Shown: piece by piece, positions 1-64,000 of the stretch
How positions within the stretch are numbered: the stretch's first letter is position 1
How the letters are laid out: every line of letters begins with the position of its first letter
Assembly (NCBI GenBank): GCA_965223325.1
Contig: CBDCWI010000001.1
Location: forward strand, 832,001-896,000
DNA length: 64,000 nucleotides
Direction of reading: 5' to 3'
Origin: Candidatus Multivoradales bacterium
GTDB taxonomy: Bacteria > Acidobacteriota > Thermoanaerobaculia > Multivoradales > Multivoraceae
Translations under genes and position numbers: made by a program
The notes under the pieces: model-generated
The model's database searches: none
The model's input: only the letters and a program-made list of their open reading frames with translations
Told to the model about the DNA's origin: nothing

Positions 1-669
1 CACGGTTTCAACAACCAGCTGACCGCCATCCTCGGCCACGTCGGCCAGGTCCGCGATGAACTCGAGCGCCTCGGTGTCAGCGACCACATCGTCCAGGACC
101 TCGACGGGATCGAGCTGGCTGCTGACGAATGCGCCAACGTAACCAGCAATCTGCTCGCCTTCGCCGCACCCCACCCCGGCAGAAAGGAGAGCCTGCAGCT
201 CGATGATCTGCTCCGGCAGCGCCTGACGAGTCCGAACCGTGTCGAAGGCTCGCTAGCGGTCTATCTGACCGTCGACACTCCCGGCGTCACGGTAACCGCC
301 GACCGCGAATGGTTGCTGCGCATCTTCGACGAACTGTTGGCAAACGCCGCGCTCGCGGTTGCCGATCATGTTCGCGTACGGGTGGTGGCCGAACCCGTCA
401 CCCAGGGCGCGCCCGCCCTGACACGAATCTCCTTCATCGACGACGGCGAAGGTATCGCGCAACAAGACCTGGCGCGAATCTTCGAGCCCTTCTTCACCAC
501 CCGCGGGCTCGCCAGCGCTCGCGGCCTCGGCCTGGCGGCGGTCGAAGGACTGGTCACGGCGATGGGCGGCGAAGTCACGGCCACTTCGGAGGTCGGTCGC
601 GGGACCGAAGTCTCCTTCACCCTTCCCCTCCGTGACCAGGCCAGCGCCAGGAGACGGCTGGTGGGCTAG
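1..669 (+). CDS. Sensor histidine kinase, C-terminal part (5' truncated by window edge)
   Basis: Frame 1 is open from base 1 and reads HGFNNQLTAILG (H-box), LLANA (N-box), DDGEGI (G1), FEPFFTT (F-box) and GLGLA (G2). Stop TAG at 667-669. Confidence 0.9.
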   Translation, partial: HGFNNQLTAILGHVGQVRDELERLGVSDHIVQDLDGIELAADECANVTSNLLAFAAPHPGRKESLQLDDLLRQRLTSPNRVEGSLAVYLTVDTPGVTVTADREWLLRIFDELLANAALAVADHVRVRVVAEPVTQGAPALTRISFIDDGEGIAQQDLARIFEPFFTTRGLASARGLGLAAVEGLVTAMGGEVTATSEVGRGTEVSFTLPLRDQASARRRLVG

Positions 670-715
670 GCAGGGGCGGCTCGGTGCCGGTGCACAAGCG
701 GTAGGATCCTGCGCC

Positions 716-2140
<1,425 letters not shown>

Positions 2141-2169
2141 CGCGCGGTCCGGCGCCGTAGCGACCCAAC

Positions 2170-2847
2170 ATGGCTGACAACAATGGAATCCTCAGGGGCT
2201 GCGGCTGCAGCTGTGCAGGCTGTGCGATCCTGATCGTCGCCGCTATGGCGATTCTGACCGCGCTCTCGCCCGGCCTGGTCGAGCGCGGCCGCGAAGCCTT
2301 CGAGAACGTCACCAGTCACCAGGAGCTCTTGTCTTCCTGGACTGGATCGGGTCCAGACACACCGGCCAGCGAGCGCTTCCCCGAAGCGTTCCAGGTCGAA
2401 GGCAAGGCGGCCACTCTGGTCGCCCTCGACACCGCGGACCGGGCGGAGGTTCTCGAGCTCGACCTCGCAGGCGCCGATCACGCCCTCTATGACTACGCCG
2501 GGAAACAGGTCGAGGTCTGGGCCTTGTCGACGACCCGACAGGCCGGTGACGACTTCATGGACGACGTGAGTCGCCAGGTGACCAACATCAAGGGCGGCGT
2601 CTCGAGCCAGCTCGAACTGGGCCGCCTGTATCGATTCTCGAGCTCAAACCCCGAGATGCACGGCGAAGTCTGGACGCCTGGCGGGTGGTCCTTTCTCTTC
2701 CTGACCACTGCCGACGAAGGGCTCGATGGCTTTGCCTCGACCTTCATGCGAGCAACAGATCAGGGAGCCGCCGGCTCGCCAGACGAGCTACCGGCAGAAG
2801 ATCCGGCACTAGCCAAAGCTGAGGCCGAGGCGTCGCCCGAAGAGTGA
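2170..2847 (+). CDS. Hypothetical membrane-anchored protein with Cys-rich N-terminus
   Basis: GCGCSCAGC followed by a hydrophobic segment. Fills the gap downstream of the oxidoreductase on the same strand. Confidence 0.7.
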   Translation: MADNNGILRGCGCSCAGCAILIVAAMAILTALSPGLVERGREAFENVTSHQELLSSWTGSGPDTPASERFPEAFQVEGKAATLVALDTADRAEVLELDLAGADHALYDYAGKQVEVWALSTTRQAGDDFMDDVSRQVTNIKGGVSSQLELGRLYRFSSSNPEMHGEVWTPGGWSFLFLTTADEGLDGFASTFMRATDQGAAGSPDELPAEDPALAKAEAEASPEE

Positions 2848-2885
2848 CCGGCGAAGCCGCCCGCGACTCGTTGCGACTCGTTGAC

Positions 2886-3578
2886 TTAGCCGCCGAGATC
2901 CTCGGTGAGCTTGTCGAGGCGAGCTTCGACCCTTTCGAGTCGTGACTCGAGCTCTCGCACCCGCGTATCGAGCGCCGGCTGGCTGAGCGACGCGGTTTCG
3001 ATGGCACGCTCAGTCGCCACCTGGGGAACCGGGTCGTCGGGCCGCGCCGGACCGCTGGGGCGGCTCTCGTCCTGCGGTTCCTCGCTCCCCATCAAATGGC
3101 GGTAGCGCGTCTCGCGCTGCCCGGGTCGACGCGCCATCTCGGCAACCAGCGGGTTGGGGCCCTCCGACATCTCTTCGAGCACTCGCTCGACCTCCTCGGC
3201 ATCGGCGAAGTCGACCATGCGCGCCGTGCGCGTGCGGAGCTCACCGGGAGTCTGCGGCCCGCGCAGGAGAAGCACCGTCATGATCGCCTTCTTGGCCCGC
3301 GTGTCGAGATGCCAGCGAGTCCCAACCCGGTGCTCCCAACGCTCGGCGCGCGCTCCGTCGCTACGCCAGGTCAGGACATCGGCTCGCAGTCGATCGAGCG
3401 CCTCGATGAGAGCACCTTCCCCGAGCTTCATCACCGGATCACGATTGCTCTTCTGGTTGCACGCTGAAAGCAGCGCGTTGATGGTCATCGGGTAGCTGTC
3501 GGGGGTCGTCTGCTCCTTCTCGAGCAGCGCGCCGAGGACCCGGGCCTCGATGGCGTCGACTGTGCGGGTGTAAGGCAT
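2886..3578 (-). CDS. yceH: YceH/DUF480 family protein
   Basis: EARVLGALLEKEQTTPDSYPMTINAL..ACNQKSNRDPVM, LLLRGPQTPGELRTR and PGQRETRYRHL, with a C-terminal coiled coil. Confidence 0.9.
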   Translation of the reverse strand: MPYTRTVDAIEARVLGALLEKEQTTPDSYPMTINALLSACNQKSNRDPVMKLGEGALIEALDRLRADVLTWRSDGARAERWEHRVGTRWHLDTRAKKAIMTVLLLRGPQTPGELRTRTARMVDFADAEEVERVLEEMSEGPNPLVAEMARRPGQRETRYRHLMGSEEPQDESRPSGPARPDDPVPQVATERAIETASLSQPALDTRVRELESRLERVEARLDKLTEDLGG

Positions 3579-3617
3579 GACGTAGGGAGGATACGTCGGA
3601 GCACAGCGAGTTGCCAG

Positions 3618-4844
3618 CTACGGCCGCACGGATTTCAGAAGTATCCTCACCAGGCGATCCGCAATGCCCGGCCAACGAAACTGCCGGGCATGCTCGCGAC
3701 AGGCCTCGGCCGACGGCCAGTGTCCATCGCCGCTCTTCGGCTGCGCTTCGAGACCGACGAGACGCGCAAGCTCGCCGGCCAGCGCCGAGGCGTCCGGTGA
3801 GTCGACGAAGAACCCGCTGCGCCCCTCCGCCACCGCGTCGACCGCTCCGCCGGCGCGATGCGCCAGAGACGGTGTGCCACACGCCGCCGCCTCGACGTAG
3901 ACCATGCCGAACCCTTCGACGTCGCCGGCCGTCGCCCGCGACGCGAGGACGAAGAGGTCGGCGGCGGTGTACTCAGCACGCAGGCCCAGGTCGTCGAGGC
4001 GGCCAAGAAACTGCACCCGGCCGGCAAGGTCGAGCTCACGAGCGAGCGCTTCGAGCCGCCCACGATCGTCCCCGTCGCCAACGATCCGCAACTCGACACG
4101 AACAGAGTCACGAACGAGCATCGCCACCGCCTGCAACAACCCGTCGATGTTCTTGCGATCGGTGGCGCGCGCGAGCCGCGCGACTGTCAACAGCCGAAAG
4201 GGGCGTGCACCTCTCGAAGTCACTTCTGGGAGCGGTTCTTCAAACCACGACGCGGCGATTCCGGGCGGCACGACTTCGACTTCCAGCGCCGGTTCGGCGC
4301 CCGCGGCTCGCCGGTCGAGAGCCAGAAGTCGATCGCCGGTCGGGCGACTGTTGGCAAGAAGGACTGCACAATCAAACAGGGCGCGACCGATCGCACGCCG
4401 CCTGAGGGCATGGCGAAGCGGTGCGACGTAAGGCCACCTCAGGCGCTCGATCGATCGCGGCCCGCAGGCGATCCATGGCCGCAGGAAGTCGTTGCCGTGG
4501 GCATAGAGCGCCAGCCGGCCGGGGAGCTTCCCGGCGAGCGGAGCGAGACCGGCGTTGAGTGCCAACCAGACATCAGGAACCGGCAACGCCTCGAGCCGAC
4601 CGGCTGTCTGGTGCAGGTCGTCATTGAGGAGTGCATGTCCGATGATCGAGCTCCCAGGCAGAGCCTCGTCGACCACGCTGTCCTCGCGGGTGACCACTCT
4701 GAGCTCGGAGACCTGAGGGTGCTCGGCAAGGGCCCTCGTCAGTCCAGCCGCCAGGCGCTCCATGCCGCCGGCGCCCGGAGGGAGCTCGGGCGCCAGAACG
4801 CCGAGGTTCAAAGCGAGTTCGATCGTGCCAAGGTTGCGACTCAC
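3618..4844 (-). CDS. Glycosyltransferase family 4 (GT-B)
   Basis: PPGAGGME, LLTVARL..RKNID and EGFGMVYVEAAACGTP. Start is uncertain (GTG 4844 or TTG 4811). The longer ORF to 5141 overlaps ycaQ. Confidence 0.88.
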   Translation of the reverse strand: MSRNLGTIELALNLGVLAPELPPGAGGMERLAAGLTRALAEHPQVSELRVVTREDSVVDEALPGSSIIGHALLNDDLHQTAGRLEALPVPDVWLALNAGLAPLAGKLPGRLALYAHGNDFLRPWIACGPRSIERLRWPYVAPLRHALRRRAIGRALFDCAVLLANSRPTGDRLLALDRRAAGAEPALEVEVVPPGIAASWFEEPLPEVTSRGARPFRLLTVARLARATDRKNIDGLLQAVAMLVRDSVRVELRIVGDGDDRGRLEALARELDLAGRVQFLGRLDDLGLRAEYTAADLFVLASRATAGDVEGFGMVYVEAAACGTPSLAHRAGGAVDAVAEGRSGFFVDSPDASALAGELARLVGLEAQPKSGDGHWPSAEACREHARQFRWPGIADRLVRILLKSVRP

Positions 4845-4916
4845 GCCAGAACAATAGCCGTGCGGGCCGCCCACTGCTATCTCTGCCCCACCGCCAGCAC
4901 GTAGCATGCAAGTCTC

Positions 4917-6155
4917 ATGGCCCGCACTCCGAGAATCTCGGCGCACAGTGCGTCGCACCTCCTGCTCGCAGCTCAGGACCTGCTCGCCGATCCAACCCGG
5001 GGCGCCCAACCGGCAAGCGTTCTGCGGGCGATCAAACGCCTGGGGTATGTACAGGTCGACTCGATCCAGGTCTTCGAGCGCGCCCATCACAGCATTCTGG
5101 GCGCGCGCTTCTTCGGCTACCGGCCGCGCCACCTCGAACACCTACTCGAACGCAACCGGCGCACCTTCGAGCATTGGACGCACGATGCCTCGGTGCTACC
5201 GTTCGAGTTCTACCCGTACTGGCAGCCACGGTTCGCTCGCTTCGCCGAACGCATCGCGATGAGCCCCGGCTGGCAGCGGCGCCTGGGCGAAGATCCCGAG
5301 GCAACCAAGGCCAGCGTTCTGGAACGCATCCGGCGCGAGGGGCCACTCCGCTCAGCCGACTTTCGCGCTCCCGAAGGTCACGAAACCGGTGGCTGGTGGA
5401 ACTGGAAGCCGCAGAAAGCCGCCCTCGAAGCCCTATGGTTTACTGGTCTCCTGGCGATTCGCGGTCGCGACCGCTTCCAGAAGATCTACGACCTGCCCGA
5501 ACGCGTCTGGAACGATGTACCGCACTGGCAGCCGCCCACGGCGGCCCACGCCACCAACGCCCATGCCGACTTCATCGACTGGGCCTGCCGTGAAGCCCTC
5601 GACCGCTTGACGCTCGCCACTCCCGGCGAGCTCGCCGGCTTCTGGGGCGGGGTGAGGAATCCGGAGGCACGGGCCTGGTGCGAGGCAGCGCTCGAGCGGG
5701 GCGCGGCAGAGGAAGTCGAGGTCACCGATCATGATCGAGATGCTCCTCGCACCACCGTGATCGCTCACCCGCAGTGGCGCGCGCGGGTGCGGCGGCTCAA
5801 AGACCCGCCGTCGGTGCTTCGCCTGCTCTCACCGTTCGACCCCCTGGTGCGCGATCGCGCTCGCTGCGAGCGTTTGTTCGGTTTCGCCTACCGCTTCGAA
5901 GCCTTCGTACCACAAGCCAAACGACGGTACGGCTACTACGTGCTGCCGCTACTCGATGGCGCCGACCTCGTCGGCCGCCTGGACGCCAAACACGACCGGC
6001 AGCGCCGTCGCCTCACGGTTCGCGGCCTGTGGTGGGAACCTGGCTCTCTTTCGAGGCCAGGGACGGCTCGCCACCGGCGCCTGGAAGAGGAACTCGCCCG
6101 CGTGTGCCAGCGCATCGGCGCAGACGATTTCGAGCTCCCCGCGGCCACGCGGTGA
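4917..6155 (+). CDS. ycaQ: YcaQ/AlkZ-family DNA crosslink-repair glycosylase (HTH_42)
   Basis: QVDSI (QxD catalytic motif), FEHWTHDAS, GWWNWKP, LLSPFDPLV and KRRYGYYVLP. Confidence 0.88.
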   Translation: MARTPRISAHSASHLLLAAQDLLADPTRGAQPASVLRAIKRLGYVQVDSIQVFERAHHSILGARFFGYRPRHLEHLLERNRRTFEHWTHDASVLPFEFYPYWQPRFARFAERIAMSPGWQRRLGEDPEATKASVLERIRREGPLRSADFRAPEGHETGGWWNWKPQKAALEALWFTGLLAIRGRDRFQKIYDLPERVWNDVPHWQPPTAAHATNAHADFIDWACREALDRLTLATPGELAGFWGGVRNPEARAWCEAALERGAAEEVEVTDHDRDAPRTTVIAHPQWRARVRRLKDPPSVLRLLSPFDPLVRDRARCERLFGFAYRFEAFVPQAKRRYGYYVLPLLDGADLVGRLDAKHDRQRRRLTVRGLWWEPGSLSRPGTARHRRLEEELARVCQRIGADDFELPAATR

Positions 6156-6216
6156 GCTCCGCTCGAGCGACTGATGGCCCTGCCATCCGCCGGTCGCGCC
6201 CCCTATACTGCCGCCC

Positions 6217-6726
6217 ATGAACAAGAAGCTACACAAGTGTCTCAACGATCACCTGGCGCTCGAATTCGACGCCGCCCACAAGTACTTCGCCATGTCCGTC
6301 TGGTTCGACTCGCAAGACCTCACGGGTTTCGCCGGCTGGCTGCGCCAACAGTCCGACGAGGAGGTCCAGCACGCGCGTCGCATCATCAACCACCTGCTCG
6401 AGCGTGACCAGGCGGTCCAACTGCCTGCGATCACCAAACCACCGGCGCGCTGGGCATCGGCAGAAAAGGCCGTCGAGGCGGTCATGGCAAGTGAAAAGAA
6501 GGTCACCAAAGCGATCGGCGCCCTCTACGACCAGGCTGCCGCCACCAACGACCGGGCGGCGCTGATCATGTTGCAGTGGTTCGTCGAGGAACAAATCGAA
6601 GAGGAGAACCTGGTCAGGGGCATCCTCGGCCGGCTGCGCCTCGCCGGAAGCGAAGGAGTGGGGCTCTTGATGGTCGACCAGGAAGTCGGTTCGGGCAAGC
6701 TCACTCCGGAACCCGGCGCGGAATAG
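6217..6726 (+). CDS. ftnA: Non-heme ferritin
   Basis: Ferroxidase pattern E..Y, DEEVQH, EKKVT and LQWFVEEQIEEE; 169 aa. Confidence 0.9.
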   Translation: MNKKLHKCLNDHLALEFDAAHKYFAMSVWFDSQDLTGFAGWLRQQSDEEVQHARRIINHLLERDQAVQLPAITKPPARWASAEKAVEAVMASEKKVTKAIGALYDQAAATNDRAALIMLQWFVEEQIEEENLVRGILGRLRLAGSEGVGLLMVDQEVGSGKLTPEPGAE

Positions 6727-6755
6727 GCGCCCCGGGAACGAGGAAACCGCACGCG

Positions 6756-7592
6756 ATGGTTCGAACGGCGCTCGTTCCGGCGGCTGGGCGTGGTACGCGT
6801 ATGCAGCCTATCTCGAACTGGTTGCCGAAGGAGATGGTGCCACTCGGCGCCATTCCTGCCCTCGACTTCGTCATTGCCGAGGCGCGAGCCGCCTCGATCG
6901 ACCGCATCGGCTTCGTCGTGCGGCCCGACAAACCGATGCTCGAGGCCTACGCGCGGGAGCTCACCCACGACGACGGAGTGCTCGCTGGGTGTGAGGTGTG
7001 CTTCATTCCCCAGGCCGACCCGAAAGGTCTCGGGGATGCGCTCCTGTGCGCACGCGACTTTCTCGCCGGCGAGTCCTTCGCCCTTCTCCTGCCCGACAAC
7101 TTCTTGCCGTCGCCAGACTACGCTCTCCGAGACCTCGTCGACCTGTATTCCGAAAGCGGTCGCGACGTCCTCGGTGTGCTCGAGCTCGACGCAACCGATA
7201 GCGGCCAGTACGGCAACTGCGGTCGCATCCGGTACCGCGACTTCGAAACCACCAACCAACGCCTGAAAGGCCGAGCACTCGAGTTGATCGAACTCTCTCC
7301 AAAGGGAAAGGGAACGATCGAGATTCCCGCCGGCTCGACCATTCGGCGCACCTGTGGGCGCTACGTCTGCCGACCGCATCTGCTCGACTGGCTCGAGCGG
7401 GTAAGGCCCGAGGTGATGGAGCAGGGAACCGAAGGCGGCGAGCTGTCGGAGGTGCCGGCCTATCAACGCATCGTCGCCGAGGTCGGCGCCTGTGGCCTGG
7501 TGCTGCCGCGACCGGTATTCGACATCGGAATCCCAGCGGGCTACCTCGCCGCCTCGGCCTGGCTCAACGAGCAGGCTGCCAACCCGTCGTAG
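6756..7592 (+). CDS. Sugar-1-phosphate nucleotidyltransferase, GalU-like
   Basis: PAAGRGTRM..PKEMVP, Q..PKGLGDA, LLPDN, GRY and FDIG. ATG at 6756. Confidence 0.85.
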   Translation: MVRTALVPAAGRGTRMQPISNWLPKEMVPLGAIPALDFVIAEARAASIDRIGFVVRPDKPMLEAYARELTHDDGVLAGCEVCFIPQADPKGLGDALLCARDFLAGESFALLLPDNFLPSPDYALRDLVDLYSESGRDVLGVLELDATDSGQYGNCGRIRYRDFETTNQRLKGRALELIELSPKGKGTIEIPAGSTIRRTCGRYVCRPHLLDWLERVRPEVMEQGTEGGELSEVPAYQRIVAEVGACGLVLPRPVFDIGIPAGYLAASAWLNEQAANPS

Positions 7593-7602
7593 CAGTGGGC
7601 CG

Positions 7603-8796
7603 CTAAGGGACCACTCCGGCACCGGCCGCGAGGCCTGAAACCAGCACCATCGGCCGCTGGCCGTAGCTCCTCTCGAAGACAGAGGCGAGGCGTTCTTCGA
7701 GCGCCGCCGCTCGATCCTCTGCCACGAGGCAGAGGACACAGCCGCCGAACCCACCGCCAGCCAGACGCGCACCCACACATCCGCGCGTATCCCAGGCGGT
7801 TTCGGCCAGCACATCGAGCTCCGGGATGGTGACCTGATAAAGATCTCGCGAGCTTGCATGCGATGCACACATCAACTGCCCGAGCGTCTCGAGGTCGCCA
7901 CGACAAAGAGCAGCGGCTCCTTCGCGCACCCGTTGCATCTCGGTAACCGCATGCCGCGCGCGTCGGAGAAGCACCGGGTCGAGTAGCTCGCGATGTTCTT
8001 CCAGCGCCTCGGGCGACACGTCGCGCAGGGTACGAATCTCGGGAAGTGCAAAACGGAGATCGCGCACCGCCTGCTCACACTCGGCACGCCGGTCGTTGAA
8101 TCCCGACGATGACAAGCGCCGACGAACACCACTGTCGACCACCAGCACGACATGGTCGCCGGGCACGCGCAAGACCTCGTGCTCGAGAGTGCGACAGTCG
8201 AGAAGCAGCGCGCTCGCTGGCTCGCCGTGGAGCGATGCGAACTGGTCCATGATGCCCGAGCCGACGCCCACGTAGTCGTTCTCACACTCGCGCCCGAGGA
8301 GCGCCATGGTCAGCCTGTCGAGGACCGCGCCGCCCACCTCCTGGTGCGCCAGCAGGAGACCGACCTCGAGAGCCGCCGACGACGAGACGCCGGCACCAAT
8401 GGGAACGTCACTGGCATACGCCACATCCATTCCAGACAGATCGAGCTCACGACCCGAGAGCACCCACATCAACCCGGCTGGATAGTCCGACCATGTCGCC
8501 TCCCGAACCTGGCGCTTCTTGACTGGCGGTCGGAGGCCCCCGGGATCCAGGTCTTCGTTCTCGTCGAGATCGAGGGCCGCGAGTCGCCAGCGGTTCTGGT
8601 CGCGCGCTCGCGCAGCGACCCACATCGCCGGTTCGATCGCGGCCGGGAGAACCCAGCCTTCGCTGTAGTCGACGTGCCCACCGAGCAGGTTGACGCGCCC
8701 GGGAGCACGCACCAGGACATCGGGGCTACCGCCAAAGTGGCGCTCGAAGCCGGCCAGGGCGCGGTCGCCGGCGGGGAGGCTCGTGGGTTCGTTCAT
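7603..8796 (-). CDS. galK: Galactokinase
   Basis: APGRVNLLGGHVDY, PIGAGVSSSAA (GHMP motif), GIMDQ, LLDCR and GARLAGGGFGG. Confidence 0.93.
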   Translation of the reverse strand: MNEPTSLPAGDRALAGFERHFGGSPDVLVRAPGRVNLLGGHVDYSEGWVLPAAIEPAMWVAARARDQNRWRLAALDLDENEDLDPGGLRPPVKKRQVREATWSDYPAGLMWVLSGRELDLSGMDVAYASDVPIGAGVSSSAALEVGLLLAHQEVGGAVLDRLTMALLGRECENDYVGVGSGIMDQFASLHGEPASALLLDCRTLEHEVLRVPGDHVVLVVDSGVRRRLSSSGFNDRRAECEQAVRDLRFALPEIRTLRDVSPEALEEHRELLDPVLLRRARHAVTEMQRVREGAAALCRGDLETLGQLMCASHASSRDLYQVTIPELDVLAETAWDTRGCVGARLAGGGFGGCVLCLVAEDRAAALEERLASVFERSYGQRPMVLVSGLAAGAGVVP

Positions 8797-11063
8797 GACG
8801 CTTGGAGAGTGCCTCTGTTCGGAGGGACGAACTCGACCCTTTGTTGGCTGATCGCCAGGTCGTCGTGCCGCGCTTCGAGCACTGCCGTCCAGGTCGAGTT
8901 GGCAGAAAGCTCGGAGGTGTCGTCAAAGCGACGGCGCAGAACGACGATACGCCCCCTGCCGTTCTGCACCAGATACTCGCCGAGGGCGTTCAGCCCCCGC
9001 AACTCGACCTCTCGGTCGACGCTTTCGATCTGAATGCGCCCCTGCCAGTCGCGCACCCGCCGGCCCTCCGCGTCGACCACCAGGACTTCGACCTCACCGA
9101 GATCTCCAGGCAACAGGCGGCGGCCGCGGGCTCGCAAACGAAGCGCCGTCGCCCGCCCCCAAGGGTCGACTCGGGCCTCGACTGGCGACGCGAGACCAGG
9201 GACCCGAGCCATCAACGGCGCGTTGTCGAACGGCATTTCGAAGGTCGCCACCGGCCAGGCGGCCCCTGCCGTCGACAGATCGATTTCCTTCTGCACGCCC
9301 GCGCAGTCGACCTGCACCCGGGCCTGGTTCGAAACCACGGTCAGCTTCCTCTGCCGGGGACCGTCTTCAGACCAGTCTCCGTCGAGATGAACGAAGGGCT
9401 CGGTGGCGTAGCGGGCTCGCATCCACCAGGCGCCAATCCGCGGCTGCCTCATGCCGTCGAGGAGACCAGCTGCGCGAACGGTGCGATCGCGATAGCGGGT
9501 CGGGTAGTCGGCAAAACACCAGACCAGAAAGCCGGCGACGAAATCATGCGCCTGAATGATCGGCAGTTCGCGTTCCATGACGGTCGCCTGGCGCTCGGCG
9601 AGAGGCTCTTCGCCGAAACCGTGCGCTTCCAGACAGGGGTTCATGCATTCCGTCACCAGAACAGACCCAGCAGTCGCCGCCGCCTTCGCCCTCTCGAGCA
9701 CGTCGAGTTCATAGTTCACCCCCCACACCGCCGGCAGGCCAGTGGTGCGCCAGCGACGGGCACGGTAGAGGTGATTCTCGGCGTAGGTCACTGGGCGGGT
9801 GCCGTCGAGCAGACGCGCGGTATCGGCGAGCTGCAAGTAGGCACGACGCGACCGTGACTCGTTCCCCATGCCCCAGATCACCACCGAGGGCCGGTTGCGG
9901 TCGCGAGTAATCAAGCCGCGCCACTGGTCGAGAGCGCGGCGCAACCATCGACCCCCGCGAACGCTCTTCCAACTCGCCAGTTCGGCATAGACCATGAGGC
10001 CCTTCTCGTCGCAAGCGTCGAGAAACGCCGGGCTCTGCGGGTAGTGCGACAGGCGCACGAGGTTGCACCCGAGAGCCACGAGCTCGTCGACGTCGCGACG
10101 CGCCAGGGCCTCCGGAACCGCACTGCCAAAACCCGGGTGACACTCGTGCCGGTTCGCTCCGCGGAGCTCCAGACGTTCACCGTTCAAATGGAAGCCGGTC
10201 TCGCCCCAGCGCACCGAGCGGGCGCCGAAACGGAGCCGCTGACGGTCGAGCACTAGACCCTGTTCGTCAATCAGTTCGCCTCGCAGCTCGAGAAGACGCG
10301 GGTTCGCCGGCGACCAGCGTTCGAGGCGCGGACCTTGAAGCGTCAAGCGGCCAGCATCTGCCGAGCCGCGGGTCGTGGTTGCCGGAGCCGTTCCAACGGT
10401 CGACCAACCAGGCAACGGATCGCCCGCCGGGTCCACCAGGCTCCAGCGCGTCTGGAGCCGGCGGCTTGTCGAACCTTCGTTGCGAGCCCGGAAGCGCACC
10501 GTCAGGCGATCGGTAGCGCCCGCCTCAGCGGAGGTCGCGAGCCGCTGTTCCAGTTGAGTGATTCGCGTTCGCAGGTGGACCTCGGGAACGCGAACCAACT
10601 CCATCGAGCCTGCCAACCCACCGTAGAGCAGAAAGTCTGGTTCCTTGATGCCGGGTAGCCGGGACCTTTTGTGTTTGTTCTCGAGGCGTATGCCGATCTG
10701 GTGATGACCGGCCGAAACGACCTCTGACACATCGAGCCAGGTACCGAGAGAGGCGCCCTCGACCTTTCCCAGGCGACGCCTGTTCCAGAAGATCTCGGCA
10801 CTGCCCCAGAAGCCGCCCACCGAGAGACGCCAGCGAAAGCCCGGCACCCAGGCCCAGTCTTCGATCTCTAAAGTGCGCCAGTAGCAACCGAAACCACGCT
10901 GGTAGGAACCGGGATCCCAACCCTCGAAGGCGTTCCAGCAGTGCGGCAGATCAACCGGCTCTGAACCGGCGAGCGGCGCCTCCCCACGCCACGAGCGGCC
11001 TCCGTGGCCGAGCGCGAAGCTCCAATCGCGGTTCATTGGCAACACGAGGCGGTCGCCACTCAT
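8793..11063 (-). CDS. Glycoside hydrolase family 2 (beta-galactosidase-like)
   Basis: LPHCWN, DFLLYGG, GANRHE, RLSHYP and RNRPSVVIWGMGNE (acid/base Glu), plus LVTE. Overlaps galK by 4 bp (translational coupling). Confidence 0.88.
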   Translation of the reverse strand: MSGDRLVLPMNRDWSFALGHGGRSWRGEAPLAGSEPVDLPHCWNAFEGWDPGSYQRGFGCYWRTLEIEDWAWVPGFRWRLSVGGFWGSAEIFWNRRRLGKVEGASLGTWLDVSEVVSAGHHQIGIRLENKHKRSRLPGIKEPDFLLYGGLAGSMELVRVPEVHLRTRITQLEQRLATSAEAGATDRLTVRFRARNEGSTSRRLQTRWSLVDPAGDPLPGWSTVGTAPATTTRGSADAGRLTLQGPRLERWSPANPRLLELRGELIDEQGLVLDRQRLRFGARSVRWGETGFHLNGERLELRGANRHECHPGFGSAVPEALARRDVDELVALGCNLVRLSHYPQSPAFLDACDEKGLMVYAELASWKSVRGGRWLRRALDQWRGLITRDRNRPSVVIWGMGNESRSRRAYLQLADTARLLDGTRPVTYAENHLYRARRWRTTGLPAVWGVNYELDVLERAKAAATAGSVLVTECMNPCLEAHGFGEEPLAERQATVMERELPIIQAHDFVAGFLVWCFADYPTRYRDRTVRAAGLLDGMRQPRIGAWWMRARYATEPFVHLDGDWSEDGPRQRKLTVVSNQARVQVDCAGVQKEIDLSTAGAAWPVATFEMPFDNAPLMARVPGLASPVEARVDPWGRATALRLRARGRRLLPGDLGEVEVLVVDAEGRRVRDWQGRIQIESVDREVELRGLNALGEYLVQNGRGRIVVLRRRFDDTSELSANSTWTAVLEARHDDLAISQQRVEFVPPNRGTLQAS

Positions 11064-11359
11064 GACGTCGTCCGGCCAGGAGGAAATCAGCTACCCGCTC
11101 CATCGACGCGGTTCGGGAGCCCAGCAAGTCCAGCAGGCAGCTCTCTCGCTCAGGTGACGAACGCCTGGAACCTGCAGAACCATCGAACAAACTCCTCGCG
11201 GAAGAACTCACACCCGGCGTGGGACGCACGGCAACCGCGCCATGGGTGCAGAGCGGCGAAACGAAAACCAGGGGTCATGCTATCCGCTGCGGCCTCCCCA
11301 AAGGGCAGCCACCGGCCTCCAAGCTCGGAAGCGCAACCTACCGGAGCAACCGAGACTTC

Positions 11360-13690
11360 CTAGCGCAGGCCCAGCCGGTAGGTCACGACGAAGTTGCGCT
11401 CCGGTTGCGGGCGAAAGGCCCCGATGTTGGTGAACTCGGCGTAGAGCTCGTCGGTGAGGTTCTCGATCACCAGACCCAGACGATGCTCCTGGCGGTCGTT
11501 CGAAACCAAGGTCGTAAACGCCGCGATCTCGTGCAGCGTGAACGACGGCAGGGTCGGCCCGGCGAGCGGGACCGGATCGCCGGCTTCGAACACCGCGCGG
11601 CGATCTTCGTTATGGCGGAGGCGATACTCGACACTCCACCGGGGGCGCTCGTAGCGCGCCCACAGGCTGCCCTTGTCTTCGGGGACATCACCCGACGGAG
11701 GATTGTCGGCATCGATGCGCTCGCTGTTGAGATGGGTGTAGCTACCGCCGACGCTCCAGCTCTTTGCGAAGCTCCAGCCGCCCGAGACCTCGACACCCTC
11801 GAAGCGCACCCGATCGACGTTGCGCTGTTGCACCACGAAGCTGGCGCCGGCCTGCGCGATCGCCTGGCGGGTCACAGCCGGCAGGCCCGCGATCTCTGCG
11901 GGTGACAGAAAATCCTGCACGATGCCGTTGTCGATCTGGTTCTCGAAGTACACAGCTTCGGCCCACCCTCTGCGGTTGCGGTACTTGAAGCCAAAGTCGA
12001 AGTAGTCGCTGGTCTCGGACTCGAGTGACGGGTTGAGAATCTGGTAGCCGAACCCTTCCGGGGTGACGCCGTTGAACAGGCGCTCGATGATGCTGGGGGC
12101 GCGGAAAGCGGTACCCACCGAGCCGACCAACTCGAATGAGTCGTTGAGCTGCCAGAGCACATTGAGCGCCCCGACCACCTGGTCGTCATCGAAATCGAGA
12201 CCCTGGGTGTCGAGCCCCGGCGTGTTGACGGCGCGCGTTTCGACGTTCTGGTAGCGCACCCCGAGGATCAACTGCAGGCGATCGGTGACTGCGAACTCGT
12301 CCTGGACGAAGAGCCCGTAGGAGGTGTTGCGCGCGTTAGGAGTGTTGGCCACCGTATCGGTATCACTGAAGCTGCACTCGAAGGGCGGTGCGAAGTCGAT
12401 GCAGGTGAAGCCAGGGATCTCACCGATGACAGACGGCGGGAACGGAAAACGAAAGGTGGTGACCTGGTCCGAGCGATCGGTGTTTCGAGAGTCGTCCTCG
12501 CCCCATTCGACGCCGGCGGTGAGAAAGTTGCGTTCACCGGCTCTCCGCGTCGCCTCGGCCCGCACACCACGTGTATCGACATCGGTGAAGTTGAGCGTAT
12601 CGATGGTGATACCCGAGGACGGTGCTCCCGGAAAAATCGGCCCGATGTTGATGTCACCGAGGAACGCCAGCTCACGCTCGTTGCTCTGGTCGAAGATGCG
12701 CACGTCGAAGGTATTGAGCGCCGTGCCGGTGTAGCCGCCACCGCTCCAGTGCAACACGTAGCGATCGAAGTCCTGGAAGGGATACAGAATGCGGGTCTGT
12801 GTGCCGTTGAAGGCCGGGTCGATGAGCTCGGGATCGACGAAGCCGAAGCCGAACTGGTCGGCGCGGTAGCGATGGCCTCTAAAGGTCAGCGACTGGCGCT
12901 CGTTCCACTGCCAGCCGAGCCGGCCGGATACTGTGTCGTCTTCGACTCCACTGTCGATGACCTCAGTGGCACCGTCGAGCCGAATCGCACCGAAGGAACC
13001 GCTCGGCGCGTCGTAGTTCTCGGCGTCTCGCGTCGAGCCGCGCAGCGAGAAGGCGAAGGTCGGTCCCGAACCGGCGAGCCAGCCACCGAGCTTTTCCTGC
13101 TCGTCGGCACTCGAGGCACGCACATCGAGGCCACCACGATAGGCGACGGGCGCAGAAAACGTCGTGCCGGTGGGAACCAGGTTGATGACCCCCCCGATCG
13201 CACCGCTGCCATAGAGCACTGACGCCGGCCCACGCACGACTTCGACCTTCGCTACCCCGTCGAGGTCGGAAAGGCCTGTGATCTCGCCGAAGTCTGCCTG
13301 CCGCCGCGGGTTGTTGATCGACAGCCCGTCCTCGAGAAACAGGATGCGCAGGCCGCGCTGGCCGCGAATCACTGGCCTGACCTGGTTCGGGCCGACCCCG
13401 TTGAGGTCGACTCCTGGCTCCAAGGCCAGCAGCTCGGCGGGGTTGTCGACGGGATGTTCGTCGATGTCCTCGATGACCGAAACCGACATCGGGACGTCGA
13501 AGACGTCGACCTCGGTGCGGGTCGCGGTCACTGTGGTCTCGATGTGCAGGATGTCCCGGGCGTCGTCGTCCTTGTCGGCAGACGCCTGGGCCATCAGCGG
13601 AGCCACGAAGGCGACCAGTGAAAACAGGAACAGGCCGAACCGGGAGGATGAGAGGGGCAGTCGAGATCGATTCTCACACTGGCGATGCAT
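11360..13690 (-). CDS. TonB-dependent receptor
   Basis: TonB-box-like ETTVTATR, plug VEVVRGPASVLYGSGAIGGVIN, AFRAPS and ENLTDELY, with a terminal beta-strand. Start is uncertain (ATG 13690 or GTG 13732). Confidence 0.92.
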   Translation of the reverse strand: MHRQCENRSRLPLSSSRFGLFLFSLVAFVAPLMAQASADKDDDARDILHIETTVTATRTEVDVFDVPMSVSVIEDIDEHPVDNPAELLALEPGVDLNGVGPNQVRPVIRGQRGLRILFLEDGLSINNPRRQADFGEITGLSDLDGVAKVEVVRGPASVLYGSGAIGGVINLVPTGTTFSAPVAYRGGLDVRASSADEQEKLGGWLAGSGPTFAFSLRGSTRDAENYDAPSGSFGAIRLDGATEVIDSGVEDDTVSGRLGWQWNERQSLTFRGHRYRADQFGFGFVDPELIDPAFNGTQTRILYPFQDFDRYVLHWSGGGYTGTALNTFDVRIFDQSNERELAFLGDINIGPIFPGAPSSGITIDTLNFTDVDTRGVRAEATRRAGERNFLTAGVEWGEDDSRNTDRSDQVTTFRFPFPPSVIGEIPGFTCIDFAPPFECSFSDTDTVANTPNARNTSYGLFVQDEFAVTDRLQLILGVRYQNVETRAVNTPGLDTQGLDFDDDQVVGALNVLWQLNDSFELVGSVGTAFRAPSIIERLFNGVTPEGFGYQILNPSLESETSDYFDFGFKYRNRRGWAEAVYFENQIDNGIVQDFLSPAEIAGLPAVTRQAIAQAGASFVVQQRNVDRVRFEGVEVSGGWSFAKSWSVGGSYTHLNSERIDADNPPSGDVPEDKGSLWARYERPRWSVEYRLRHNEDRRAVFEAGDPVPLAGPTLPSFTLHEIAAFTTLVSNDRQEHRLGLVIENLTDELYAEFTNIGAFRPQPERNFVVTYRLGLR

Positions 13691-13818
13691 GGCAGAGCTC
13701 CGATGCCACGAGGAGGACCGTGGCACAGTCAAGACTAGGTTCCGAAAGTACGTCTCAAGGAACCTCCATCCTGACCGCGGCGGAGGCCATCTTTGTCACC
13801 GTCACGTCACCCGAGTTT

Positions 13819-14748
13819 CTACCGCCGCTTCTCCTTGCCCGATCCACCCGCCGCCAACGGCTCGGCGGGAGCTTTGAACGCTTCCGGCTCACTCGGCCGC
13901 CTGAGCGCACGAACGACGAGATAGAGCCCCACCAGAAAGATCGGAATCGAAAACAGCTGGCCCTTGCTCATCCAGCCGAAGAAGAGCTCGTAGCCGGTGT
14001 CGGGTTCGCGCCAGAACTCGTCACAGATTCGTACCACCGCATAGGTGATCGCCGCGGCGCCGGAGGTCAGGCCGGGGCGACGGCTGAACTTGTGCACCAA
14101 CGAAGCGACCACGAAGACCAGAAGACCCTCGCCGAGCGCGGCGTAGAGCTGCGATGGGTGGCGAGGTGTGGGAACGCCGCCGTCGGCCCAGCGCGTCGCC
14201 TCGGGGAAGATCACCGCCCAGGGCACTTCTGATGGCCTTCCCCAAAGCTCGCCGTTGATGAAGTTCGCGATGCGGCCGAGGAAGACGCCAATCGGCGCCG
14301 TCGCCGCCACCGCGTCCAGCATGACCAGGCGGGAACGGTTGTGACGGGTCGCCCAGATGGCCACGCCAACTAGAAGGCCGATGATCCCACCGTGACTCGC
14401 CATACCACCTTCCCAGACTCGGAAGACATAGAGCGGGTCGCTCACCAGACGGTCCCAGGCGTAGAGCACGCAGTAGCCAAGGCGCCCGCCAACGAACATC
14501 GGAAGGAAGGCGCCGTAGAGAACGAACTCTTCGACCCGCCACGCCGGCAAGGGCAGGCGGTCCTCGCGCGCGAAGCGGCGCATCATCCACCAGGCCGCGA
14601 GGGCACCGACGAGGTAGGCGAGCCCATACCAGCGCAAGGCCAGTTGATCGGTGATGTGGATGATCTCGCTATCGAGATCATGCACCCACCAGGTGCGCTC
14701 GATGGCTGCCTTGGAGGCCTCTTGGAACGCGGCGATTGTTATAGTCAT
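13819..14748 (-). CDS. lgt: Prolipoprotein diacylglyceryl transferase
   Basis: RWYGLAY, GGRLGY, WEGGMASHGG, GRIANFINGELWGR and RHPSQLY. Confidence 0.96.
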   Translation of the reverse strand: MTITIAAFQEASKAAIERTWWVHDLDSEIIHITDQLALRWYGLAYLVGALAAWWMMRRFAREDRLPLPAWRVEEFVLYGAFLPMFVGGRLGYCVLYAWDRLVSDPLYVFRVWEGGMASHGGIIGLLVGVAIWATRHNRSRLVMLDAVAATAPIGVFLGRIANFINGELWGRPSEVPWAVIFPEATRWADGGVPTPRHPSQLYAALGEGLLVFVVASLVHKFSRRPGLTSGAAAITYAVVRICDEFWREPDTGYELFFGWMSKGQLFSIPIFLVGLYLVVRALRRPSEPEAFKAPAEPLAAGGSGKEKRR

Positions 14749-15027
14749 GACTTCGATTCAAGCTTCCAGGAGAACTGGCCGGAAGGACGTACCACCGCGA
14801 AGCGCACCCGGCCGAAGTTCCTCTCACCGGGAATGCATCCGTTCGCTGAGCACGAACGGATGCCTCTGACACCTGAGCTTCTAACGGTGAGCGTCACCCG
14901 CGACGCACATCTTCCTGGTTGTTCCGAACGCTCCCAATGAGCGGAGATCGTAGCAGTCGGGCCCGTACTCCGGGCGCTCTCTCACGATCGGGATGCGTCC
15001 CATCCTCCCGCAGCAGAAGGACTCCCC

Positions 15028-15870
15028 ATGACCCCCAACGTTAAGCAACCCGCCACCGAGCTGGCCGACATCCAGAACAGTGAAGACCTGCGGGACGTGC
15101 GCATCGACAAGGTCGGTGTCTCGCGAATCGACTGGCCGATCGTGGTTGAGGACCGTGCACACGGCAAGCAGAACACGGTCGCCCGCATCAACATGTTCGT
15201 TGACCTTCCAGCGCACTTCAAGGGAACCCACATGAGTCGTTTCCTCGAGGTCCTGGGTGCCTACGAGGGAGCGATCAGTGCCGACTCCATCCCGGAGATC
15301 CTCGACCGCATGCGCGATCGGCTCAACGCGGACACCGCCCACTTCCGCGCCGAGTTCCCCTACTTCATGGAGAAGCGCGCCCCGGTCACCGACAAACCCG
15401 GCATGATGGGGTTTACCTGCACCTTCGACGCATGCGCGGGCACCCACAACGACTTCGTGCTGGGTGTCGACGTTCCGGTCACCACCCTGTGCCCATGCTC
15501 GAAGGAGATCAGCGCTCGCGGCGCACACAACCAGCGCGGCCTCGTGAAGCTGCGCGTTCGATTCACCGAACGCGTCTGGCTCGAGGAACTGATCGAGTGG
15601 ATCGAGGCCTCGGCGAGCTGCGCGCTCTACCCGGTCCTGAAGCGCCCAGACGAGAAGTGGGTCACCGAGCGCGCCTACGACAACCCGCGCTTCGTCGAGG
15701 ACCTCAGCCGCGAAGTCGTGGTGCGACTGCGCAAGGACGAGCGTATTCGCTGGTTCTCAGTCGAGGTCGAGAACTTCGAGTCCATCCACGCCCACAACGC
15801 CTACGCCTCGATCACCGGTTGGATGGACGGCCACGAGCCGACCGCCGACTGCGCCGGAAACAGCAGTTGA
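15028..15870 (+). CDS. folE2: GTP cyclohydrolase IB (FolE2)
   Basis: IDKVGV, KGTHMSRF, TTLCPCSKEIS, GAHNQR, LKRPDEK and ESIHAHNAYA. AAGGA RBS upstream. Confidence 0.95.
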   Translation: MTPNVKQPATELADIQNSEDLRDVRIDKVGVSRIDWPIVVEDRAHGKQNTVARINMFVDLPAHFKGTHMSRFLEVLGAYEGAISADSIPEILDRMRDRLNADTAHFRAEFPYFMEKRAPVTDKPGMMGFTCTFDACAGTHNDFVLGVDVPVTTLCPCSKEISARGAHNQRGLVKLRVRFTERVWLEELIEWIEASASCALYPVLKRPDEKWVTERAYDNPRFVEDLSREVVVRLRKDERIRWFSVEVENFESIHAHNAYASITGWMDGHEPTADCAGNSS

Positions 15871-15872
15871 GC

Positions 15873-17300
15873 ATGAGCATCGAAGTGCCGCGTTTCGAGA
15901 CTACGCAAGAGAGAACACTCGTGCCACGGCGCCGTGTCGCCCGCGGTCTCACCGTTCTGTTCCTCTCGTGCGCCCTATGGGCCTGCGGCGACGAAGACCC
16001 CTTCGAGGTCCTGCCCGAGGAGCCTCCCTCGATCGTGCTGATCGACCTGGGAACGCTGCGGGCCGATCGCCTCGGCGCCTGGGGCTACGAGCGCGCCTCG
16101 ACAGCGGCGATCGACGAGCTCGCTGCCAAGTCGGTGCGTTTCGACTGGGCCTTCGCGCAAGCTCCAGAGCCAGCGGCGGCGCACGCCTCGCTGCTCACAG
16201 GCCTCTACCCCACCACGCACGGCATGGTCGGCCCGACCTCGAAACTCGCCGAAGACACCCCAACCATCGCAACGCTCTTGGCGGAGGCCGGCTATGCCAC
16301 CGCCGCCTTCACCGACGGCGGCTACCTGAGCGCCGGCAGCGGTCTCCTGAATGGTTTCGAGCACCAGACCAACGTCGAGGGTGGCGGCTTCGCGCGCGGC
16401 GCCGAAGCGGCGCTGGCGTGGATCATGGAGCAGCCAAGCGAGCGACCGTTCTTCGTCCTCATCCATGGTGAAGACCTGCGCGCCCCCTATGGCTGGCCCG
16501 AAGTGCTCAACGACCCGTACTTCAAAACCCTCTGGAACGAACCAATTCCCGCAGGCTTCGACCCGACTCCCCAGGGCCTCGCCGCGATGCGCGCCGAGGA
16601 CCCCGACGACGAGCGGCATGCCAAGACAGTGGAACTGCTGAGAGCGCTCTACGACACCAGTCTCCATCGCCTCGACCAGAGCATCGGAGCGTTCTCGAGT
16701 GGGCTTCGGGGAAAAGGGGGTCTGCCCAACACCGTGATCGTCTTCGCCGGTGCCCACGGCGAGAACTTCGGGGAGCGCGGTGAACTGCTCCACGACGCGC
16801 TCCTGCCGAGCAGTGTCCGGGTGCCGCTTCTCCTCACCCTGCCAGCGGCAGGCGACGACCAGGCGCAGATCGAGACCACCCGTACGATCGAACACGCGGT
16901 CGAAATGGTCGACGTGGCGCCAACCCTCCTCGATCTGGCGGGCGCTCCGATTCCGGCCAACCTGCAGGGCGACAGCCTGACGCCGCTCCTCGTCGGGCTC
17001 TCCTTTCCGCGCTACTTCGCCTTCTCCGAAGCGGGCGGCGACGACGGGCCGCGCGCCGCGACCCTCGAGGGCTGGCAGCTACTCCGCCACGCGGATGGGA
17101 CGCACGAACTGTTCGCGCTCGCCAGCAATACGCCCCTCGCCAACGCCGCAGCCCAAGCACCCGACAAACTGCTGGTGCTCAGCCGTCACCTCGACGCCTG
17201 GCAGGAGAGGGCGCTAGCGGCCCGTGCGGGAGACAGCGGCGAGGCCACCCTGGATGAAGAGACCCTGCGCCAGCTCGAAAACCTCGGCTACATCCAGTAA
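15873..17300 (+). CDS. Sulfatase-fold lipoprotein with degenerate active site
   Basis: Lipobox LWAC, TLRADRLG, HASLLTGLYP, VRVPLL, DVAPTLL and C-terminal LENLGYI. Catalytic residues are substituted (see findings). ATG lies 2 nt after the folE2 stop. Confidence 0.85.
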   Translation: MSIEVPRFETTQERTLVPRRRVARGLTVLFLSCALWACGDEDPFEVLPEEPPSIVLIDLGTLRADRLGAWGYERASTAAIDELAAKSVRFDWAFAQAPEPAAAHASLLTGLYPTTHGMVGPTSKLAEDTPTIATLLAEAGYATAAFTDGGYLSAGSGLLNGFEHQTNVEGGGFARGAEAALAWIMEQPSERPFFVLIHGEDLRAPYGWPEVLNDPYFKTLWNEPIPAGFDPTPQGLAAMRAEDPDDERHAKTVELLRALYDTSLHRLDQSIGAFSSGLRGKGGLPNTVIVFAGAHGENFGERGELLHDALLPSSVRVPLLLTLPAAGDDQAQIETTRTIEHAVEMVDVAPTLLDLAGAPIPANLQGDSLTPLLVGLSFPRYFAFSEAGGDDGPRAATLEGWQLLRHADGTHELFALASNTPLANAAAQAPDKLLVLSRHLDAWQERALAARAGDSGEATLDEETLRQLENLGYIQ

Positions 17301-17525
17301 CCCTCTCATTCACCGGCCAGGCCCAGAGGGGGAACCAACCTCCCAGGCCGCTCGGAGAGTCGACCTACGGTTTCCCGAGGGGTGACCTGTTGCCGCTCCG
17401 CCTCTAACCTGCTGCGGAGTCGCCTCATCTATTGTTCAACTCCGTGGTAGTGCCGTCTTCCAGTCGGCGCGCGCTCGAGCGACCCCCGTCGCGCCCCGAG
17501 TCACCGTCCCTGGAGGAAGGTAGCC

Positions 17526-18032
17526 GTGACAGAGATCCTCACCTGGATCGAGAACACCGGGCTTGCGGTCTGGGTCCGCGAGTCGGTCTCGCTTTGGGCC
17601 TTCCCCGGTATTTTGTCGTTTCACACATTCGGGTTGGCGTTCCTGGTCGGAATCAGCGCCGCTTTCGATCTCAGGGTCCTGGGGATAGCCAAGAGCATCC
17701 CGCTGCACCCCATGCGGCAATTCTTTCGCGCCGCCTGGCTGGGCTTCTGGGTGAACACCATCTCGGGTGTCCTGCTGCTGATGGCCTACGCCACTTCGCT
17801 GGCCAAGAACCCGGTGTTCATCGTCAAGATGGTTCTGGTCTTCCTGGCGGTCGCTAACATGTACTGGCTCAACCGCACGGTCTACGCGGCTTCGGCAAAC
17901 GACCTGTCGGAGAACCGGCTACCTGAGAAGGCACGCATGCTCGCCCTTTCCTCGCTGGGCCTGTGGTTCGGCGCGATCGTCACCGGCCGACTGGTGGCCT
18001 ACATCGATCTGGTCAAGGGGCTCTTCACATGA
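17526..18032 (+). CDS. Small multi-TM membrane protein (DUF6644-like)
   Basis: H..G.A..VG...DLR.LG, F..KM and GRL pattern with several TM segments. GGAGGAAGG RBS upstream. Confidence 0.8.
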   Translation: MTEILTWIENTGLAVWVRESVSLWAFPGILSFHTFGLAFLVGISAAFDLRVLGIAKSIPLHPMRQFFRAAWLGFWVNTISGVLLLMAYATSLAKNPVFIVKMVLVFLAVANMYWLNRTVYAASANDLSENRLPEKARMLALSSLGLWFGAIVTGRLVAYIDLVKGLFT

Positions 18033-18059
18033 GCTCGGGCACATGAAGAAGGGGCGCTC

Positions 18060-18599
18060 GTGATGTTGCAGAATCTCTCAGATTGGTTGTGGCAAGAGTG
18101 GCTGGCGGATGCGGTCGTGGAGTACTCCTTTCTCCAGCCGTGCTTCGAAGTTCTGCACTTCACCGGCTTGGCGCTTCTGGTTGGCATCGTTGGCATGCTC
18201 GACCTTCGCCTCCTCGGGCTCGGCAAGGGAGTTCCGATCGCCGCCATTCACCGGCTCTTGCCGTGGGGCATCTTCGGGTTTGGCCTCACTCTCGTCACTG
18301 GCGTCTTGTTCATCGTCGGGGATCCGTTCAAGGAGCCACTGGTGTTCTTTCTGAACCTCTCCTTCCGCCTCAAGATGCTGTTCGTTGTCCTCGCCGGCAT
18401 CAACGCTCTGTCGTTCTACGTCACCGGGATCGCGAAACGAACCGACGCACTCGGACCGCACGACGACGCGCCGATGGGCGCCAAGTTCATTGCCGCCACG
18501 TCAATCCTCTTGTGGATCGGAGTGATGTACTTCGGCCGCATGCTGCCGTGGGCAGACGCGCTCTACCTGCTGTTCGGCGAACCCGACACTTTCGGCTGA
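18060..18599 (+). CDS. Small multi-TM membrane protein (DUF6644-like), paralog of upstream gene
   Basis: EVLHFTGLALLVG..DLRLLG, FRLKM and GRML, the same pattern as 17526-18032. Confidence 0.8.
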   Translation: MMLQNLSDWLWQEWLADAVVEYSFLQPCFEVLHFTGLALLVGIVGMLDLRLLGLGKGVPIAAIHRLLPWGIFGFGLTLVTGVLFIVGDPFKEPLVFFLNLSFRLKMLFVVLAGINALSFYVTGIAKRTDALGPHDDAPMGAKFIAATSILLWIGVMYFGRMLPWADALYLLFGEPDTFG

Positions 18600-18630
18600 T
18601 CCCCGGCCAGGACCGGCGCTCCGAAACGGC

Positions 18631-19590
18631 CTACTCGGGGTCGCTGGGAGTGGCGGTGCGCGCGGCGTCGAGGCTCGCGGCGGCGTCGTCGATGACCATC
18701 GGCTCGGGGCTGGCGGATGCGCTGACCTCGTTCTGCTCGTTCTGGAGTTCGGTGTCCCGGTCGACGATCTGTACGGTGCCCGTCAGGGTGCGATGTGGGA
18801 AGGGGATCTCGATCCCGTTCTCGGCGAAAGAGTCGTGAATCTTGTGTTGCAGGCTGGTCTTCGCCTCGAGAAAGTTCTCACGAGTCGCCCACACTGAAAA
18901 CTGCAGAGTCACTGCTGAGTCGCCGAAACCAGTCACCATGAACACAGGCCTGGGGTCGTCGAGGCAGGTGGGATGGTTCTCGACGAGGTCGAGAAGCAGC
19001 TCGCGAACGACGGCTAGATCACTGCCGTAGGCGACCCCGATCACGAGATCGATGCGCCGGATGGGGAACCGCGAGAGATTGATCACCTCCGACTTGATGA
19101 TGTTCTCGTTGGGAATGCGTACGAAGAGGTTGTCGAACGTTCGTAGCTTGACCGACAGGAGGTCGATCGACAGAACCTCGCCCGAGGTTGCGCCGATGCG
19201 CACCGCGTCGCCGAGCTCGAAGGGTCGCTCGGAGATGAGAAACAGGCCGCTGATCAAGTTCGAAGCCGAGGTCTGGGACGCGAAGCCGATCGCCACCGTG
19301 AGCACACCCGCGGCCCCGGCCAGGAACCCGACTTCGAAACCGAGGTTGTCGAGAGCCATCAGGGTAAAGAGCGCCAGGACCGCCCAGAACCAGAGCTGAC
19401 GCAAGAGGACGGTTTGCTGCGGCGCCAGGCGCTCCTGGAAGATGCGCGCAAAGATCCTCGACACCACCCGTGCGGCAAACACGCCACCGACGAAGAGGAG
19501 TGCCGCCCGCACGCCGCCAGTGATTGCCTCGGGGCTCAACCAGGGCACCTCAGCGACCCAGCTGCGCACGCTGTCTACTGCTTCTTGCAT
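18631..19590 (-). CDS. mscS: Small-conductance mechanosensitive channel family protein
   Basis: AIGFASQ..SNLISGLFL..ERPF..GD, DNLFVRIPN, GVAYGSD and IEIPFPHR. Confidence 0.93.
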   Translation of the reverse strand: MQEAVDSVRSWVAEVPWLSPEAITGGVRAALLFVGGVFAARVVSRIFARIFQERLAPQQTVLLRQLWFWAVLALFTLMALDNLGFEVGFLAGAAGVLTVAIGFASQTSASNLISGLFLISERPFELGDAVRIGATSGEVLSIDLLSVKLRTFDNLFVRIPNENIIKSEVINLSRFPIRRIDLVIGVAYGSDLAVVRELLLDLVENHPTCLDDPRPVFMVTGFGDSAVTLQFSVWATRENFLEAKTSLQHKIHDSFAENGIEIPFPHRTLTGTVQIVDRDTELQNEQNEVSASASPEPMVIDDAAASLDAARTATPSDPE

Positions 19591-19614
19591 GTCATATCGA
19601 ATCTTCGAGGAACA

Positions 19615-20424
19615 TCACGAGAACAGGTCGGCCACGCCACTGAACGCACGAATCAATGGGCTCTCTTCCTTCTGCTCCTCGCGCGCGGGCGACAGCTCCT
19701 TCGCAGCATCGCTCGGCGGCCCACTCTCGACCTCGAAGCGCGCAAACTCGCTGTCGCGTTCGCGAGTCATTTTGACCGACTGTGTCCACAAGGAGCCATC
19801 GCCACCGTCGTAGAGCGCCAGCAAGGGAACCGGAAGCTTCAAGCGTTGAAGCTCGAGAGGCTCGGAGCTGTCGTTGTGCACGCGCACGGCGGTCACTGCG
19901 CGGCGCGACATGTGAGGCACAAAGGTGCGGTCGAGCGCTGCACTCGTACGCGTGACGTAGCAGAGCTCGCCTTCGCGGCTGGTACCAAACCAGGTGTCTG
20001 ATGGACGACGCACCGGAATCTCGCACAACGACCGCTCAGGTTCGTCGAGTCCGATCTCAACCCATACCGGCGAGCCCACGAACAAGGTCACCGCTTCGCC
20101 GGCGAGAAGATGCAGGGGAATCCGCGGCAGAGTGACCACTGGGCGATCGGCCAACCGAGGCCGCAACCACAGGCCTGGCCCGGTGCGAGCGAGCGCGTAG
20201 CGTTCGAGATTCCCGTGCTGCGGCATGTCGGCTGCTTCGTCGCTCTGCCAGTCCACCCCGTCGCCTGACGGAGCCTGGTCGGCGGCCTCGACGGCCTGCT
20301 CCTGCCACGCCACCTGCCACTCTGAGGCGAACCGCGCAATCGCCAGGTCGCACCGTCCGACGCGCCAGGTCCGCACTCCGCCCTCAGAAAGCGAGTAGCG
20401 ACCCCACCAGCTCGTGAGTCCCAT
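19615..20424 (-). CDS. DUF432-like protein
   Basis: PRLADRPVV, RPSDTWFG..EGELCY and L.LP...L.LY. ATG at 20424, directly upstream of mscS. Confidence 0.72.
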   Translation of the reverse strand: MGLTSWWGRYSLSEGGVRTWRVGRCDLAIARFASEWQVAWQEQAVEAADQAPSGDGVDWQSDEAADMPQHGNLERYALARTGPGLWLRPRLADRPVVTLPRIPLHLLAGEAVTLFVGSPVWVEIGLDEPERSLCEIPVRRPSDTWFGTSREGELCYVTRTSAALDRTFVPHMSRRAVTAVRVHNDSSEPLELQRLKLPVPLLALYDGGDGSLWTQSVKMTRERDSEFARFEVESGPPSDAAKELSPAREEQKEESPLIRAFSGVADLFS

Positions 20425-20441
20425 GGCGACCCAAGGCCCCT

Positions 20442-22484
20442 TCAGGCCTTGACGGAAGGCGGCGCCATGAGGTCCCGACCGACCATCTCGCGCGGCTTGC
20501 CGATCCCGAAGAACGACAGGATGGTGACCGGCAGGTCGACGATCTCGGGATCTGAAGTAGCGATCGGCTGACTCGAGAACAAGACTCCCGGTACGAGATC
20601 TTTGGCCATCGAGTGGTCGCCGGACCACGCCCAGCGGTTCAGCTCGATCAGGCTCTGGCCGGTTTCACCCAGCACCGACGCGGCCGAGTGGCGATATCCC
20701 GGGCGGTAACCCACCAGCAGCTCCGGCATGTCGGGAGTGACCGGACCGCTGTAGAGCGCATCGCGATCATAGATCTGGGCGACCGGTGCGAAGCCGGTTT
20801 CGTCATCCCGCACTGCCGCTAGGTCTTTGCGCAGCGTCGCCAGAAGGCGCTTCTCGGTCGACGAGCCGCGCTCGATGACCCCATCGCGCTCGCGCCCCTT
20901 GAGGTTGAGGTAGAGGCCGTTGAACCCCAACGCGTAGGCGTAGGTATGGGCCCAATCGATATCCAGGATCGAGGCCTCGTCTTTGTTCTTGGCGCTGTCT
21001 TTGAGCTTCAAGAGGCCCTTCTCGCGCAGCCAGGTGTTGAGGTGGAACTCTCGGCCAAACTGGGCAAAGCCGTGGTCCGAGCACACCATGAGTAGCGTGT
21101 CGTCATCTGCCGCATCGAGCACTCGCCCGACCAGCCCGTCCATCTCTTCGTAGAGATGCATCAGATAGCCGGCGAAACGCGGGTCGGCACGATCGTGCAG
21201 CGGGTGGGTCTCGTCCATGTTGCGCCACAACATGTGGGCGTCCTGATCGGTCGACGACACGTAGAAGTAGAAGAGCCCTTCCTCGAAGCGCTCCCACTCG
21301 TGCTCGAAGAGTGCCAGCCGTTCCGCCAGGATGCTCTCTGCCTGACTGACGTAGTTTTCATCGGAGAAGACACCATGGTCGAAGGCCTTGGTGTCGGCAG
21401 GAAGACCTTTGGTGTAGAAGGGGCCGATGGCGTCGGCGAGTTCGGCACCGTACTCCTCGGGCCAGGTCACCGGGGTCGCCTGCGCGGACGGGTCGATGTT
21501 GATCGGCGAAACGTAGAGCTGCAGATGTGGCCGCACACTCTTGAGCAGGAAGCGGCACATGCCGTTCGCGGTTCCAACCACCGGAATCAGTTCGAAGTCG
21601 ACCGGCACCCACTCGCTCCACTCTCCTTCACGAAGGAGCACCGTGCGCCCCGAAACGTCGATCCGCACGACGTCAGACTCGCCGTCGATGTGCACCTCGA
21701 GCGGGGTGCGCGCAAAGTCGGCATAGGGTCGGCGGTCCTTCTCGCAGTGGACCGCAAAGCTGTTCTGGGGCCCGACGAGCTCGGCACCAACGTAGCCGTC
21801 GAGCACGTCGACATAGTGCACGTAGCCGCCGCTCACATCAGGATAGTCCTCGAACGGATCAGATGTGTAGTAGTTGAAGAGCCCGTAGGCATCGGCTAGG
21901 TCGGGCGTCCCCATGCCACCGACGGCACGCGTCGCGGTTTCGTCGAGTGGGTAGTTGGTCGGGATCTTGACCACCACCGCCGGAATGCCACTCTCGGTCA
22001 ACCACGACCAGAACGGTCGCCCCCGGCGGCCACTATGCGTGTCGCCACCGCCCAGCGGCAGCTCATAGCAGCCCAACGACACGACCCGCGACGGCGGATC
22101 GGCACCGTAGATCGAAAACACCGGCAGGTACGTTTCGGGGTCCCGCATGATGAAGTCACCGATGCCATGGCCACCAGGAGTCAGGCCGGTGATGAAACTC
22201 GACCAGGCGACGGGTGAAAGCGCCGGCATCGTGGTTCCGAGCCGATGGAACGAGCCCATCCCGAGCAGCTTCTTGAAGTTCGGAGCCCGGCCAGCATCGA
22301 TCAGACCCTGGAGCAACTGTGGGTCGAGACCGTCGAGACCCAGCACCACCACCTTCTTGCCGGTACCGGTTGGCCGACGGGCACACGAGGCGAGCGATGG
22401 CCCGGTTCCGGCGACCGCCGCGCTGCCTGCGAGCAGGCGAAGGAAGTTTCGCCGATCGATCTCCTGCTGTGTTTCTCGGGTCAC
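20442..22484 (-). CDS. Alkaline phosphatase superfamily / type I phosphodiesterase, Tat-exported lipoprotein
   Basis: Tat motif RRNFL, lipobox LASC, LGLDGLD, PALSPVAWSSFITG, TDQDAH, SDHGF and WSGDH. Confidence 0.9.
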   Translation of the reverse strand: MTRETQQEIDRRNFLRLLAGSAAVAGTGPSLASCARRPTGTGKKVVVLGLDGLDPQLLQGLIDAGRAPNFKKLLGMGSFHRLGTTMPALSPVAWSSFITGLTPGGHGIGDFIMRDPETYLPVFSIYGADPPSRVVSLGCYELPLGGGDTHSGRRGRPFWSWLTESGIPAVVVKIPTNYPLDETATRAVGGMGTPDLADAYGLFNYYTSDPFEDYPDVSGGYVHYVDVLDGYVGAELVGPQNSFAVHCEKDRRPYADFARTPLEVHIDGESDVVRIDVSGRTVLLREGEWSEWVPVDFELIPVVGTANGMCRFLLKSVRPHLQLYVSPINIDPSAQATPVTWPEEYGAELADAIGPFYTKGLPADTKAFDHGVFSDENYVSQAESILAERLALFEHEWERFEEGLFYFYVSSTDQDAHMLWRNMDETHPLHDRADPRFAGYLMHLYEEMDGLVGRVLDAADDDTLLMVCSDHGFAQFGREFHLNTWLREKGLLKLKDSAKNKDEASILDIDWAHTYAYALGFNGLYLNLKGRERDGVIERGSSTEKRLLATLRKDLAAVRDDETGFAPVAQIYDRDALYSGPVTPDMPELLVGYRPGYRHSAASVLGETGQSLIELNRWAWSGDHSMAKDLVPGVLFSSQPIATSDPEIVDLPVTILSFFGIGKPREMVGRDLMAPPSVKA

Positions 22485-22508
22485 GGTTGCCTCTTCCCTG
22501 GTCGTGGC

Positions 22509-23822
22509 TCACGCGTCGTGAGCAATCTCGGGTAGCAGCTCGACGCGAACCGGCATGAGGTTCCAGGTGAACCGGCCGAGACCGTCGAGGTGCAGGGTGA
22601 GCAGTTCTTTGTGCCACTCGCCGCCCGAGTACACGTAGCGGTTGATCTCGTCGTGATCGTCGCTGGCAACGTAGAGCTCATCGGTGCCGTCGCCGTCAAG
22701 GTCTGTCAGTAAGGCCGCATGCTCGAAGCCGCCGGAGTCGGCGTCGATCAACTCCTTCTGCCACTCCCCATCGACCGAGCGCAAGAGAAACACGCCGGCC
22801 TGCTTGGCTGCCGCCACCATTTCCTTCTTGCCGTCGCCGTCGATGTCACCGGCAGTCAGAAAGCGGGTCAGCGAATCGTCGATGGTGGCGACGATCTGCC
22901 CGGCTGCAGGATCGGTATCTGCGTCGTAGCGTCGGATCTCGACCTCCCCACCCGAGACGGCCTCGATCGCGACGTAGAGTTCATCGCGACCATCACCATC
23001 GACGTCATCGACGAGGATCTCTTTGGCGTGCCGGTCGCCCATCTCCACGACGACGGTGCGTTCGCCGCCAGCCGCCGGGACGTATCGCACAACCCAGCCC
23101 TCCTGGTGCGAACCGTCCAGCTTGTTGGGCTCACTGGGCGTGGCGTAGACCTCCATCGCCCCATCGCCATCGAGGTCTCCGATCTCGACCTCGTGCACGA
23201 TGATTGCGTCGTCGCTGCTGTCGAGCAGGTCGACCTCGAAGCTGCCGTCGTCATGCGGACGCAACACGGCGACCTCGCCGCGGTCGTGGGTCGCGATGGC
23301 GATCGCCAGCGTGCCGTCGCCGTAGATGTCACCGACTTCGCCGTCTCGCATGCGAGAGAACTTGCCTCCGAAATCTTTCTGCCAGAGCGTTTCCTTCTCG
23401 CCGTTCGGACGCCACAGCTTGACCACGGCCGCGGTCCCACCGAGGGTCAAGATCCCGTCGCCGTACTCCATCGCCTTGTGGAAGACGTTGCTGTCGGAAT
23501 CTTCGAGGTAGCCGTAGTCCCAGAGCCCATCTTTCCGGGTCACCACGCCGAGCCTGGCGGGCAGGAGCTTCGGGCTGCCGTCGTCGTTCTTGTCGATCGC
23601 CGCCAGAGCGACCAACAAACCGCGGGAAAGGTCATCGGGCACGGTGGGCGATACCGCGGCGTCGGTGGAGCCGGCATCGCTCTCTTCGTTGGCAGTTTCT
23701 CCTCCGCTGCAGCTGGCCAGCAAGCCAACGAGGAGAATAGCCGTCAGGAGGAGTCGAAGAAGCGCTCGACGCTCGGGCACTGGACGATAGGAGAAGGGGT
23801 CAACGGGTTGGCTCGGGTTCAT
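22509..23822 (-). CDS. FG-GAP/VCBS repeat lipoprotein
   Basis: Lipobox LASC and five DxDGDG-type Ca-binding loops (GDIYGDG, GDLDGDG, DVDGDG, GDIDGDG, DLDGDG). Confidence 0.85.
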   Translation of the reverse strand: MNPSQPVDPFSYRPVPERRALLRLLLTAILLVGLLASCSGGETANEESDAGSTDAAVSPTVPDDLSRGLLVALAAIDKNDDGSPKLLPARLGVVTRKDGLWDYGYLEDSDSNVFHKAMEYGDGILTLGGTAAVVKLWRPNGEKETLWQKDFGGKFSRMRDGEVGDIYGDGTLAIAIATHDRGEVAVLRPHDDGSFEVDLLDSSDDAIIVHEVEIGDLDGDGAMEVYATPSEPNKLDGSHQEGWVVRYVPAAGGERTVVVEMGDRHAKEILVDDVDGDGRDELYVAIEAVSGGEVEIRRYDADTDPAAGQIVATIDDSLTRFLTAGDIDGDGKKEMVAAAKQAGVFLLRSVDGEWQKELIDADSGGFEHAALLTDLDGDGTDELYVASDDHDEINRYVYSGGEWHKELLTLHLDGLGRFTWNLMPVRVELLPEIAHDA

Positions 23823-24097
23823 GAAATCGTTCTCTCTTGGTGTTCACCCTGAACCGCTCCCCTGCTGGCAACCTGCAGGTGTGGCCGTTCGAGGCGGGTG
23901 TCGCCGCGGCAGGACTCTCGAGGGCGCAGTGGTAAAACGGCGACGGGCAGCGGGCGCGCTCGGGGCGCCAACCGGGGTGGCTGTCTCCTGGGGAGTCGAG
24001 GAGGCCTCGACGGTACTGAAGCTGTGGCGATCCTAGCAGTCTCCTCGGCCGCCGGGGCCGGATCGGCTGACACTCCACCGTGCTACCCTGCCGCGCG

Positions 24098-24688
24098 ATG
24101 TCAGCCGCCGCTTTTGCCCAGCGCCTCCACCGCCTCGGCGCCGTCCAATTCGGAGAGTTCACCCTCAAAGACGGCTCGCTATCGCCGGTCTACTGCGACC
24201 TCCGGCTACTCATCTCAGACGCGATGACCCTGCGCGCCGCCGGCGACGAATTCGCCCGCCTGCTGGCCAGCCTGCAGTTCGATCGGCTGGCAGCGATTCC
24301 CTACGCTGGACTGCCGCTGGGCACGGCCGCGGCCCTGGCAGCCGAGGTGCCACTGATCTTTCCGCGCAAGGAGAAGAAGGAGTATGGCACCGGGAAGACG
24401 ATCGAGGGGCGCTTTGCCCCTGGGGAGCGCGCCGTGGTGCTCGACGACTTGATCTCGAGCGGCAAGAGCAAGCTCGAGGCCATCGCCCCGCTCGAAGCCG
24501 CCGGGCTCGAGGTGTCCGACATCGTCGTGCTCATCGACCGCCGACCTGCCGGACCCTGCGAGGTCGAGGACGCCGGTTACGCGGTGCACGCCGCGTTCAC
24601 CCTGCCCGAGATTGCTGCCGCGCTTGCCGACGGTGGACGGATTGAGGCGAGTGAACGGCGGGCGATCGAGAAGTTCCTCGGCGGTTGA
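24098..24688 (+). CDS. pyrE: Orotate phosphoribosyltransferase
   Basis: FGEFTLKDG..SPVYCDLR, IPYAGLP, RKEKKEYG and the PRPP loop VVLDDLISSG.SK. Confidence 0.95.
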   Translation: MSAAAFAQRLHRLGAVQFGEFTLKDGSLSPVYCDLRLLISDAMTLRAAGDEFARLLASLQFDRLAAIPYAGLPLGTAAALAAEVPLIFPRKEKKEYGTGKTIEGRFAPGERAVVLDDLISSGKSKLEAIAPLEAAGLEVSDIVVLIDRRPAGPCEVEDAGYAVHAAFTLPEIAAALADGGRIEASERRAIEKFLGG

Positions 24689-24716
24689 GCCCCGGCGGGT
24701 CGACCGAACCACTTCG

Positions 24717-24991
24717 AACCGCAGCACTCGCCAGAACAGGGACGGCTCGATCTCCGTCCTTGCCGCTTTCTTTGTTGCTTCTTGTGGTTGGTGGTTGTGG
24801 TTGGTTGTTGGTGGTTCGTGGTTGGTGGTTGGTTGTTGGTGGTTCGTGGTTGGTGGTTGGTTGTTGGTTGTTGGTTGTTGGTTGTTGGTTGTTGGAGATG
24901 TTGGGGCGGGATCGGCCGTGCGGGCGGGCGATGGGCGACGGTCCAGGGCACGGCGACGCTTTTTCGGACTGCGGTGGGTAGCGCCACCTGC
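24717..24991 (+). repeat. Dispersed structured repeat element, copy A (contains heptamer expansion)
   Basis: 24735-24768 is the exact reverse complement (34/34) of 26655-26688. 24899-24991 aligns to the reverse complement of ~26542-26633 with scattered substitutions. Confidence 0.9.
24769..24898 (+). repeat. G/T-rich heptamer tandem array (TTGGTTG / TTGGTGG / TTCGTGG)n
   Basis: About 15 consecutive 7-mers, essentially A-free on the + strand, ending in five perfect TTGGTTG units. Confidence 0.95.
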
Positions 24992-25091
24992 GCTCGACGG
25001 CCGCGTATCGTTTGTCGCCTGCGATGGCAGTACTAGTTCGGCCGTCGAGGGCACCCTGGACCGTCGCCCATGCGCCCGCCCGCACTCTCGC

Positions 25092-25647
25092 GCTACAAAC
25101 ATCGTCAGCACGACAGGTGGGGACGCGGCATCTGGACGGACGGGGATCTCGCTCAGGGCGGGGGGTTGGGTGGTGGCGTGTCGGTTGGGAGAGAGCTGGG
25201 CTGTCTACCGCTGGCGAGGTCACTGAGAGAGCTACGACCATCGTCAGCACAGGAGGGGGGGCGCCGGCATCTGGACGGACGGGGATCTCGCTCAGGGCGG
25301 GGGGTTGGGTGGTGGCGTGTCGGTTGGGAGAGAGCTGGGCTGTCTACCGCTGGCGAGGTCACTGAGAGAGCTACGACCATCGTCAGCACAGGAGGGGGGG
25401 CACCGGCCTCTGGACGGACGGGGATCTCGCTCAGGGCGGGGGTTGGGTGGTGGCGTCTCGGTTGGGAGAGAGCTGGGCTGTTCGCCGCTGGCGAGGTCAC
25501 TGAGAGAGCTACGACCATCGTCAGCACAGGAGGGGGGCGCCGGCATCTGGACGGACGGGGATCTCGCTCAGGGCGGGGGTTGGGTGGTGGCGTCTCGGTT
25601 GGGAGAGAGCTGGGCTGTTCGCCGCTGGCGAGGTCACTGAGAGAGCT
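25092..25647 (+). repeat. Tandem array of 4 x ~139-bp G-rich units
   Basis: CTGGACGGACGGGGATCTCGCTCAGGGCG recurs at 25132, 25271, 25410 and 25547 (periods 139, 139, 137). Units are near-identical along their whole length. Confidence 0.97.
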
Positions 25648-25779
25648 CGATTGAGCCGGTTGGACCGGTTGCCCGGGTCGACCTACGCGGGACGGAACTA
25701 GGATCGGCCGCCGACTGATCGCCCGAGTCGAACCGCAGTGATCGCCGGACTGAAGCCGCTATTCGGCTGTATCGTGTCT

Positions 25780-26493
25780 ATGATGGCTACTGACCGGATA
25801 TCAGAGGCGCGTCAACGCGCCACGCTCCGTGCGCTGCTCGTGGCGACCCTGGAGCTCGGTCGGGTTCCGACCCGGGCCGAGCTTGGCGATCGGGTCGAAG
25901 GCACGCCGGATGCACTTCGGCGGGACCTCATCGCGCTAGCGGAAGCACACGAGGTGGTGCTGGAAGACACCCTCGAGGTGCGCATGTTGATGCCGTTCTC
26001 GGCGCGCCAGACGCAGCATGTCGTCCGCGCCTCAGGACAGAGGTGGTTCGCCAACTGCGCCTGGGATGCGTTGGGCATTCCCCAGGCACTTGCAGGGATG
26101 GGGACGGCGAAAGAGCGAACCAGTGAACCGGCGTGGCCCCTCGGCGCGGCCATCGAGACCAGCTGTCCAATCACCGGCGAGATCTTCGGAGTCGAGCGAG
26201 GAGATCCCTGGTGCGCACACTTCGCGGTTCCCGCCAGCCGCTGGTGGGAGGACATCGGCTTCACCTGAGCGACCATCCTGTTCTTCCGGTCGGAAGAAGA
26301 CGTTTCGAGATGGTGCAAGGAGCGGCGATCAGACCCCGGTGCCATTCTCGATCTAGAGACGCTCAACGACCTGGCAAGCATCTGGTGGGGAGGCCGTTTG
26401 CGTCCCGACTGGCGTCGTAGGACACTAGTCGAGGCGCAGGCAGTCTTCGAGAGTCTCGGGCTGACCTGCTCCTTCTGGGACCTCAGCGCATGA
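25780..26493 (+). CDS. merB: MerB-like organomercurial lyase, predicted selenoprotein (TGA 26266-26268 = Sec163), 237 aa
   Basis: N-terminal HTH-like region, PFS..T.H.V, NCAWDAL (catalytic C-x-x-D) and SCPITG. WWEDIGFT-TGA continues in frame as ATILFFRSEEDVSRWC...RLRPDWRRRTLVEAQAVFESLGLTCSFWDLSA to TGA 26491-26493. A SECIS-like hairpin follows the internal TGA. Confidence 0.85.
26266..26302 (+). promoter_or_regulatory. Bacterial SECIS-like stem-loop
   Basis: TGA + 12 nt + TTCTTCC-GGTC-GGAAGAA (perfect 7-bp stem 26281-26287/26292-26298, loop GGUC). The first loop G is 20 nt after UGA. Confidence 0.8.
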
Positions 26494-26541
26494 CAACGAG
26501 CAAGGACACCGGACCGTCGAGCCTAGCCTCTATCGAGGCCA

Positions 26542-26702
26542 GCGGGCGGCGCTGCCCGCGGTAGTCCGAACAAGCGTCGCCGTGCCCTGGAGCGCCGCCC
26601 ATCGCCCTCCACACGGCCGACCCTGCCCCAACACTTCCGACAACCTGAACCGAGAAGCGGCAAGGACGGAGATCGAGCCGTCCCTGTTGTGGTACTGCGG
26701 TT
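26542..26702 (-). repeat. Dispersed structured repeat element, copy B (inverted relative to copy A, no heptamer array)
   Basis: Reverse complement matches 24717-24768 and 24899-24991. Only 21 nt separate the two blocks, versus 130 nt in copy A. Confidence 0.9.
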
Positions 26703-26926
26703 GGGTCGCGAGAACTCTGAGGTGCCGGAGCTTTGCGCGCCGACTTTCGGCTGGCAAGAGAATGTGAGATTCTTCCCGTTCGCCAACCACCGACAACTCG
26801 ATCTCGCATCCAACCGGCCGCCCGCTGCCACGCGCTACCAGCGTGGAGCGCCGTTCGCCGCCCAGATGGCCTGTCGCTGAAACGACAGAGGGCCCACTGC
26901 GTACACAAGAGCGACACCCCTTCACC

Positions 26927-28150
26927 ATGGCCATGACCCAGCACACCGACTCCGAATCCCCGCGACCCAAGCTCGACCTGTCGGCGCTCTCGATGGACGA
27001 GACCGAGCGCGAACCGCCACGCCGGCGCCTGGGGCTCCTGGCCGCCATCCTCTTGCCGTTGGTTGCGATTGCCGTCCTGGTGATCCCGCGGCTCGACCTG
27101 CCGTTCCTGCTTCCCGAGGTCGAGACCACGACCGTCCAGAGCATCACCCCCACCCAAAGCCAGACAGTGCTCACCGCGACCGGCTACACCTATGCCCGCA
27201 CCCGCGCCGCCGTGGGTTCGAAGATCATTGGGCGGGTCGTTGACCTGCGGGTCGACGAAGGCGACCGCGTCAGACGCGGCGATGTGATCACGGTGCTCGA
27301 CAGCGACGACCTGCGCGCGGCGCTGCGCCAGGCGGAGGCCCGGCTCGCCGAGGCAGAGGCGCGTCTCGTTGACGCCGAGCGTGAGTTCGGCCGCCAAGAG
27401 CGTCTGGTCGACGCCGGCATCAACGCCCAAGCGGCCTACGACAGCGCCGAGACCCAGCTCGGCATCGCCCGCGCCACCGTCGACACCGCCCAGGCCGCCG
27501 TCGATTCGGTCAACGCCAACCTCGCCTACACCGTCATCCACTCACCCATCGACGGCGTCGTGATCGAACGCAACGTCGAGGTCGGCGAAATGGTGGCGCC
27601 CGGCGGCTTCACCAGCCAACAGTCGACCGGTGCCATCGTTCGCCTCGCCGACCCCCAGTCGCTCGAAGTCGAAGCCGACGTCAACGAGTCCTATGTGTCG
27701 CGGCTGGTTTCCGGCATGCCGGCGCGCATCAAGGTCGACGCGGTCCCTGACCACACCTACAACGGCGAACTGCGGCAGATCGTGCCGACGGCCGATCGCC
27801 AGCGCGCCGTGGTCGAGGTCAAGGTCACGATCGACGACCGCGACGAGCGCCTGGTGCCTGACATGAGCTGTTCGGTGACGTTTCTCGAGGAAGGCACCGA
27901 TCGCGCGGCGCTCGACGCCGAGCCACGCTTGATGGTCGCCGGTTCAGCGCTCCTCTATGAAGGGGGCGAGGTCTTTGTCTATCGGGTCACCGAAGGGCGG
28001 CTGCGCAAGGTGCGCGTCGACGTCTCGGAGGGTGACGGAGCTGCAGCCGACATGGTTCAAGTCACCGGCGGAGTCGCAGCCGGTGACGTGCTCGTGCGAC
28101 GCCCAACCGCCGAGCTGAGCGACGGTCTCGACGTGCGAGTCGCCGGGTAG
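26927..28150 (+). CDS. Efflux membrane-fusion (periplasmic adaptor) protein, MacA-like
   Basis: N-terminal TM, lipoyl-like halves [20 protein letters not shown] and [14 protein letters not shown], and a coiled-coil hairpin. Confidence 0.92.
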
Positions 28151-28227
28151 CACGCCCCGCAGAGCATCGCCGGCGGTATGGTCAAGAGAACCCCACGAAG
28201 AGTGAACGTCTTTCCAGGAGAGACCGT

Positions 28228-28965
28228 ATGTCTGAAGCCAATAGCCCGCTCGTCCACGTCGAGAACGTCGTCAAGACCTACGAGCGCGATTCATTCGAGA
28301 TCAAGGTACTCGATGGTCTCTCGCTGGTCGCCAATGAAGGTGAGTTCCTGGCGCTCATGGGGCCCTCGGGCTCCGGCAAGAGCACGCTGCTCAACCTGTT
28401 GGCCGGCATCGACCGTCCTACCTCCGGCAAGATCCGCGTTGCAGGCCAGGACGTCACCAGCCTCAGCGAGTCTCAGATGGCACGCTGGCGACAGCGCCAC
28501 ATCGGCTTCATCTTCCAGTTCTACAACCTGGTACCAGTGCTCAACGCGTTCGAGAACGTCGAGCTCCCGCTCACCCTGACCCGGCTGGGAAAGGCCGAGC
28601 GCAGGAAGAAGGTCGAGGTGGCGCTCGAGGTCGTTGGCCTCGCGGACCGCATGACGCACTATCCGCGCCAGCTTTCGGGCGGCCAGGAACAGCGCGTCGC
28701 CATCGCCCGCGCCATCGTCACCGACCCGACCCTCTTGCTCGCCGACGAACCCACCGGCGACCTCGACGCCGAGTCCGCAACCGAGATCCTCGACCTCCTC
28801 GGAGCCTTGAACAGCGACTACGGCAAGACCATTCTGATGGTCACCCACGACCCGCGCGCCGCCCAGCGCGCCTCGCGCCAGATCCGCCTCGACAAGGGGC
28901 GCCTGATCGATGGCCAGGACCACGTCGACGCTGCGGTCACGGCCGCCGAGGAGGTCTCTGCATGA
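28228..28965 (+). CDS. ABC transporter ATP-binding protein (MacB/LolD type)
   Basis: [29 protein letters not shown] and VTHD. Confidence 0.96.
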
Positions 28966-30113
28966 TCCGCCTGGTCTGGCGCAACCTGTTGCGCAACAAG
29001 CGCCGCACCATCCTCACCGTCTTGAGTGTGGCGATGGCGATCTTCCTGTTGGTTCTGCTCGGCTCCGTCCTCCAGGCGATGACCGACGTCGGCAACCCCA
29101 GTGAGGCCAGCATGCTCGTGGTTCGCAACGCGATCTCGCTCACCTTTCAGATTCCCGAGGCCTACGGCCCGCGCATCGCGGCCCTCCCCCACGTGGTGGC
29201 GGTGACACCGCTCGACTGGTTCCAGGGGGTCTACAAAGACAACCGGCCCGAGAACTTCTTCCCGCGCTTCGCTACCGATCCAGAGACTTTGCGTGACGTG
29301 TTCACCGACGTCACTGTCGATGAGGCTCAGTGGGACGACTTCCGGCGTGAACGCACCGCCTTCGCCAGCGGCCGTCGCCTGGCCGAGAAGCAGGGCTGGG
29401 AGATCGGCGATGTGATCGCCATCAAAGGCGACATCTACCCGGTCGACCTCGAGTTGACCTTGCGCGCCATCTTCACGTACCCCGGCAACGAGGGCCAGGA
29501 GAACCTGATCTACCTGCACCGTAAGTACGTTCAGGAGGCGATTGGCAACCCGGGCACGGTCAACAACTTCTGGCTCCAGATCGACGATCCGGAGAACGCA
29601 ACGGCGGTGATTCGCGAAATCGAAGGCATGTTCGAGAACTCGCAGGCCCAGGTGCGCGCCGAAACCGCTCAGGCGTTCGCACTGTCGTTCGTCAACATGC
29701 TCGGCAACGTGCGTTTTCTGTTCGGCTCGATCGGCCTGGCCATCGTGGTCTCGATTCTTCTCATCACCGCCAACACCATGGCAATGGCGGCGCGCGAAAG
29801 AACCCGTGAGGTCGCCGTGCTGCGCACCCTCGGTTTTCGCCGCGGGCAGGTCACCGCAATGGTCATTCTCGAGGCGTTGGTCGTCGGAGTGGTTGGCTCC
29901 GCCCTCGGGCTCGCCGGCGCGACGATGGTCACCCGTGCCATCGATCCGATCCTGCAGGAGAACGGCCTGTCGTTTTCGAACCTCGCCATCGACCCACAGA
30001 GAGTGGCGATCGGCCTCGCCATCGGCCTCTTGATCGGCCTCATTGCCGGCGCCTTCCCAGCCTGGACCGCATCGCGCATGAAGATCGTCGACGGCTTGAG
30101 GAGAATCGCGTGA
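28962..30113 (+). CDS. ABC transporter permease (MacB-PCD/FtsX)
   Basis: [10 protein letters not shown] and [14 protein letters not shown], with 1+3 TM topology. ATGA overlap with the ATPase gene. Confidence 0.92.
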
Positions 30114-31270
30114 TTCCCATCAAGTACAACGTCCGCAGCCTGTTCGCGCGTTCCGGTACAACGCTCATGACGGTGCTCTCGATTGCCTTCGTAGTCCTCG
30201 TCTACATCGGGGTGCTGGCTCTCGCCGGTGGCCTCGGTGCTGCCTTCAAGGCAGCCGGTGACGAAACGACCGTCATCGTTTTGCGCGACGGCGCGCGCTC
30301 TGAGATGGAGAGTGGCTATGCGCTCGACACGCAGCGCATTCTGGCGGCGCTACCAGGTATCGCCACCGATGAACGCGGTGAACCGCTGGTCTCGGGCGAG
30401 GCGTTTCACATCCAGATCCTCGAGAAACTCGACGGCAACGAGGCCAACGTACCAATTCGCGCCGTTTCTGAACGCGCTTTTGCGATTCGGCCCCAGGTAC
30501 GCATCGCCGAGGGGCGCCAGTTCGAGAAGGGGCAGAGCGAAGTCGTCGTCGGCAAGCAGATCGCCAATCGCTACGGGCTCGGACTCGGCTCGGAGATCAA
30601 GCTGGGCCGCAACCCGTTCCGGGTGGTCGGCGTGCTCGACTCAGGCGGCGGTGCCCTCGAATCGGAGATCTGGGGCGACGCGACCGAAATCGGTGACACC
30701 TACCGGCGCTCGAACTACGTCTCTTCGGTGCGCATCCGGGTGCCATCGAAGGCTGACATCCCGGCGATGATCGACCGCATCTCCGCCGACCAGCGGCTGC
30801 AGGTCGAAGCGATTCCTGAGACGACCTTCTTCGAACGTCAAACCGAAGGGTCGACCGCGTTGTTCATTATTCTCGGCAACGCACTGGCCGTATTGATGGC
30901 TTTTGGTGCCTGTTTCGCTGCCGCCAACACCATGTATGCCCAGGTTGCGGCGCGCTCGCGTGAAATCGGAACGCTCCGCGCGCTGGGGTTCAAGAGGCGC
31001 TCGATTCTTTCGGCGTTCGTCATTGAAGCGTTGGTTCTCGGGCTCGCCGCGGGCCTTCTCGGAGCCCTTCTGAGCCTGCCGCTCAACGGTTTCACCACCG
31101 GAACGATGAACCAGGCCGCCTTCTCCGAGGTGAGCTTTGCGCTGCGGACCACGCCGCCGATTCTTCTCGGTGGAGTGATGTTGGCGACCTTCACCGCTCT
31201 CATCGGCGGCCTTCTGCCGGCGATCTCGGCCTCGCGACAACCGATCACGTCACTCCTGCGCAGCACCTGA
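30110..31270 (+). CDS. ABC transporter permease (MacB-PCD/FtsX)
   Basis: [11 protein letters not shown] and RSREIGTLRALGF. GTGA overlap with the upstream permease. Confidence 0.92.
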   Translation: MIPIKYNVRSLFARSGTTLMTVLSIAFVVLVYIGVLALAGGLGAAFKAAGDETTVIVLRDGARSEMESGYALDTQRILAALPGIATDERGEPLVSGEAFHIQILEKLDGNEANVPIRAVSERAFAIRPQVRIAEGRQFEKGQSEVVVGKQIANRYGLGLGSEIKLGRNPFRVVGVLDSGGGALESEIWGDATEIGDTYRRSNYVSSVRIRVPSKADIPAMIDRISADQRLQVEAIPETTFFERQTEGSTALFIILGNALAVLMAFGACFAAANTMYAQVAARSREIGTLRALGFKRRSILSAFVIEALVLGLAAGLLGALLSLPLNGFTTGTMNQAAFSEVSFALRTTPPILLGGVMLATFTALIGGLLPAISASRQPITSLLRST

Positions 31271-31302
31271 GTCCGGGGGCTTTTCAAAGGCTCAGTCGCC
31301 CG

Positions 31303-32868
31303 GTGAACTTCTACCAAATGCTCCAGGACCGGATGGCGCTCGACGAGCACGGCAACCATCCGTGTCTGGGTTCGGGAGCACTCGAGAACACGAGCTCCCG
31401 CCACCTGCCGCTCAGCTACCGCCAGCTCGATGCCTTCGCCGGGCGCCTGGCGAGCGGCCTCGCCGAGCGCGGTGTCGCGCCCGGCGACCGCGTTGTCTGC
31501 CAGGTCGACAAGGGGCCGGCGGCTCTGGCTCTCTATCTCGCGGTGCTGCGCCACGGCGCCGTGTATGTGCCGCTCAACCCGGCCTACACCAAAGAGGAGG
31601 TGCGCTTCTTTCTCGAAGATGCGGCGCCGCACCTGTTCGTTGGCCGGAGCGCAGCGCGCCAGGAACTCGAACCACTCGCGCACAAAGCCGGGGTTCAGGC
31701 TGTCGAGTGGCTAGCTGGAATGACCGAAGAGACCGAGGCCCGCACTGGCCCCGACTTTGCCGAGCAGGTGGCCGAACTCGACCCGAGTCCCGAAATCGCC
31801 GCTCGCCAGGGTTCGGACCTTGCGGGCATCTTCTACACCTCAGGCACCACCGGGCGCTCGAAAGGCGCGGGACTCACTCACCGGAACCTCGCCGAGAATG
31901 CAACCGCACTTCACGCTGCCTGGGGCTTCGAAGAAGGTGACGTGCTCTTGCATGCCCTCCCCATCTTTCACATCCATGGGTTGTTCGTCGCTCTCCACAC
32001 CGCGCTTCTCAACCGTTCGACGGTCATCTTCCACCCCGCCTTCGACCCCCAGGCGATCGTACGAGATCTGCCGCGGGCGACGGTCTTCATGGGTGTTCCC
32101 ACTTTCTACGCACGGCTACTCCAGACTCCAGGCTTTGATCGGGAGTGCTGTTGGGGAATGCGGCTGTTCACCTCCGGCTCGGCGCCCTTGTCTCCTGAGA
32201 CGTTCGACGCCTTCTACCTGCGCACCGGCCAGCGCATTCTCGAACGCTACGGCATGACCGAGATCGGTATCGCCCTGTCCAACCCGCTCGACGGCGAACG
32301 CATCGCCGGCACCGTTGGTTTTCCGTTCCCGGGTCACGAGGTCCGGGTCGCCGACGATTCCGGAAACCCTGTCCCACCGGGCACCGTCGGCACCCTCGAA
32401 GTCAAAGGCCCCAGCGTCTTCGCAGGCTACTGGCAGCTTCCCGAGAAGACCGCCGAAGAGTTCCGCGGCGACGGCTTCTTCATCACCGGCGATCTCGCGA
32501 CCGAGGACGCAGAGGGCCGCATCTCGATCGTCGGTCGCGCCCGTGACCTGGTGATCTCGGGCGGCTACAACATCTACCCCCGCGAGATCGAAGATTGCCT
32601 ACTGGGAGTCGCAGGCGTTTCCGAGTGCGCTGTGATCGGCGCGCCCCACGACGACCTCGGAGAAGGTGTCGTCGCGGTCCTGGTTGCCGAGAACCCCGAA
32701 GAACCGGTGGCGAACGAGGACCTGCAAGCGGCACTCGATGGGTCCCTGGCGCGCTTCAAACACCCGCGACGCTTCTTTTGGACCGCTGCCCTACCGAGGA
32801 ACTCGATGGGCAAGGTCCAAAAGAACGTCCTGCGGGACGAGCACCGCGACACGTACCGAGGCTCGTAG
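31303..32868 (+). CDS. matB: Acyl-CoA synthetase, malonyl-CoA synthetase (MatB)-like
   Basis: YTSGTTGRSKG, LPIFHIHGLFV, MGVPTFY, LERYGMTE, FFITGD and LPRNSMGKVQK. Confidence 0.85.
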   Translation: MNFYQMLQDRMALDEHGNHPCLGSGALENTSSRHLPLSYRQLDAFAGRLASGLAERGVAPGDRVVCQVDKGPAALALYLAVLRHGAVYVPLNPAYTKEEVRFFLEDAAPHLFVGRSAARQELEPLAHKAGVQAVEWLAGMTEETEARTGPDFAEQVAELDPSPEIAARQGSDLAGIFYTSGTTGRSKGAGLTHRNLAENATALHAAWGFEEGDVLLHALPIFHIHGLFVALHTALLNRSTVIFHPAFDPQAIVRDLPRATVFMGVPTFYARLLQTPGFDRECCWGMRLFTSGSAPLSPETFDAFYLRTGQRILERYGMTEIGIALSNPLDGERIAGTVGFPFPGHEVRVADDSGNPVPPGTVGTLEVKGPSVFAGYWQLPEKTAEEFRGDGFFITGDLATEDAEGRISIVGRARDLVISGGYNIYPREIEDCLLGVAGVSECAVIGAPHDDLGEGVVAVLVAENPEEPVANEDLQAALDGSLARFKHPRRFFWTAALPRNSMGKVQKNVLRDEHRDTYRGS

Positions 32869-32872
32869 TCGA

Positions 32873-35800
32873 CTACTCGTGCGGCTCCACCTTCGGCTCG
32901 TCGTCGAAGATCATGTCGAGAATCGAGTAGTCGATCCCGGTACAGAAGGACGACGCGGCAAAGGGTGGCGTGATCGGAGTGCAGCCGTGTAGAAGGGCCG
33001 GGCGATCGAGCGGCTGGCGTCTCGGATCGGCGTAGCGCGGTCCGGTACCAGGGAGAAGCGCCCCCTCTTCGAGCTCGGGAATAGCAGCCTCTGGACCATG
33101 GCAGGAGAGGCAGAAAGCCTTCTGTGAGAAGTCTGCACGCGGTTCGAGGGCTATGTGATCAAGCCCGGTCAGTTCGAGCACCGCTGTGCGACGGCAACGG
33201 TTGGCGACCGCCGGACGCGGATTGCGATGCACCCGATCAACACACAGCCCACGACCGTGCTGGAGGGCCAGATCGTTGGGCTCGTTGTGCGACTCGATCT
33301 CGAGCTGCTCGCAGACGTCGACCGTTGTCGTGACCGTCCGCACTGCTGCGCGCTTGGTCTTCGCCGGGTGCTCGGCGGTCTTGAAGTAGCCCCAGCCTTT
33401 GGCGATGTCGTAGAGGTCACGAAGCGCCTCGAGCTGGGCCCCGCCGTCGCCGTCTTTGATCTCGATCAGGGTTCCCAGTGCCAGGTTGCAGGCGATCTCT
33501 TCGAAGTAGCTGTACTTCGGAGCTGCCGGCCCATCGATCGCGTAAACCCGGAACTCATCGACCCAACCCTCGAAGCTCGGATGGGTGTCGTCGGCCGAGC
33601 CGACGAAGACATAGGCGTTGTAGCCCGCCGGGTGGTTGAAGTGAAAGCCCGGCTTCGAGCCCAGGTCAAAGACCATCTCCTTCGCCAGCCTGGTGCCGTT
33701 CACGTAGAAGCGCAGGCGCCGCCTCGACCCTTCGGTGGTGATCTTGGCGCCGAAGTGTGTGTAGCGCTCGTTCTCGAGCCCGAGCTGGTTGATCCAGATG
33801 GCGCGCTCCTGATTGTCGACGCTCGAGATTGCCACCAGCTTGTCGTTCGAGAGCAGAATCCGCGAGCCATCGCCGAACTGAAACACGGTGCGCGGCTCAG
33901 TGCTCTGTGAGCGGTTGTCGAGCCATAGCGAGAGGTACCAGTTGTCATGGTTCGGGCGCTTGAAACGGGCCTTGATGTGGTCGTTCCTCCCATCCAGGTA
34001 GACACCATGGCCGAGGACGCCACCTAGACCGACGGGTTCAATGCGGGCGCCACCGCGCAGCTCGAGCCACTTCGGCATGCTGTCGGCGAGGGAATCGCCC
34101 TCGATCCAGCTTTCGAGATAGAGCGTCGCCGGGCCGCCGGCCGGGCCCTGGACAAGTGAGTAGTCGCTGGTCTCACCGTACTGTGGATCGCTGAGGTCGC
34201 AGGTCTTCGTGTAGACACCACTGTTACCGACGATGCTGGACGGGGTGTCGGGAGGGCAAGGCGGTACGGGATGGGTTGATGTGATCGTGAGAGCCCCGGT
34301 CGTGGCGTTCCAGTTGAAGGAGGCGTCGTCCCAGCTCGTCCACTCCATCACCTGGCAACCAAGGGTCGCGTGGGCTGGCATGCCGGGTGGGCAGGCTCCC
34401 TCTCTCAGAGTGGCCGAATTCGCCAGATGGGGTGTTCTCCGGTGCGAGAAGAACGGGCGCTCAGACGGGTTGGTGCCGTCGGCGAATCGGAAGTGGCGCT
34501 CGGGATAGAGCGGCACGAAGCCGTCATCTGGAAACCAGTCCTCGTTGAACTCACCTGTCAGATGTGCGTTCATGTGCCCCACGATCAACGCCTTCTCGTC
34601 GAGGTACTCGTCGAACACCACATCGAAATTCTGCTGGTTGTTGCTGGCGAAGGTCCAGACGACGTCGAACGGCATTGTCGGCGACATCGCGTCATAGTGG
34701 TTGAAGCGGTTCTCGAACGACTGCAACCCGGTCGTGCCGCGAGTTCGGAAGTGGGTCGGAGGACCCTGGTAGAGCTGCAGGTCGAAAGACACCAGCTGGT
34801 TGGAATTGTTGCCGCCCGAGTTCAGGTCTTGGCGGTTGCCCATGGTGCTCATGTTGAGTCGGTTGTCGAGGTGCACCGCCTTGCCCTTCGTCCAGGCACC
34901 GAGCGCCACGTAACCTTTGCCGGGGGCCTTGTCGATGAACTGCACCTGGCTGTTGTCCTGACGAGTTCCGAACCAGGAGTCGCGCGCTTCGTCGGTAAGA
35001 GCAAAGAAGATGTTGCGCACCTCGCGGTCCATCCAGGGGTATGCACCCTTGATGTTCGGGAAGAATCCATCTTCGCATTCGAAGGGCTCACCTGCCGTGT
35101 CGCGGAAGGGTTCGATATGGCGGTTGCCCTTGGAGTCGTAGCGCACCTGGGTCTTGGCCAGCGGGTAACGATCGTTGACCCGGTCGTCCCAGGGCATCGC
35201 GGCCAGGGGGCGCCAGTTCGGCCAGCCCTCGGCAGAGCAGGCGGTCTCGCTGTAGGAGTACCAGAGCCCGCCGGCGTTGATGACCAACAGTCGGCCGTCA
35301 CCGCTAATTGTCGGCTCGAAGATCTGCCGCAGCGAACAGTCGGGATCGTCCCAGTTTCCGTGGCAGCTGTTGCCGTTCCAGAACTCACCCGGATCGGTGA
35401 TGCCGTTGGCGTTTGCGTCGAAGACGAAGCCGCCCTCTGACGAGGACTCCTGGTGGTCGAGGAACGCGCAGCGCCCGGGTTGCTGGGATGCCGGTAGGTC
35501 GATGCAGTCCTCGATCATCGTCTCGAGGGCAAAGGCGTCGTTGTAGTGAACATTGCCAGCTGTGTCCGTAAGGAAACCCAACATCCCATCTTCGGTGTAT
35601 TCGCCGAGCTGGTTCCCAACCGTGCGCGGATAGAGGTAGGGGTAGCCCGAGTCAGGCTGCTTGCCGTTGGGCACAAAGATCGTGTACTTGCTCGAGTGCA
35701 GCTCGATCCGCCCTTCGAATCCCGGAAAGGAGACCAACGAAACGTCATAGCAGTCGCCCTCTGTGACGGTGCCGTTGATCAAGGCGGTGCAACTGCGAGG

Positions 35801-36373
35801 ATTGCGTCCACTCGAGTTCGAGCCATCAAGCGAGTAGGCGGGGCTCGAATCGTCGCAGATATCGCTGTGGTTGAAGGCCGGTGTCTTGCCATCGGGGTGC
35901 TCGAGGTCAAACAGCGAGGTGAGCGGCGACAAAACGCTCGGTGCAAAGAAGCTGTTGCGGTGGCCGTGGACTTCCTCTGCGGGCCCCGAACCGTTGCCGC
36001 GCTGCTGCTGGTCGTAGCCGATGTTCTCGGGGTGAAAGAGCGAGACCGCCATGCGGGGATAGCTACCGCTCAAGACCAGCCGACCATCGTTGGAGGCGCG
36101 AAAACTCGGCAAGATGACGGTCTTCCCCGCCCCCTTCTCTCCGATCGGAAACGCCGTAACATCGGGATCGTCGTCAGGACTGGCAACCATCGAACGCTCG
36201 AGACTGGGTGCCGGGGGCGCCTCAGGGTCGTGGCAGTCGATGACCAGCGAGTAGTCGTCGCTGCAGGGAGGTGATGCGACCTCGGCAGCGTCTGAGAACG
36301 ACTGGCCCAGGGCGGGCTGGCTCGCAATGGCGAGAACCACAAGGAGACTGGCGACGCGGGGATGACAAGACAT
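32873..36373 (-). CDS. Large secreted Cys-rich protein with LamG-like domain and C-terminal CxxCH
   Basis: RBS GAGGAAGGA before ATG 36373, signal peptide, PD40-like EPTISGDGRLL, LamG-like (YLDGRND..W..FYVNG..FEGWVDEFRVY) and CLSCH near the C-terminus. Confidence 0.8.
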   Translation of the reverse strand: MSCHPRVASLLVVLAIASQPALGQSFSDAAEVASPPCSDDYSLVIDCHDPEAPPAPSLERSMVASPDDDPDVTAFPIGEKGAGKTVILPSFRASNDGRLVLSGSYPRMAVSLFHPENIGYDQQQRGNGSGPAEEVHGHRNSFFAPSVLSPLTSLFDLEHPDGKTPAFNHSDICDDSSPAYSLDGSNSSGRNPRSCTALINGTVTEGDCYDVSLVSFPGFEGRIELHSSKYTIFVPNGKQPDSGYPYLYPRTVGNQLGEYTEDGMLGFLTDTAGNVHYNDAFALETMIEDCIDLPASQQPGRCAFLDHQESSSEGGFVFDANANGITDPGEFWNGNSCHGNWDDPDCSLRQIFEPTISGDGRLLVINAGGLWYSYSETACSAEGWPNWRPLAAMPWDDRVNDRYPLAKTQVRYDSKGNRHIEPFRDTAGEPFECEDGFFPNIKGAYPWMDREVRNIFFALTDEARDSWFGTRQDNSQVQFIDKAPGKGYVALGAWTKGKAVHLDNRLNMSTMGNRQDLNSGGNNSNQLVSFDLQLYQGPPTHFRTRGTTGLQSFENRFNHYDAMSPTMPFDVVWTFASNNQQNFDVVFDEYLDEKALIVGHMNAHLTGEFNEDWFPDDGFVPLYPERHFRFADGTNPSERPFFSHRRTPHLANSATLREGACPPGMPAHATLGCQVMEWTSWDDASFNWNATTGALTITSTHPVPPCPPDTPSSIVGNSGVYTKTCDLSDPQYGETSDYSLVQGPAGGPATLYLESWIEGDSLADSMPKWLELRGGARIEPVGLGGVLGHGVYLDGRNDHIKARFKRPNHDNWYLSLWLDNRSQSTEPRTVFQFGDGSRILLSNDKLVAISSVDNQERAIWINQLGLENERYTHFGAKITTEGSRRRLRFYVNGTRLAKEMVFDLGSKPGFHFNHPAGYNAYVFVGSADDTHPSFEGWVDEFRVYAIDGPAAPKYSYFEEIACNLALGTLIEIKDGDGGAQLEALRDLYDIAKGWGYFKTAEHPAKTKRAAVRTVTTTVDVCEQLEIESHNEPNDLALQHGRGLCVDRVHRNPRPAVANRCRRTAVLELTGLDHIALEPRADFSQKAFCLSCHGPEAAIPELEEGALLPGTGPRYADPRRQPLDRPALLHGCTPITPPFAASSFCTGIDYSILDMIFDDEPKVEPHE

Positions 36374-36480
36374 AACAGTGAATCCTTCCTCAAACAGTAG
36401 GTGAAGGCACAAGCGTTCACCCAGAAAGGAGTCTGGGTCACTGTCGTTTACCGGCGGACCGGGGGAGAGCACTGACGTCG

Positions 36481-37107
36481 CTAGCGTGACTCTCCATAGA
36501 GTCGCTCGGCCAGGCGCTTTTTCACCTGCGGCCACTCGTCATCTGTGATGCTGAAATAGACCGTGTTACGAACGCGACCACCCTGGCTGACCATGTGCTT
36601 GCGCAGCGTGCCTTCCTCTTTTGCCCCAATAGCCAGGATGGCGGTACGCGATCGCCGGTTGCGAGCGTCGGTCTTGAGCTCGACCCGTCGTAGTCCGATG
36701 TCCTCGAAGGCGTGCTCGAGCATCAAGTACTTCGCTTCGCGGTTGACTCCGGTGCGCTGCCACGGAGGCGATACGAAAGTCCAGCCGATCTCGGCGCGCA
36801 GGTGTTCGGGGGCAAGTGCACCAAAACTGGTACTGCCCACTGCCCGATCCGGGTCCCCGTCGCCTCGCCGGGCAATGGTGGCAAAGGACACCATGCGCCC
36901 GGCCTCGGTCTCGGCCACCAGCCAGCCGAGGTAGCTCTCGAGTTGCGCGAGCGTGGTGATCATGCGCGAAGTGTGCTTCCAGATCGACGGATCGAGAGCC
37001 TGCTCGCCGAGTGCCCGAGCGTGCGCCTTCCGGAGCGGCTCCAGGCGAACGTAGCGCCCCTCGAGGGTCGTCGGGCGAAGTCTGCCCGCCGGCCGCGGCT
37101 CCGTCAT
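36481..37107 (-). CDS. GNAT N-acetyltransferase (RimJ/RimL type)
   Basis: LEGRYVRLEPL, EIGWT, NREAKYLMLEHAFE, RVELKTDARN and EGTLRKH. Confidence 0.92.
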   Translation of the reverse strand: MTEPRPAGRLRPTTLEGRYVRLEPLRKAHARALGEQALDPSIWKHTSRMITTLAQLESYLGWLVAETEAGRMVSFATIARRGDGDPDRAVGSTSFGALAPEHLRAEIGWTFVSPPWQRTGVNREAKYLMLEHAFEDIGLRRVELKTDARNRRSRTAILAIGAKEEGTLRKHMVSQGGRVRNTVYFSITDDEWPQVKKRLAERLYGESR

Positions 37108-37123
37108 CGAAAGAGAACGGCGA

Positions 37124-37573
37124 TCAACGCTCTTCGATGACGACTGTGTAGTCGACCGAAACAGCCTCGGGCACGGAGCTCGCCGAGGTCTGGATGTCGG
37201 AAACCTCGAAGCAGTAGGGGCGCTCGGAGAGACTCAGGAGGACGTCGAGACCCTCGACCATGGTGAAGGTCGCCGTGAAGCGGCAGCCTTCCGGCTCGTC
37301 CCGCCCGATCTTGACCGCCAGCGCAAGAGTCGTTTCGTCGATGGGTGGAGCGTCGGGATCGTCGGGTCGCACCGCGACATCGGCGAGTACGATGCGCACC
37401 GTGCCGATCTCTTGAATCGTAACCTTGTGGAGACTCACGCCGCCGTCTTGCAGCGTCCCTTCCAGCATGACCGTGTTGGTGATTTCGGTCGGCGAGTTCG
37501 AGGAATCACAACCCGCGGAAAACAGGGCGACCAAACAGAGCGCCACCAGGAGCGCCAAAGGGCGAAGCACCAT
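37124..37573 (-). CDS. Hypothetical lipoprotein
   Basis: Hydrophobic signal with lipobox SAGC. Start may be 37573 or 37621. Confidence 0.7.
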   Translation of the reverse strand: MVLRPLALLVALCLVALFSAGCDSSNSPTEITNTVMLEGTLQDGGVSLHKVTIQEIGTVRIVLADVAVRPDDPDAPPIDETTLALAVKIGRDEPEGCRFTATFTMVEGLDVLLSLSERPYCFEVSDIQTSASSVPEAVSVDYTVVIEER

Positions 37574-37819
37574 CGGGGGAAGGGCGCCCCCTGAAGCGGA
37601 AGATTGTACGAGAGGTTTCATCGCTGTTCTCCACGGCCTCTTTGATTGAACGGGGAATCGGACTCTGTCGGTCGGAGGCGCCAGTGACGAGGCGCGTTGA
37701 ATGCGGGAACTCTATTCGTCTGGGGAAGAACTCTATCTCTGACAGGCCTCGTCGCGCTGGTATTTCAGCTACGATTCCGGGAAAACTCGCCCTGTCTTCT
37801 CCCAAGGACTCTCTGGTCC

Positions 37820-37851
37820 GCGGCACATCGCGGCACATCGCGGCACATCGC
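37820..37851 (+). repeat. Three perfect 10-bp direct repeats (CGGCACATCG) in divergent promoter region
   Basis: 37821-37850 reads CGGCACATCG three times, about 70 nt upstream of the yceI start. Confidence 0.9.
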
Positions 37852-37919
37852 CCTCACCGAGAACGAACCGACAGCCGTCTTCGTTCCAGTCAGTTTCCCA
37901 ACAACCCAGGAATCTCAAC

Positions 37920-38522
37920 ATGCTTCATCGTTCGAACCACCTCATCCGTCGCCCGGCCGTCGTCCTGCTGTTGGCACTGGCCCTGGCCTTCGCCGGTGCT
38001 GCGAGCACCACAGCCGCAACCTGGAAGATCGATCCGGTGCACTCCTCGGCGATCTTCAAGATCAAGCACTTCAACACCAGCAACTTCTACGGTGCCTTCA
38101 AGACGATGACCGGCACGGTCGAATACGACCCGGCAAAGCCGGAGGCCTCGTCGATCGACATCACGATCAAGGCCGAGAGCGTAGACAGCCGCATGGAACA
38201 GCGCGACACGCACATCAAGAGCCCCGACTTCCTGAACTCCGCCCAGTTCCCCACCATCAGCTTCAAGAGCACGTCAGTCAAGAGCAACAGCGACGGCAGC
38301 CTCGAGGTCACCGGCAACCTGACTCTCCTGGGAATCACCAAGCCGGTTTCTGCGCAGGTCGAAAAGACCGGCGAGGGCACCAACCCACGCTCGCAGAAAG
38401 ACATTCTCGGGTTCGAAGCACACTTCACCGTCGACCGCACCGCCCACGACATGAACTTCATGGCCGGCCCGCTGAGTCGGGAGATTGGCTTCATCCTGGC
38501 ACTCGAACTGGTCAAGGAGTAG
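37920..38522 (+). CDS. yceI: YceI family lipid/polyisoprenoid-binding protein
   Basis: Signal peptide, WKIDPVHS, RDTHIKSPDF..FP.I.FKS and GNLTLLGITKPV. Confidence 0.92.
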   Translation: MLHRSNHLIRRPAVVLLLALALAFAGAASTTAATWKIDPVHSSAIFKIKHFNTSNFYGAFKTMTGTVEYDPAKPEASSIDITIKAESVDSRMEQRDTHIKSPDFLNSAQFPTISFKSTSVKSNSDGSLEVTGNLTLLGITKPVSAQVEKTGEGTNPRSQKDILGFEAHFTVDRTAHDMNFMAGPLSREIGFILALELVKE

Positions 38523-38529
38523 GTCGCCT

Positions 38530-39582
38530 TTGCTGCTGCGTAGCCTTCTCTTGCCGGGAGTCCTCGTCCCCGGCGGGTTCGCGCTCCTGGCCAGCCTGGT
38601 CGCACTCGCACTGGCGAGAAGCGCAGGCGACCACCTGGCCTCGCCGCAGGCATTGCGACGGGTCCCCGGAACCCTGCCCATCGCGGCGGCCTTCGCAGCT
38701 GCCTACGTCGCGGTGTCTGGCTGGCCGCGCTTTCCGCCGGTTGAAGCAACGCAACGGCTGTTCTTCGTCGTTGTTGCGCTTGCGCTGGTCATCGCTCTGT
38801 GGTCGCTACGCCGCGATGCGCATCGACTTGGCCGCATCCTCACCCCCATTTCCCTGACCATTGCGCTCCTGCTCATGCTCGAGAGCCAACTGCGCCATGT
38901 GTGGCAAGGACCGGAGGGACCGTTCTGGATCCTGGGCCTGGTGCTGTTCGGTTGGCTGGTGGTGCTGGCAACCGCCCGACACCTCACGGCAGCGAGCACT
39001 CTCAGAGCTCTCGAGCCGGGCGAAAGCGCCACGCCTGAGCCCAACGGCTTCTGGCGCGGCTGGCGCGATGCCGTCATGCGCCTCGCTCTCATCGGCGGAA
39101 CGGCGATCGCGATCGGTCTCACCGGGAGCGCCCGCCTGGCACAGATCACCGGTGCCATCGCCGTCGGCGCACTGGTTCACGAGTTCATCGTGCGTCTCTT
39201 GGGACAGAGGCCCTGGCGAGCGAGCGACAGCCTGGTTCTGGCGCTTCCCGTCTTCGGCCTGTTGGTCGCCGCACACTTCTACTCGGCGCTTTCGGCCCTG
39301 CCGGCGGCGCTCCTCGGGCTCGCCTGGGTTCTCCTCTTTGCGACCGGGCATCCCGGTCGTCAGGGAGCCTTTGGCTGGCGTGCCTTCATACCGCTGGCGG
39401 CACTCGCTCTCGCCCTCGCCCTGGCGGCCGCCGAGTTCCGCGCCAAAGCCGAAGACGATCCCTATGCCGGGTACGAAGACTACGTTCGCGCCACCGAACC
39501 TGTCTTGCCGGATCAGCTCGGAGGCTCGGCCAGGAGAGCCGGATCGGGCGGTTCGGGTTTGTTGGCAAGCTCACGAAGGTAG
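38530..39582 (+). CDS. Hypothetical polytopic membrane protein
   Basis: About 10 hydrophobic segments. Likely TTG start just after the yceI stop. 3' end overlaps the opposite-strand gene by 70 bp. Confidence 0.7.
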   Translation: MLLRSLLLPGVLVPGGFALLASLVALALARSAGDHLASPQALRRVPGTLPIAAAFAAAYVAVSGWPRFPPVEATQRLFFVVVALALVIALWSLRRDAHRLGRILTPISLTIALLLMLESQLRHVWQGPEGPFWILGLVLFGWLVVLATARHLTAASTLRALEPGESATPEPNGFWRGWRDAVMRLALIGGTAIAIGLTGSARLAQITGAIAVGALVHEFIVRLLGQRPWRASDSLVLALPVFGLLVAAHFYSALSALPAALLGLAWVLLFATGHPGRQGAFGWRAFIPLAALALALALAAAEFRAKAEDDPYAGYEDYVRATEPVLPDQLGGSARRAGSGGSGLLASSRR

Positions 39583-39878
39583 GGAAAGGTAAAGATCCCG
39601 GTACGGCACCCACGCCGCCAGACGATCGAGATGGCGTAGTTGCCCACCGGTCGAATCGACTCGGGCTCGATGTCACGCGGCGGCTCTTGGAACTCGACTC
39701 CTCCCCCATGACCCTGACAACCGGCGCAAGGGCAGTGGCCCGCCAGGTGGCGCCAGGTCAGAGTGGCGCTCCAACCGTCATCCCAGGTGAAGGCGATCGC
39801 ACGTTGCTCGGGAAGGCGACGCACTTCGACCAGAGGCCGTGGCCCCTTCTCTGGCCGTGCCTGTTGAAGCGACTTCAC
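39513..39878 (-). CDS. DUF971 / GBBH-like N-terminal domain protein
   Basis: WDDG, CPCAGC, VGNYAI and GIFTFPYLREL. Confidence 0.85.
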   Translation of the reverse strand: MKSLQQARPEKGPRPLVEVRRLPEQRAIAFTWDDGWSATLTWRHLAGHCPCAGCQGHGGGVEFQEPPRDIEPESIRPVGNYAISIVWRRGCRTGIFTFPYLRELANKPEPPDPALLAEPPS

Positions 39879-39917
39879 CGGAAGGAGCTCCGTCGTGGCC
39901 GTCGCTCTCCTCAGAAG

Positions 39918-41612
39918 TCATGAGGCGCTCTTCCGGCGGCCCTTCTTCTTTGTCGCGCGCTTCTTGCCCTTCTTCCTGGTGCTCGTCTTCTTGGCGCTCT
40001 TCTTCCTAGCGCTCTTCTTCCTGGCAGCGCGTGCCGGAGTCGTCTGCTTGCGCTTGGCAGTCTTCCTGGCCACCTTCTTCTTGGTCTTTCGCGCCGGCTT
40101 CTTTCTGGTGCTCTTCTTCGCCGAAGCCTTCTTTGCATGGGCCTTCTTTGGAGGACGTTTCTTTGCTCTGGCCTCGCTGCCAGAGGTGAATTCGAGCTGC
40201 TCGAAGCCTTTGTCTGGCGCCACTCCGGCGAGCTCCCGCAATTCATCAAACGAGGCGCGCAGCGCATCGGACAGCTCCCACGGGTCAGGAATCTGCTTGC
40301 GGTCGACGGTGGCGCCAAGGGTCATTCGGCCTTCGTAGGTGAGGATCGAAATGAACAAACCGATGTTGTTCGAAACCACCCCCATCGGTAGCCAGTGCAG
40401 CAAGCGGCGACCGGCCTGGTAGAGCGGAATCTGCGGGCCTGGAACGTTGGTCGACACGGTGTTGAAGACCCGCTGCCCCGGCATCGGCAAGCCGCCGACC
40501 AGACCTTGCAACCCCGGCGGCACCAGCTCGCCCATGCGGGTCATCTCGTAGAAAGCATCCGCCTGTTTCGACTCCTTGAGACTCGCCATGCCTTCGCACT
40601 CGGCGAGATGACGCTCGGCCGGGTCTTCGATGCCCACGTAGAGCGGCGCGATCATCACCGAGACCAGGTTGCCGAGCTTCCCGTGCTCGGCCTTCTGGCG
40701 CATGCTCACCGGACACATCGCGCGCAGTTCCAGCCCTTCGGTCTTCTCGCCGCGCGCCCGCAGGTAGCGCCCCAGGCCCCCACTCAGCGTCGTCAAAACG
40801 AGGTCGTTGACCGTGCCTCCGAGGGCATTCTTGATCTGTCGCGCTTCGGTAAACGAAAAATCAGCCCAGGCCCATGCCAGTTCACCGCTCACCCGGTTGT
40901 TCCAGGGCGTCGACGGCGCTGGGCGCAGGGTCTGGGGCAAGGTACGGGCCATGGCACGGCGCATGGTGGTGGCCTGCTCGGCGAACCGTTGCGGACGCAA
41001 GGCGTCGAAGGCGGTTTCCGTGAGCGCGCGAGTGACTTCGCCGGTGCGGTGCTCTATCGCCTCCTGCATCAGCGACAAGAAGTCTGGAAGTGGCGGTGGA
41101 TTCCAGTCTTCGGTTGGTGGCGGCGGCGGCTCGGCATCTGCCGCGTAGTCGTTGAGCAGCATGGTCAGGTCGATGCCCGAGACGCCGTCGATCATCGCGT
41201 GGTGCACCTTCCAGACAACGGCGGTGTGTTCGCCGTCAAAGCCATGCACGACAACCGCCGCCCACAGCGGACGATCACGATCGAGCATGCCCGAGTAGGC
41301 CTCGGCGATCACTTGCGAGAACTCGGCCATGTCGGCGCCGGGCCGGAGCTCGACTTCGTCGATGTGGTGGTTGATATCGAAGTCGGGGTCATCGATCCAC
41401 ATCGGGTGCGAAATGCCGAGCGGCGGAAAGACCACTCGCTGGCGGTAGCGCGGCACATGATGGAGACGGTCGGCAAGCAGTCGAATGAGCTCGGCGCGCT
41501 CCATGCGCCCTTCGTAGACCATGCACGAGCCGATATGAAGCGCTTCGGTCGGCTTCTCGAAGTAGAGAAACGACGAGTCGAGAGTCGTCAAGTAGCGTTC
41601 GAGACCAGACAT
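39918..41612 (-). CDS. Wax ester synthase / diacylglycerol acyltransferase with histone-H1-like Lys/Arg tail
   Basis: LDSSFL, LDRDRPLW, catalytic HHAMIDG, TVNDLVL and STNVPGP, followed by an ~80-aa basic tail. ATG at 41612. Confidence 0.92.
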   Translation of the reverse strand: MSGLERYLTTLDSSFLYFEKPTEALHIGSCMVYEGRMERAELIRLLADRLHHVPRYRQRVVFPPLGISHPMWIDDPDFDINHHIDEVELRPGADMAEFSQVIAEAYSGMLDRDRPLWAAVVVHGFDGEHTAVVWKVHHAMIDGVSGIDLTMLLNDYAADAEPPPPPTEDWNPPPLPDFLSLMQEAIEHRTGEVTRALTETAFDALRPQRFAEQATTMRRAMARTLPQTLRPAPSTPWNNRVSGELAWAWADFSFTEARQIKNALGGTVNDLVLTTLSGGLGRYLRARGEKTEGLELRAMCPVSMRQKAEHGKLGNLVSVMIAPLYVGIEDPAERHLAECEGMASLKESKQADAFYEMTRMGELVPPGLQGLVGGLPMPGQRVFNTVSTNVPGPQIPLYQAGRRLLHWLPMGVVSNNIGLFISILTYEGRMTLGATVDRKQIPDPWELSDALRASFDELRELAGVAPDKGFEQLEFTSGSEARAKKRPPKKAHAKKASAKKSTRKKPARKTKKKVARKTAKRKQTTPARAARKKSARKKSAKKTSTRKKGKKRATKKKGRRKSAS

Positions 41613-41764
41613 AGGCGAACCTCGGATCGGGCATGGGATTCCAAGGAGCCCCAGCCTGCAGCACGCTCGCTGCTGAAAGTGAGTGCGAACGCCTAGGTTA
41701 CCCCGAACGACGATCTGAAGCGGCAGAACGCCTGGCCCGGTTCTCATCTCGCTGTCGCCGAACG

Positions 41765-44276
41765 TCAGGTCTCTGGTAGCGGCTCCGCGGCTTCGCCATC
41801 TTCAACCTGCTCGACCGGTTGGGGTTTGGCTCGCTCGTCGGGCCTCTCGTCGCGGACCTCTTTGTCCTTGTGCGGAGACTGCGCCGCCAGCTCCCAGAAC
41901 TCACGACTGCGGTCGACCGCCAGTCGCAGCAAGCTGCCTTCGGGGTAGCACTTGGCCTCTTCGTCCCACTCCCCGGCCGGCATGCCGGTGAAGAGCTCGA
42001 GAGCGTCTTCGATGCGCTCGACGGAGTAGACGTGGAACTCGCCCCGATCCGCCGCCTCGACGACGTCGGCACGCAACATCAGGTCACCAGCGTTTGCACT
42101 CGGGATGATGACTCCCTGGTCGCCGGTCAATCCGAAGCGGTTGCAGGTGTCGTAGAAGCCTTCGATCTTCTCGTTCACCCCGCCGATCGCCTGGATGTGG
42201 CCGTGTTGATCAATCGCGCCGGTCATCGCCAGGCCCTGGCGCATGGGGATGTCGGTCAGTGCCGAGAGCAGGCAACAGATCTCGGCTCCCGACGCCGAGT
42301 CGCCGTCGATACCGCCGTACGACTGTTCGAAGGCAAGCGAAGCGCTGAACGCCAGCGGGTGCGACGATTGCAGCAAGTGGCGCAAGAGACCGCCCAGGAT
42401 GTGGAAGCCCTTGGTGTGAATCGAACCTGAAAGCGAGGCACTGGCTTCGATGTCGATCAAGCCAGACCGGCCAACACCGATCGTGGCGGTGATTCTCGCG
42501 GGAAAACCATAGGTGATCGGACCGGCCTGGATGACCGCTAGCCCGTTGACCTGGCCGACGACCGAGCCCTCAGTTTCGATGCGAATGACCCGGCGGGCGA
42601 TCATTTCCTGGAACTTGCGCTGTGGCAGAGACGCGCGCTTCTTGGTGCGTCGCACGGCTCGCACGACGTGCTCCCCGGTCACCAACTTCGCCCTCCTCGC
42701 GCCGTGCCAGAAAGGCCGCCTCGCGGGCGAGATCACCGAGACGTCCGAAGCGCGCCGTCAACTTGCCTTGATGCGCCGCGATTCGCGCACCGTGCTCGGC
42801 GAGCGCCTCGACCGCGTCACGTCGAAACGGCAGCAGCTTCTCGGTGCGCGCCAGCTGCGCGATCACCTCGGCATAGTTGCGCATGCCATCCTGATCGCGA
42901 TCGATCTCGCGGTCGAAGTCCGCTAGAACTTTGAACAGCTCTTCGAAGTCGGGGTCTGCACGATCGAGCAGGTAGTAGATGTTGGCGTCGCCAATCAAGA
43001 TGACCCGTACGTCGATTGGAATCGGTTCAGGGCTCACCAGACCACGGGTGCGAAACCAAGCCAACTCGGGCGGCACGATCTCGAGCATCCCCGAGCGCAG
43101 GGTGCGCATCAAGGCGCGCCAGGCACCGGGCTCGCTCAACAGGTCGTACGCATCGAGGATCAGGAAGCCACTATCGGCGTGCAGCAGCGAGCCGGCCCGA
43201 ATGCCTGCGTGATCGGGTGGCGCCGGGCCGTCGCCGTCCCACGCCAGCTCGACTGTCCCGAGCAGAGTCGTCAAGTTGGGTGCCAGCTCAATGGAGACCG
43301 GCGGCAGACCGTCGAGCGGTGCTTCGCGCACGACGTTGACGCCATAGCGATCCGCCGCTGCAGGCAGCGGACCACTGGGCCGCACCCGGTTCTCGACGAC
43401 GTCTGCGATGACTTCGTCGAGAAAGATCTTCATCGCCGGCTGGTCGTAGTCAGCTCGAATGCGGGCAACCTGTTCGCGCACGAAGTCGCGTGCCGCGCCT
43501 TCGATCTGCGCCTGGATCTTCTCGATCCCTTCCTGCTGCACCTTGACCACTTTGACCGTCGTGTCTTCGACTTTCTGCTGGTACGCCGGTAGTTGCTCCT
43601 TGAACTTGGCGAGCACATCGGGCGGAACCTCACCGGCAGCGGTGGCCCGTTCGAGCTCTGGCGGTGGCACGGGCTTGCCTTCGACGAGCGGAAAAATGGC
43701 GCTGCGGGTCGCCTGGCCCTGCTGTACCTGGACCAGCTCGAGGCCAACGCTGCGCAGCTCCTTTTCGAGTGGCCCGGTCAACGCTTCGACCTGTTCGCGC
43801 ACCGCACGCTCCACAGCGCGACGCTCGGCAAGGTAGGCCTCGGCATCGAGCATGTTGTGCAGATCTTCGTCGACGAAGCGCGCCACTTCGCGCATCCGCC
43901 GCCTGAACAGCGGTCCCTCACCAGAGTTCAAGCGAATCAGGCGCGGCCGATCAGGCTGGTGGAAGTTATGGACGTAGCAGTGGTCATGGAGCGGCGCGGG
44001 GTCGATGACCTGATCGCGTAGTTCCTGCAGCAGCCGGGTCACCATCGTGCGGCGGCCGGTACCGCGCGGCCCACGTACGTAGACGTTCTGCCCGCGGGCG
44101 CGCGAGAGAATCGCGAACTCGAGCGCCTCGAGGGCGGTCGACTGCCCCACCACGTGGCCACTGGGGTCGAGATCGGCGGTGGTCTCGAAGTCGAAGCACT
44201 CCTTGCTGCACTGCCAGCGCAGTTCTCGAGCGGCCAGGCGTGTCTTCTCTTGTACTTCGCTGGTCATCAGAGCCAC
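41765..44276 (-). pseudogene. LonC/Lon-like protease split by a +1 frameshift near 42690 (pseudogene or sequencing error)
   Basis: ORF 44276-42570 carries VVGQ..ALEF, GPRGTGR, YVHNF, AGSLLHADSG and FKVLADF. ORF 42736-41765 carries GQVNGL, HTKG, FEQSYGGIDGDSAS (catalytic Ser) and IGGVNEKIEGF (Lys). Joined length is ~836 aa. Confidence 0.85.
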
Positions 44277-44435
44277 TCTCCCTCAGTTCCTTGTTCAGGC
44301 GCCACGATCTCACAGGTCGACGGCAGGAGCGAGGCCTGGGAATACCTGCTGCTACCGCACGTCGCCGAAACCGTGGAAGACTATCGCCGTCGGCTCGTCT
44401 CCGCATCCGGCCACCCCGTTTCCAGCTCTCTTTCG

Positions 44436-45248
44436 ATGCACAACGAACCCAGCGCCAGCGATTCCTATGGCAGCCCGCGAGCCCTGATCAGAGAACCCCA
44501 GGCCAACCCGGCCGTAGCGGGAGAACGAGCGCCCAGTGCGAACCCTCGCCCCAGGCTCTCGAAGACCCGCCACCTGCTCAACAACGAGGTGATTCTAGGG
44601 CTCAGTCGGGCGGTCTATGCGCTCACATCGCGATGCCACATCCTGGGCCGAGGGAGGGTGCCGCAGGACCACGAAGGTCTGTTACTCGCCTGCCCCCACA
44701 TTTCGCACTACGACCCAGTCTCCGTGTCGGCCCTCCTCGGTCGCCACGTCACCTGGATGGCACGCCAGGAGTTTTTCGAGACCAGCATCTCGCGCTGGTT
44801 CGTCACCCAGGCGGGCTGCTTCTCCATCGATCGCTTCGGCAGCGCCCTGCCGGGCATGCGTCGTGGCCTCGCCCACCTGCGGGGTGGCCGGTTGGTAGGG
44901 GTCTTTCCTGAAGGTGAACTGAAGTGGGGCGACGATTCGGTACTCCTGGGCGGTCCGCTCAAAGAGGGTGCAGCCCTCCTGGCACGCCGGGCCCGTGTAC
45001 CGATTGTCCCCTGCGTGTCGCTGGGCAACGGTCAATTCCGGCGCTTTGTCCGCTGGCTGCCGATTCGTTCTGGTGAGCTCTGGATCGGGTTCGGCGAGCC
45101 AATCTACCCAGACATGTCGCTTAGACCGGGCCGGGCCTCGCGCCGCGAGCTGACGAAGCGGTTGGCGGTAGCGCTCTGCGCGCTCTATGAAGAGATGCGG
45201 CAGGAGTTCGATATCCCCGAGTCGGCACGACCGCTCCACCGCCCATGA
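44436..45248 (+). CDS. Lysophospholipid acyltransferase (PlsC-like)
   Basis: HISHYD (HX4D), FSIDR, VFPEG and VPIVP. Start is uncertain. Confidence 0.85.
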   Translation: MHNEPSASDSYGSPRALIREPQANPAVAGERAPSANPRPRLSKTRHLLNNEVILGLSRAVYALTSRCHILGRGRVPQDHEGLLLACPHISHYDPVSVSALLGRHVTWMARQEFFETSISRWFVTQAGCFSIDRFGSALPGMRRGLAHLRGGRLVGVFPEGELKWGDDSVLLGGPLKEGAALLARRARVPIVPCVSLGNGQFRRFVRWLPIRSGELWIGFGEPIYPDMSLRPGRASRRELTKRLAVALCALYEEMRQEFDIPESARPLHRP

Positions 45249-45937
45249 CTGGAGCGCGGCGTCCTCGCCACAGCCGTCCGCCGCAGGACGGGTTCTATCG
45301 GTTGGTGTGTTGGATCGGCCGGCCGATCTTCAAAGTCGTCTCGCGACCGGTTGTTCTCAACCCGGAGCGCGGCGAGCTCGAGGGCGGTTGGCTCCTGGCG
45401 TCGAACCACCTGGCGCCCTACGACGTGTCGTGCCTGATCAACACGACGCGGCGACACATCGACTGGGTGAGCATTGTCGAGATGTTCAAGAAGCCGCTGG
45501 TTGGCTGGTTCTTCGGGTCCTTGAACGCGATGCCGTTAGATCGCAGTCGCACCGACGGGGTGACGGTTCGCACAGTGATCGAGCGGTTGAACGCCGGCCG
45601 GGTGGTGGGTATCTTTCCGGAGGGCGGGCTGCGGAGACTCGAGCAGTCGGTGATCTCGGGTGGGCGTTTTCGCTCGGGTGTTGGACGGATGGCCCAGATG
45701 GCCAACGTGCCGATCGTCCCGGTGGCAGTGCTTGGCACCGAGGCGTTCTCGAACCCGCTGGCCTGGCTGCCACTTCGGCGCACGCGCTACGGCGTAGCCT
45801 ACGGGGAGCCACTTCTCATTCGCGAGGAGCTGAACGAAAAGGAAGCGCGGCACGAGATCGAGGAGCGCTGGCGAGACGCGGTAGTGGCATTGGCTGGGGA
45901 GTTGCAAACGGCAATGGAAGGGGCTCTCCAGGACTAG
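45245..45937 (+). CDS. Lysophospholipid acyltransferase (PlsC-like)
   Basis: SNHLAPYD, PLDR, IFPEG and VPIVPV. ATGA overlap with the upstream paralog. Confidence 0.87.
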   Translation: MTGARRPRHSRPPQDGFYRLVCWIGRPIFKVVSRPVVLNPERGELEGGWLLASNHLAPYDVSCLINTTRRHIDWVSIVEMFKKPLVGWFFGSLNAMPLDRSRTDGVTVRTVIERLNAGRVVGIFPEGGLRRLEQSVISGGRFRSGVGRMAQMANVPIVPVAVLGTEAFSNPLAWLPLRRTRYGVAYGEPLLIREELNEKEARHEIEERWRDAVVALAGELQTAMEGALQD

Positions 45938-46009
45938 AGGTGGCGACTGGTTGGTCGGAGTTGCCTGGCTCGAGGTGGAGTCGGCGCAGAGGGCCTCTGC
46001 CCAAGGGTC

Positions 46010-46819
46010 CTAGCTCTCTCTGCGGCAGACGAACGCGACCTCGTCACCTGGCACGAGACCGAGGGCCCTGGCTTGTGGGCCGGCGACCTGGCAGAGGTCG
46101 ACGGCTTCTACCCGGTCGAAGGCGCCGGCCAGACGGTCTTCGACTTCGAGGCCGTAGTCGCGGTAGTGGCCGTTGTTGCTGAGCTCCGGGAAATCGATCG
46201 TCTGGTGACGGGTCCAGACTCCGGGGATGGTGATGACGGCGATGCCACCGGGCTTCAAGATCCTCGCAAGCTCAGACATTGCCGCAACGTCGTCGGGCAC
46301 GTGCTCGAGGACGTGGTTGGTGAGGGCGACGTCGTAGATGGCGTCTTCGAAGGTCAGTGCCTGGATGTCCTGGCGTGGATGATCTACGTCTTCGAGGAAG
46401 TAGTCGGAGGTTTCGTAGTCACCTGCCAGGTCTTCGAGCAGCGGACCGAGGACCGGCTCAGGGGCGAAGTGGATGATGCGCGGTGCTGTAAGGGGCGCCA
46501 GGAGCTGGCGGTAGAGAATCGCGAGGCCTCGATGGCGCTTCCGAGAGTCGCACCGCGGGCAGGCGGAGTGCCAGGAGATGCGTAGCTCGTTCGACGAGTG
46601 GGAGAGGTGCTTGAGCTTGTAGTCGCAGAGATTGCAGAAGTACCTCTTTCGTCTTCGCGCCTGCCCCACCATATTGGCTCCCTCAGAGACGAGGAAGTTC
46701 GACGCCGAGCGGAACTCGCCATTGCGCAAGCGCCACAACATCCCAGAGCCGAGGCGGCGGAGGGTGTGAGGCTTGCGGGCGTTTCCAGCGCCAGGATTCT
46801 TGGCGGTGGTTTGCTGCAT
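46010..46819 (-). CDS. Class I SAM-dependent methyltransferase with N-terminal CxxC..CxxC
   Basis: CNLC...CPRCDSRKRHR, HFAPE, NHVLEHVPDD and RILKPGG. Starts 3 nt after the dnaE stop. Confidence 0.85.
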   Translation of the reverse strand: MQQTTAKNPGAGNARKPHTLRRLGSGMLWRLRNGEFRSASNFLVSEGANMVGQARRRKRYFCNLCDYKLKHLSHSSNELRISWHSACPRCDSRKRHRGLAILYRQLLAPLTAPRIIHFAPEPVLGPLLEDLAGDYETSDYFLEDVDHPRQDIQALTFEDAIYDVALTNHVLEHVPDDVAAMSELARILKPGGIAVITIPGVWTRHQTIDFPELSNNGHYRDYGLEVEDRLAGAFDRVEAVDLCQVAGPQARALGLVPGDEVAFVCRRES

Positions 46820-46822
46820 GTC

Positions 46823-49800
46823 CTACTGGCCTGGGTAGGTCCAGGCTGGGTCGGTCTCAACTGGCGGCGGTGCGAGGGTCCTGGCAGGGCCCCCTTGCAC
46901 TCTCTCGGGGCCGTGTAGGGAACAGGCGCCGTCGCGGCCGAGGAGTTCGTCGACGCGACCTGGTAAGCCCGGGTCGACCGGAACGCGGAGGCCGGAGGGG
47001 CGATGGTGGACAACCCGACCGCCGAGGCGTATTTCGAAGACGACTTCTGCGGCGGAGCCGTTGATGCGCTTCTTTTCATCGTCGAGGAGTTCGCGCAGTT
47101 TCATCAGCTCGTCCTTCATCGACGCGCCTTCGGGTTCCTCGGTCGCTTCGTTGGCCGCGCCCCTCGTTGCTTCGGGCGGCTGGAGGCCGGCGTCCTCGAG
47201 GCAAATGCGAACGCGACTGCAGAACTGAGACGGGGCATCTTCGAGGGTCACGACTTTTTCGACCAGCAGGTTGGGCTCTTCGCGGCGCCGGTCGACGGTG
47301 CCTTTCCAGAACAGAATCGCGTCTTCTTTGAGCACGTGCTCCAGCGCGAGGTAGGCCTCGGAGAACACCACGGCATCCATCTTTCCGTGGTGGTCTTCGA
47401 TGGTGAGCATGGCCATCTTTTGACCTGGGTTGCGGCCGCTTCTGGTCCGCACGACGCGCAGGTTGGTGATCATCGCACCGACGATGATTTCGCTCTTGCC
47501 TGGCAGCTCCTGGGCCTGGGCGAGGTTGGCGCTCGAGAAGTTCTCGAGCACGTCTTCGTGCTCATCCAGTGGATGCTTGCTGGCAAAGAACCCGAGGGCG
47601 GCCTTCTCGTGCTGCAACTGCTCGGCCGAACTCCAGGGCTCGACCTGGGGAAGCTCGGCGACCGCTTCTTCGGAGGTTTCATTGGCTGCGCCGCCGAACA
47701 GTGAGCTCTGGCCGCTGTCACGGTCGGCGGCGGCACGTTGGCCGTGTTTGACGACGCGTTCGAGGGCGGCGAAGAGGGTCGAGCGCATTTCCTCTCCGTG
47801 AATCGAGTCGAAGGCGCCGGCTTTCATCAGCGCCTCGACCGTCGACTTGTTGACCAGGCTCGGCGGCACGCGCTCGACGAAGTCGAAGATGCTTTGGAAG
47901 GGCCCGCCGGATTCGCGCGCTTCGAGAGTGGCCTCGACCGCCTTGGCGCCAACTCCCTTGATCGCGTCGAGGCCAAACCGGATATGGCCAGCCGAGGGTG
48001 TGACCTCTTCGCCGTCTTCGTAGACGACCTGGAAGCGATGTCGCGAAGTGTTGACGTCGGGTGGTTTGACCAGCGTGCCGCGCTCGCCGTTGGGCAACAG
48101 GACGCGCTTGCACTCGTCGAGGTAGGTGACCAGCTTGTCGGTGTTGTCGGATTCGAAGGTCAAGACCGCGGCCATGAACTGGACCGGGAAGTAGGTCTTG
48201 AGAAACGCCGTCTGGAAGGCGAGGATCGAATAGCCAACCGAGTGCGACTTGTTGAAGCCGTAGCCGGCGAACTTGAGGATGAGCTCGAACAGCTCCGCGG
48301 CTTTTCGACGTGCGAGGCCACGGGTTTCGGCGCCATCGAGGAAGCGGGCGCGGGCGGCGTTGATGGTCTCGTGCTTCTTTTTCGAGATCGCCTTGATCAG
48401 GCTGTAGGCCTCACGCAACGGGATGCCGCCGAGCTCGTGGGCGATCTGCATGACCTGTTCCTGGTACACCATGATGCCGTAGGTGTCTTCGGTGAAACGG
48501 TCGACGATCTCGTGCACCTTTGGCACTCGCGCCTCACCGTTCTTGCGCTTGCAGTAGTCGTCGATGAGGGCCATCGGTCCCGGCCGATAGAGAGCGTTGC
48601 CGGCGACCAGGTCTTCGAGCCGATCGGGACGCATCTTGAGCAGCAGGCTGCGCATACCGTCGGACTCGAACTGGAAGGTGCCGACCGTCTCGCCGCGCCG
48701 GTAGAGATCGAGCACCTTCGGATCGGTGAAGTCGATGCGGTCGAGATCGAGTGGATCGGGCGCGTTGGGCGGCAAAGGCACGGTATGGCCGAGTGCTCTC
48801 TGGACCTGCTCCTCGGAGAGCGTCTCGCGCACCAGTGCGCGCGCCCGTTCGACGACCGAAAGGGTCTTGAGCCCCAGGAAGTCCATCTTGAGCAGGCCCA
48901 TGGACTCGACGGTGGGCCCGTCCCACTGTGTCACCAGGATGTCCTTGGGACCGCTGTCGCGATTCTTCTTGTCGCTCTTCTTGGTGCCCTGCTTCGAGAT
49001 CGCTAGCGGAACCAGGTTGTCGAGGGGTTGGGTGGCGAGCACCACACCGGCGGCATGCACGCCGCTATGACGGGTAATGCCCTCTAGAGCCTGCGCGGTG
49101 TCGATGACCGACTTGACATGCGGATCGCGGCAGAGGCTCTCGAGCTCGGGTTCCTGACCGAGCGCATCTTGGATGGTGATGCCGAGCTGGTCGCCAATCA
49201 GTTTGCAGATCTTGTCGACGTCAGGCAGCGGCAGGTTGAGGACTCGACCGACATCGCGCACCGCAGCGCGCGCCTTCATCGTTCCAAAGGTGATGATCTG
49301 GGCGACGTAGCCGTACTTCTCGCGCACGTAGTCGAGGATCTCGGCGCGGCCGTCTTGACACAGGTCGATATCGATATCGGGATACTCCGACCGATCGGGA
49401 TCGGTGAAGCGCTCGAAGAGGAGGCCGTACTGCACCGGGCAGGCGTTCGAAAGACCGAGGCAGTAGCCGACCATCGTGCCAACACCGGAGCCACGGGCCA
49501 TCGCTGGAATACCACGGTTGCGTGCCTCGTTGACGAAATCCCAGACGATCAGGAAGTAGGCGCTGATGTGCTTGGAGGACAGGACCCCGAGCTCGCGTTC
49601 GAGGCGCTGGCGGTGCGCCTCGGTAACACCCTCGTCGCCATAGCGCCACACCAGGCCAGCCTCGGCGAGCTCGCGCAGGGCTGCGTCGCAGCGTTCTTCA
49701 CGTTCTTCGTGGGTGAGCTCACCGGCGGTGGTCGAATCGACCGGAACCAGACGGTAGGTCGACGAGAATCGCCGGTGCCACTCGGGTGAGCCCCGCGGCG

Positions 49801-50791
49801 CTTCCTCGATCGGAGCTGGTGGGTCGAGACGCTCGATGCCGACCACCGGTGCATGATTGGTCTCGAAGTCGAGCTCGACGTTACAGCGATCGGCGATTCG
49901 GCGGGTATTGATGAGCGCCTCGGGATGGTCCTTGAAGATCTCAGCCATCGCCTGGGGGCCTTTGACCCACAGGTCTCGCGGGTAGCGCAGGCGCTCGGCG
50001 TCGTCTTTGAGCTTGCCGGTCGACACACAGACGAGAGTGTCGTGGGTGTCCCAGTCTTCAGCGCGCAGGAAATGGGCGTCGTTGTCGCACACCAACGGCA
50101 GCGACAACTCTTCGCTCATTCGTGCCAGGTGTGGGTTGATCTCGTCCTGCTCGCGCGTTCCGTGGCGCTGCAACTCGAGAAAGAAGCGCGGCTCGCCCTT
50201 TTCGTTGGGCCCGAAGAGCTCGGCGTGCCAGCGCGCCTCGGCAAGTGCGCGCTCGTAGTAGTGGTCTTCACCCTTTTCGACGTACTGGCGAAGCCAGTAG
50301 GCGATTGACGAGCCAAGGTGTCCGTTGATTGCGATCAGACCCTCGCCCCAGGCGGTGAGAGTCTCCTTGTCCATTCGGGGTTTGTAGTAGAAGCCCTCGA
50401 TGTAGGAGTCGCTGGTGAGTTTGAGCAGGTTCTGGTAGCCGGTTTGATTCTCAGCCAACAGCACGAGGTGAAAACCACCGTCGGAGACGCCCTGGGTCTC
50501 CTTGAATCGACGATCAGACTGTTCGCGCACGACGTCGGGCGCCACGTAGGCTTCGATTCCCAGGATGGGCTTGATGCCCTTCTTCGTGCAGGCGCGGTAA
50601 AAGGAAACGGCTCCGAACATATTGCCGTGATCGGTCAGCGCTACCGCATCCATGCCGAGTTCGGCCACCTTGTCGACCAGATCTCCGATGCGGTTGCCGC
50701 CATCGAGAAGCGAGTACTCAGAGTGCAGATGCAGGTGGGTGAAGCCGGCGCGCTCGATGGCTTCCTGGGTGTTCTCGGTCAGATCGGTCAT
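46823..50791 (-). CDS. dnaE: DNA polymerase III alpha subunit
   Basis: HLHLHSEYSLLDG (PHP), TDHGNMFG, RGSG, PDIDID, LLKMDFLGLKTL, YQEQVM and FAGYGFNKSHS, plus an OB fold. Confidence 0.97.
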   Translation of the reverse strand: MTDLTENTQEAIERAGFTHLHLHSEYSLLDGGNRIGDLVDKVAELGMDAVALTDHGNMFGAVSFYRACTKKGIKPILGIEAYVAPDVVREQSDRRFKETQGVSDGGFHLVLLAENQTGYQNLLKLTSDSYIEGFYYKPRMDKETLTAWGEGLIAINGHLGSSIAYWLRQYVEKGEDHYYERALAEARWHAELFGPNEKGEPRFFLELQRHGTREQDEINPHLARMSEELSLPLVCDNDAHFLRAEDWDTHDTLVCVSTGKLKDDAERLRYPRDLWVKGPQAMAEIFKDHPEALINTRRIADRCNVELDFETNHAPVVGIERLDPPAPIEEAPRGSPEWHRRFSSTYRLVPVDSTTAGELTHEEREERCDAALRELAEAGLVWRYGDEGVTEAHRQRLERELGVLSSKHISAYFLIVWDFVNEARNRGIPAMARGSGVGTMVGYCLGLSNACPVQYGLLFERFTDPDRSEYPDIDIDLCQDGRAEILDYVREKYGYVAQIITFGTMKARAAVRDVGRVLNLPLPDVDKICKLIGDQLGITIQDALGQEPELESLCRDPHVKSVIDTAQALEGITRHSGVHAAGVVLATQPLDNLVPLAISKQGTKKSDKKNRDSGPKDILVTQWDGPTVESMGLLKMDFLGLKTLSVVERARALVRETLSEEQVQRALGHTVPLPPNAPDPLDLDRIDFTDPKVLDLYRRGETVGTFQFESDGMRSLLLKMRPDRLEDLVAGNALYRPGPMALIDDYCKRKNGEARVPKVHEIVDRFTEDTYGIMVYQEQVMQIAHELGGIPLREAYSLIKAISKKKHETINAARARFLDGAETRGLARRKAAELFELILKFAGYGFNKSHSVGYSILAFQTAFLKTYFPVQFMAAVLTFESDNTDKLVTYLDECKRVLLPNGERGTLVKPPDVNTSRHRFQVVYEDGEEVTPSAGHIRFGLDAIKGVGAKAVEATLEARESGGPFQSIFDFVERVPPSLVNKSTVEALMKAGAFDSIHGEEMRSTLFAALERVVKHGQRAAADRDSGQSSLFGGAANETSEEAVAELPQVEPWSSAEQLQHEKAALGFFASKHPLDEHEDVLENFSSANLAQAQELPGKSEIIVGAMITNLRVVRTRSGRNPGQKMAMLTIEDHHGKMDAVVFSEAYLALEHVLKEDAILFWKGTVDRRREEPNLLVEKVVTLEDAPSQFCSRVRICLEDAGLQPPEATRGAANEATEEPEGASMKDELMKLRELLDDEKKRINGSAAEVVFEIRLGGRVVHHRPSGLRVPVDPGLPGRVDELLGRDGACSLHGPERVQGGPARTLAPPPVETDPAWTYPGQ

Positions 50792-50879
50792 GTCGGGTTG
50801 TTCATATCAGTCAGCCTGAGCGGTCGGCCTGGGAAGTGGGCCTGGGGCCAGGAACGGCGTCGGTACCGCTACCCCCAGG

Positions 50880-51473
50880 TTACCCTTCTGCCGGTTCCGG
50901 CCGGCGCGCGGATGCCGGCCTGAAGGCCACCACTCGTTCGCCATCGGTTTCGAGGTAGGGGCCGCCGATCAGATCGATGCAATACGGAATCGCCGGGAAG
51001 ACCGCGTCCAGACACTCGGCGATCGCCTTCGGTGCCCCAGGGAGGTTGACGACCAGACCAGCGCCCGCCGCGCCGTCGGCGGTTCGGTCACGGACGGCGG
51101 CGGTCTGACGGGAGAGAATGGCGGTTGCCACCTTGGCGAGCGAAACCTGGCGCATGAGCTCACCAAAGCCCGGCATCTCGCGGTCACAAACCGCCAGGGT
51201 CGCCTCCGGCGTGACATCGCGCGGGGCAGGCCCGGTGCCGCCGGTGGTCACTACCAGGCAGCACCCGTCGCGATCGATCAGCTGGACGAGCGCCTCTTCG
51301 ATCAGCGATCGATCGTCGGAAACGACGCGTGCACAGACGTCGAACGGCGGGCGCACCACGCTGTCGAAGTACGCCTGCACGGCGGGGCCGCCACGGTCTT
51401 CATACTCGCCGCGCGCGGCGCGGTCCGAAACCGTCAGCACCCCCAGTCGCGGATCACCACGGTGCTCACTCAC
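50880..51473 (-). CDS. mog: Molybdopterin adenylyltransferase
   Basis: TVSDRA..G.YED, TTGGTGPAPRDVTPEAT, AILSRQ, NLPG and AIPYCIDLIGGP. Confidence 0.93.
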   Translation of the reverse strand: MSEHRGDPRLGVLTVSDRAARGEYEDRGGPAVQAYFDSVVRPPFDVCARVVSDDRSLIEEALVQLIDRDGCCLVVTTGGTGPAPRDVTPEATLAVCDREMPGFGELMRQVSLAKVATAILSRQTAAVRDRTADGAAGAGLVVNLPGAPKAIAECLDAVFPAIPYCIDLIGGPYLETDGERVVAFRPASARRPEPAEG

Positions 51474-51742
51474 AGAGCGCTCGCTCGGCCTGGTCGGTTG
51501 ATGTTCGAACCCTGGGAACTCACGGCTCGTCTAGTTTTTCAGAGCATAGCCTCCGCGGTAGGTCAAGAGGTGGTGACACGCGATTCGAACGATCGTCGAC
51601 GCGCAACACAGAGAGCGCAACGCGCGGTGCAGCCGCAAGGAGAGCGGGCCGATTTCTCGGAAAACACGTGGACTCGCATCGACTGACCGACCGGTCGGGT
51701 TGCGCTAACCTCGACTCCCGCCCTTCAAGACGAGACGCGCTC

Positions 51743-54076
51743 ATGAGACACCCCGACAGAACACCCTCCCCCACGACACATCGCCCCCTGCTCTCGACCT
51801 TCACCGTCGCTCTGGCGATCGTCCTGGTGGCCTCCTTCAGCCTTGGCCCAGGCTCCGATCCGGCGGTGGGCCACACCCGGATCACGACCGACATCACCTT
51901 TGGCGACGAGGTGCGCACCATCCTGCGGCGGCATTGCATGCGTTGCCACAGCGCTGGCGGAATTGCACCGGGGTTCATCGACCTGACCACCTACGGCACC
52001 GACAAAGCACCCGGAGCGCGGGCATGGGCAACCGCAATCGAAGAAGAACTGCTGACCGGCCGCATGCCGCCCTGGACCGCCGATCCCCGCTACGACGCCT
52101 ACAGCAACACTCGGCTGATGACGCAGCTCGAAAAGGACATGCTGGTGGCCTGGGTCGAAGGAGGTGCTCCGCAGGGACCGCGCCGCGACCTGCCACCGCC
52201 GGCCGAGTTCGGAATCGAAGAGTGGGAGCTGGGACCGCCCGATCTGGTGGTCGAGCTGCCCGAGGCGTTCGTGCTGCCGGCCGGCGAGAAAACAGGCCTC
52301 GCCCAGACCAGCGTCGAGCTCGAGCTGGCACCCGAGCTCGCCGAGGACGGCACCTGGATCACCGGCTTCGAGTTCCGCACCGACGCGCCCCAGAGCGTTG
52401 CCCGCATGAGTGCCTTCCTGGTCGACGACCACTTGCCACCGGAGGAGCTCGAGCTCGAGGTCCAGGTGCCCTACGATCCGTTCCGCGACGAAGACGCCGA
52501 AGAGCCCACGCGCCTGCGCCAGTCGCCGCAGGGTCGCCGCTTTCTCGGTCAGTGGGTGCGGGGCGACGCACCGGTGCTCTTGCCAGACGGTGCGGGGAAA
52601 CGCCTGCGCTCTGGAACGAGGGTCGAACTGGTCATCGAGTACGACCGCGCGCCCTGGGCTCCGCAGGGCGAAGTGCGCGACCGCAGTCGGGTTGGCTTGT
52701 TCTTCAAGTCTGCAGACGAGGAGATCGAGAAGCTCGTCGAACAGGGCGCATTGGAAGCAGTCGCTGGAGGCGAGCGTCAATCGGCACCTGTGGTCCGAAA
52801 GAGAAAGAGAATTCGCTGGGGGCGTGGCGCAAAGGCCGCCGTCCCTGCTCCAGGTCCCACCGGTCTTGCCCTGGTCGCCGCTACAACTCTCACCGAGAAT
52901 GTGCGCCTGGTCGGCATCCAACCCGCAATGTCCAGCGGCACCGAGGCGTTCGAAATCCGCGCCAGCTATCCCGACGGCCGCCGCGTGACTCTGGTCTACG
53001 TCCCCGAGTACCGGCCGGAGTACCCGAGCTCGTACTGGCTCAACGACGAGCTGGCGGCACCTGCCGGAACCAGAATCGAGCTCTTGATGCGACGCGCCGC
53101 AGACTCGCCAGACCAGGGCCCGACGGGCGAGCCCAGGGTCTGGATCGACTGGGTACTCGACGACCACCTGGTGCTGCCTGAGGTCTTCGTACCGCGAGAA
53201 GGCCCCGAGTCCGAGGGCAAAGTGATGGGCAACCTCTTCACCACCGCCGATGGTGACAGCGCTGGCTCCCCAGGAGCTCCAGCTCCTACCGCCAACGACC
53301 CCAACGCCGCGGCACACATGGATCACACGCCGCTGCACGGCGGGCAGTTCTTCATGGCCTCGAATCAGTACCACCATATCGAGGGCAGTCTGCCCATCGA
53401 AGGGGAGTTCCGGGTCTACGTCTACGACGACTTCAAGAAGCCGATCGATCCGCGCAACTTCGCTGGCGATCTGGTTTTCGAAGACTACGACCCAGAGAGC
53501 GGCGACTTCTCCGAAGAACGGTTCCCGCTCGAAGCGATCCCGGGGACGGACTACCTGGTGGCGCGCTTCCCGTGGGGCGACGAGGTGGAAGGCGGGAAGA
53601 AGTTTCCGATCGAAATGTTTGCCGCACTCGACCTGGCCGGCAAGAACAACCGCTACGACTTCTACTTCGATGCCCTCACCGAGGAGCCGGCCTACGTGCC
53701 GAGGACGCGCGCCGCCGGCTCCGCGGCTCACAGTCATGAGCGTCCACCCTTGACCATTCCCTCGACTCCCGACGGCATCGTCTCCGAGCTCGTCGTGCGC
53801 CGCAATCGCGTCCAGCAACAGATCGACGACGCCATCTGGCCTTCGCTCTATGTACCGGCGTTCGATGCCCGCGACCTGGCAGAGGCACTCCTCGGTCGCA
53901 TGGAGGGGTTCGACGCCCGCGAGCGTGGGGCTGCACGACGCGCCATCACTCTCATCCTGCAGGGCGCCGCCGATCTCGATCGCGCTGGTGACCTGGAAGA
54001 TGCCGCCCGCGCCCGACGTGCCTTCGAGCGCTTCAACGAAGGCGTGCGCACCCTCGAGGGACTCGGGCAGCGCTGA
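51743..54076 (+). CDS. Secreted cytochrome c (CMRCH) fused to a copper-monooxygenase-like fold and a His-rich domain
   Basis: Signal peptide, CMRCH, RMPPW, WVEGGAP.G, W.LG.PD and HMDHTPLHGGQFFM..HHIEG. ATG at 51743. Confidence 0.75.
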   Translation: MRHPDRTPSPTTHRPLLSTFTVALAIVLVASFSLGPGSDPAVGHTRITTDITFGDEVRTILRRHCMRCHSAGGIAPGFIDLTTYGTDKAPGARAWATAIEEELLTGRMPPWTADPRYDAYSNTRLMTQLEKDMLVAWVEGGAPQGPRRDLPPPAEFGIEEWELGPPDLVVELPEAFVLPAGEKTGLAQTSVELELAPELAEDGTWITGFEFRTDAPQSVARMSAFLVDDHLPPEELELEVQVPYDPFRDEDAEEPTRLRQSPQGRRFLGQWVRGDAPVLLPDGAGKRLRSGTRVELVIEYDRAPWAPQGEVRDRSRVGLFFKSADEEIEKLVEQGALEAVAGGERQSAPVVRKRKRIRWGRGAKAAVPAPGPTGLALVAATTLTENVRLVGIQPAMSSGTEAFEIRASYPDGRRVTLVYVPEYRPEYPSSYWLNDELAAPAGTRIELLMRRAADSPDQGPTGEPRVWIDWVLDDHLVLPEVFVPREGPESEGKVMGNLFTTADGDSAGSPGAPAPTANDPNAAAHMDHTPLHGGQFFMASNQYHHIEGSLPIEGEFRVYVYDDFKKPIDPRNFAGDLVFEDYDPESGDFSEERFPLEAIPGTDYLVARFPWGDEVEGGKKFPIEMFAALDLAGKNNRYDFYFDALTEEPAYVPRTRAAGSAAHSHERPPLTIPSTPDGIVSELVVRRNRVQQQIDDAIWPSLYVPAFDARDLAEALLGRMEGFDARERGAARRAITLILQGAADLDRAGDLEDAARARRAFERFNEGVRTLEGLGQR

Positions 54077-54112
54077 CAGGCAGCACTCTGGCTGCGCCCG
54101 CGGGCCTCGCTG

Positions 54113-56545
54113 CTACTCGTTGCGCAGCGTCTGCTGTACGTCGATCCGCGCTGCTCGCCAGGCCGGCGCTAGAAGCGCCAGCGAAGCAACCGCTAGAAGG
54201 GCGACGGGCACCGTCGTCCACACCAACGGGTCGAACGGATCGACCTCGTAGAGCTGACTGGCCACCAGCCGCGTGCCCACCGCGGCGATCGCCAGGCCGA
54301 TGGCTGCACCGAAAAGCGCCAGCTTCAGACCACCGGCCAAAACCAGCTGGATGACACTCGAAACCTGGGCACCGAGAGCCAAGCGGATTCCGAGCTCCCG
54401 CCGCTGTTGTTGCACGCCGTGTGAGATCACTCCATAGAGCCCGATGGCTGCTAAAAGAAGGGCAACTGCGGCGAAGATCGCCAACATCCCGGCAAGCAGG
54501 GACTCGGTGGCCGACGCCTGGCCGACCAACTCGTCGAGGGTGGTGACCTCAGCAACGGCGAGATTGGGGTCGAGTTCAGCAACCGCCGCACGCACATCGT
54601 GAGCCCTCGAAAGTGGTGCTTTGTCGCTTCGCAGGATCACATAGGGCGCACCGAAGGGACTCTGTTGGTAGGGAATGTAGACGGCAGGGCGCGCCGGCTC
54701 GACGAGACCGAAGTGCCGGGTATCGGCAACCACGCCAACGATCTCACGCCAGCGAACGGTGGCGTTCATGTTGATGCGCTTACCGAGTGCCGACTCCTCG
54801 CCGAAATATCGCTTGGCGGTCGCCTCATTGACTACTAGCACGTCTGGCGCCCCCTCGCGATCGGAAGCCGAAAAGGTGCGCCCAGAGAGGAGCGGGATGC
54901 CCATCGTCTTGAAGTAGCCGTCGTCGACCGAGCGCACCCATCCGAACGGCTGGTCGGCGGGCTCGGGTTCTGCCGCACCCTCGATCTGGTAGCTCGTGTC
55001 ACCGTCGTTCCCGGCCAGAGGCGGGGCGTTGGTGTGTGCGACGCCTACGACCCCCGGTAACGAGCGCAAGCGCTCGAGAAGCTGGTCTGAGAAGTCAAAG
55101 CGCGCCGCGCGTTCGTTGTAGACGTCGCCGGTCAAGGCGATGCGTGCAACTAGAGCGTTCTCGCTTTGAAAGCCGAGATCGAGCGACCAGAGTTTGGCCA
55201 GACTGCGACCGATCAATCCGGCACCGATCAAGAGCACAACCGCCAGGGCCACCTCGGCAACCACAAGGAGCGCACGAGTCCGCCGTGCTGCCGGCCCGGC
55301 AGACGCCCGGCCGGTGGCCGAGGCAACACCCGAGTCACCGGCGCGGATCCTGAGGCCTGACGCCTCGAGCGCCGGCAAAACACCGAAGGTAACCGCCGTC
55401 AGTATCGTTACAACGCTTGCGGCTACAAGAGTCGGTAGGTCAATGCCAGCTTCTAGGAGGCGGGGCACCGAATCTCCCGCCGCTCTTCGCACCGCCTCGA
55501 GGCCAGCGAAGGCCAGGCCGATGCCGCCGACTCCGCCGAGCAAGGCCAGGACCAAACTCTCGACGAAAAACGACTGCACCAGCTGCCCGCGTCGGGCACC
55601 GAGCGCCAGGCGCACGGCGATCTCACGCCGGCGCGCCAGGGTGCGAGCCAACTGCACACCAGCGACGTTGGCGCAGGCGATCAGGAGCAAGACGGCGACC
55701 GCTCCGAGAAGCAGAAGAAGCGGCGTGCGCACGTTGCCGGTCACGCGATCGGCTAAGGGAATCACCCGAATGCCATGTCCGACATTGGTGTCGGGGTGCG
55801 CTTGTTCGAGGGCGCTCGCGATGGTCGCCAGCTCGGCCTGGGCCTCAGAAGTCGTTCTACTAGGTGCAAGTCTCCCCACCACCCGTAAGGTCACACAGTT
55901 GCGGCCACAGGAGTTGCTTTCGTCGATCTGGAGCGGCGCCAGCACATCGGGCGGACCAACGAAGGGTAAGTCGAGGTCAGGCGACAGGACCCCGACGATT
56001 GTCCAGACCTGGTTGTCGAGCCGGAATGACTTGCCGACGATGTCGGTCTGGCCGCCGAAGCGACGATGCCAAAAGCTATGCCCGATCAGGACGACCCTTT
56101 CCCCATCTGCTCTGTCGACCGATTCATCGAATGAGGTGCCGAGCTGGGGAGGACGCCCCAAGACCTCGAGCACGTTCCAGCTCGCCTGCCCGCCAGAGAG
56201 CTGTTCCGGCGGCTCGCCGTCGCGACCGGCAACCGTTGGTCGCCATCCACCGATTGCCGCCATCTCGGTGACCGTCTTCGAAGACCGTCGCCAATCGGCG
56301 AAGTTGTCCCACGACGCCCACTCGTCACTCGGGCCGTCGATCCGCGTCAGGTCCTGCCACACCGTGACCAGACGAGCCGGTTCTTCATAGGGCAAAGGGC
56401 GCACCACTACTGCCCAGACGACCCCGAAGATCGTCGTGACCGCGCCGATACCGAGCGCTAGAGTGACTGCTACTACCAGCGTCGTGAGCGGTTGGCGGAC
56501 AGCCATGCGAAGGGCCTGGCGAAGGTCGCCACGCAGGTTACTCAT
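54113..56545 (-). CDS. ADOP-type duplicated ABC permease (two MacB-PCD/FtsX units)
   Basis: DLRQALR..TLALGIG, LLIACANVA..RRREIAVRLALGA and GLYGV..RELGIRLALGA. No adjacent ATPase. ATG at 56545. Confidence 0.9.
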   Translation of the reverse strand: MSNLRGDLRQALRMAVRQPLTTLVVAVTLALGIGAVTTIFGVVWAVVVRPLPYEEPARLVTVWQDLTRIDGPSDEWASWDNFADWRRSSKTVTEMAAIGGWRPTVAGRDGEPPEQLSGGQASWNVLEVLGRPPQLGTSFDESVDRADGERVVLIGHSFWHRRFGGQTDIVGKSFRLDNQVWTIVGVLSPDLDLPFVGPPDVLAPLQIDESNSCGRNCVTLRVVGRLAPSRTTSEAQAELATIASALEQAHPDTNVGHGIRVIPLADRVTGNVRTPLLLLLGAVAVLLLIACANVAGVQLARTLARRREIAVRLALGARRGQLVQSFFVESLVLALLGGVGGIGLAFAGLEAVRRAAGDSVPRLLEAGIDLPTLVAASVVTILTAVTFGVLPALEASGLRIRAGDSGVASATGRASAGPAARRTRALLVVAEVALAVVLLIGAGLIGRSLAKLWSLDLGFQSENALVARIALTGDVYNERAARFDFSDQLLERLRSLPGVVGVAHTNAPPLAGNDGDTSYQIEGAAEPEPADQPFGWVRSVDDGYFKTMGIPLLSGRTFSASDREGAPDVLVVNEATAKRYFGEESALGKRINMNATVRWREIVGVVADTRHFGLVEPARPAVYIPYQQSPFGAPYVILRSDKAPLSRAHDVRAAVAELDPNLAVAEVTTLDELVGQASATESLLAGMLAIFAAVALLLAAIGLYGVISHGVQQQRRELGIRLALGAQVSSVIQLVLAGGLKLALFGAAIGLAIAAVGTRLVASQLYEVDPFDPLVWTTVPVALLAVASLALLAPAWRAARIDVQQTLRNE

Positions 56546-56731
56546 GCTCCGAACTCCGACCCTGTTGATTCCCACATTGTGTCGTATCCATTGCCGGTAC
56601 GCGGTGGGTCGACAGGAGTTGCGACAAAGGAGCACGCGTTGACTCGCCTCCGGGTATTTCGTCCCTAGGCCACCTGCGAGTACCATGCCCCGGCGCGGTC
56701 AGCTCTTCTTGCGGGGCGGACCGGGAGAGTC

Positions 56732-57385
56732 ATGATCACGGCCGTGCCAAGCAACACCAACGAAGCCACAGCGACCCCCCACCGGCGGCGACTTCCGCTG
56801 GCGATCAAGATCGGCTTTTCGATCTTCATCGCCATTTTCGTTCCGGTCTATTGGCGCGAGTACGGGCCTGCGAACTTCTTGTGGTTGTGCGACCTCGGAA
56901 ATTTCATCCTGCTGGTGGCGCTGTGGCGCGAGAGCGCGCTCTTGGTTTCGTCGCAGGCGGTGGGCGTGCTGGTCGTTCAGACCTTGTGGTGCGCCGACTT
57001 TTTGGGTGGTTTGCTGTTCGGGGTACACCCCTTCGGGGGCACGCAGTACATGTGGAGCGAGGAGATCCCGATCGCCATCCGGTCCATTTCTTTGTTCCAC
57101 TTCGCCGTTCCTCCCCTACTTGTTTTCGCGGTTAAACGCCTGGGCTACGACCGGCGCGGCCTGGCTCTGCAGGCTGTGCTGTGCTGGCTCGTCTTGCCCG
57201 TCTCGTTCTTCTTCACCGACCCAGGTCGCAACCTCAACTGGGTGTGGCGGCCGTTCGAGCGCGAGCAGTCGTTCTTGCCTCCGCTGCCCTACCTCTTCAC
57301 GCTCATGCTGGCCTATGTCGTGGTGTTGTACATCCCCACCCACCTGGCCCTCGATCGGATGTTCGGGCGCCAGCGCCAGGCGTAG
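56732..57385 (+). CDS. Membrane protein (TMEM164/YwaF-like pattern)
   Basis: YGPANFLWLCD, GTQYM, SLFH and NLNW, with about 6 TM segments. Confidence 0.7.
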   Translation: MITAVPSNTNEATATPHRRRLPLAIKIGFSIFIAIFVPVYWREYGPANFLWLCDLGNFILLVALWRESALLVSSQAVGVLVVQTLWCADFLGGLLFGVHPFGGTQYMWSEEIPIAIRSISLFHFAVPPLLVFAVKRLGYDRRGLALQAVLCWLVLPVSFFFTDPGRNLNWVWRPFEREQSFLPPLPYLFTLMLAYVVVLYIPTHLALDRMFGRQRQA

Positions 57386-57396
57386 GTAGGCGAACG

Positions 57397-60366
57397 TCAG
57401 TCCCAGAAGCCGAGGTCACCGCTCTCGAAGTCGTCGGCGAAGAGAGTTTCTCCAACCCGGAAACGGCGATCCACCCGGGTGATGTTGCCCTGGTTGTCAC
57501 GGACTTCGACGAGCACGTGCGACTCGCCCAGGGACCTCGGCTGGTCGAGGGAGATCTCCCAAACCCCGCCGGCTCCGGCAACCGCCAGATCCGCCAGCTC
57601 GGCGAAAGCACGGCGACCGCGCACCGGGAAGCTCGCCCGCACCGACAGTGCCCCCAGGTCGAGGCCCGAGTTGGCGTCGGCCAGGCCGAAGCGGATGGAC
57701 TCGATCGGGTCGTTGTTACGGTTCGGACGGGGCTGGGAGATGTGGACCGTCGGCCGCAGATCATCGAGCAACCAACCGAACGCTTCGTTCGGAGTGCCGA
57801 AAGCGGTGTCGATGGGCGCTCCGAGGTCGATCCAGCGCGCCACCAGACGCCGCTCGTCGCGCGATAGCGCCGGAACGGCACTCCCAGGCGGCGGCATGCG
57901 GGTGCCGACAAAGTCGAGATCGGCGTCGTTGGGGTCCGTACCCGGAGGCAGCGTTGTCGCGTCTCCAGCAGCCGATTCGGTGGGATGATCCTCATTCGAC
58001 CAGCCGTCGAGGCGTTCGCCAAAGATCTTCCACACAAACAAACTGCGACGACTCTGAAACTTGCGGATGTAGCGACTGGCGTTGGTCTGCCGCCAGGTGC
58101 GGTTGGCAATCACCGGCGGATAGCCGTTGGTGGCCTGTTCGTCGGCAGCCAGCCGGCGGTAGTCACCGGGCAACCCGTCTTCGACCGCTCTGTCGTCGAG
58201 AACCAGATTGCCGGGCGGGTCAGGGTTCGTCTGGGTGTGGCACACGATGCAACTGCGGGTGAGCAGGGGCCGAATATCGCGATAGAACTCGACGTCCCAC
58301 ACGCTTTGGTCGAGCACGTCGAGACTGGGCTCGCCACCTCTGGAACCAACGAGCGGAGTCTGTGTCACGAGGTCGGAAACGTCGAACCCCGGCTGGCCGG
58401 CGGCGGTGGTTTCGAACGCAAGCGGTGTCTGCGAGTGCGCGTGGCAGCCACCGCAGTCGACCCGCACTTCACCCGGTCGCACCTGGTGCCAGGTCTGCGC
58501 CATGTTGAGCACTCGGCCCTCGCGGTCGAGGGTCTGAAAGGTAAAGGGAGTGTCGGCCGGCACCTTGGCCAGGAAGCTGGTGTCGGGATTGCCCTCACTA
58601 TCGAGCACCGGTTGTCCACCGGCGGTGGACTTGCGCACGGGAATCTCACCCAGAATGCGCAGGCGCTCGTTGGCGAAGCTCGCGAAGTGTCGACCGTGGT
58701 TCGGTCCGTAGCTGCGGTGGGTGTTGGGTTCCATCGCCACCAGGCGCACCGCCCAGATTTCATCGTCGCCATAGCGGCCGGCGTCAGCTCCCTGGGTGAA
58801 CCAGTTGGGGCTCTGATTGTTCTCGCCGCTGTTGAACGCATCCAGCCCGTCGAAGTTGTCGGCCCAGGCGGGAACGAAGCCAGGAAACGACTCGCGCTTG
58901 TAGAGGCTCGAAGAGCCCACCAGGCCATAGGCGGTGCCAGCCGGCAGCTCCTCGTGCAACGTCCCGTCGTTGGGTAGCCAGGCGAGTTCGGCTGGCTCGT
59001 CGGTGCCATGAATCGCACTCCAGGGCACCACGGCACGCGGCCAGGCCTCGTTGTACTGCGCGCGGTCAACGACCAGCTCGAGCTCATCGGAGCTCCAGAT
59101 CGGCGTCGCCCCGTCGATGAGATAGATGCCGGAGGCATAGCGCGGAGTGGCCACCGGACGATGGAGATCGTTGGCTGGCCCGGGTGTCCAGACCACTAGC
59201 AGGTCTCCGCCCGGAGCCGCCGAGGGGTGGGTGAACTTGCCAACGCGAGTCGAGCCGTCGGCGCCGACCGGCGCTGCCTCGTCGCCACCGTGAGTGAAGG
59301 GGGTGATCGAGTGCAGGCCCCAGGGTGTAAAGGGCATCTTGAAGGGATAGAGGAAACCGCCGCCGACAGTCTGCTCGATGTCGGGGTTCAGGTGATTGAA
59401 CGGCGAACCAAAGCGCGGTGTGCCGTTGGGAATGTCGGTGGGCATCCGGTATAGGGCACCGAAGCCGTTGTTGTTGAGGTTGTAGTAGTCGACGACCACC
59501 AGATCGCCGCCCGACAGCTGGGTCATGAAGTGAAACGCCTGGCGCGCTCGAAACGCCGAGATCAACGGTTGCCAGTTGCGCCCATCGGGCTGGATCGCCC
59601 AGACCCCCCACAGTCGCCGATCGCGTAGGCCCTGGCTCTCGTGCGTCGAGTACATGAGCCGCCCGTCTTGCAGGATGGTTGGATGGAGTGCGCTCGAGAT
59701 CGACATCGGCGCGATCGCCTCGAGGTTCTCGCCGTCTTCGTCCATGACGAAGAGCTGCATGGTCGGCGCGGTAAAGCCCCTCGGCGGATCGAACCCGTTG
59801 CGGTTGCTGGTAAAGGCAAGACGGCCGCCGGGGACCGGCATGGGCCCGAGATTGAGGATGCCGTAGCCCAACCGGTTGTACTCGGAGGAGGGATCGAGCG
59901 GGTTGCTCTCGTCCCAGTTGCCGGCCCCGGTGTTGGGGGTGAACTCGCCGTCGGTCAGTTGAGTGATCTGACGCGTTGCGAGATCGATACGGTAGATGTC
60001 AGCACCCAGATGCGGCAGGTCCTGGCGCTGGCCGTTGAGTGCGGAGTCGCGCAGGTCATGAAAGAGCGCGTAGAAGACAGACTTGCCGTCGAACGACACG
60101 ACCGGATCGGTCACTGAGCCAACGCCGGCGTCGACCAGCACTTCTTCACTGCCGTCGGGATGGCGCAGCACCAGATCAGCCCCGACCTCGGCGCGTGCCG
60201 GGTGAAAGACCTCAGGCCAGAGGGTGTTGATCTCGTCGCCATGACGCGGTTGGCGCACATAAACGATGTCGTAGTCGACGACCTGCGCGGCAAGCGAGGA
60301 GGAGGCAAGGGCCCCGACAAGCATCATCAGAAGAAACAACCAGAGACCACGGCAGGACCGTTTCAT
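57397..60366 (-). CDS. HzsA-related secreted beta-propeller/di-heme c protein
   Basis: Signal peptide, TolB-like repeats (DPVVSFDGK, LAFTSNR), HZS-alpha-like SFLAKVPADTPFTFQTLD..W.QVRPGE..CGGCH, a second motif CIVCH, RWIDLGAP and tail LFADDFESGD. Confidence 0.85.
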   Translation of the reverse strand: MKRSCRGLWLFLLMMLVGALASSSLAAQVVDYDIVYVRQPRHGDEINTLWPEVFHPARAEVGADLVLRHPDGSEEVLVDAGVGSVTDPVVSFDGKSVFYALFHDLRDSALNGQRQDLPHLGADIYRIDLATRQITQLTDGEFTPNTGAGNWDESNPLDPSSEYNRLGYGILNLGPMPVPGGRLAFTSNRNGFDPPRGFTAPTMQLFVMDEDGENLEAIAPMSISSALHPTILQDGRLMYSTHESQGLRDRRLWGVWAIQPDGRNWQPLISAFRARQAFHFMTQLSGGDLVVVDYYNLNNNGFGALYRMPTDIPNGTPRFGSPFNHLNPDIEQTVGGGFLYPFKMPFTPWGLHSITPFTHGGDEAAPVGADGSTRVGKFTHPSAAPGGDLLVVWTPGPANDLHRPVATPRYASGIYLIDGATPIWSSDELELVVDRAQYNEAWPRAVVPWSAIHGTDEPAELAWLPNDGTLHEELPAGTAYGLVGSSSLYKRESFPGFVPAWADNFDGLDAFNSGENNQSPNWFTQGADAGRYGDDEIWAVRLVAMEPNTHRSYGPNHGRHFASFANERLRILGEIPVRKSTAGGQPVLDSEGNPDTSFLAKVPADTPFTFQTLDREGRVLNMAQTWHQVRPGEVRVDCGGCHAHSQTPLAFETTAAGQPGFDVSDLVTQTPLVGSRGGEPSLDVLDQSVWDVEFYRDIRPLLTRSCIVCHTQTNPDPPGNLVLDDRAVEDGLPGDYRRLAADEQATNGYPPVIANRTWRQTNASRYIRKFQSRRSLFVWKIFGERLDGWSNEDHPTESAAGDATTLPPGTDPNDADLDFVGTRMPPPGSAVPALSRDERRLVARWIDLGAPIDTAFGTPNEAFGWLLDDLRPTVHISQPRPNRNNDPIESIRFGLADANSGLDLGALSVRASFPVRGRRAFAELADLAVAGAGGVWEISLDQPRSLGESHVLVEVRDNQGNITRVDRRFRVGETLFADDFESGDLGFWD

Positions 60367-60670
60367 AGAGCACTCCTCGGAACAGAACGAATCATCTATA
60401 CAGAAAATCGAATTTCTCTACTATAGCCCGAAAAGCCCCAGCCTCCAGGCGCGAGACGAGGCGAGCCATCGGCTCGACGGATCCCCCGAGATACCTCGTG
60501 GCGAATGTTGCCAAGTGACCGGAAACGAGAGCCCTGCTTGGTCGACGCTTGCACCTATGCAAGACTTGCGTCATTCATTTGATCCCTTCCCTCCTCATGC
60601 CCCACAACCCAAACGCTCCCTCCTGTCGCCGCGGATCGGTCCGGCCTTGACTCCCCGCCGTCGCCTCTTC

Positions 60671-61579
60671 GTGAAGACCGGGTTCGCGCTGTTACCGCGC
60701 CTGGCGCGCCGCATGCTGCCCGTTCTCGGTGTGATCGCCGTGGCTACGGTGCTCGCTGCGCCGGCCTTTGGGCATGCTGAGGCCCGGGCGCTGATCGTCC
60801 GGCTCGACGCCGAGATCGTCCTGCGTCCTGATGACCCCTGGCTCTATTTGCGACGTGCGGCGCCACGAACTGAAATCGGCGAGCTGGCAGGAGCGCGACG
60901 CGACCTTCGGAGGAGCCGACGGGCGAGTTCTCGGCATCCCGAACGCACGCGAATCCTCTCTGCGATCTTCCTGCAGCGAGCGCGCATCGAGTTGCTCGCC
61001 GGTCGAAGTCGCGCCGCGGTGCGCGCCGCGCGACGCGCAGTCGCCAAGACTCCCGCGAGCTGGCCCGCTCGTGAGGTCCTGGCGCGTGCGCTGGCCGGGC
61101 GTGGTTGCCACCGGGCGGCGGCAGACCAGTGGCAGCAACTCGCAGAGCGACCCACTGCGACGCCCGAGTCGATCCTCGGCCTCGCGGACACGCTCGTCAG
61201 CGGAGAGCAGTTCGACCGCTCACTCAGAGTGCTCGACGCCGCCAGTGCGCGCTATCCCGCGCTGAGCGTGTTTGCCGAACGCGCCATCGCAATCGAACGT
61301 CGCCGTGGCCAGCCTGAGCGCGCGCTCGAACGGTTGGCGGAACTCGCGCGCTCGAACTCTCAGGGGGCGCGCTGGTGGCTCGCGCATGCCGCGCTGGCTC
61401 TCGAAATCGGCCAACCAAAGCGCGCACTCGGCTCGCTCGAGGCAGCACACGAGGTCCTTCGCGAGTTACCGCCGCGCCAGCGGCACACTGCCCGTACCGA
61501 AGAACAGAAGCGCCGACTTTCAGCCTTGACCATCCTCGCGACCGCATCTTCTGAGACCACACCTGAGGAATCGCCATGA
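60671..61579 (+). CDS. Secreted tetratricopeptide-repeat protein
   Basis: Signal peptide ending APAFG-H, followed by Ala/Leu/Arg helical TPR-like repeats. Start is uncertain (60671 GTG or 60713 ATG). Confidence 0.75.
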   Translation: MKTGFALLPRLARRMLPVLGVIAVATVLAAPAFGHAEARALIVRLDAEIVLRPDDPWLYLRRAAPRTEIGELAGARRDLRRSRRASSRHPERTRILSAIFLQRARIELLAGRSRAAVRAARRAVAKTPASWPAREVLARALAGRGCHRAAADQWQQLAERPTATPESILGLADTLVSGEQFDRSLRVLDAASARYPALSVFAERAIAIERRRGQPERALERLAELARSNSQGARWWLAHAALALEIGQPKRALGSLEAAHEVLRELPPRQRHTARTEEQKRRLSALTILATASSETTPEESP

Positions 61580-64000
61580 CCACTGCCCATCGATCGCCTA
61601 CGCCCTCCTTTCAACCAGGTGTTCTGGTTCTCGCCCTCCTGGGGAGCGTGCTGGGGCTGACCACGGGCACGGCTCAGGCTGCTGTCGAAGTGCTGGTGCC
61701 AGCCGGTAGTTCGTGGCGCTATGTCGACGACGGCAACCAGCGCCCGAACTGGCAAGCGGTTGACTTCGACGACTCTTCGTGGGCGGCTGGAGGCGCGCAG
61801 CTCGGCTATGGCGATGGCGACGAGACGACCGTGGTCTCGCACGGCACCAGCTCTCAAGACAAGCACATGGTGACCTGGTTTCGGACCTCCTTCGATCTCG
61901 ATGACCCCGACAACATCATCGCCCTCGAGCTGCGCCTGTTGCGAGACGACGGGGCGGCGGTCTATCTCAACGGCACCGAGATCAGGCGATCCAATCTGCC
62001 CTCGGGAACCTTGACCGCGACGACGCCCGCAGCCGGCACGGTTGGCGGGCACGCTGAGACCCAGTTTGAAACCACGGTGCTGGGAAGTGAGGCGCTGGGC
62101 CTCCTACGGAGTGGCAAGAACGTCATCGCAGTTTCGATACACCAGGTCGTTCGCACCAGCTCCGACATCAGCTTCGACCTCGAATTGCGCGCGACCGTCT
62201 TGCAAACTCAACCACCGACCGGTGACACAACCGTCACTGTCATCGGCAGGGGCGCTAGCTGGCGCTATCTGGACGACGGCATCGAGCGTCTCAACTGGCA
62301 GGCACCGTCGTTTGACGACTCGGGCTGGGCGAGCGGCCCGGCGCAACTCGGCTACGGCGATGGCGACGAAGCGACTGTGGTGTCGTTCGGCAACTCGCAG
62401 AACAAACACGTCGTCACCTGGCTGCGGCATTCTTTCTCGGTCGCAGACTCGGCCGATGTGGTGGCGATTGAGCTCGAGCTCCTGCGTGACGATGCTGCCG
62501 CTATCTATCTGAACGGCACCGAGATCGCACGCTCGAACCTACCCGGTGGAACCCTGACTTCCGGTACCAAGGCGGCATCGACCGTCGCGGGGTCGGCAGA
62601 GCGCGAGTTCAACCGCGCCGCTCTGGTCGCTGGCGCTCACGACCTGCTCACCGACGGCCAGAACGTCCTGGCCGTCTCCGTCCACCAGGCGTCGACCCTG
62701 AGCTCCGATCTCAGCTTCGATCTGAGCCTCGACCTGGTCTACGACGCGGACCCACCGGAGCCACCCACGACCCCAACCGGCGACGTCACCTGGATCCCGC
62801 AAGGGGCGACCTGGCGCTACTGGGACCGAGGCACGCTGCCGGTGGGCTTTGCCTCCCCGTCGTTCGACGACTCCTCGTGGGAGAGCGGCCCGGCGCAACT
62901 CGGCTACGGCGATGGCGATGAGGCAACCCGAATCGACTTTGGCAGTGCCCTGAACCGTCACATCACCACCTGGTTCCGACGCGCGTTCACCGTCGAGGCA
63001 GCAAACGCCGTCACCGACCTCTCGCTGCGCCTCTTGCGCGACGACGGTGCGGCGGTCTATCTCAATGGCACCGAGATCCTACGCTCGAACCTGCCGAGCG
63101 GAGAGCTCGGCGACAGCACCAAGGCGCCTTTGACGATCGCCGGGAGCGACGAAAGAGCGTTCACTCAGCAGGGGCTCACTGCGTCGGTCAAGTCTCTCCT
63201 GGTCGAAGGTCGGAACGTCCTGGCGGTTTCGCTACACCAGGCCTCGACTCTCAGTTCCGATCTCAGCTTCGACCTCGAGCTCGTCGGTACCTACGACGGC
63301 ACCACGCCTCCGGTCTCGCCCTCGCCGGCTGCCGAAGTCACGTTGATTCCCAAAGACTCGGTCTGGCACTACTGGGACCGCGGTTCGGAGCCCGGTGGTT
63401 TCGCCAGTCCCTCGTTTGATGACTCGTCGTGGCCGGCCGGGCCGGGGCCCCTCGGCTATGGCGACGGCGACGAGTCGACCGTCATCTCCTTCGGTCCCGA
63501 CCCTGGCAACAAGTTCGTCACCGCCTGGTTTCGCAAGCAGTTCCAGGTCAGTGACGCGGCGTCGTTCGAACGCCTCGACCTGCGTCCGATCATCGACGAC
63601 GGCGCGGTGTTCTACCTCAACGGTCAGGAAGTCTTCCGCCTCCACATGCCCGACGGAGCGATCCATCCACAGACCCGCGCCACCAACACCGTCGGCGGCG
63701 TCGGCGAGGGACATCGCCACAACCTGTCGCTCGACCCTGCCCTCATCGTCGACGGTGAGAACACACTCGCGGTCGAGGTCCATCAGGCGTCGAGCGCCAG
63801 CTCGGACATGAGCTTCGACGCCGAGCTCCTGGCGTCCACCTCACGAACCCGCGTCACCCGCGGTCCCTACCTGCAGATGCTGGGGGAAGACTCGGTCGTC
63901 GTCCGCTGGCGCACCGACCGCCCCGCCGAATCGCGAGTCTTCGTCGGCCCGCCCGGCGAGGACTTCGACCGCGCCGTTGTAGACAGTTCCAACACCACCG
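61576..64000 (+). CDS. Secreted protein with four tandem beta-sandwich repeats followed by a purple-acid-phosphatase-type FN3 domain (3' truncated by window edge)
   Basis: ATG 61576 overlaps the TPR stop and the frame stays open to the window end, so it is absent from the ORF track. Four copies of W.Y.D.G..FDDS.W..G...LGYGDGDE...WFR..DD.A..YLNG.E, then RGPYLQ..VRWRT. Confidence 0.85.
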   Translation, partial: MTTAHRSPTPSFQPGVLVLALLGSVLGLTTGTAQAAVEVLVPAGSSWRYVDDGNQRPNWQAVDFDDSSWAAGGAQLGYGDGDETTVVSHGTSSQDKHMVTWFRTSFDLDDPDNIIALELRLLRDDGAAVYLNGTEIRRSNLPSGTLTATTPAAGTVGGHAETQFETTVLGSEALGLLRSGKNVIAVSIHQVVRTSSDISFDLELRATVLQTQPPTGDTTVTVIGRGASWRYLDDGIERLNWQAPSFDDSGWASGPAQLGYGDGDEATVVSFGNSQNKHVVTWLRHSFSVADSADVVAIELELLRDDAAAIYLNGTEIARSNLPGGTLTSGTKAASTVAGSAEREFNRAALVAGAHDLLTDGQNVLAVSVHQASTLSSDLSFDLSLDLVYDADPPEPPTTPTGDVTWIPQGATWRYWDRGTLPVGFASPSFDDSSWESGPAQLGYGDGDEATRIDFGSALNRHITTWFRRAFTVEAANAVTDLSLRLLRDDGAAVYLNGTEILRSNLPSGELGDSTKAPLTIAGSDERAFTQQGLTASVKSLLVEGRNVLAVSLHQASTLSSDLSFDLELVGTYDGTTPPVSPSPAAEVTLIPKDSVWHYWDRGSEPGGFASPSFDDSSWPAGPGPLGYGDGDESTVISFGPDPGNKFVTAWFRKQFQVSDAASFERLDLRPIIDDGAVFYLNGQEVFRLHMPDGAIHPQTRATNTVGGVGEGHRHNLSLDPALIVDGENTLAVEVHQASSASSDMSFDAELLASTSRTRVTRGPYLQMLGEDSVVVRWRTDRPAESRVFVGPPGEDFDRAVVDSSNTT

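Follow-up and report, generated by a model that had tools for sequence, protein, structure and literature searches.

The window, a stretch of 64,000 nucleotides from Candidatus Multivoradales bacterium, contains a gene that, taken as a whole, is best explained as encoding a 237-residue selenoprotein of the MerB superfamily (probability roughly 0.88), for which a MerB-type catalytic triad, a metal-binding thiolate/selenolate pair and an organometallic substrate, possibly an organomercurial, are proposed. The gene is intact, its internal TGA and the hairpin behind it are conserved and the hairpin covaries across related loci, the genome contains the machinery for selenocysteine (Sec), and the product has the MerB fold with the MerB catalytic columns. 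Judged from the sequence, it is very probable that the window gene is a true Sec-decoded gene. From these observations we infer the actual insertion of Sec, the substrate and the physiological role of the protein. A summary of all features and their coordinates can be found in Table 1.

Table 1. Features of the MerB-like locus, in positions of the window.
Feature	Position	Strand	Basis or remark
Full selenoprotein CDS (predicted), MerB family	25780..26493	+	237 aa plus stop
In-frame TGA, read as Sec163 (predicted), equivalent to MerB Cys159	26266..26268	+	79/80 loci TGA; profile alignment
Codons Cys93-Ala-Trp-Asp96 (CAWD of NCAWD), equivalents of MerB Cys96/Asp99	26056..26067	+	alignment
Lineage-specific insertion of ~15 residues (roughly aa 106-120, GMGTAKERTSEPAWP)	26095..26139	+	alignment gap
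Putative SECIS hairpin, 7-bp stem and GGUC loop	26281..26298	+	conservation, covariation, absence in 2 TGC homologues
Dispersed intergenic repeat, left copy, inverted relative to right copy	24731..24991	.	
Dispersed repeat, right copy	26542..26692	.	

Read from ATG 25780, the probable start codon (with GTG 25738 as the alternative), the frame runs for 162 codons and ends in ...WWEDIGFT (ORF 25780-26265). The database gene call P0002, with the same start and a length of 162 aa, also ends at the internal TGA. The initial annotation had proposed that the frame continues past this point, and translation bore this out: it stays open for another 74 sense codons (ATILFFRSEEDV...FWDLSA) up to a second TGA (26491-26493), which gives the proposed length of 237 aa (162 codons, Sec and 74 codons). 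Contigs from public runs were identical to the window through the internal TGA (0 differences). The assembly may itself have been built from X1 and X2, and X6 comes from another study and spans 26125-26275. A further contig, X5, does not cover the TGA.

We then considered how this position is occupied in related genes, for which either TGA or Cys had been predicted. Relatives in species-representative genomes numbered at least 593, and among the best 80 of these loci, which were the ones examined, 79 carried TGA at the same column and one (L077) carried TAG. These loci, many of them in soil-type bacteria, are spread over six phyla, with hosts assigned by their record titles to Gaiellaceae, Gemmatimonadota, Chloroflexota, Acidobacteriota, Calditrichota and Planctomycetota. 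An F/Y-T-U motif was present in all 79 TGA loci, and in 80 of 80 loci the frame behind the column was open for 70-91 codons with the motif xTMxLFRSEEH, so that the downstream segment is conserved as had been anticipated. The database homologues that were listed, 120 in number, stop exactly at this column in 105 cases and have Cys there in 9; a different residue at this site, Trp for example, had been held to speak against the proposal, and it is the exception rather than the rule, with R, G, A and W found in one homologue each. Some of the shortened homologues, at 148-151 aa, are named 'organomercurial lyase'. The suspicion that standard annotation would miss the gene was thus well founded, given the 162-aa call in the window and the 105 listed homologues that end at the column. 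Full-length matches from the phylum of the window numbered 29, of which 27 contained one TGA and two contained none, with stops counted anywhere inside the match. SelA was present in every genome with the TGA form (26/26), compared with 301 of 401 genomes overall. The genes in L131 and L132 were located by tblastn.

These observations effectively refute the possibility that the window's copy is a pseudogene, in which a TGC to TGA nonsense mutation would have struck a Cys-type MerB-like gene and left the downstream frame as a decaying remnant. Such an origin would fit the standard gene call that ends at the TGA, the divergence of the window's copy, whose branch is long (1.18) in a quick, midpoint-rooted tree with SH-aLRT support that was not used to infer a direction between Sec and Cys, and the same-genus genome G001, in which the MerB-like gene was not found. 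It is nevertheless highly improbable when TGA recurs at one column across six phyla, in 79 of 80 loci that each have an intact downstream frame, when the window protein keeps all invariant residues of an 88-sequence alignment (A3) on both sides of the TGA, and when a perfect SECIS and the Sec machinery accompany the gene.

The second element of the Sec reading is the hairpin. As reported in the initial annotation, it begins 12 nt past the TGA (spacer 26269-26280) and consists of the arms TTCTTCC (26281-26287) and GGAAGAA (26292-26298), which form seven perfect pairs around a GGTC loop (26288-26291); its coordinates were reproduced, and it falls within the codons F-F-R-S-E-E. Since the local fold was no better than that of shuffled sequences (z = -0.05, with 95 of 200 shuffles folding as well), the hairpin in this single sequence is not evidence by itself, and the evidence for it is therefore carried by the comparison across related loci. 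There, the loop codon CGG was present in 79 of 80 loci against a background of 36% in the same genes, and the loop codon TCG in 80 of 80 against 41%. The hairpin columns were 95.8% paired in 81 sequences, as opposed to 49.7-66.7% when the partner was slid by 1-3 columns, and none of 500 shuffles matched the observed pairing or covariation score. At pair 19-30 we counted UA 43 times, UG 21 times and CG 17 times without a single broken pair, and a C in column 19 was always paired with a G in column 30 (17/17). Variation on both sides is limited to two of the stem pairs, and because the stem sits in the conserved peptide FRSEE, its conservation could be partly at the protein level. Both the GGUC loop and the stem are missing from two TGC homologues (G280 and G061), where 4 of the 7 positions can pair, and the R-S-E-E peptide is relaxed in the Cys forms. 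The proposal of a SECIS-like element is thus upheld by conservation at the nucleotide level with covariation and by absence of the hairpin from the two TGC homologues.

GGUC is found in the SECIS loops of E. coli fdhF and of Moorella. The SECIS of the genome's own fdhA (UGA, 11 nt, 7-bp stem, GGUCU loop) resembles the candidate element of the MerB-like gene in its stem of 7 bp, its start 11-12 nt past the UGA and a loop that opens with GGUC; the two differ in the loop, which has 4 nt (GGUC) in the MerB-like gene and 5 nt (GGUCU) in fdhA. Compared with bacterial formate dehydrogenase SECIS elements, the MerB-like element shows no evident bulged U and is not represented by any Rfam family. When 25700-26600 was scanned against Rfam with E values up to 10, the only matches were three miRNA/sRNA ones at chance level, and no SECIS family was hit. 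The MerB-like SECIS would represent a compact and highly conserved element that overlaps a conserved peptide.

All four selenium genes that the initial annotation had named, selA, selB, selC and selD, were found in the genome: SelA and SelD with profile scores of 369 and 222.8 bits, SelB through its wing domain (64 bits), and tRNA-Sec at 71.9 bits, which ARAGORN typed as SeC with the anticodon tca. The same genome encodes a Sec-type FdhA with one in-frame TGA (777.8 bits) and an AhpC/TSA protein with a UxxC motif. A genome-wide scan for TGA followed after 14-24 nt by a GGUC-loop hairpin with a stem of at least 5 bp gave 37 hits with open frames on both sides, from 1768 hairpins, and the pattern is therefore unspecific when taken alone. 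Ten hits besides fdhA and the MerB-like gene were taken to Pfam, and one of these ten, AhpC/TSA, had a domain across the TGA, which brings the supported hits among the 12 that were looked at to three (AhpC/TSA, fdhA and the MerB-like gene).

Another way to read through the codon would be near-cognate readthrough of UGA, or a genome-wide reassignment to Trp or Gly, and the single homologues with Trp and with Gly at the column would agree with the latter. We reject it as extremely improbable, because the gene's own terminator is also a TGA, the genome uses ordinary table 11 and has a tRNA-Sec (tca), and the conserved hairpin at SECIS distance occurs in TGA forms only; the occurrence of SelA in every one of the 26 TGA-form genomes likewise argues for Sec.

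With regard to the family, the Pfam MerB profile (alkylmercury lyase, PF03243) matched the readthrough protein with 74.6 bits (cut-off 27, E 9e-21), and the match, over aa 73-202 and profile positions 1-124 of 126, spans the internal TGA. Among solved structures, the family profile from alignment A3 found MerB2 (5c17) as its best match (E 2.3e-20), and E. coli MerB entries followed with E values of 2.7e-11 to 6.8e-10. The profile alignment places Cys93, Asp96 and the TGA on MerB Cys96, Asp99 and Cys159, and the TGA on MerB2 Cys165, in agreement with the proposals that NCAWD supplies the Cys and Asp and that the TGA occupies the Cys159-equivalent site. Cys93 and Asp96 are nearly invariant (at least 90%) in the 88 sequences of A3. 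The second catalytic Cys column is here predicted to hold Sec, a chalcogen nucleophile that is not literally Cys. An AlphaFold2 model of the readthrough protein had a pLDDT of 93.0 and a pTM of 0.90, and its top 11 fold matches in the PDB (Foldseek) were all MerB or MerB2, with E values from 2.6e-8 to 4.6e-5. The lineage-specific insertion at aa ~106-120, which is absent from the homologues, is where the model is least confident, with mean pLDDT values of 82 and 66 in the two 10-residue blocks that span residues 101-120.

The likeness to E. coli MerB (plasmid R831b; PDB 3F0O/3F0P/1S6L) extends to the fold (Foldseek E 2.6e-8, TM ~0.5-0.6), the catalytic columns and the arrangement of an N-terminal helical domain plus core. 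The differences are a structure-based sequence identity of ~17-20%, the predicted Sec in place of Cys159 without an adjacent Cys160, and a location outside any mer operon in a genome without a MerA above the cut-off. For MerB2 (PDB 5C17, which we take to be the Bacillus megaterium protein), the family-profile match also takes in the N-terminal domain, but MerB2 has Ser where the window protein keeps Asp, and its second site is Cys and not Sec.

A MerB-like selenoprotein has been described before in the form of SaoL (Selenocysteine-Assisted Organometallic Lyase; NCBIfam NF040728), which belongs to a nine-gene SAO locus and whose hosts, according to the abstract of its preprint, are exclusively anaerobic (Haft & Gwadz, bioRxiv 10.1101/2022.07.06.499078). 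The initial annotation had mentioned that such proteins were predicted elsewhere, which holds for SaoL; the window gene, however, falls outside that family. Both proteins belong to the MerB superfamily and share a Sec at the MerB Cys159-equivalent position, as far as the preprint text describes it, which are the points in favour of membership. The assignment was rejected, and we consider it hardly credible, on the grounds that the window protein's match to NF040728 is confined to residues 40-100 and reaches 24.9 bits where 140 are required, that the protein has F-T-U-A where the C-U dipeptide of SaoL is described, and that it is encoded by a stand-alone gene, with no Sao families among the five neighbouring proteins scanned. 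The hosts of the window clade, by their record titles, are also different from the anaerobes that the preprint text lists for SaoL, and the terms Gaiell-, Gemmatimonad-, Chloroflex-, Actinobacteria and Acidobacteri- have 0 occurrences in its main text. No MerB-like selenoprotein family besides SaoL was found in full-text literature searches, including passages of PMC9312934 and PMC13188914; supplementary tables of selenoproteome papers may list the clade.

In the mechanism that we propose for the window gene, the internal UGA would not be read as a stop during translation; the 7-bp hairpin with its GGUC loop would recruit SelB with Sec-tRNA(Sec), selenocysteine would be inserted at position 163, and translation would run on for 74 codons past Sec163 to the real stop. 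Sec163, Cys93 and Asp96 would together form a MerB-type catalytic triad, in which the substrate, an organometallic compound and most likely an organomercurial, would have its metal bound by the thiolate and the selenolate, and the leaving carbon would receive a proton from Asp96. With a selenolate at the Hg-binding site, both the Hg-C reactivity and the release of Hg(II) should be altered. Cleavage of organometal bonds is predicted here from homology, and for an organomercurial as the physiological substrate, judged on the same basis, we would put the odds slightly short of even.

It is also quite possible, with odds somewhat below even, that the protein is a genuine selenoprotein for which organomercurials are not the physiological substrate; it might then act on another organometal or organometalloid bond or serve in metal binding or hand-off. 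The retention of all three MerB catalytic columns in a MerB fold speaks against this, and we know of no activity for this fold other than that of MerB. The genomic context points the other way. No mer genes were found in the locus neighbourhood, where the stand-alone gene has a pyrE-like PRTase and a MacAB-type efflux system as neighbours, and no MerA in the genome scored above the cut-off, the best candidate (404 bits against 454) being a PRK06370-type FAD oxidoreductase. No neighbour was conserved across the 80 loci, with the commonest present in 13 of them (greedy non-overlapping ORFs), and the neighbours of 10 representatives fell into unrelated, lineage-specific housekeeping families in Pfam, such as PurH, a PALP-CBS enzyme and EamA. 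The protein furthermore lies far below the NCBIfam cut-offs for the MerB equivalogs, EC 4.99.1.2 (24.4 bits against 200 for NF033555 and 23.9 against 193 for PRK13239), and an extra CPDC motif is conserved in most homologues. For SaoL, the preprint argues that organomercurial specificity becomes uncertain when the metal site holds a Sec (bioRxiv 10.1101/2022.07.06.499078), and a metal-binding or hand-off role has been suggested.

The wider distribution raises the possibility, for which the chances seem evenly balanced, that the gene belongs to a large and so far undescribed second clade of Sec-containing MerB-like lyases. This clade, marked by F-T-U and a GGUC-loop SECIS in the F-R-S-E-E codons, would occur in Actinomycetota (Gaiellaceae), Gemmatimonadota, Chloroflexota, Acidobacteriota and other phyla, with its members systematically annotated at ~148 aa as 'organomercurial lyase' or 'hypothetical'. 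Because 105 of the 120 listed homologues end at the UGA, the putative catalytic Sec and the conserved C-terminal third are missing from the databases. A second and phylogenetically broad MerB-type selenoprotein would then stand beside SaoL, and Sec at the metal site would be recurrent in the MerB fold and not peculiar to the anaerobic SAO system. If, in addition, the clade cleaves methylmercury or other carbon-metal bonds without mer operons, neither merB nor selenoproteins would be fully covered by the inventories made in soil and sediment.

Lastly, the MerB-like gene and a 139-bp tandem array are bracketed by two repeat copies (Table 1), with inverted-repeat matches of 69 nt at 86% (I1) and 38 nt at 97% (I2). 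A mobile cassette bounded by these inverted repeats is unsupported, because 21 matches elsewhere show the repeat to be a dispersed one of this genome. The left repeat copy encloses a microsatellite of 16 GTGGTTG units (24784-24895).

The region around the MerB-like gene was found to be exactly as the initial annotation had described it, with a frame that continues past an internal TGA codon and a hairpin behind that codon. The stem of this hairpin is a perfect 7 bp and starts 12 nt past the first TGA. When the 71-nt hairpin stretch was folded alone, its stability was not above that of shuffled sequence (z = -0.05), and a hairpin in a single sequence proves nothing by itself. The stretch including the TGA was identical (0 differences) in contigs from public sequencing runs, of which X1 and X2 may be the assembly's own source and X6, from a separate study, covers 26125-26275. 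Runs X1 and X2 also hold further contigs whose match is confined to ~60 nt around the UGA and hairpin (window 26241-26302), with 4-6 differences and divergent sequence on either side; these would be consistent with family members in other organisms of the sample that share this nucleotide-level core.

Features of the MerB-like locus (window coordinates) and of two further TGA-containing genes (contig C2 of the window's genome, G000)
Feature	Position	Strand	Details
MerB-like readthrough frame	25780-26493	+	ATG 25780, 162 codons to ...PASRWWEDIGFT
In-frame TGA	26266-26268	+	then 74 sense codons, ATILFFRSEEDVSRW...GLTCSFWDLSA
Terminal TGA of MerB-like gene	26491-26493	+	second TGA of the frame
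Hairpin	26281-26298	+	arms TTCTTCC 26281-26287 / GGAAGAA 26292-26298, loop GGTC 26288-26291
Tandem array	25092-25647		four 139-bp units, 95% matches; directly upstream of MerB-like gene
Intergenic repeat, inverted copies	24731-24991 and 26542-26692		arms 69 nt at 86%, 38 nt at 97%
GTGGTTG heptamer repeat	24784-24895		~16 copies, 28-nt super-period; within left copy of the flanking repeat
FdhA (Sec-type formate dehydrogenase alpha subunit), L101	G000:C2:858546-863561, TGA C2:861665	-	equivalog 777.8 bits
AhpC/TSA (aa 116-256) + DsbD_N protein, L125	G000:C2:2678480-2679799, TGA C2:2678942		Pfam domain across TGA

The initial annotation had proposed that homologues should carry Cys or TGA at this column and be conserved beyond it, and both expectations were borne out. 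At least 593 relatives were present in species-representative genomes, and the best 80 were retained; judged by record title, they are MAGs from Gaiellaceae and other Actinomycetota, Gemmatimonadota, Chloroflexota, Acidobacteriota (Vicinamibacteria), Calditrichota and Planctomycetota. Among these best 80, the codon after the conserved F/Y-T was TGA in 79 and TAG in one (L077), and all 80 had 70-91 open codons past the column, opening with xTMxLFRSEEH. In L077 (4394-4453) the next codon differs too while the hairpin is intact, and its TAG may reflect an inactivation that is recent, or an error in the sequence. Of 120 listed protein-database homologues, 105 end exactly at the column, where gene callers stopped at the codon, nine have Cys, one each has R, G, A or W, and two are without the motif; 'organomercurial lyase' is the name given to some of the truncated entries. 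Nine of 41 genomes closely related to that of the window had a match, eight of the matches being strong and each of these eight containing at least one TGA; the same-genus genome G001 had no match. A sample of the phylum gave a match in 37 of 401 genomes. Of the rows that were full-length at 190 bits or more (29, besides 12 weaker, unclassified rows), 27 contained one TGA and two contained none, and SelA was present in 26/26 genomes with the TGA form versus 301/401 overall; these tallies take in unpublished genomes (G189 and G063, and for SelA also G088), and become 25/27 rows and 24/24 genomes when G189 and G063 are left out. In a quick tree of the 88-sequence family alignment, for which no rooting or direction of Sec/Cys change is claimed, the eight included Cys forms were scattered over three or more positions: five made up one clade, P0003 lay next to a Sec form from Calditrichota, and P0009 was nested among Sec forms in a clade of Actinomycetota. 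The branch leading to the window's copy was long.

We then have the RNA itself, for which an alignment of the window with the 80 loci (the best 80 of at least 593) covered 60 nt starting at the stop codon. The core TTCCGGTCGGA was essentially invariant at the DNA level despite degenerate codons: its Arg codon was CGG in 79/80 and CGA in 1/80, compared with a 36% share of CGG among Arg codons elsewhere in the same genes, and its Ser codon was TCG in 80/80, compared with 41% elsewhere. Standard pairs filled 95.8% of cells in the 7-bp helix versus 49.7-66.7% with the 3' partner slid by 1-3 columns, and none of 500 shuffles reached the observed pairing or covariation score, for sequences that are related, not independent, and with two-sided changes in two pairs only. 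Pair 19-30 was UA in 43 sequences, UG in 21, CG in 17 and broken in 0, and C at column 19 was found only with G at column 30, so that a Phe/Leu codon change is tied to synonymous Glu codon choice. RNAalifold recovered the inner five pairs. The two phylum homologues without a stop (G280 and G061; a control of n = 2) have TGC at the column and lack the element, with loops GGGA and CGAA and 4/7 positions pairable. Their peptide at this place is FRDES or FTNES, and database Cys forms are likewise relaxed at R-S-E-E, which suggests that the RNA imposes some of the FRSEE conservation seen in Sec forms.

The genome contains the machinery for which the initial annotation had called: a tRNA-Sec (71.9 bits; tRNA-SeC with anticodon tca in ARAGORN), SelA (369 bits), a SelB winged-helix domain within a 648-aa frame, and SelD (222.8 bits). 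The SelD match lies within a 769-aa open frame (G000:C1:1388290-1390062; L011, L115), and since a pyridine-nucleotide-disulfide oxidoreductase model matches the N-terminal part of this frame, there appears to be a fusion of SelD with an oxidoreductase-like domain. The genome makes use of this machinery: one in-frame TGA is present in fdhA, and the SECIS of that gene (UGA, 11 nt, 7-bp stem GGUCGCC/GGUGACC, loop GGUCU) is almost identical to the MerB-like hairpin in geometry and loop. A crude and unspecific genome-wide scan for GGUC-loop-type hairpins behind in-frame TGAs gave 37 hits. Among the 10 of these that were annotated in addition to the genes above, L125 has its TGA within a UxxC redox motif, W-U-P-Y-C, with a 6-bp stem and a GGUCG loop behind it, and is a candidate for a third selenoprotein of this genome. 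For the MerB-like gene, the GGUC-loop hairpin most likely recruits SelB carrying Sec-tRNA(Sec), which would insert Sec at codon 163, and the full-length enzyme would use Cys93, Asp96 and Sec163 as MerB uses Cys96, Asp99 and Cys159. We put the probability that the UGA is decoded as Sec at about 0.9.

The protein evidence agrees with the proposed active site. Pfam MerB matched residues 73-202 of the readthrough product across the TGA (E 9e-21), with no second MerB-family match anywhere in the genome (6.69 Mb), and a profile of 88 family members matched MerB2 (5c17; E 2.3e-20) and E. coli MerB entries (E 2.7e-11 to 6.8e-10). These alignments paired Cys93 with Cys96, Asp96 with Asp99 and the TGA column with Cys159, as first proposed from NCAWD and the TGA-ATILFF segment. 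An AlphaFold2 model computed from the 88-sequence family alignment was confident (mean pLDDT 93.0, pTM 0.90) except in a 15-residue insertion peculiar to the window's copy; its best 11 PDB fold matches were MerB or MerB2 throughout (E 2.6e-8 to 4.6e-5, TM about 0.5-0.6), followed only by weak matches of the N-terminal domain to winged-helix repressors. Most homologues have a C-P-D-C-G motif around window residues 129-132, of which the window's copy retains the first Cys alone (S-C-P-I-T-G). A Cys after the conserved Trp178 (R-W-C) is found in the window's copy and in Gemmatimonadota and Acidobacteriota forms; Gaiellaceae forms have R-W-L.

No NCBIfam model (release 20.0) reached its own cut-off on the readthrough protein. 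In the full-text literature, supplementary tables being out of reach, SaoL (NF040728) was the one MerB-like selenoprotein family described, and the present clade may be listed somewhere, for example in such tables. SaoL is also the sole MerB-like family in the tables of two reviews (PMC9312934, PMC13188914). SaoL is reported to have a C-U dipeptide with Sec aligned to MerB Cys159, to mark a nine-gene SAO locus and to occur exclusively in anaerobes (bioRxiv 10.1101/2022.07.06.499078). The readthrough protein has its Sec at the equivalent position, but SaoL membership was rejected on every point tested: it scores 24.9 bits on the SaoL model versus 140, has T-U instead of C-U, and its gene is without SAO genes.

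The initial interpretation of a MerB-like Sec gene was judged correct and the finding real, with the organometal substrate coming from homology only; organomercurials are a possible but somewhat doubtful substrate. As a nucleophile, a selenolate is stronger and more acidic, and it binds Hg with very high affinity; it could speed Hg-C activation yet hinder Hg(II) release. The lack of mer context leaves room for another substrate or role: no mer or Sao families were found among the flanking genes, which are a pyrE-like phosphoribosyltransferase upstream and an RND/MacA-type adaptor, an ABC ATPase, two FtsX/MacB permeases and an AMP-binding enzyme downstream. The top-scoring MerA-like protein in this genome was below the MerA cut-off (404 vs 454 bits) and is named by the PRK06370 model (664.7 bits vs 620). 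Across the 80 loci (best 80 of at least 593), no neighbor recurred in more than 13, and those that do recur are lineage-specific housekeeping genes.

When window 22500-29000 was compared with G001:C3, the FG-GAP gene and PRTase of the left flank were ~250 kb away from the adaptor and ABC ATPase of the right flank, and the MerB-like segment was not found; from this we infer a break in synteny at the gene, and no mobile element is claimed. The inverted repeat copies enclose the gene and the 139-bp array, and with 21 matches spread over the two contigs of the genome, the repeat is a REP/MITE-like element of dispersed type. The tandem array yields long spurious ORFs in several frames.
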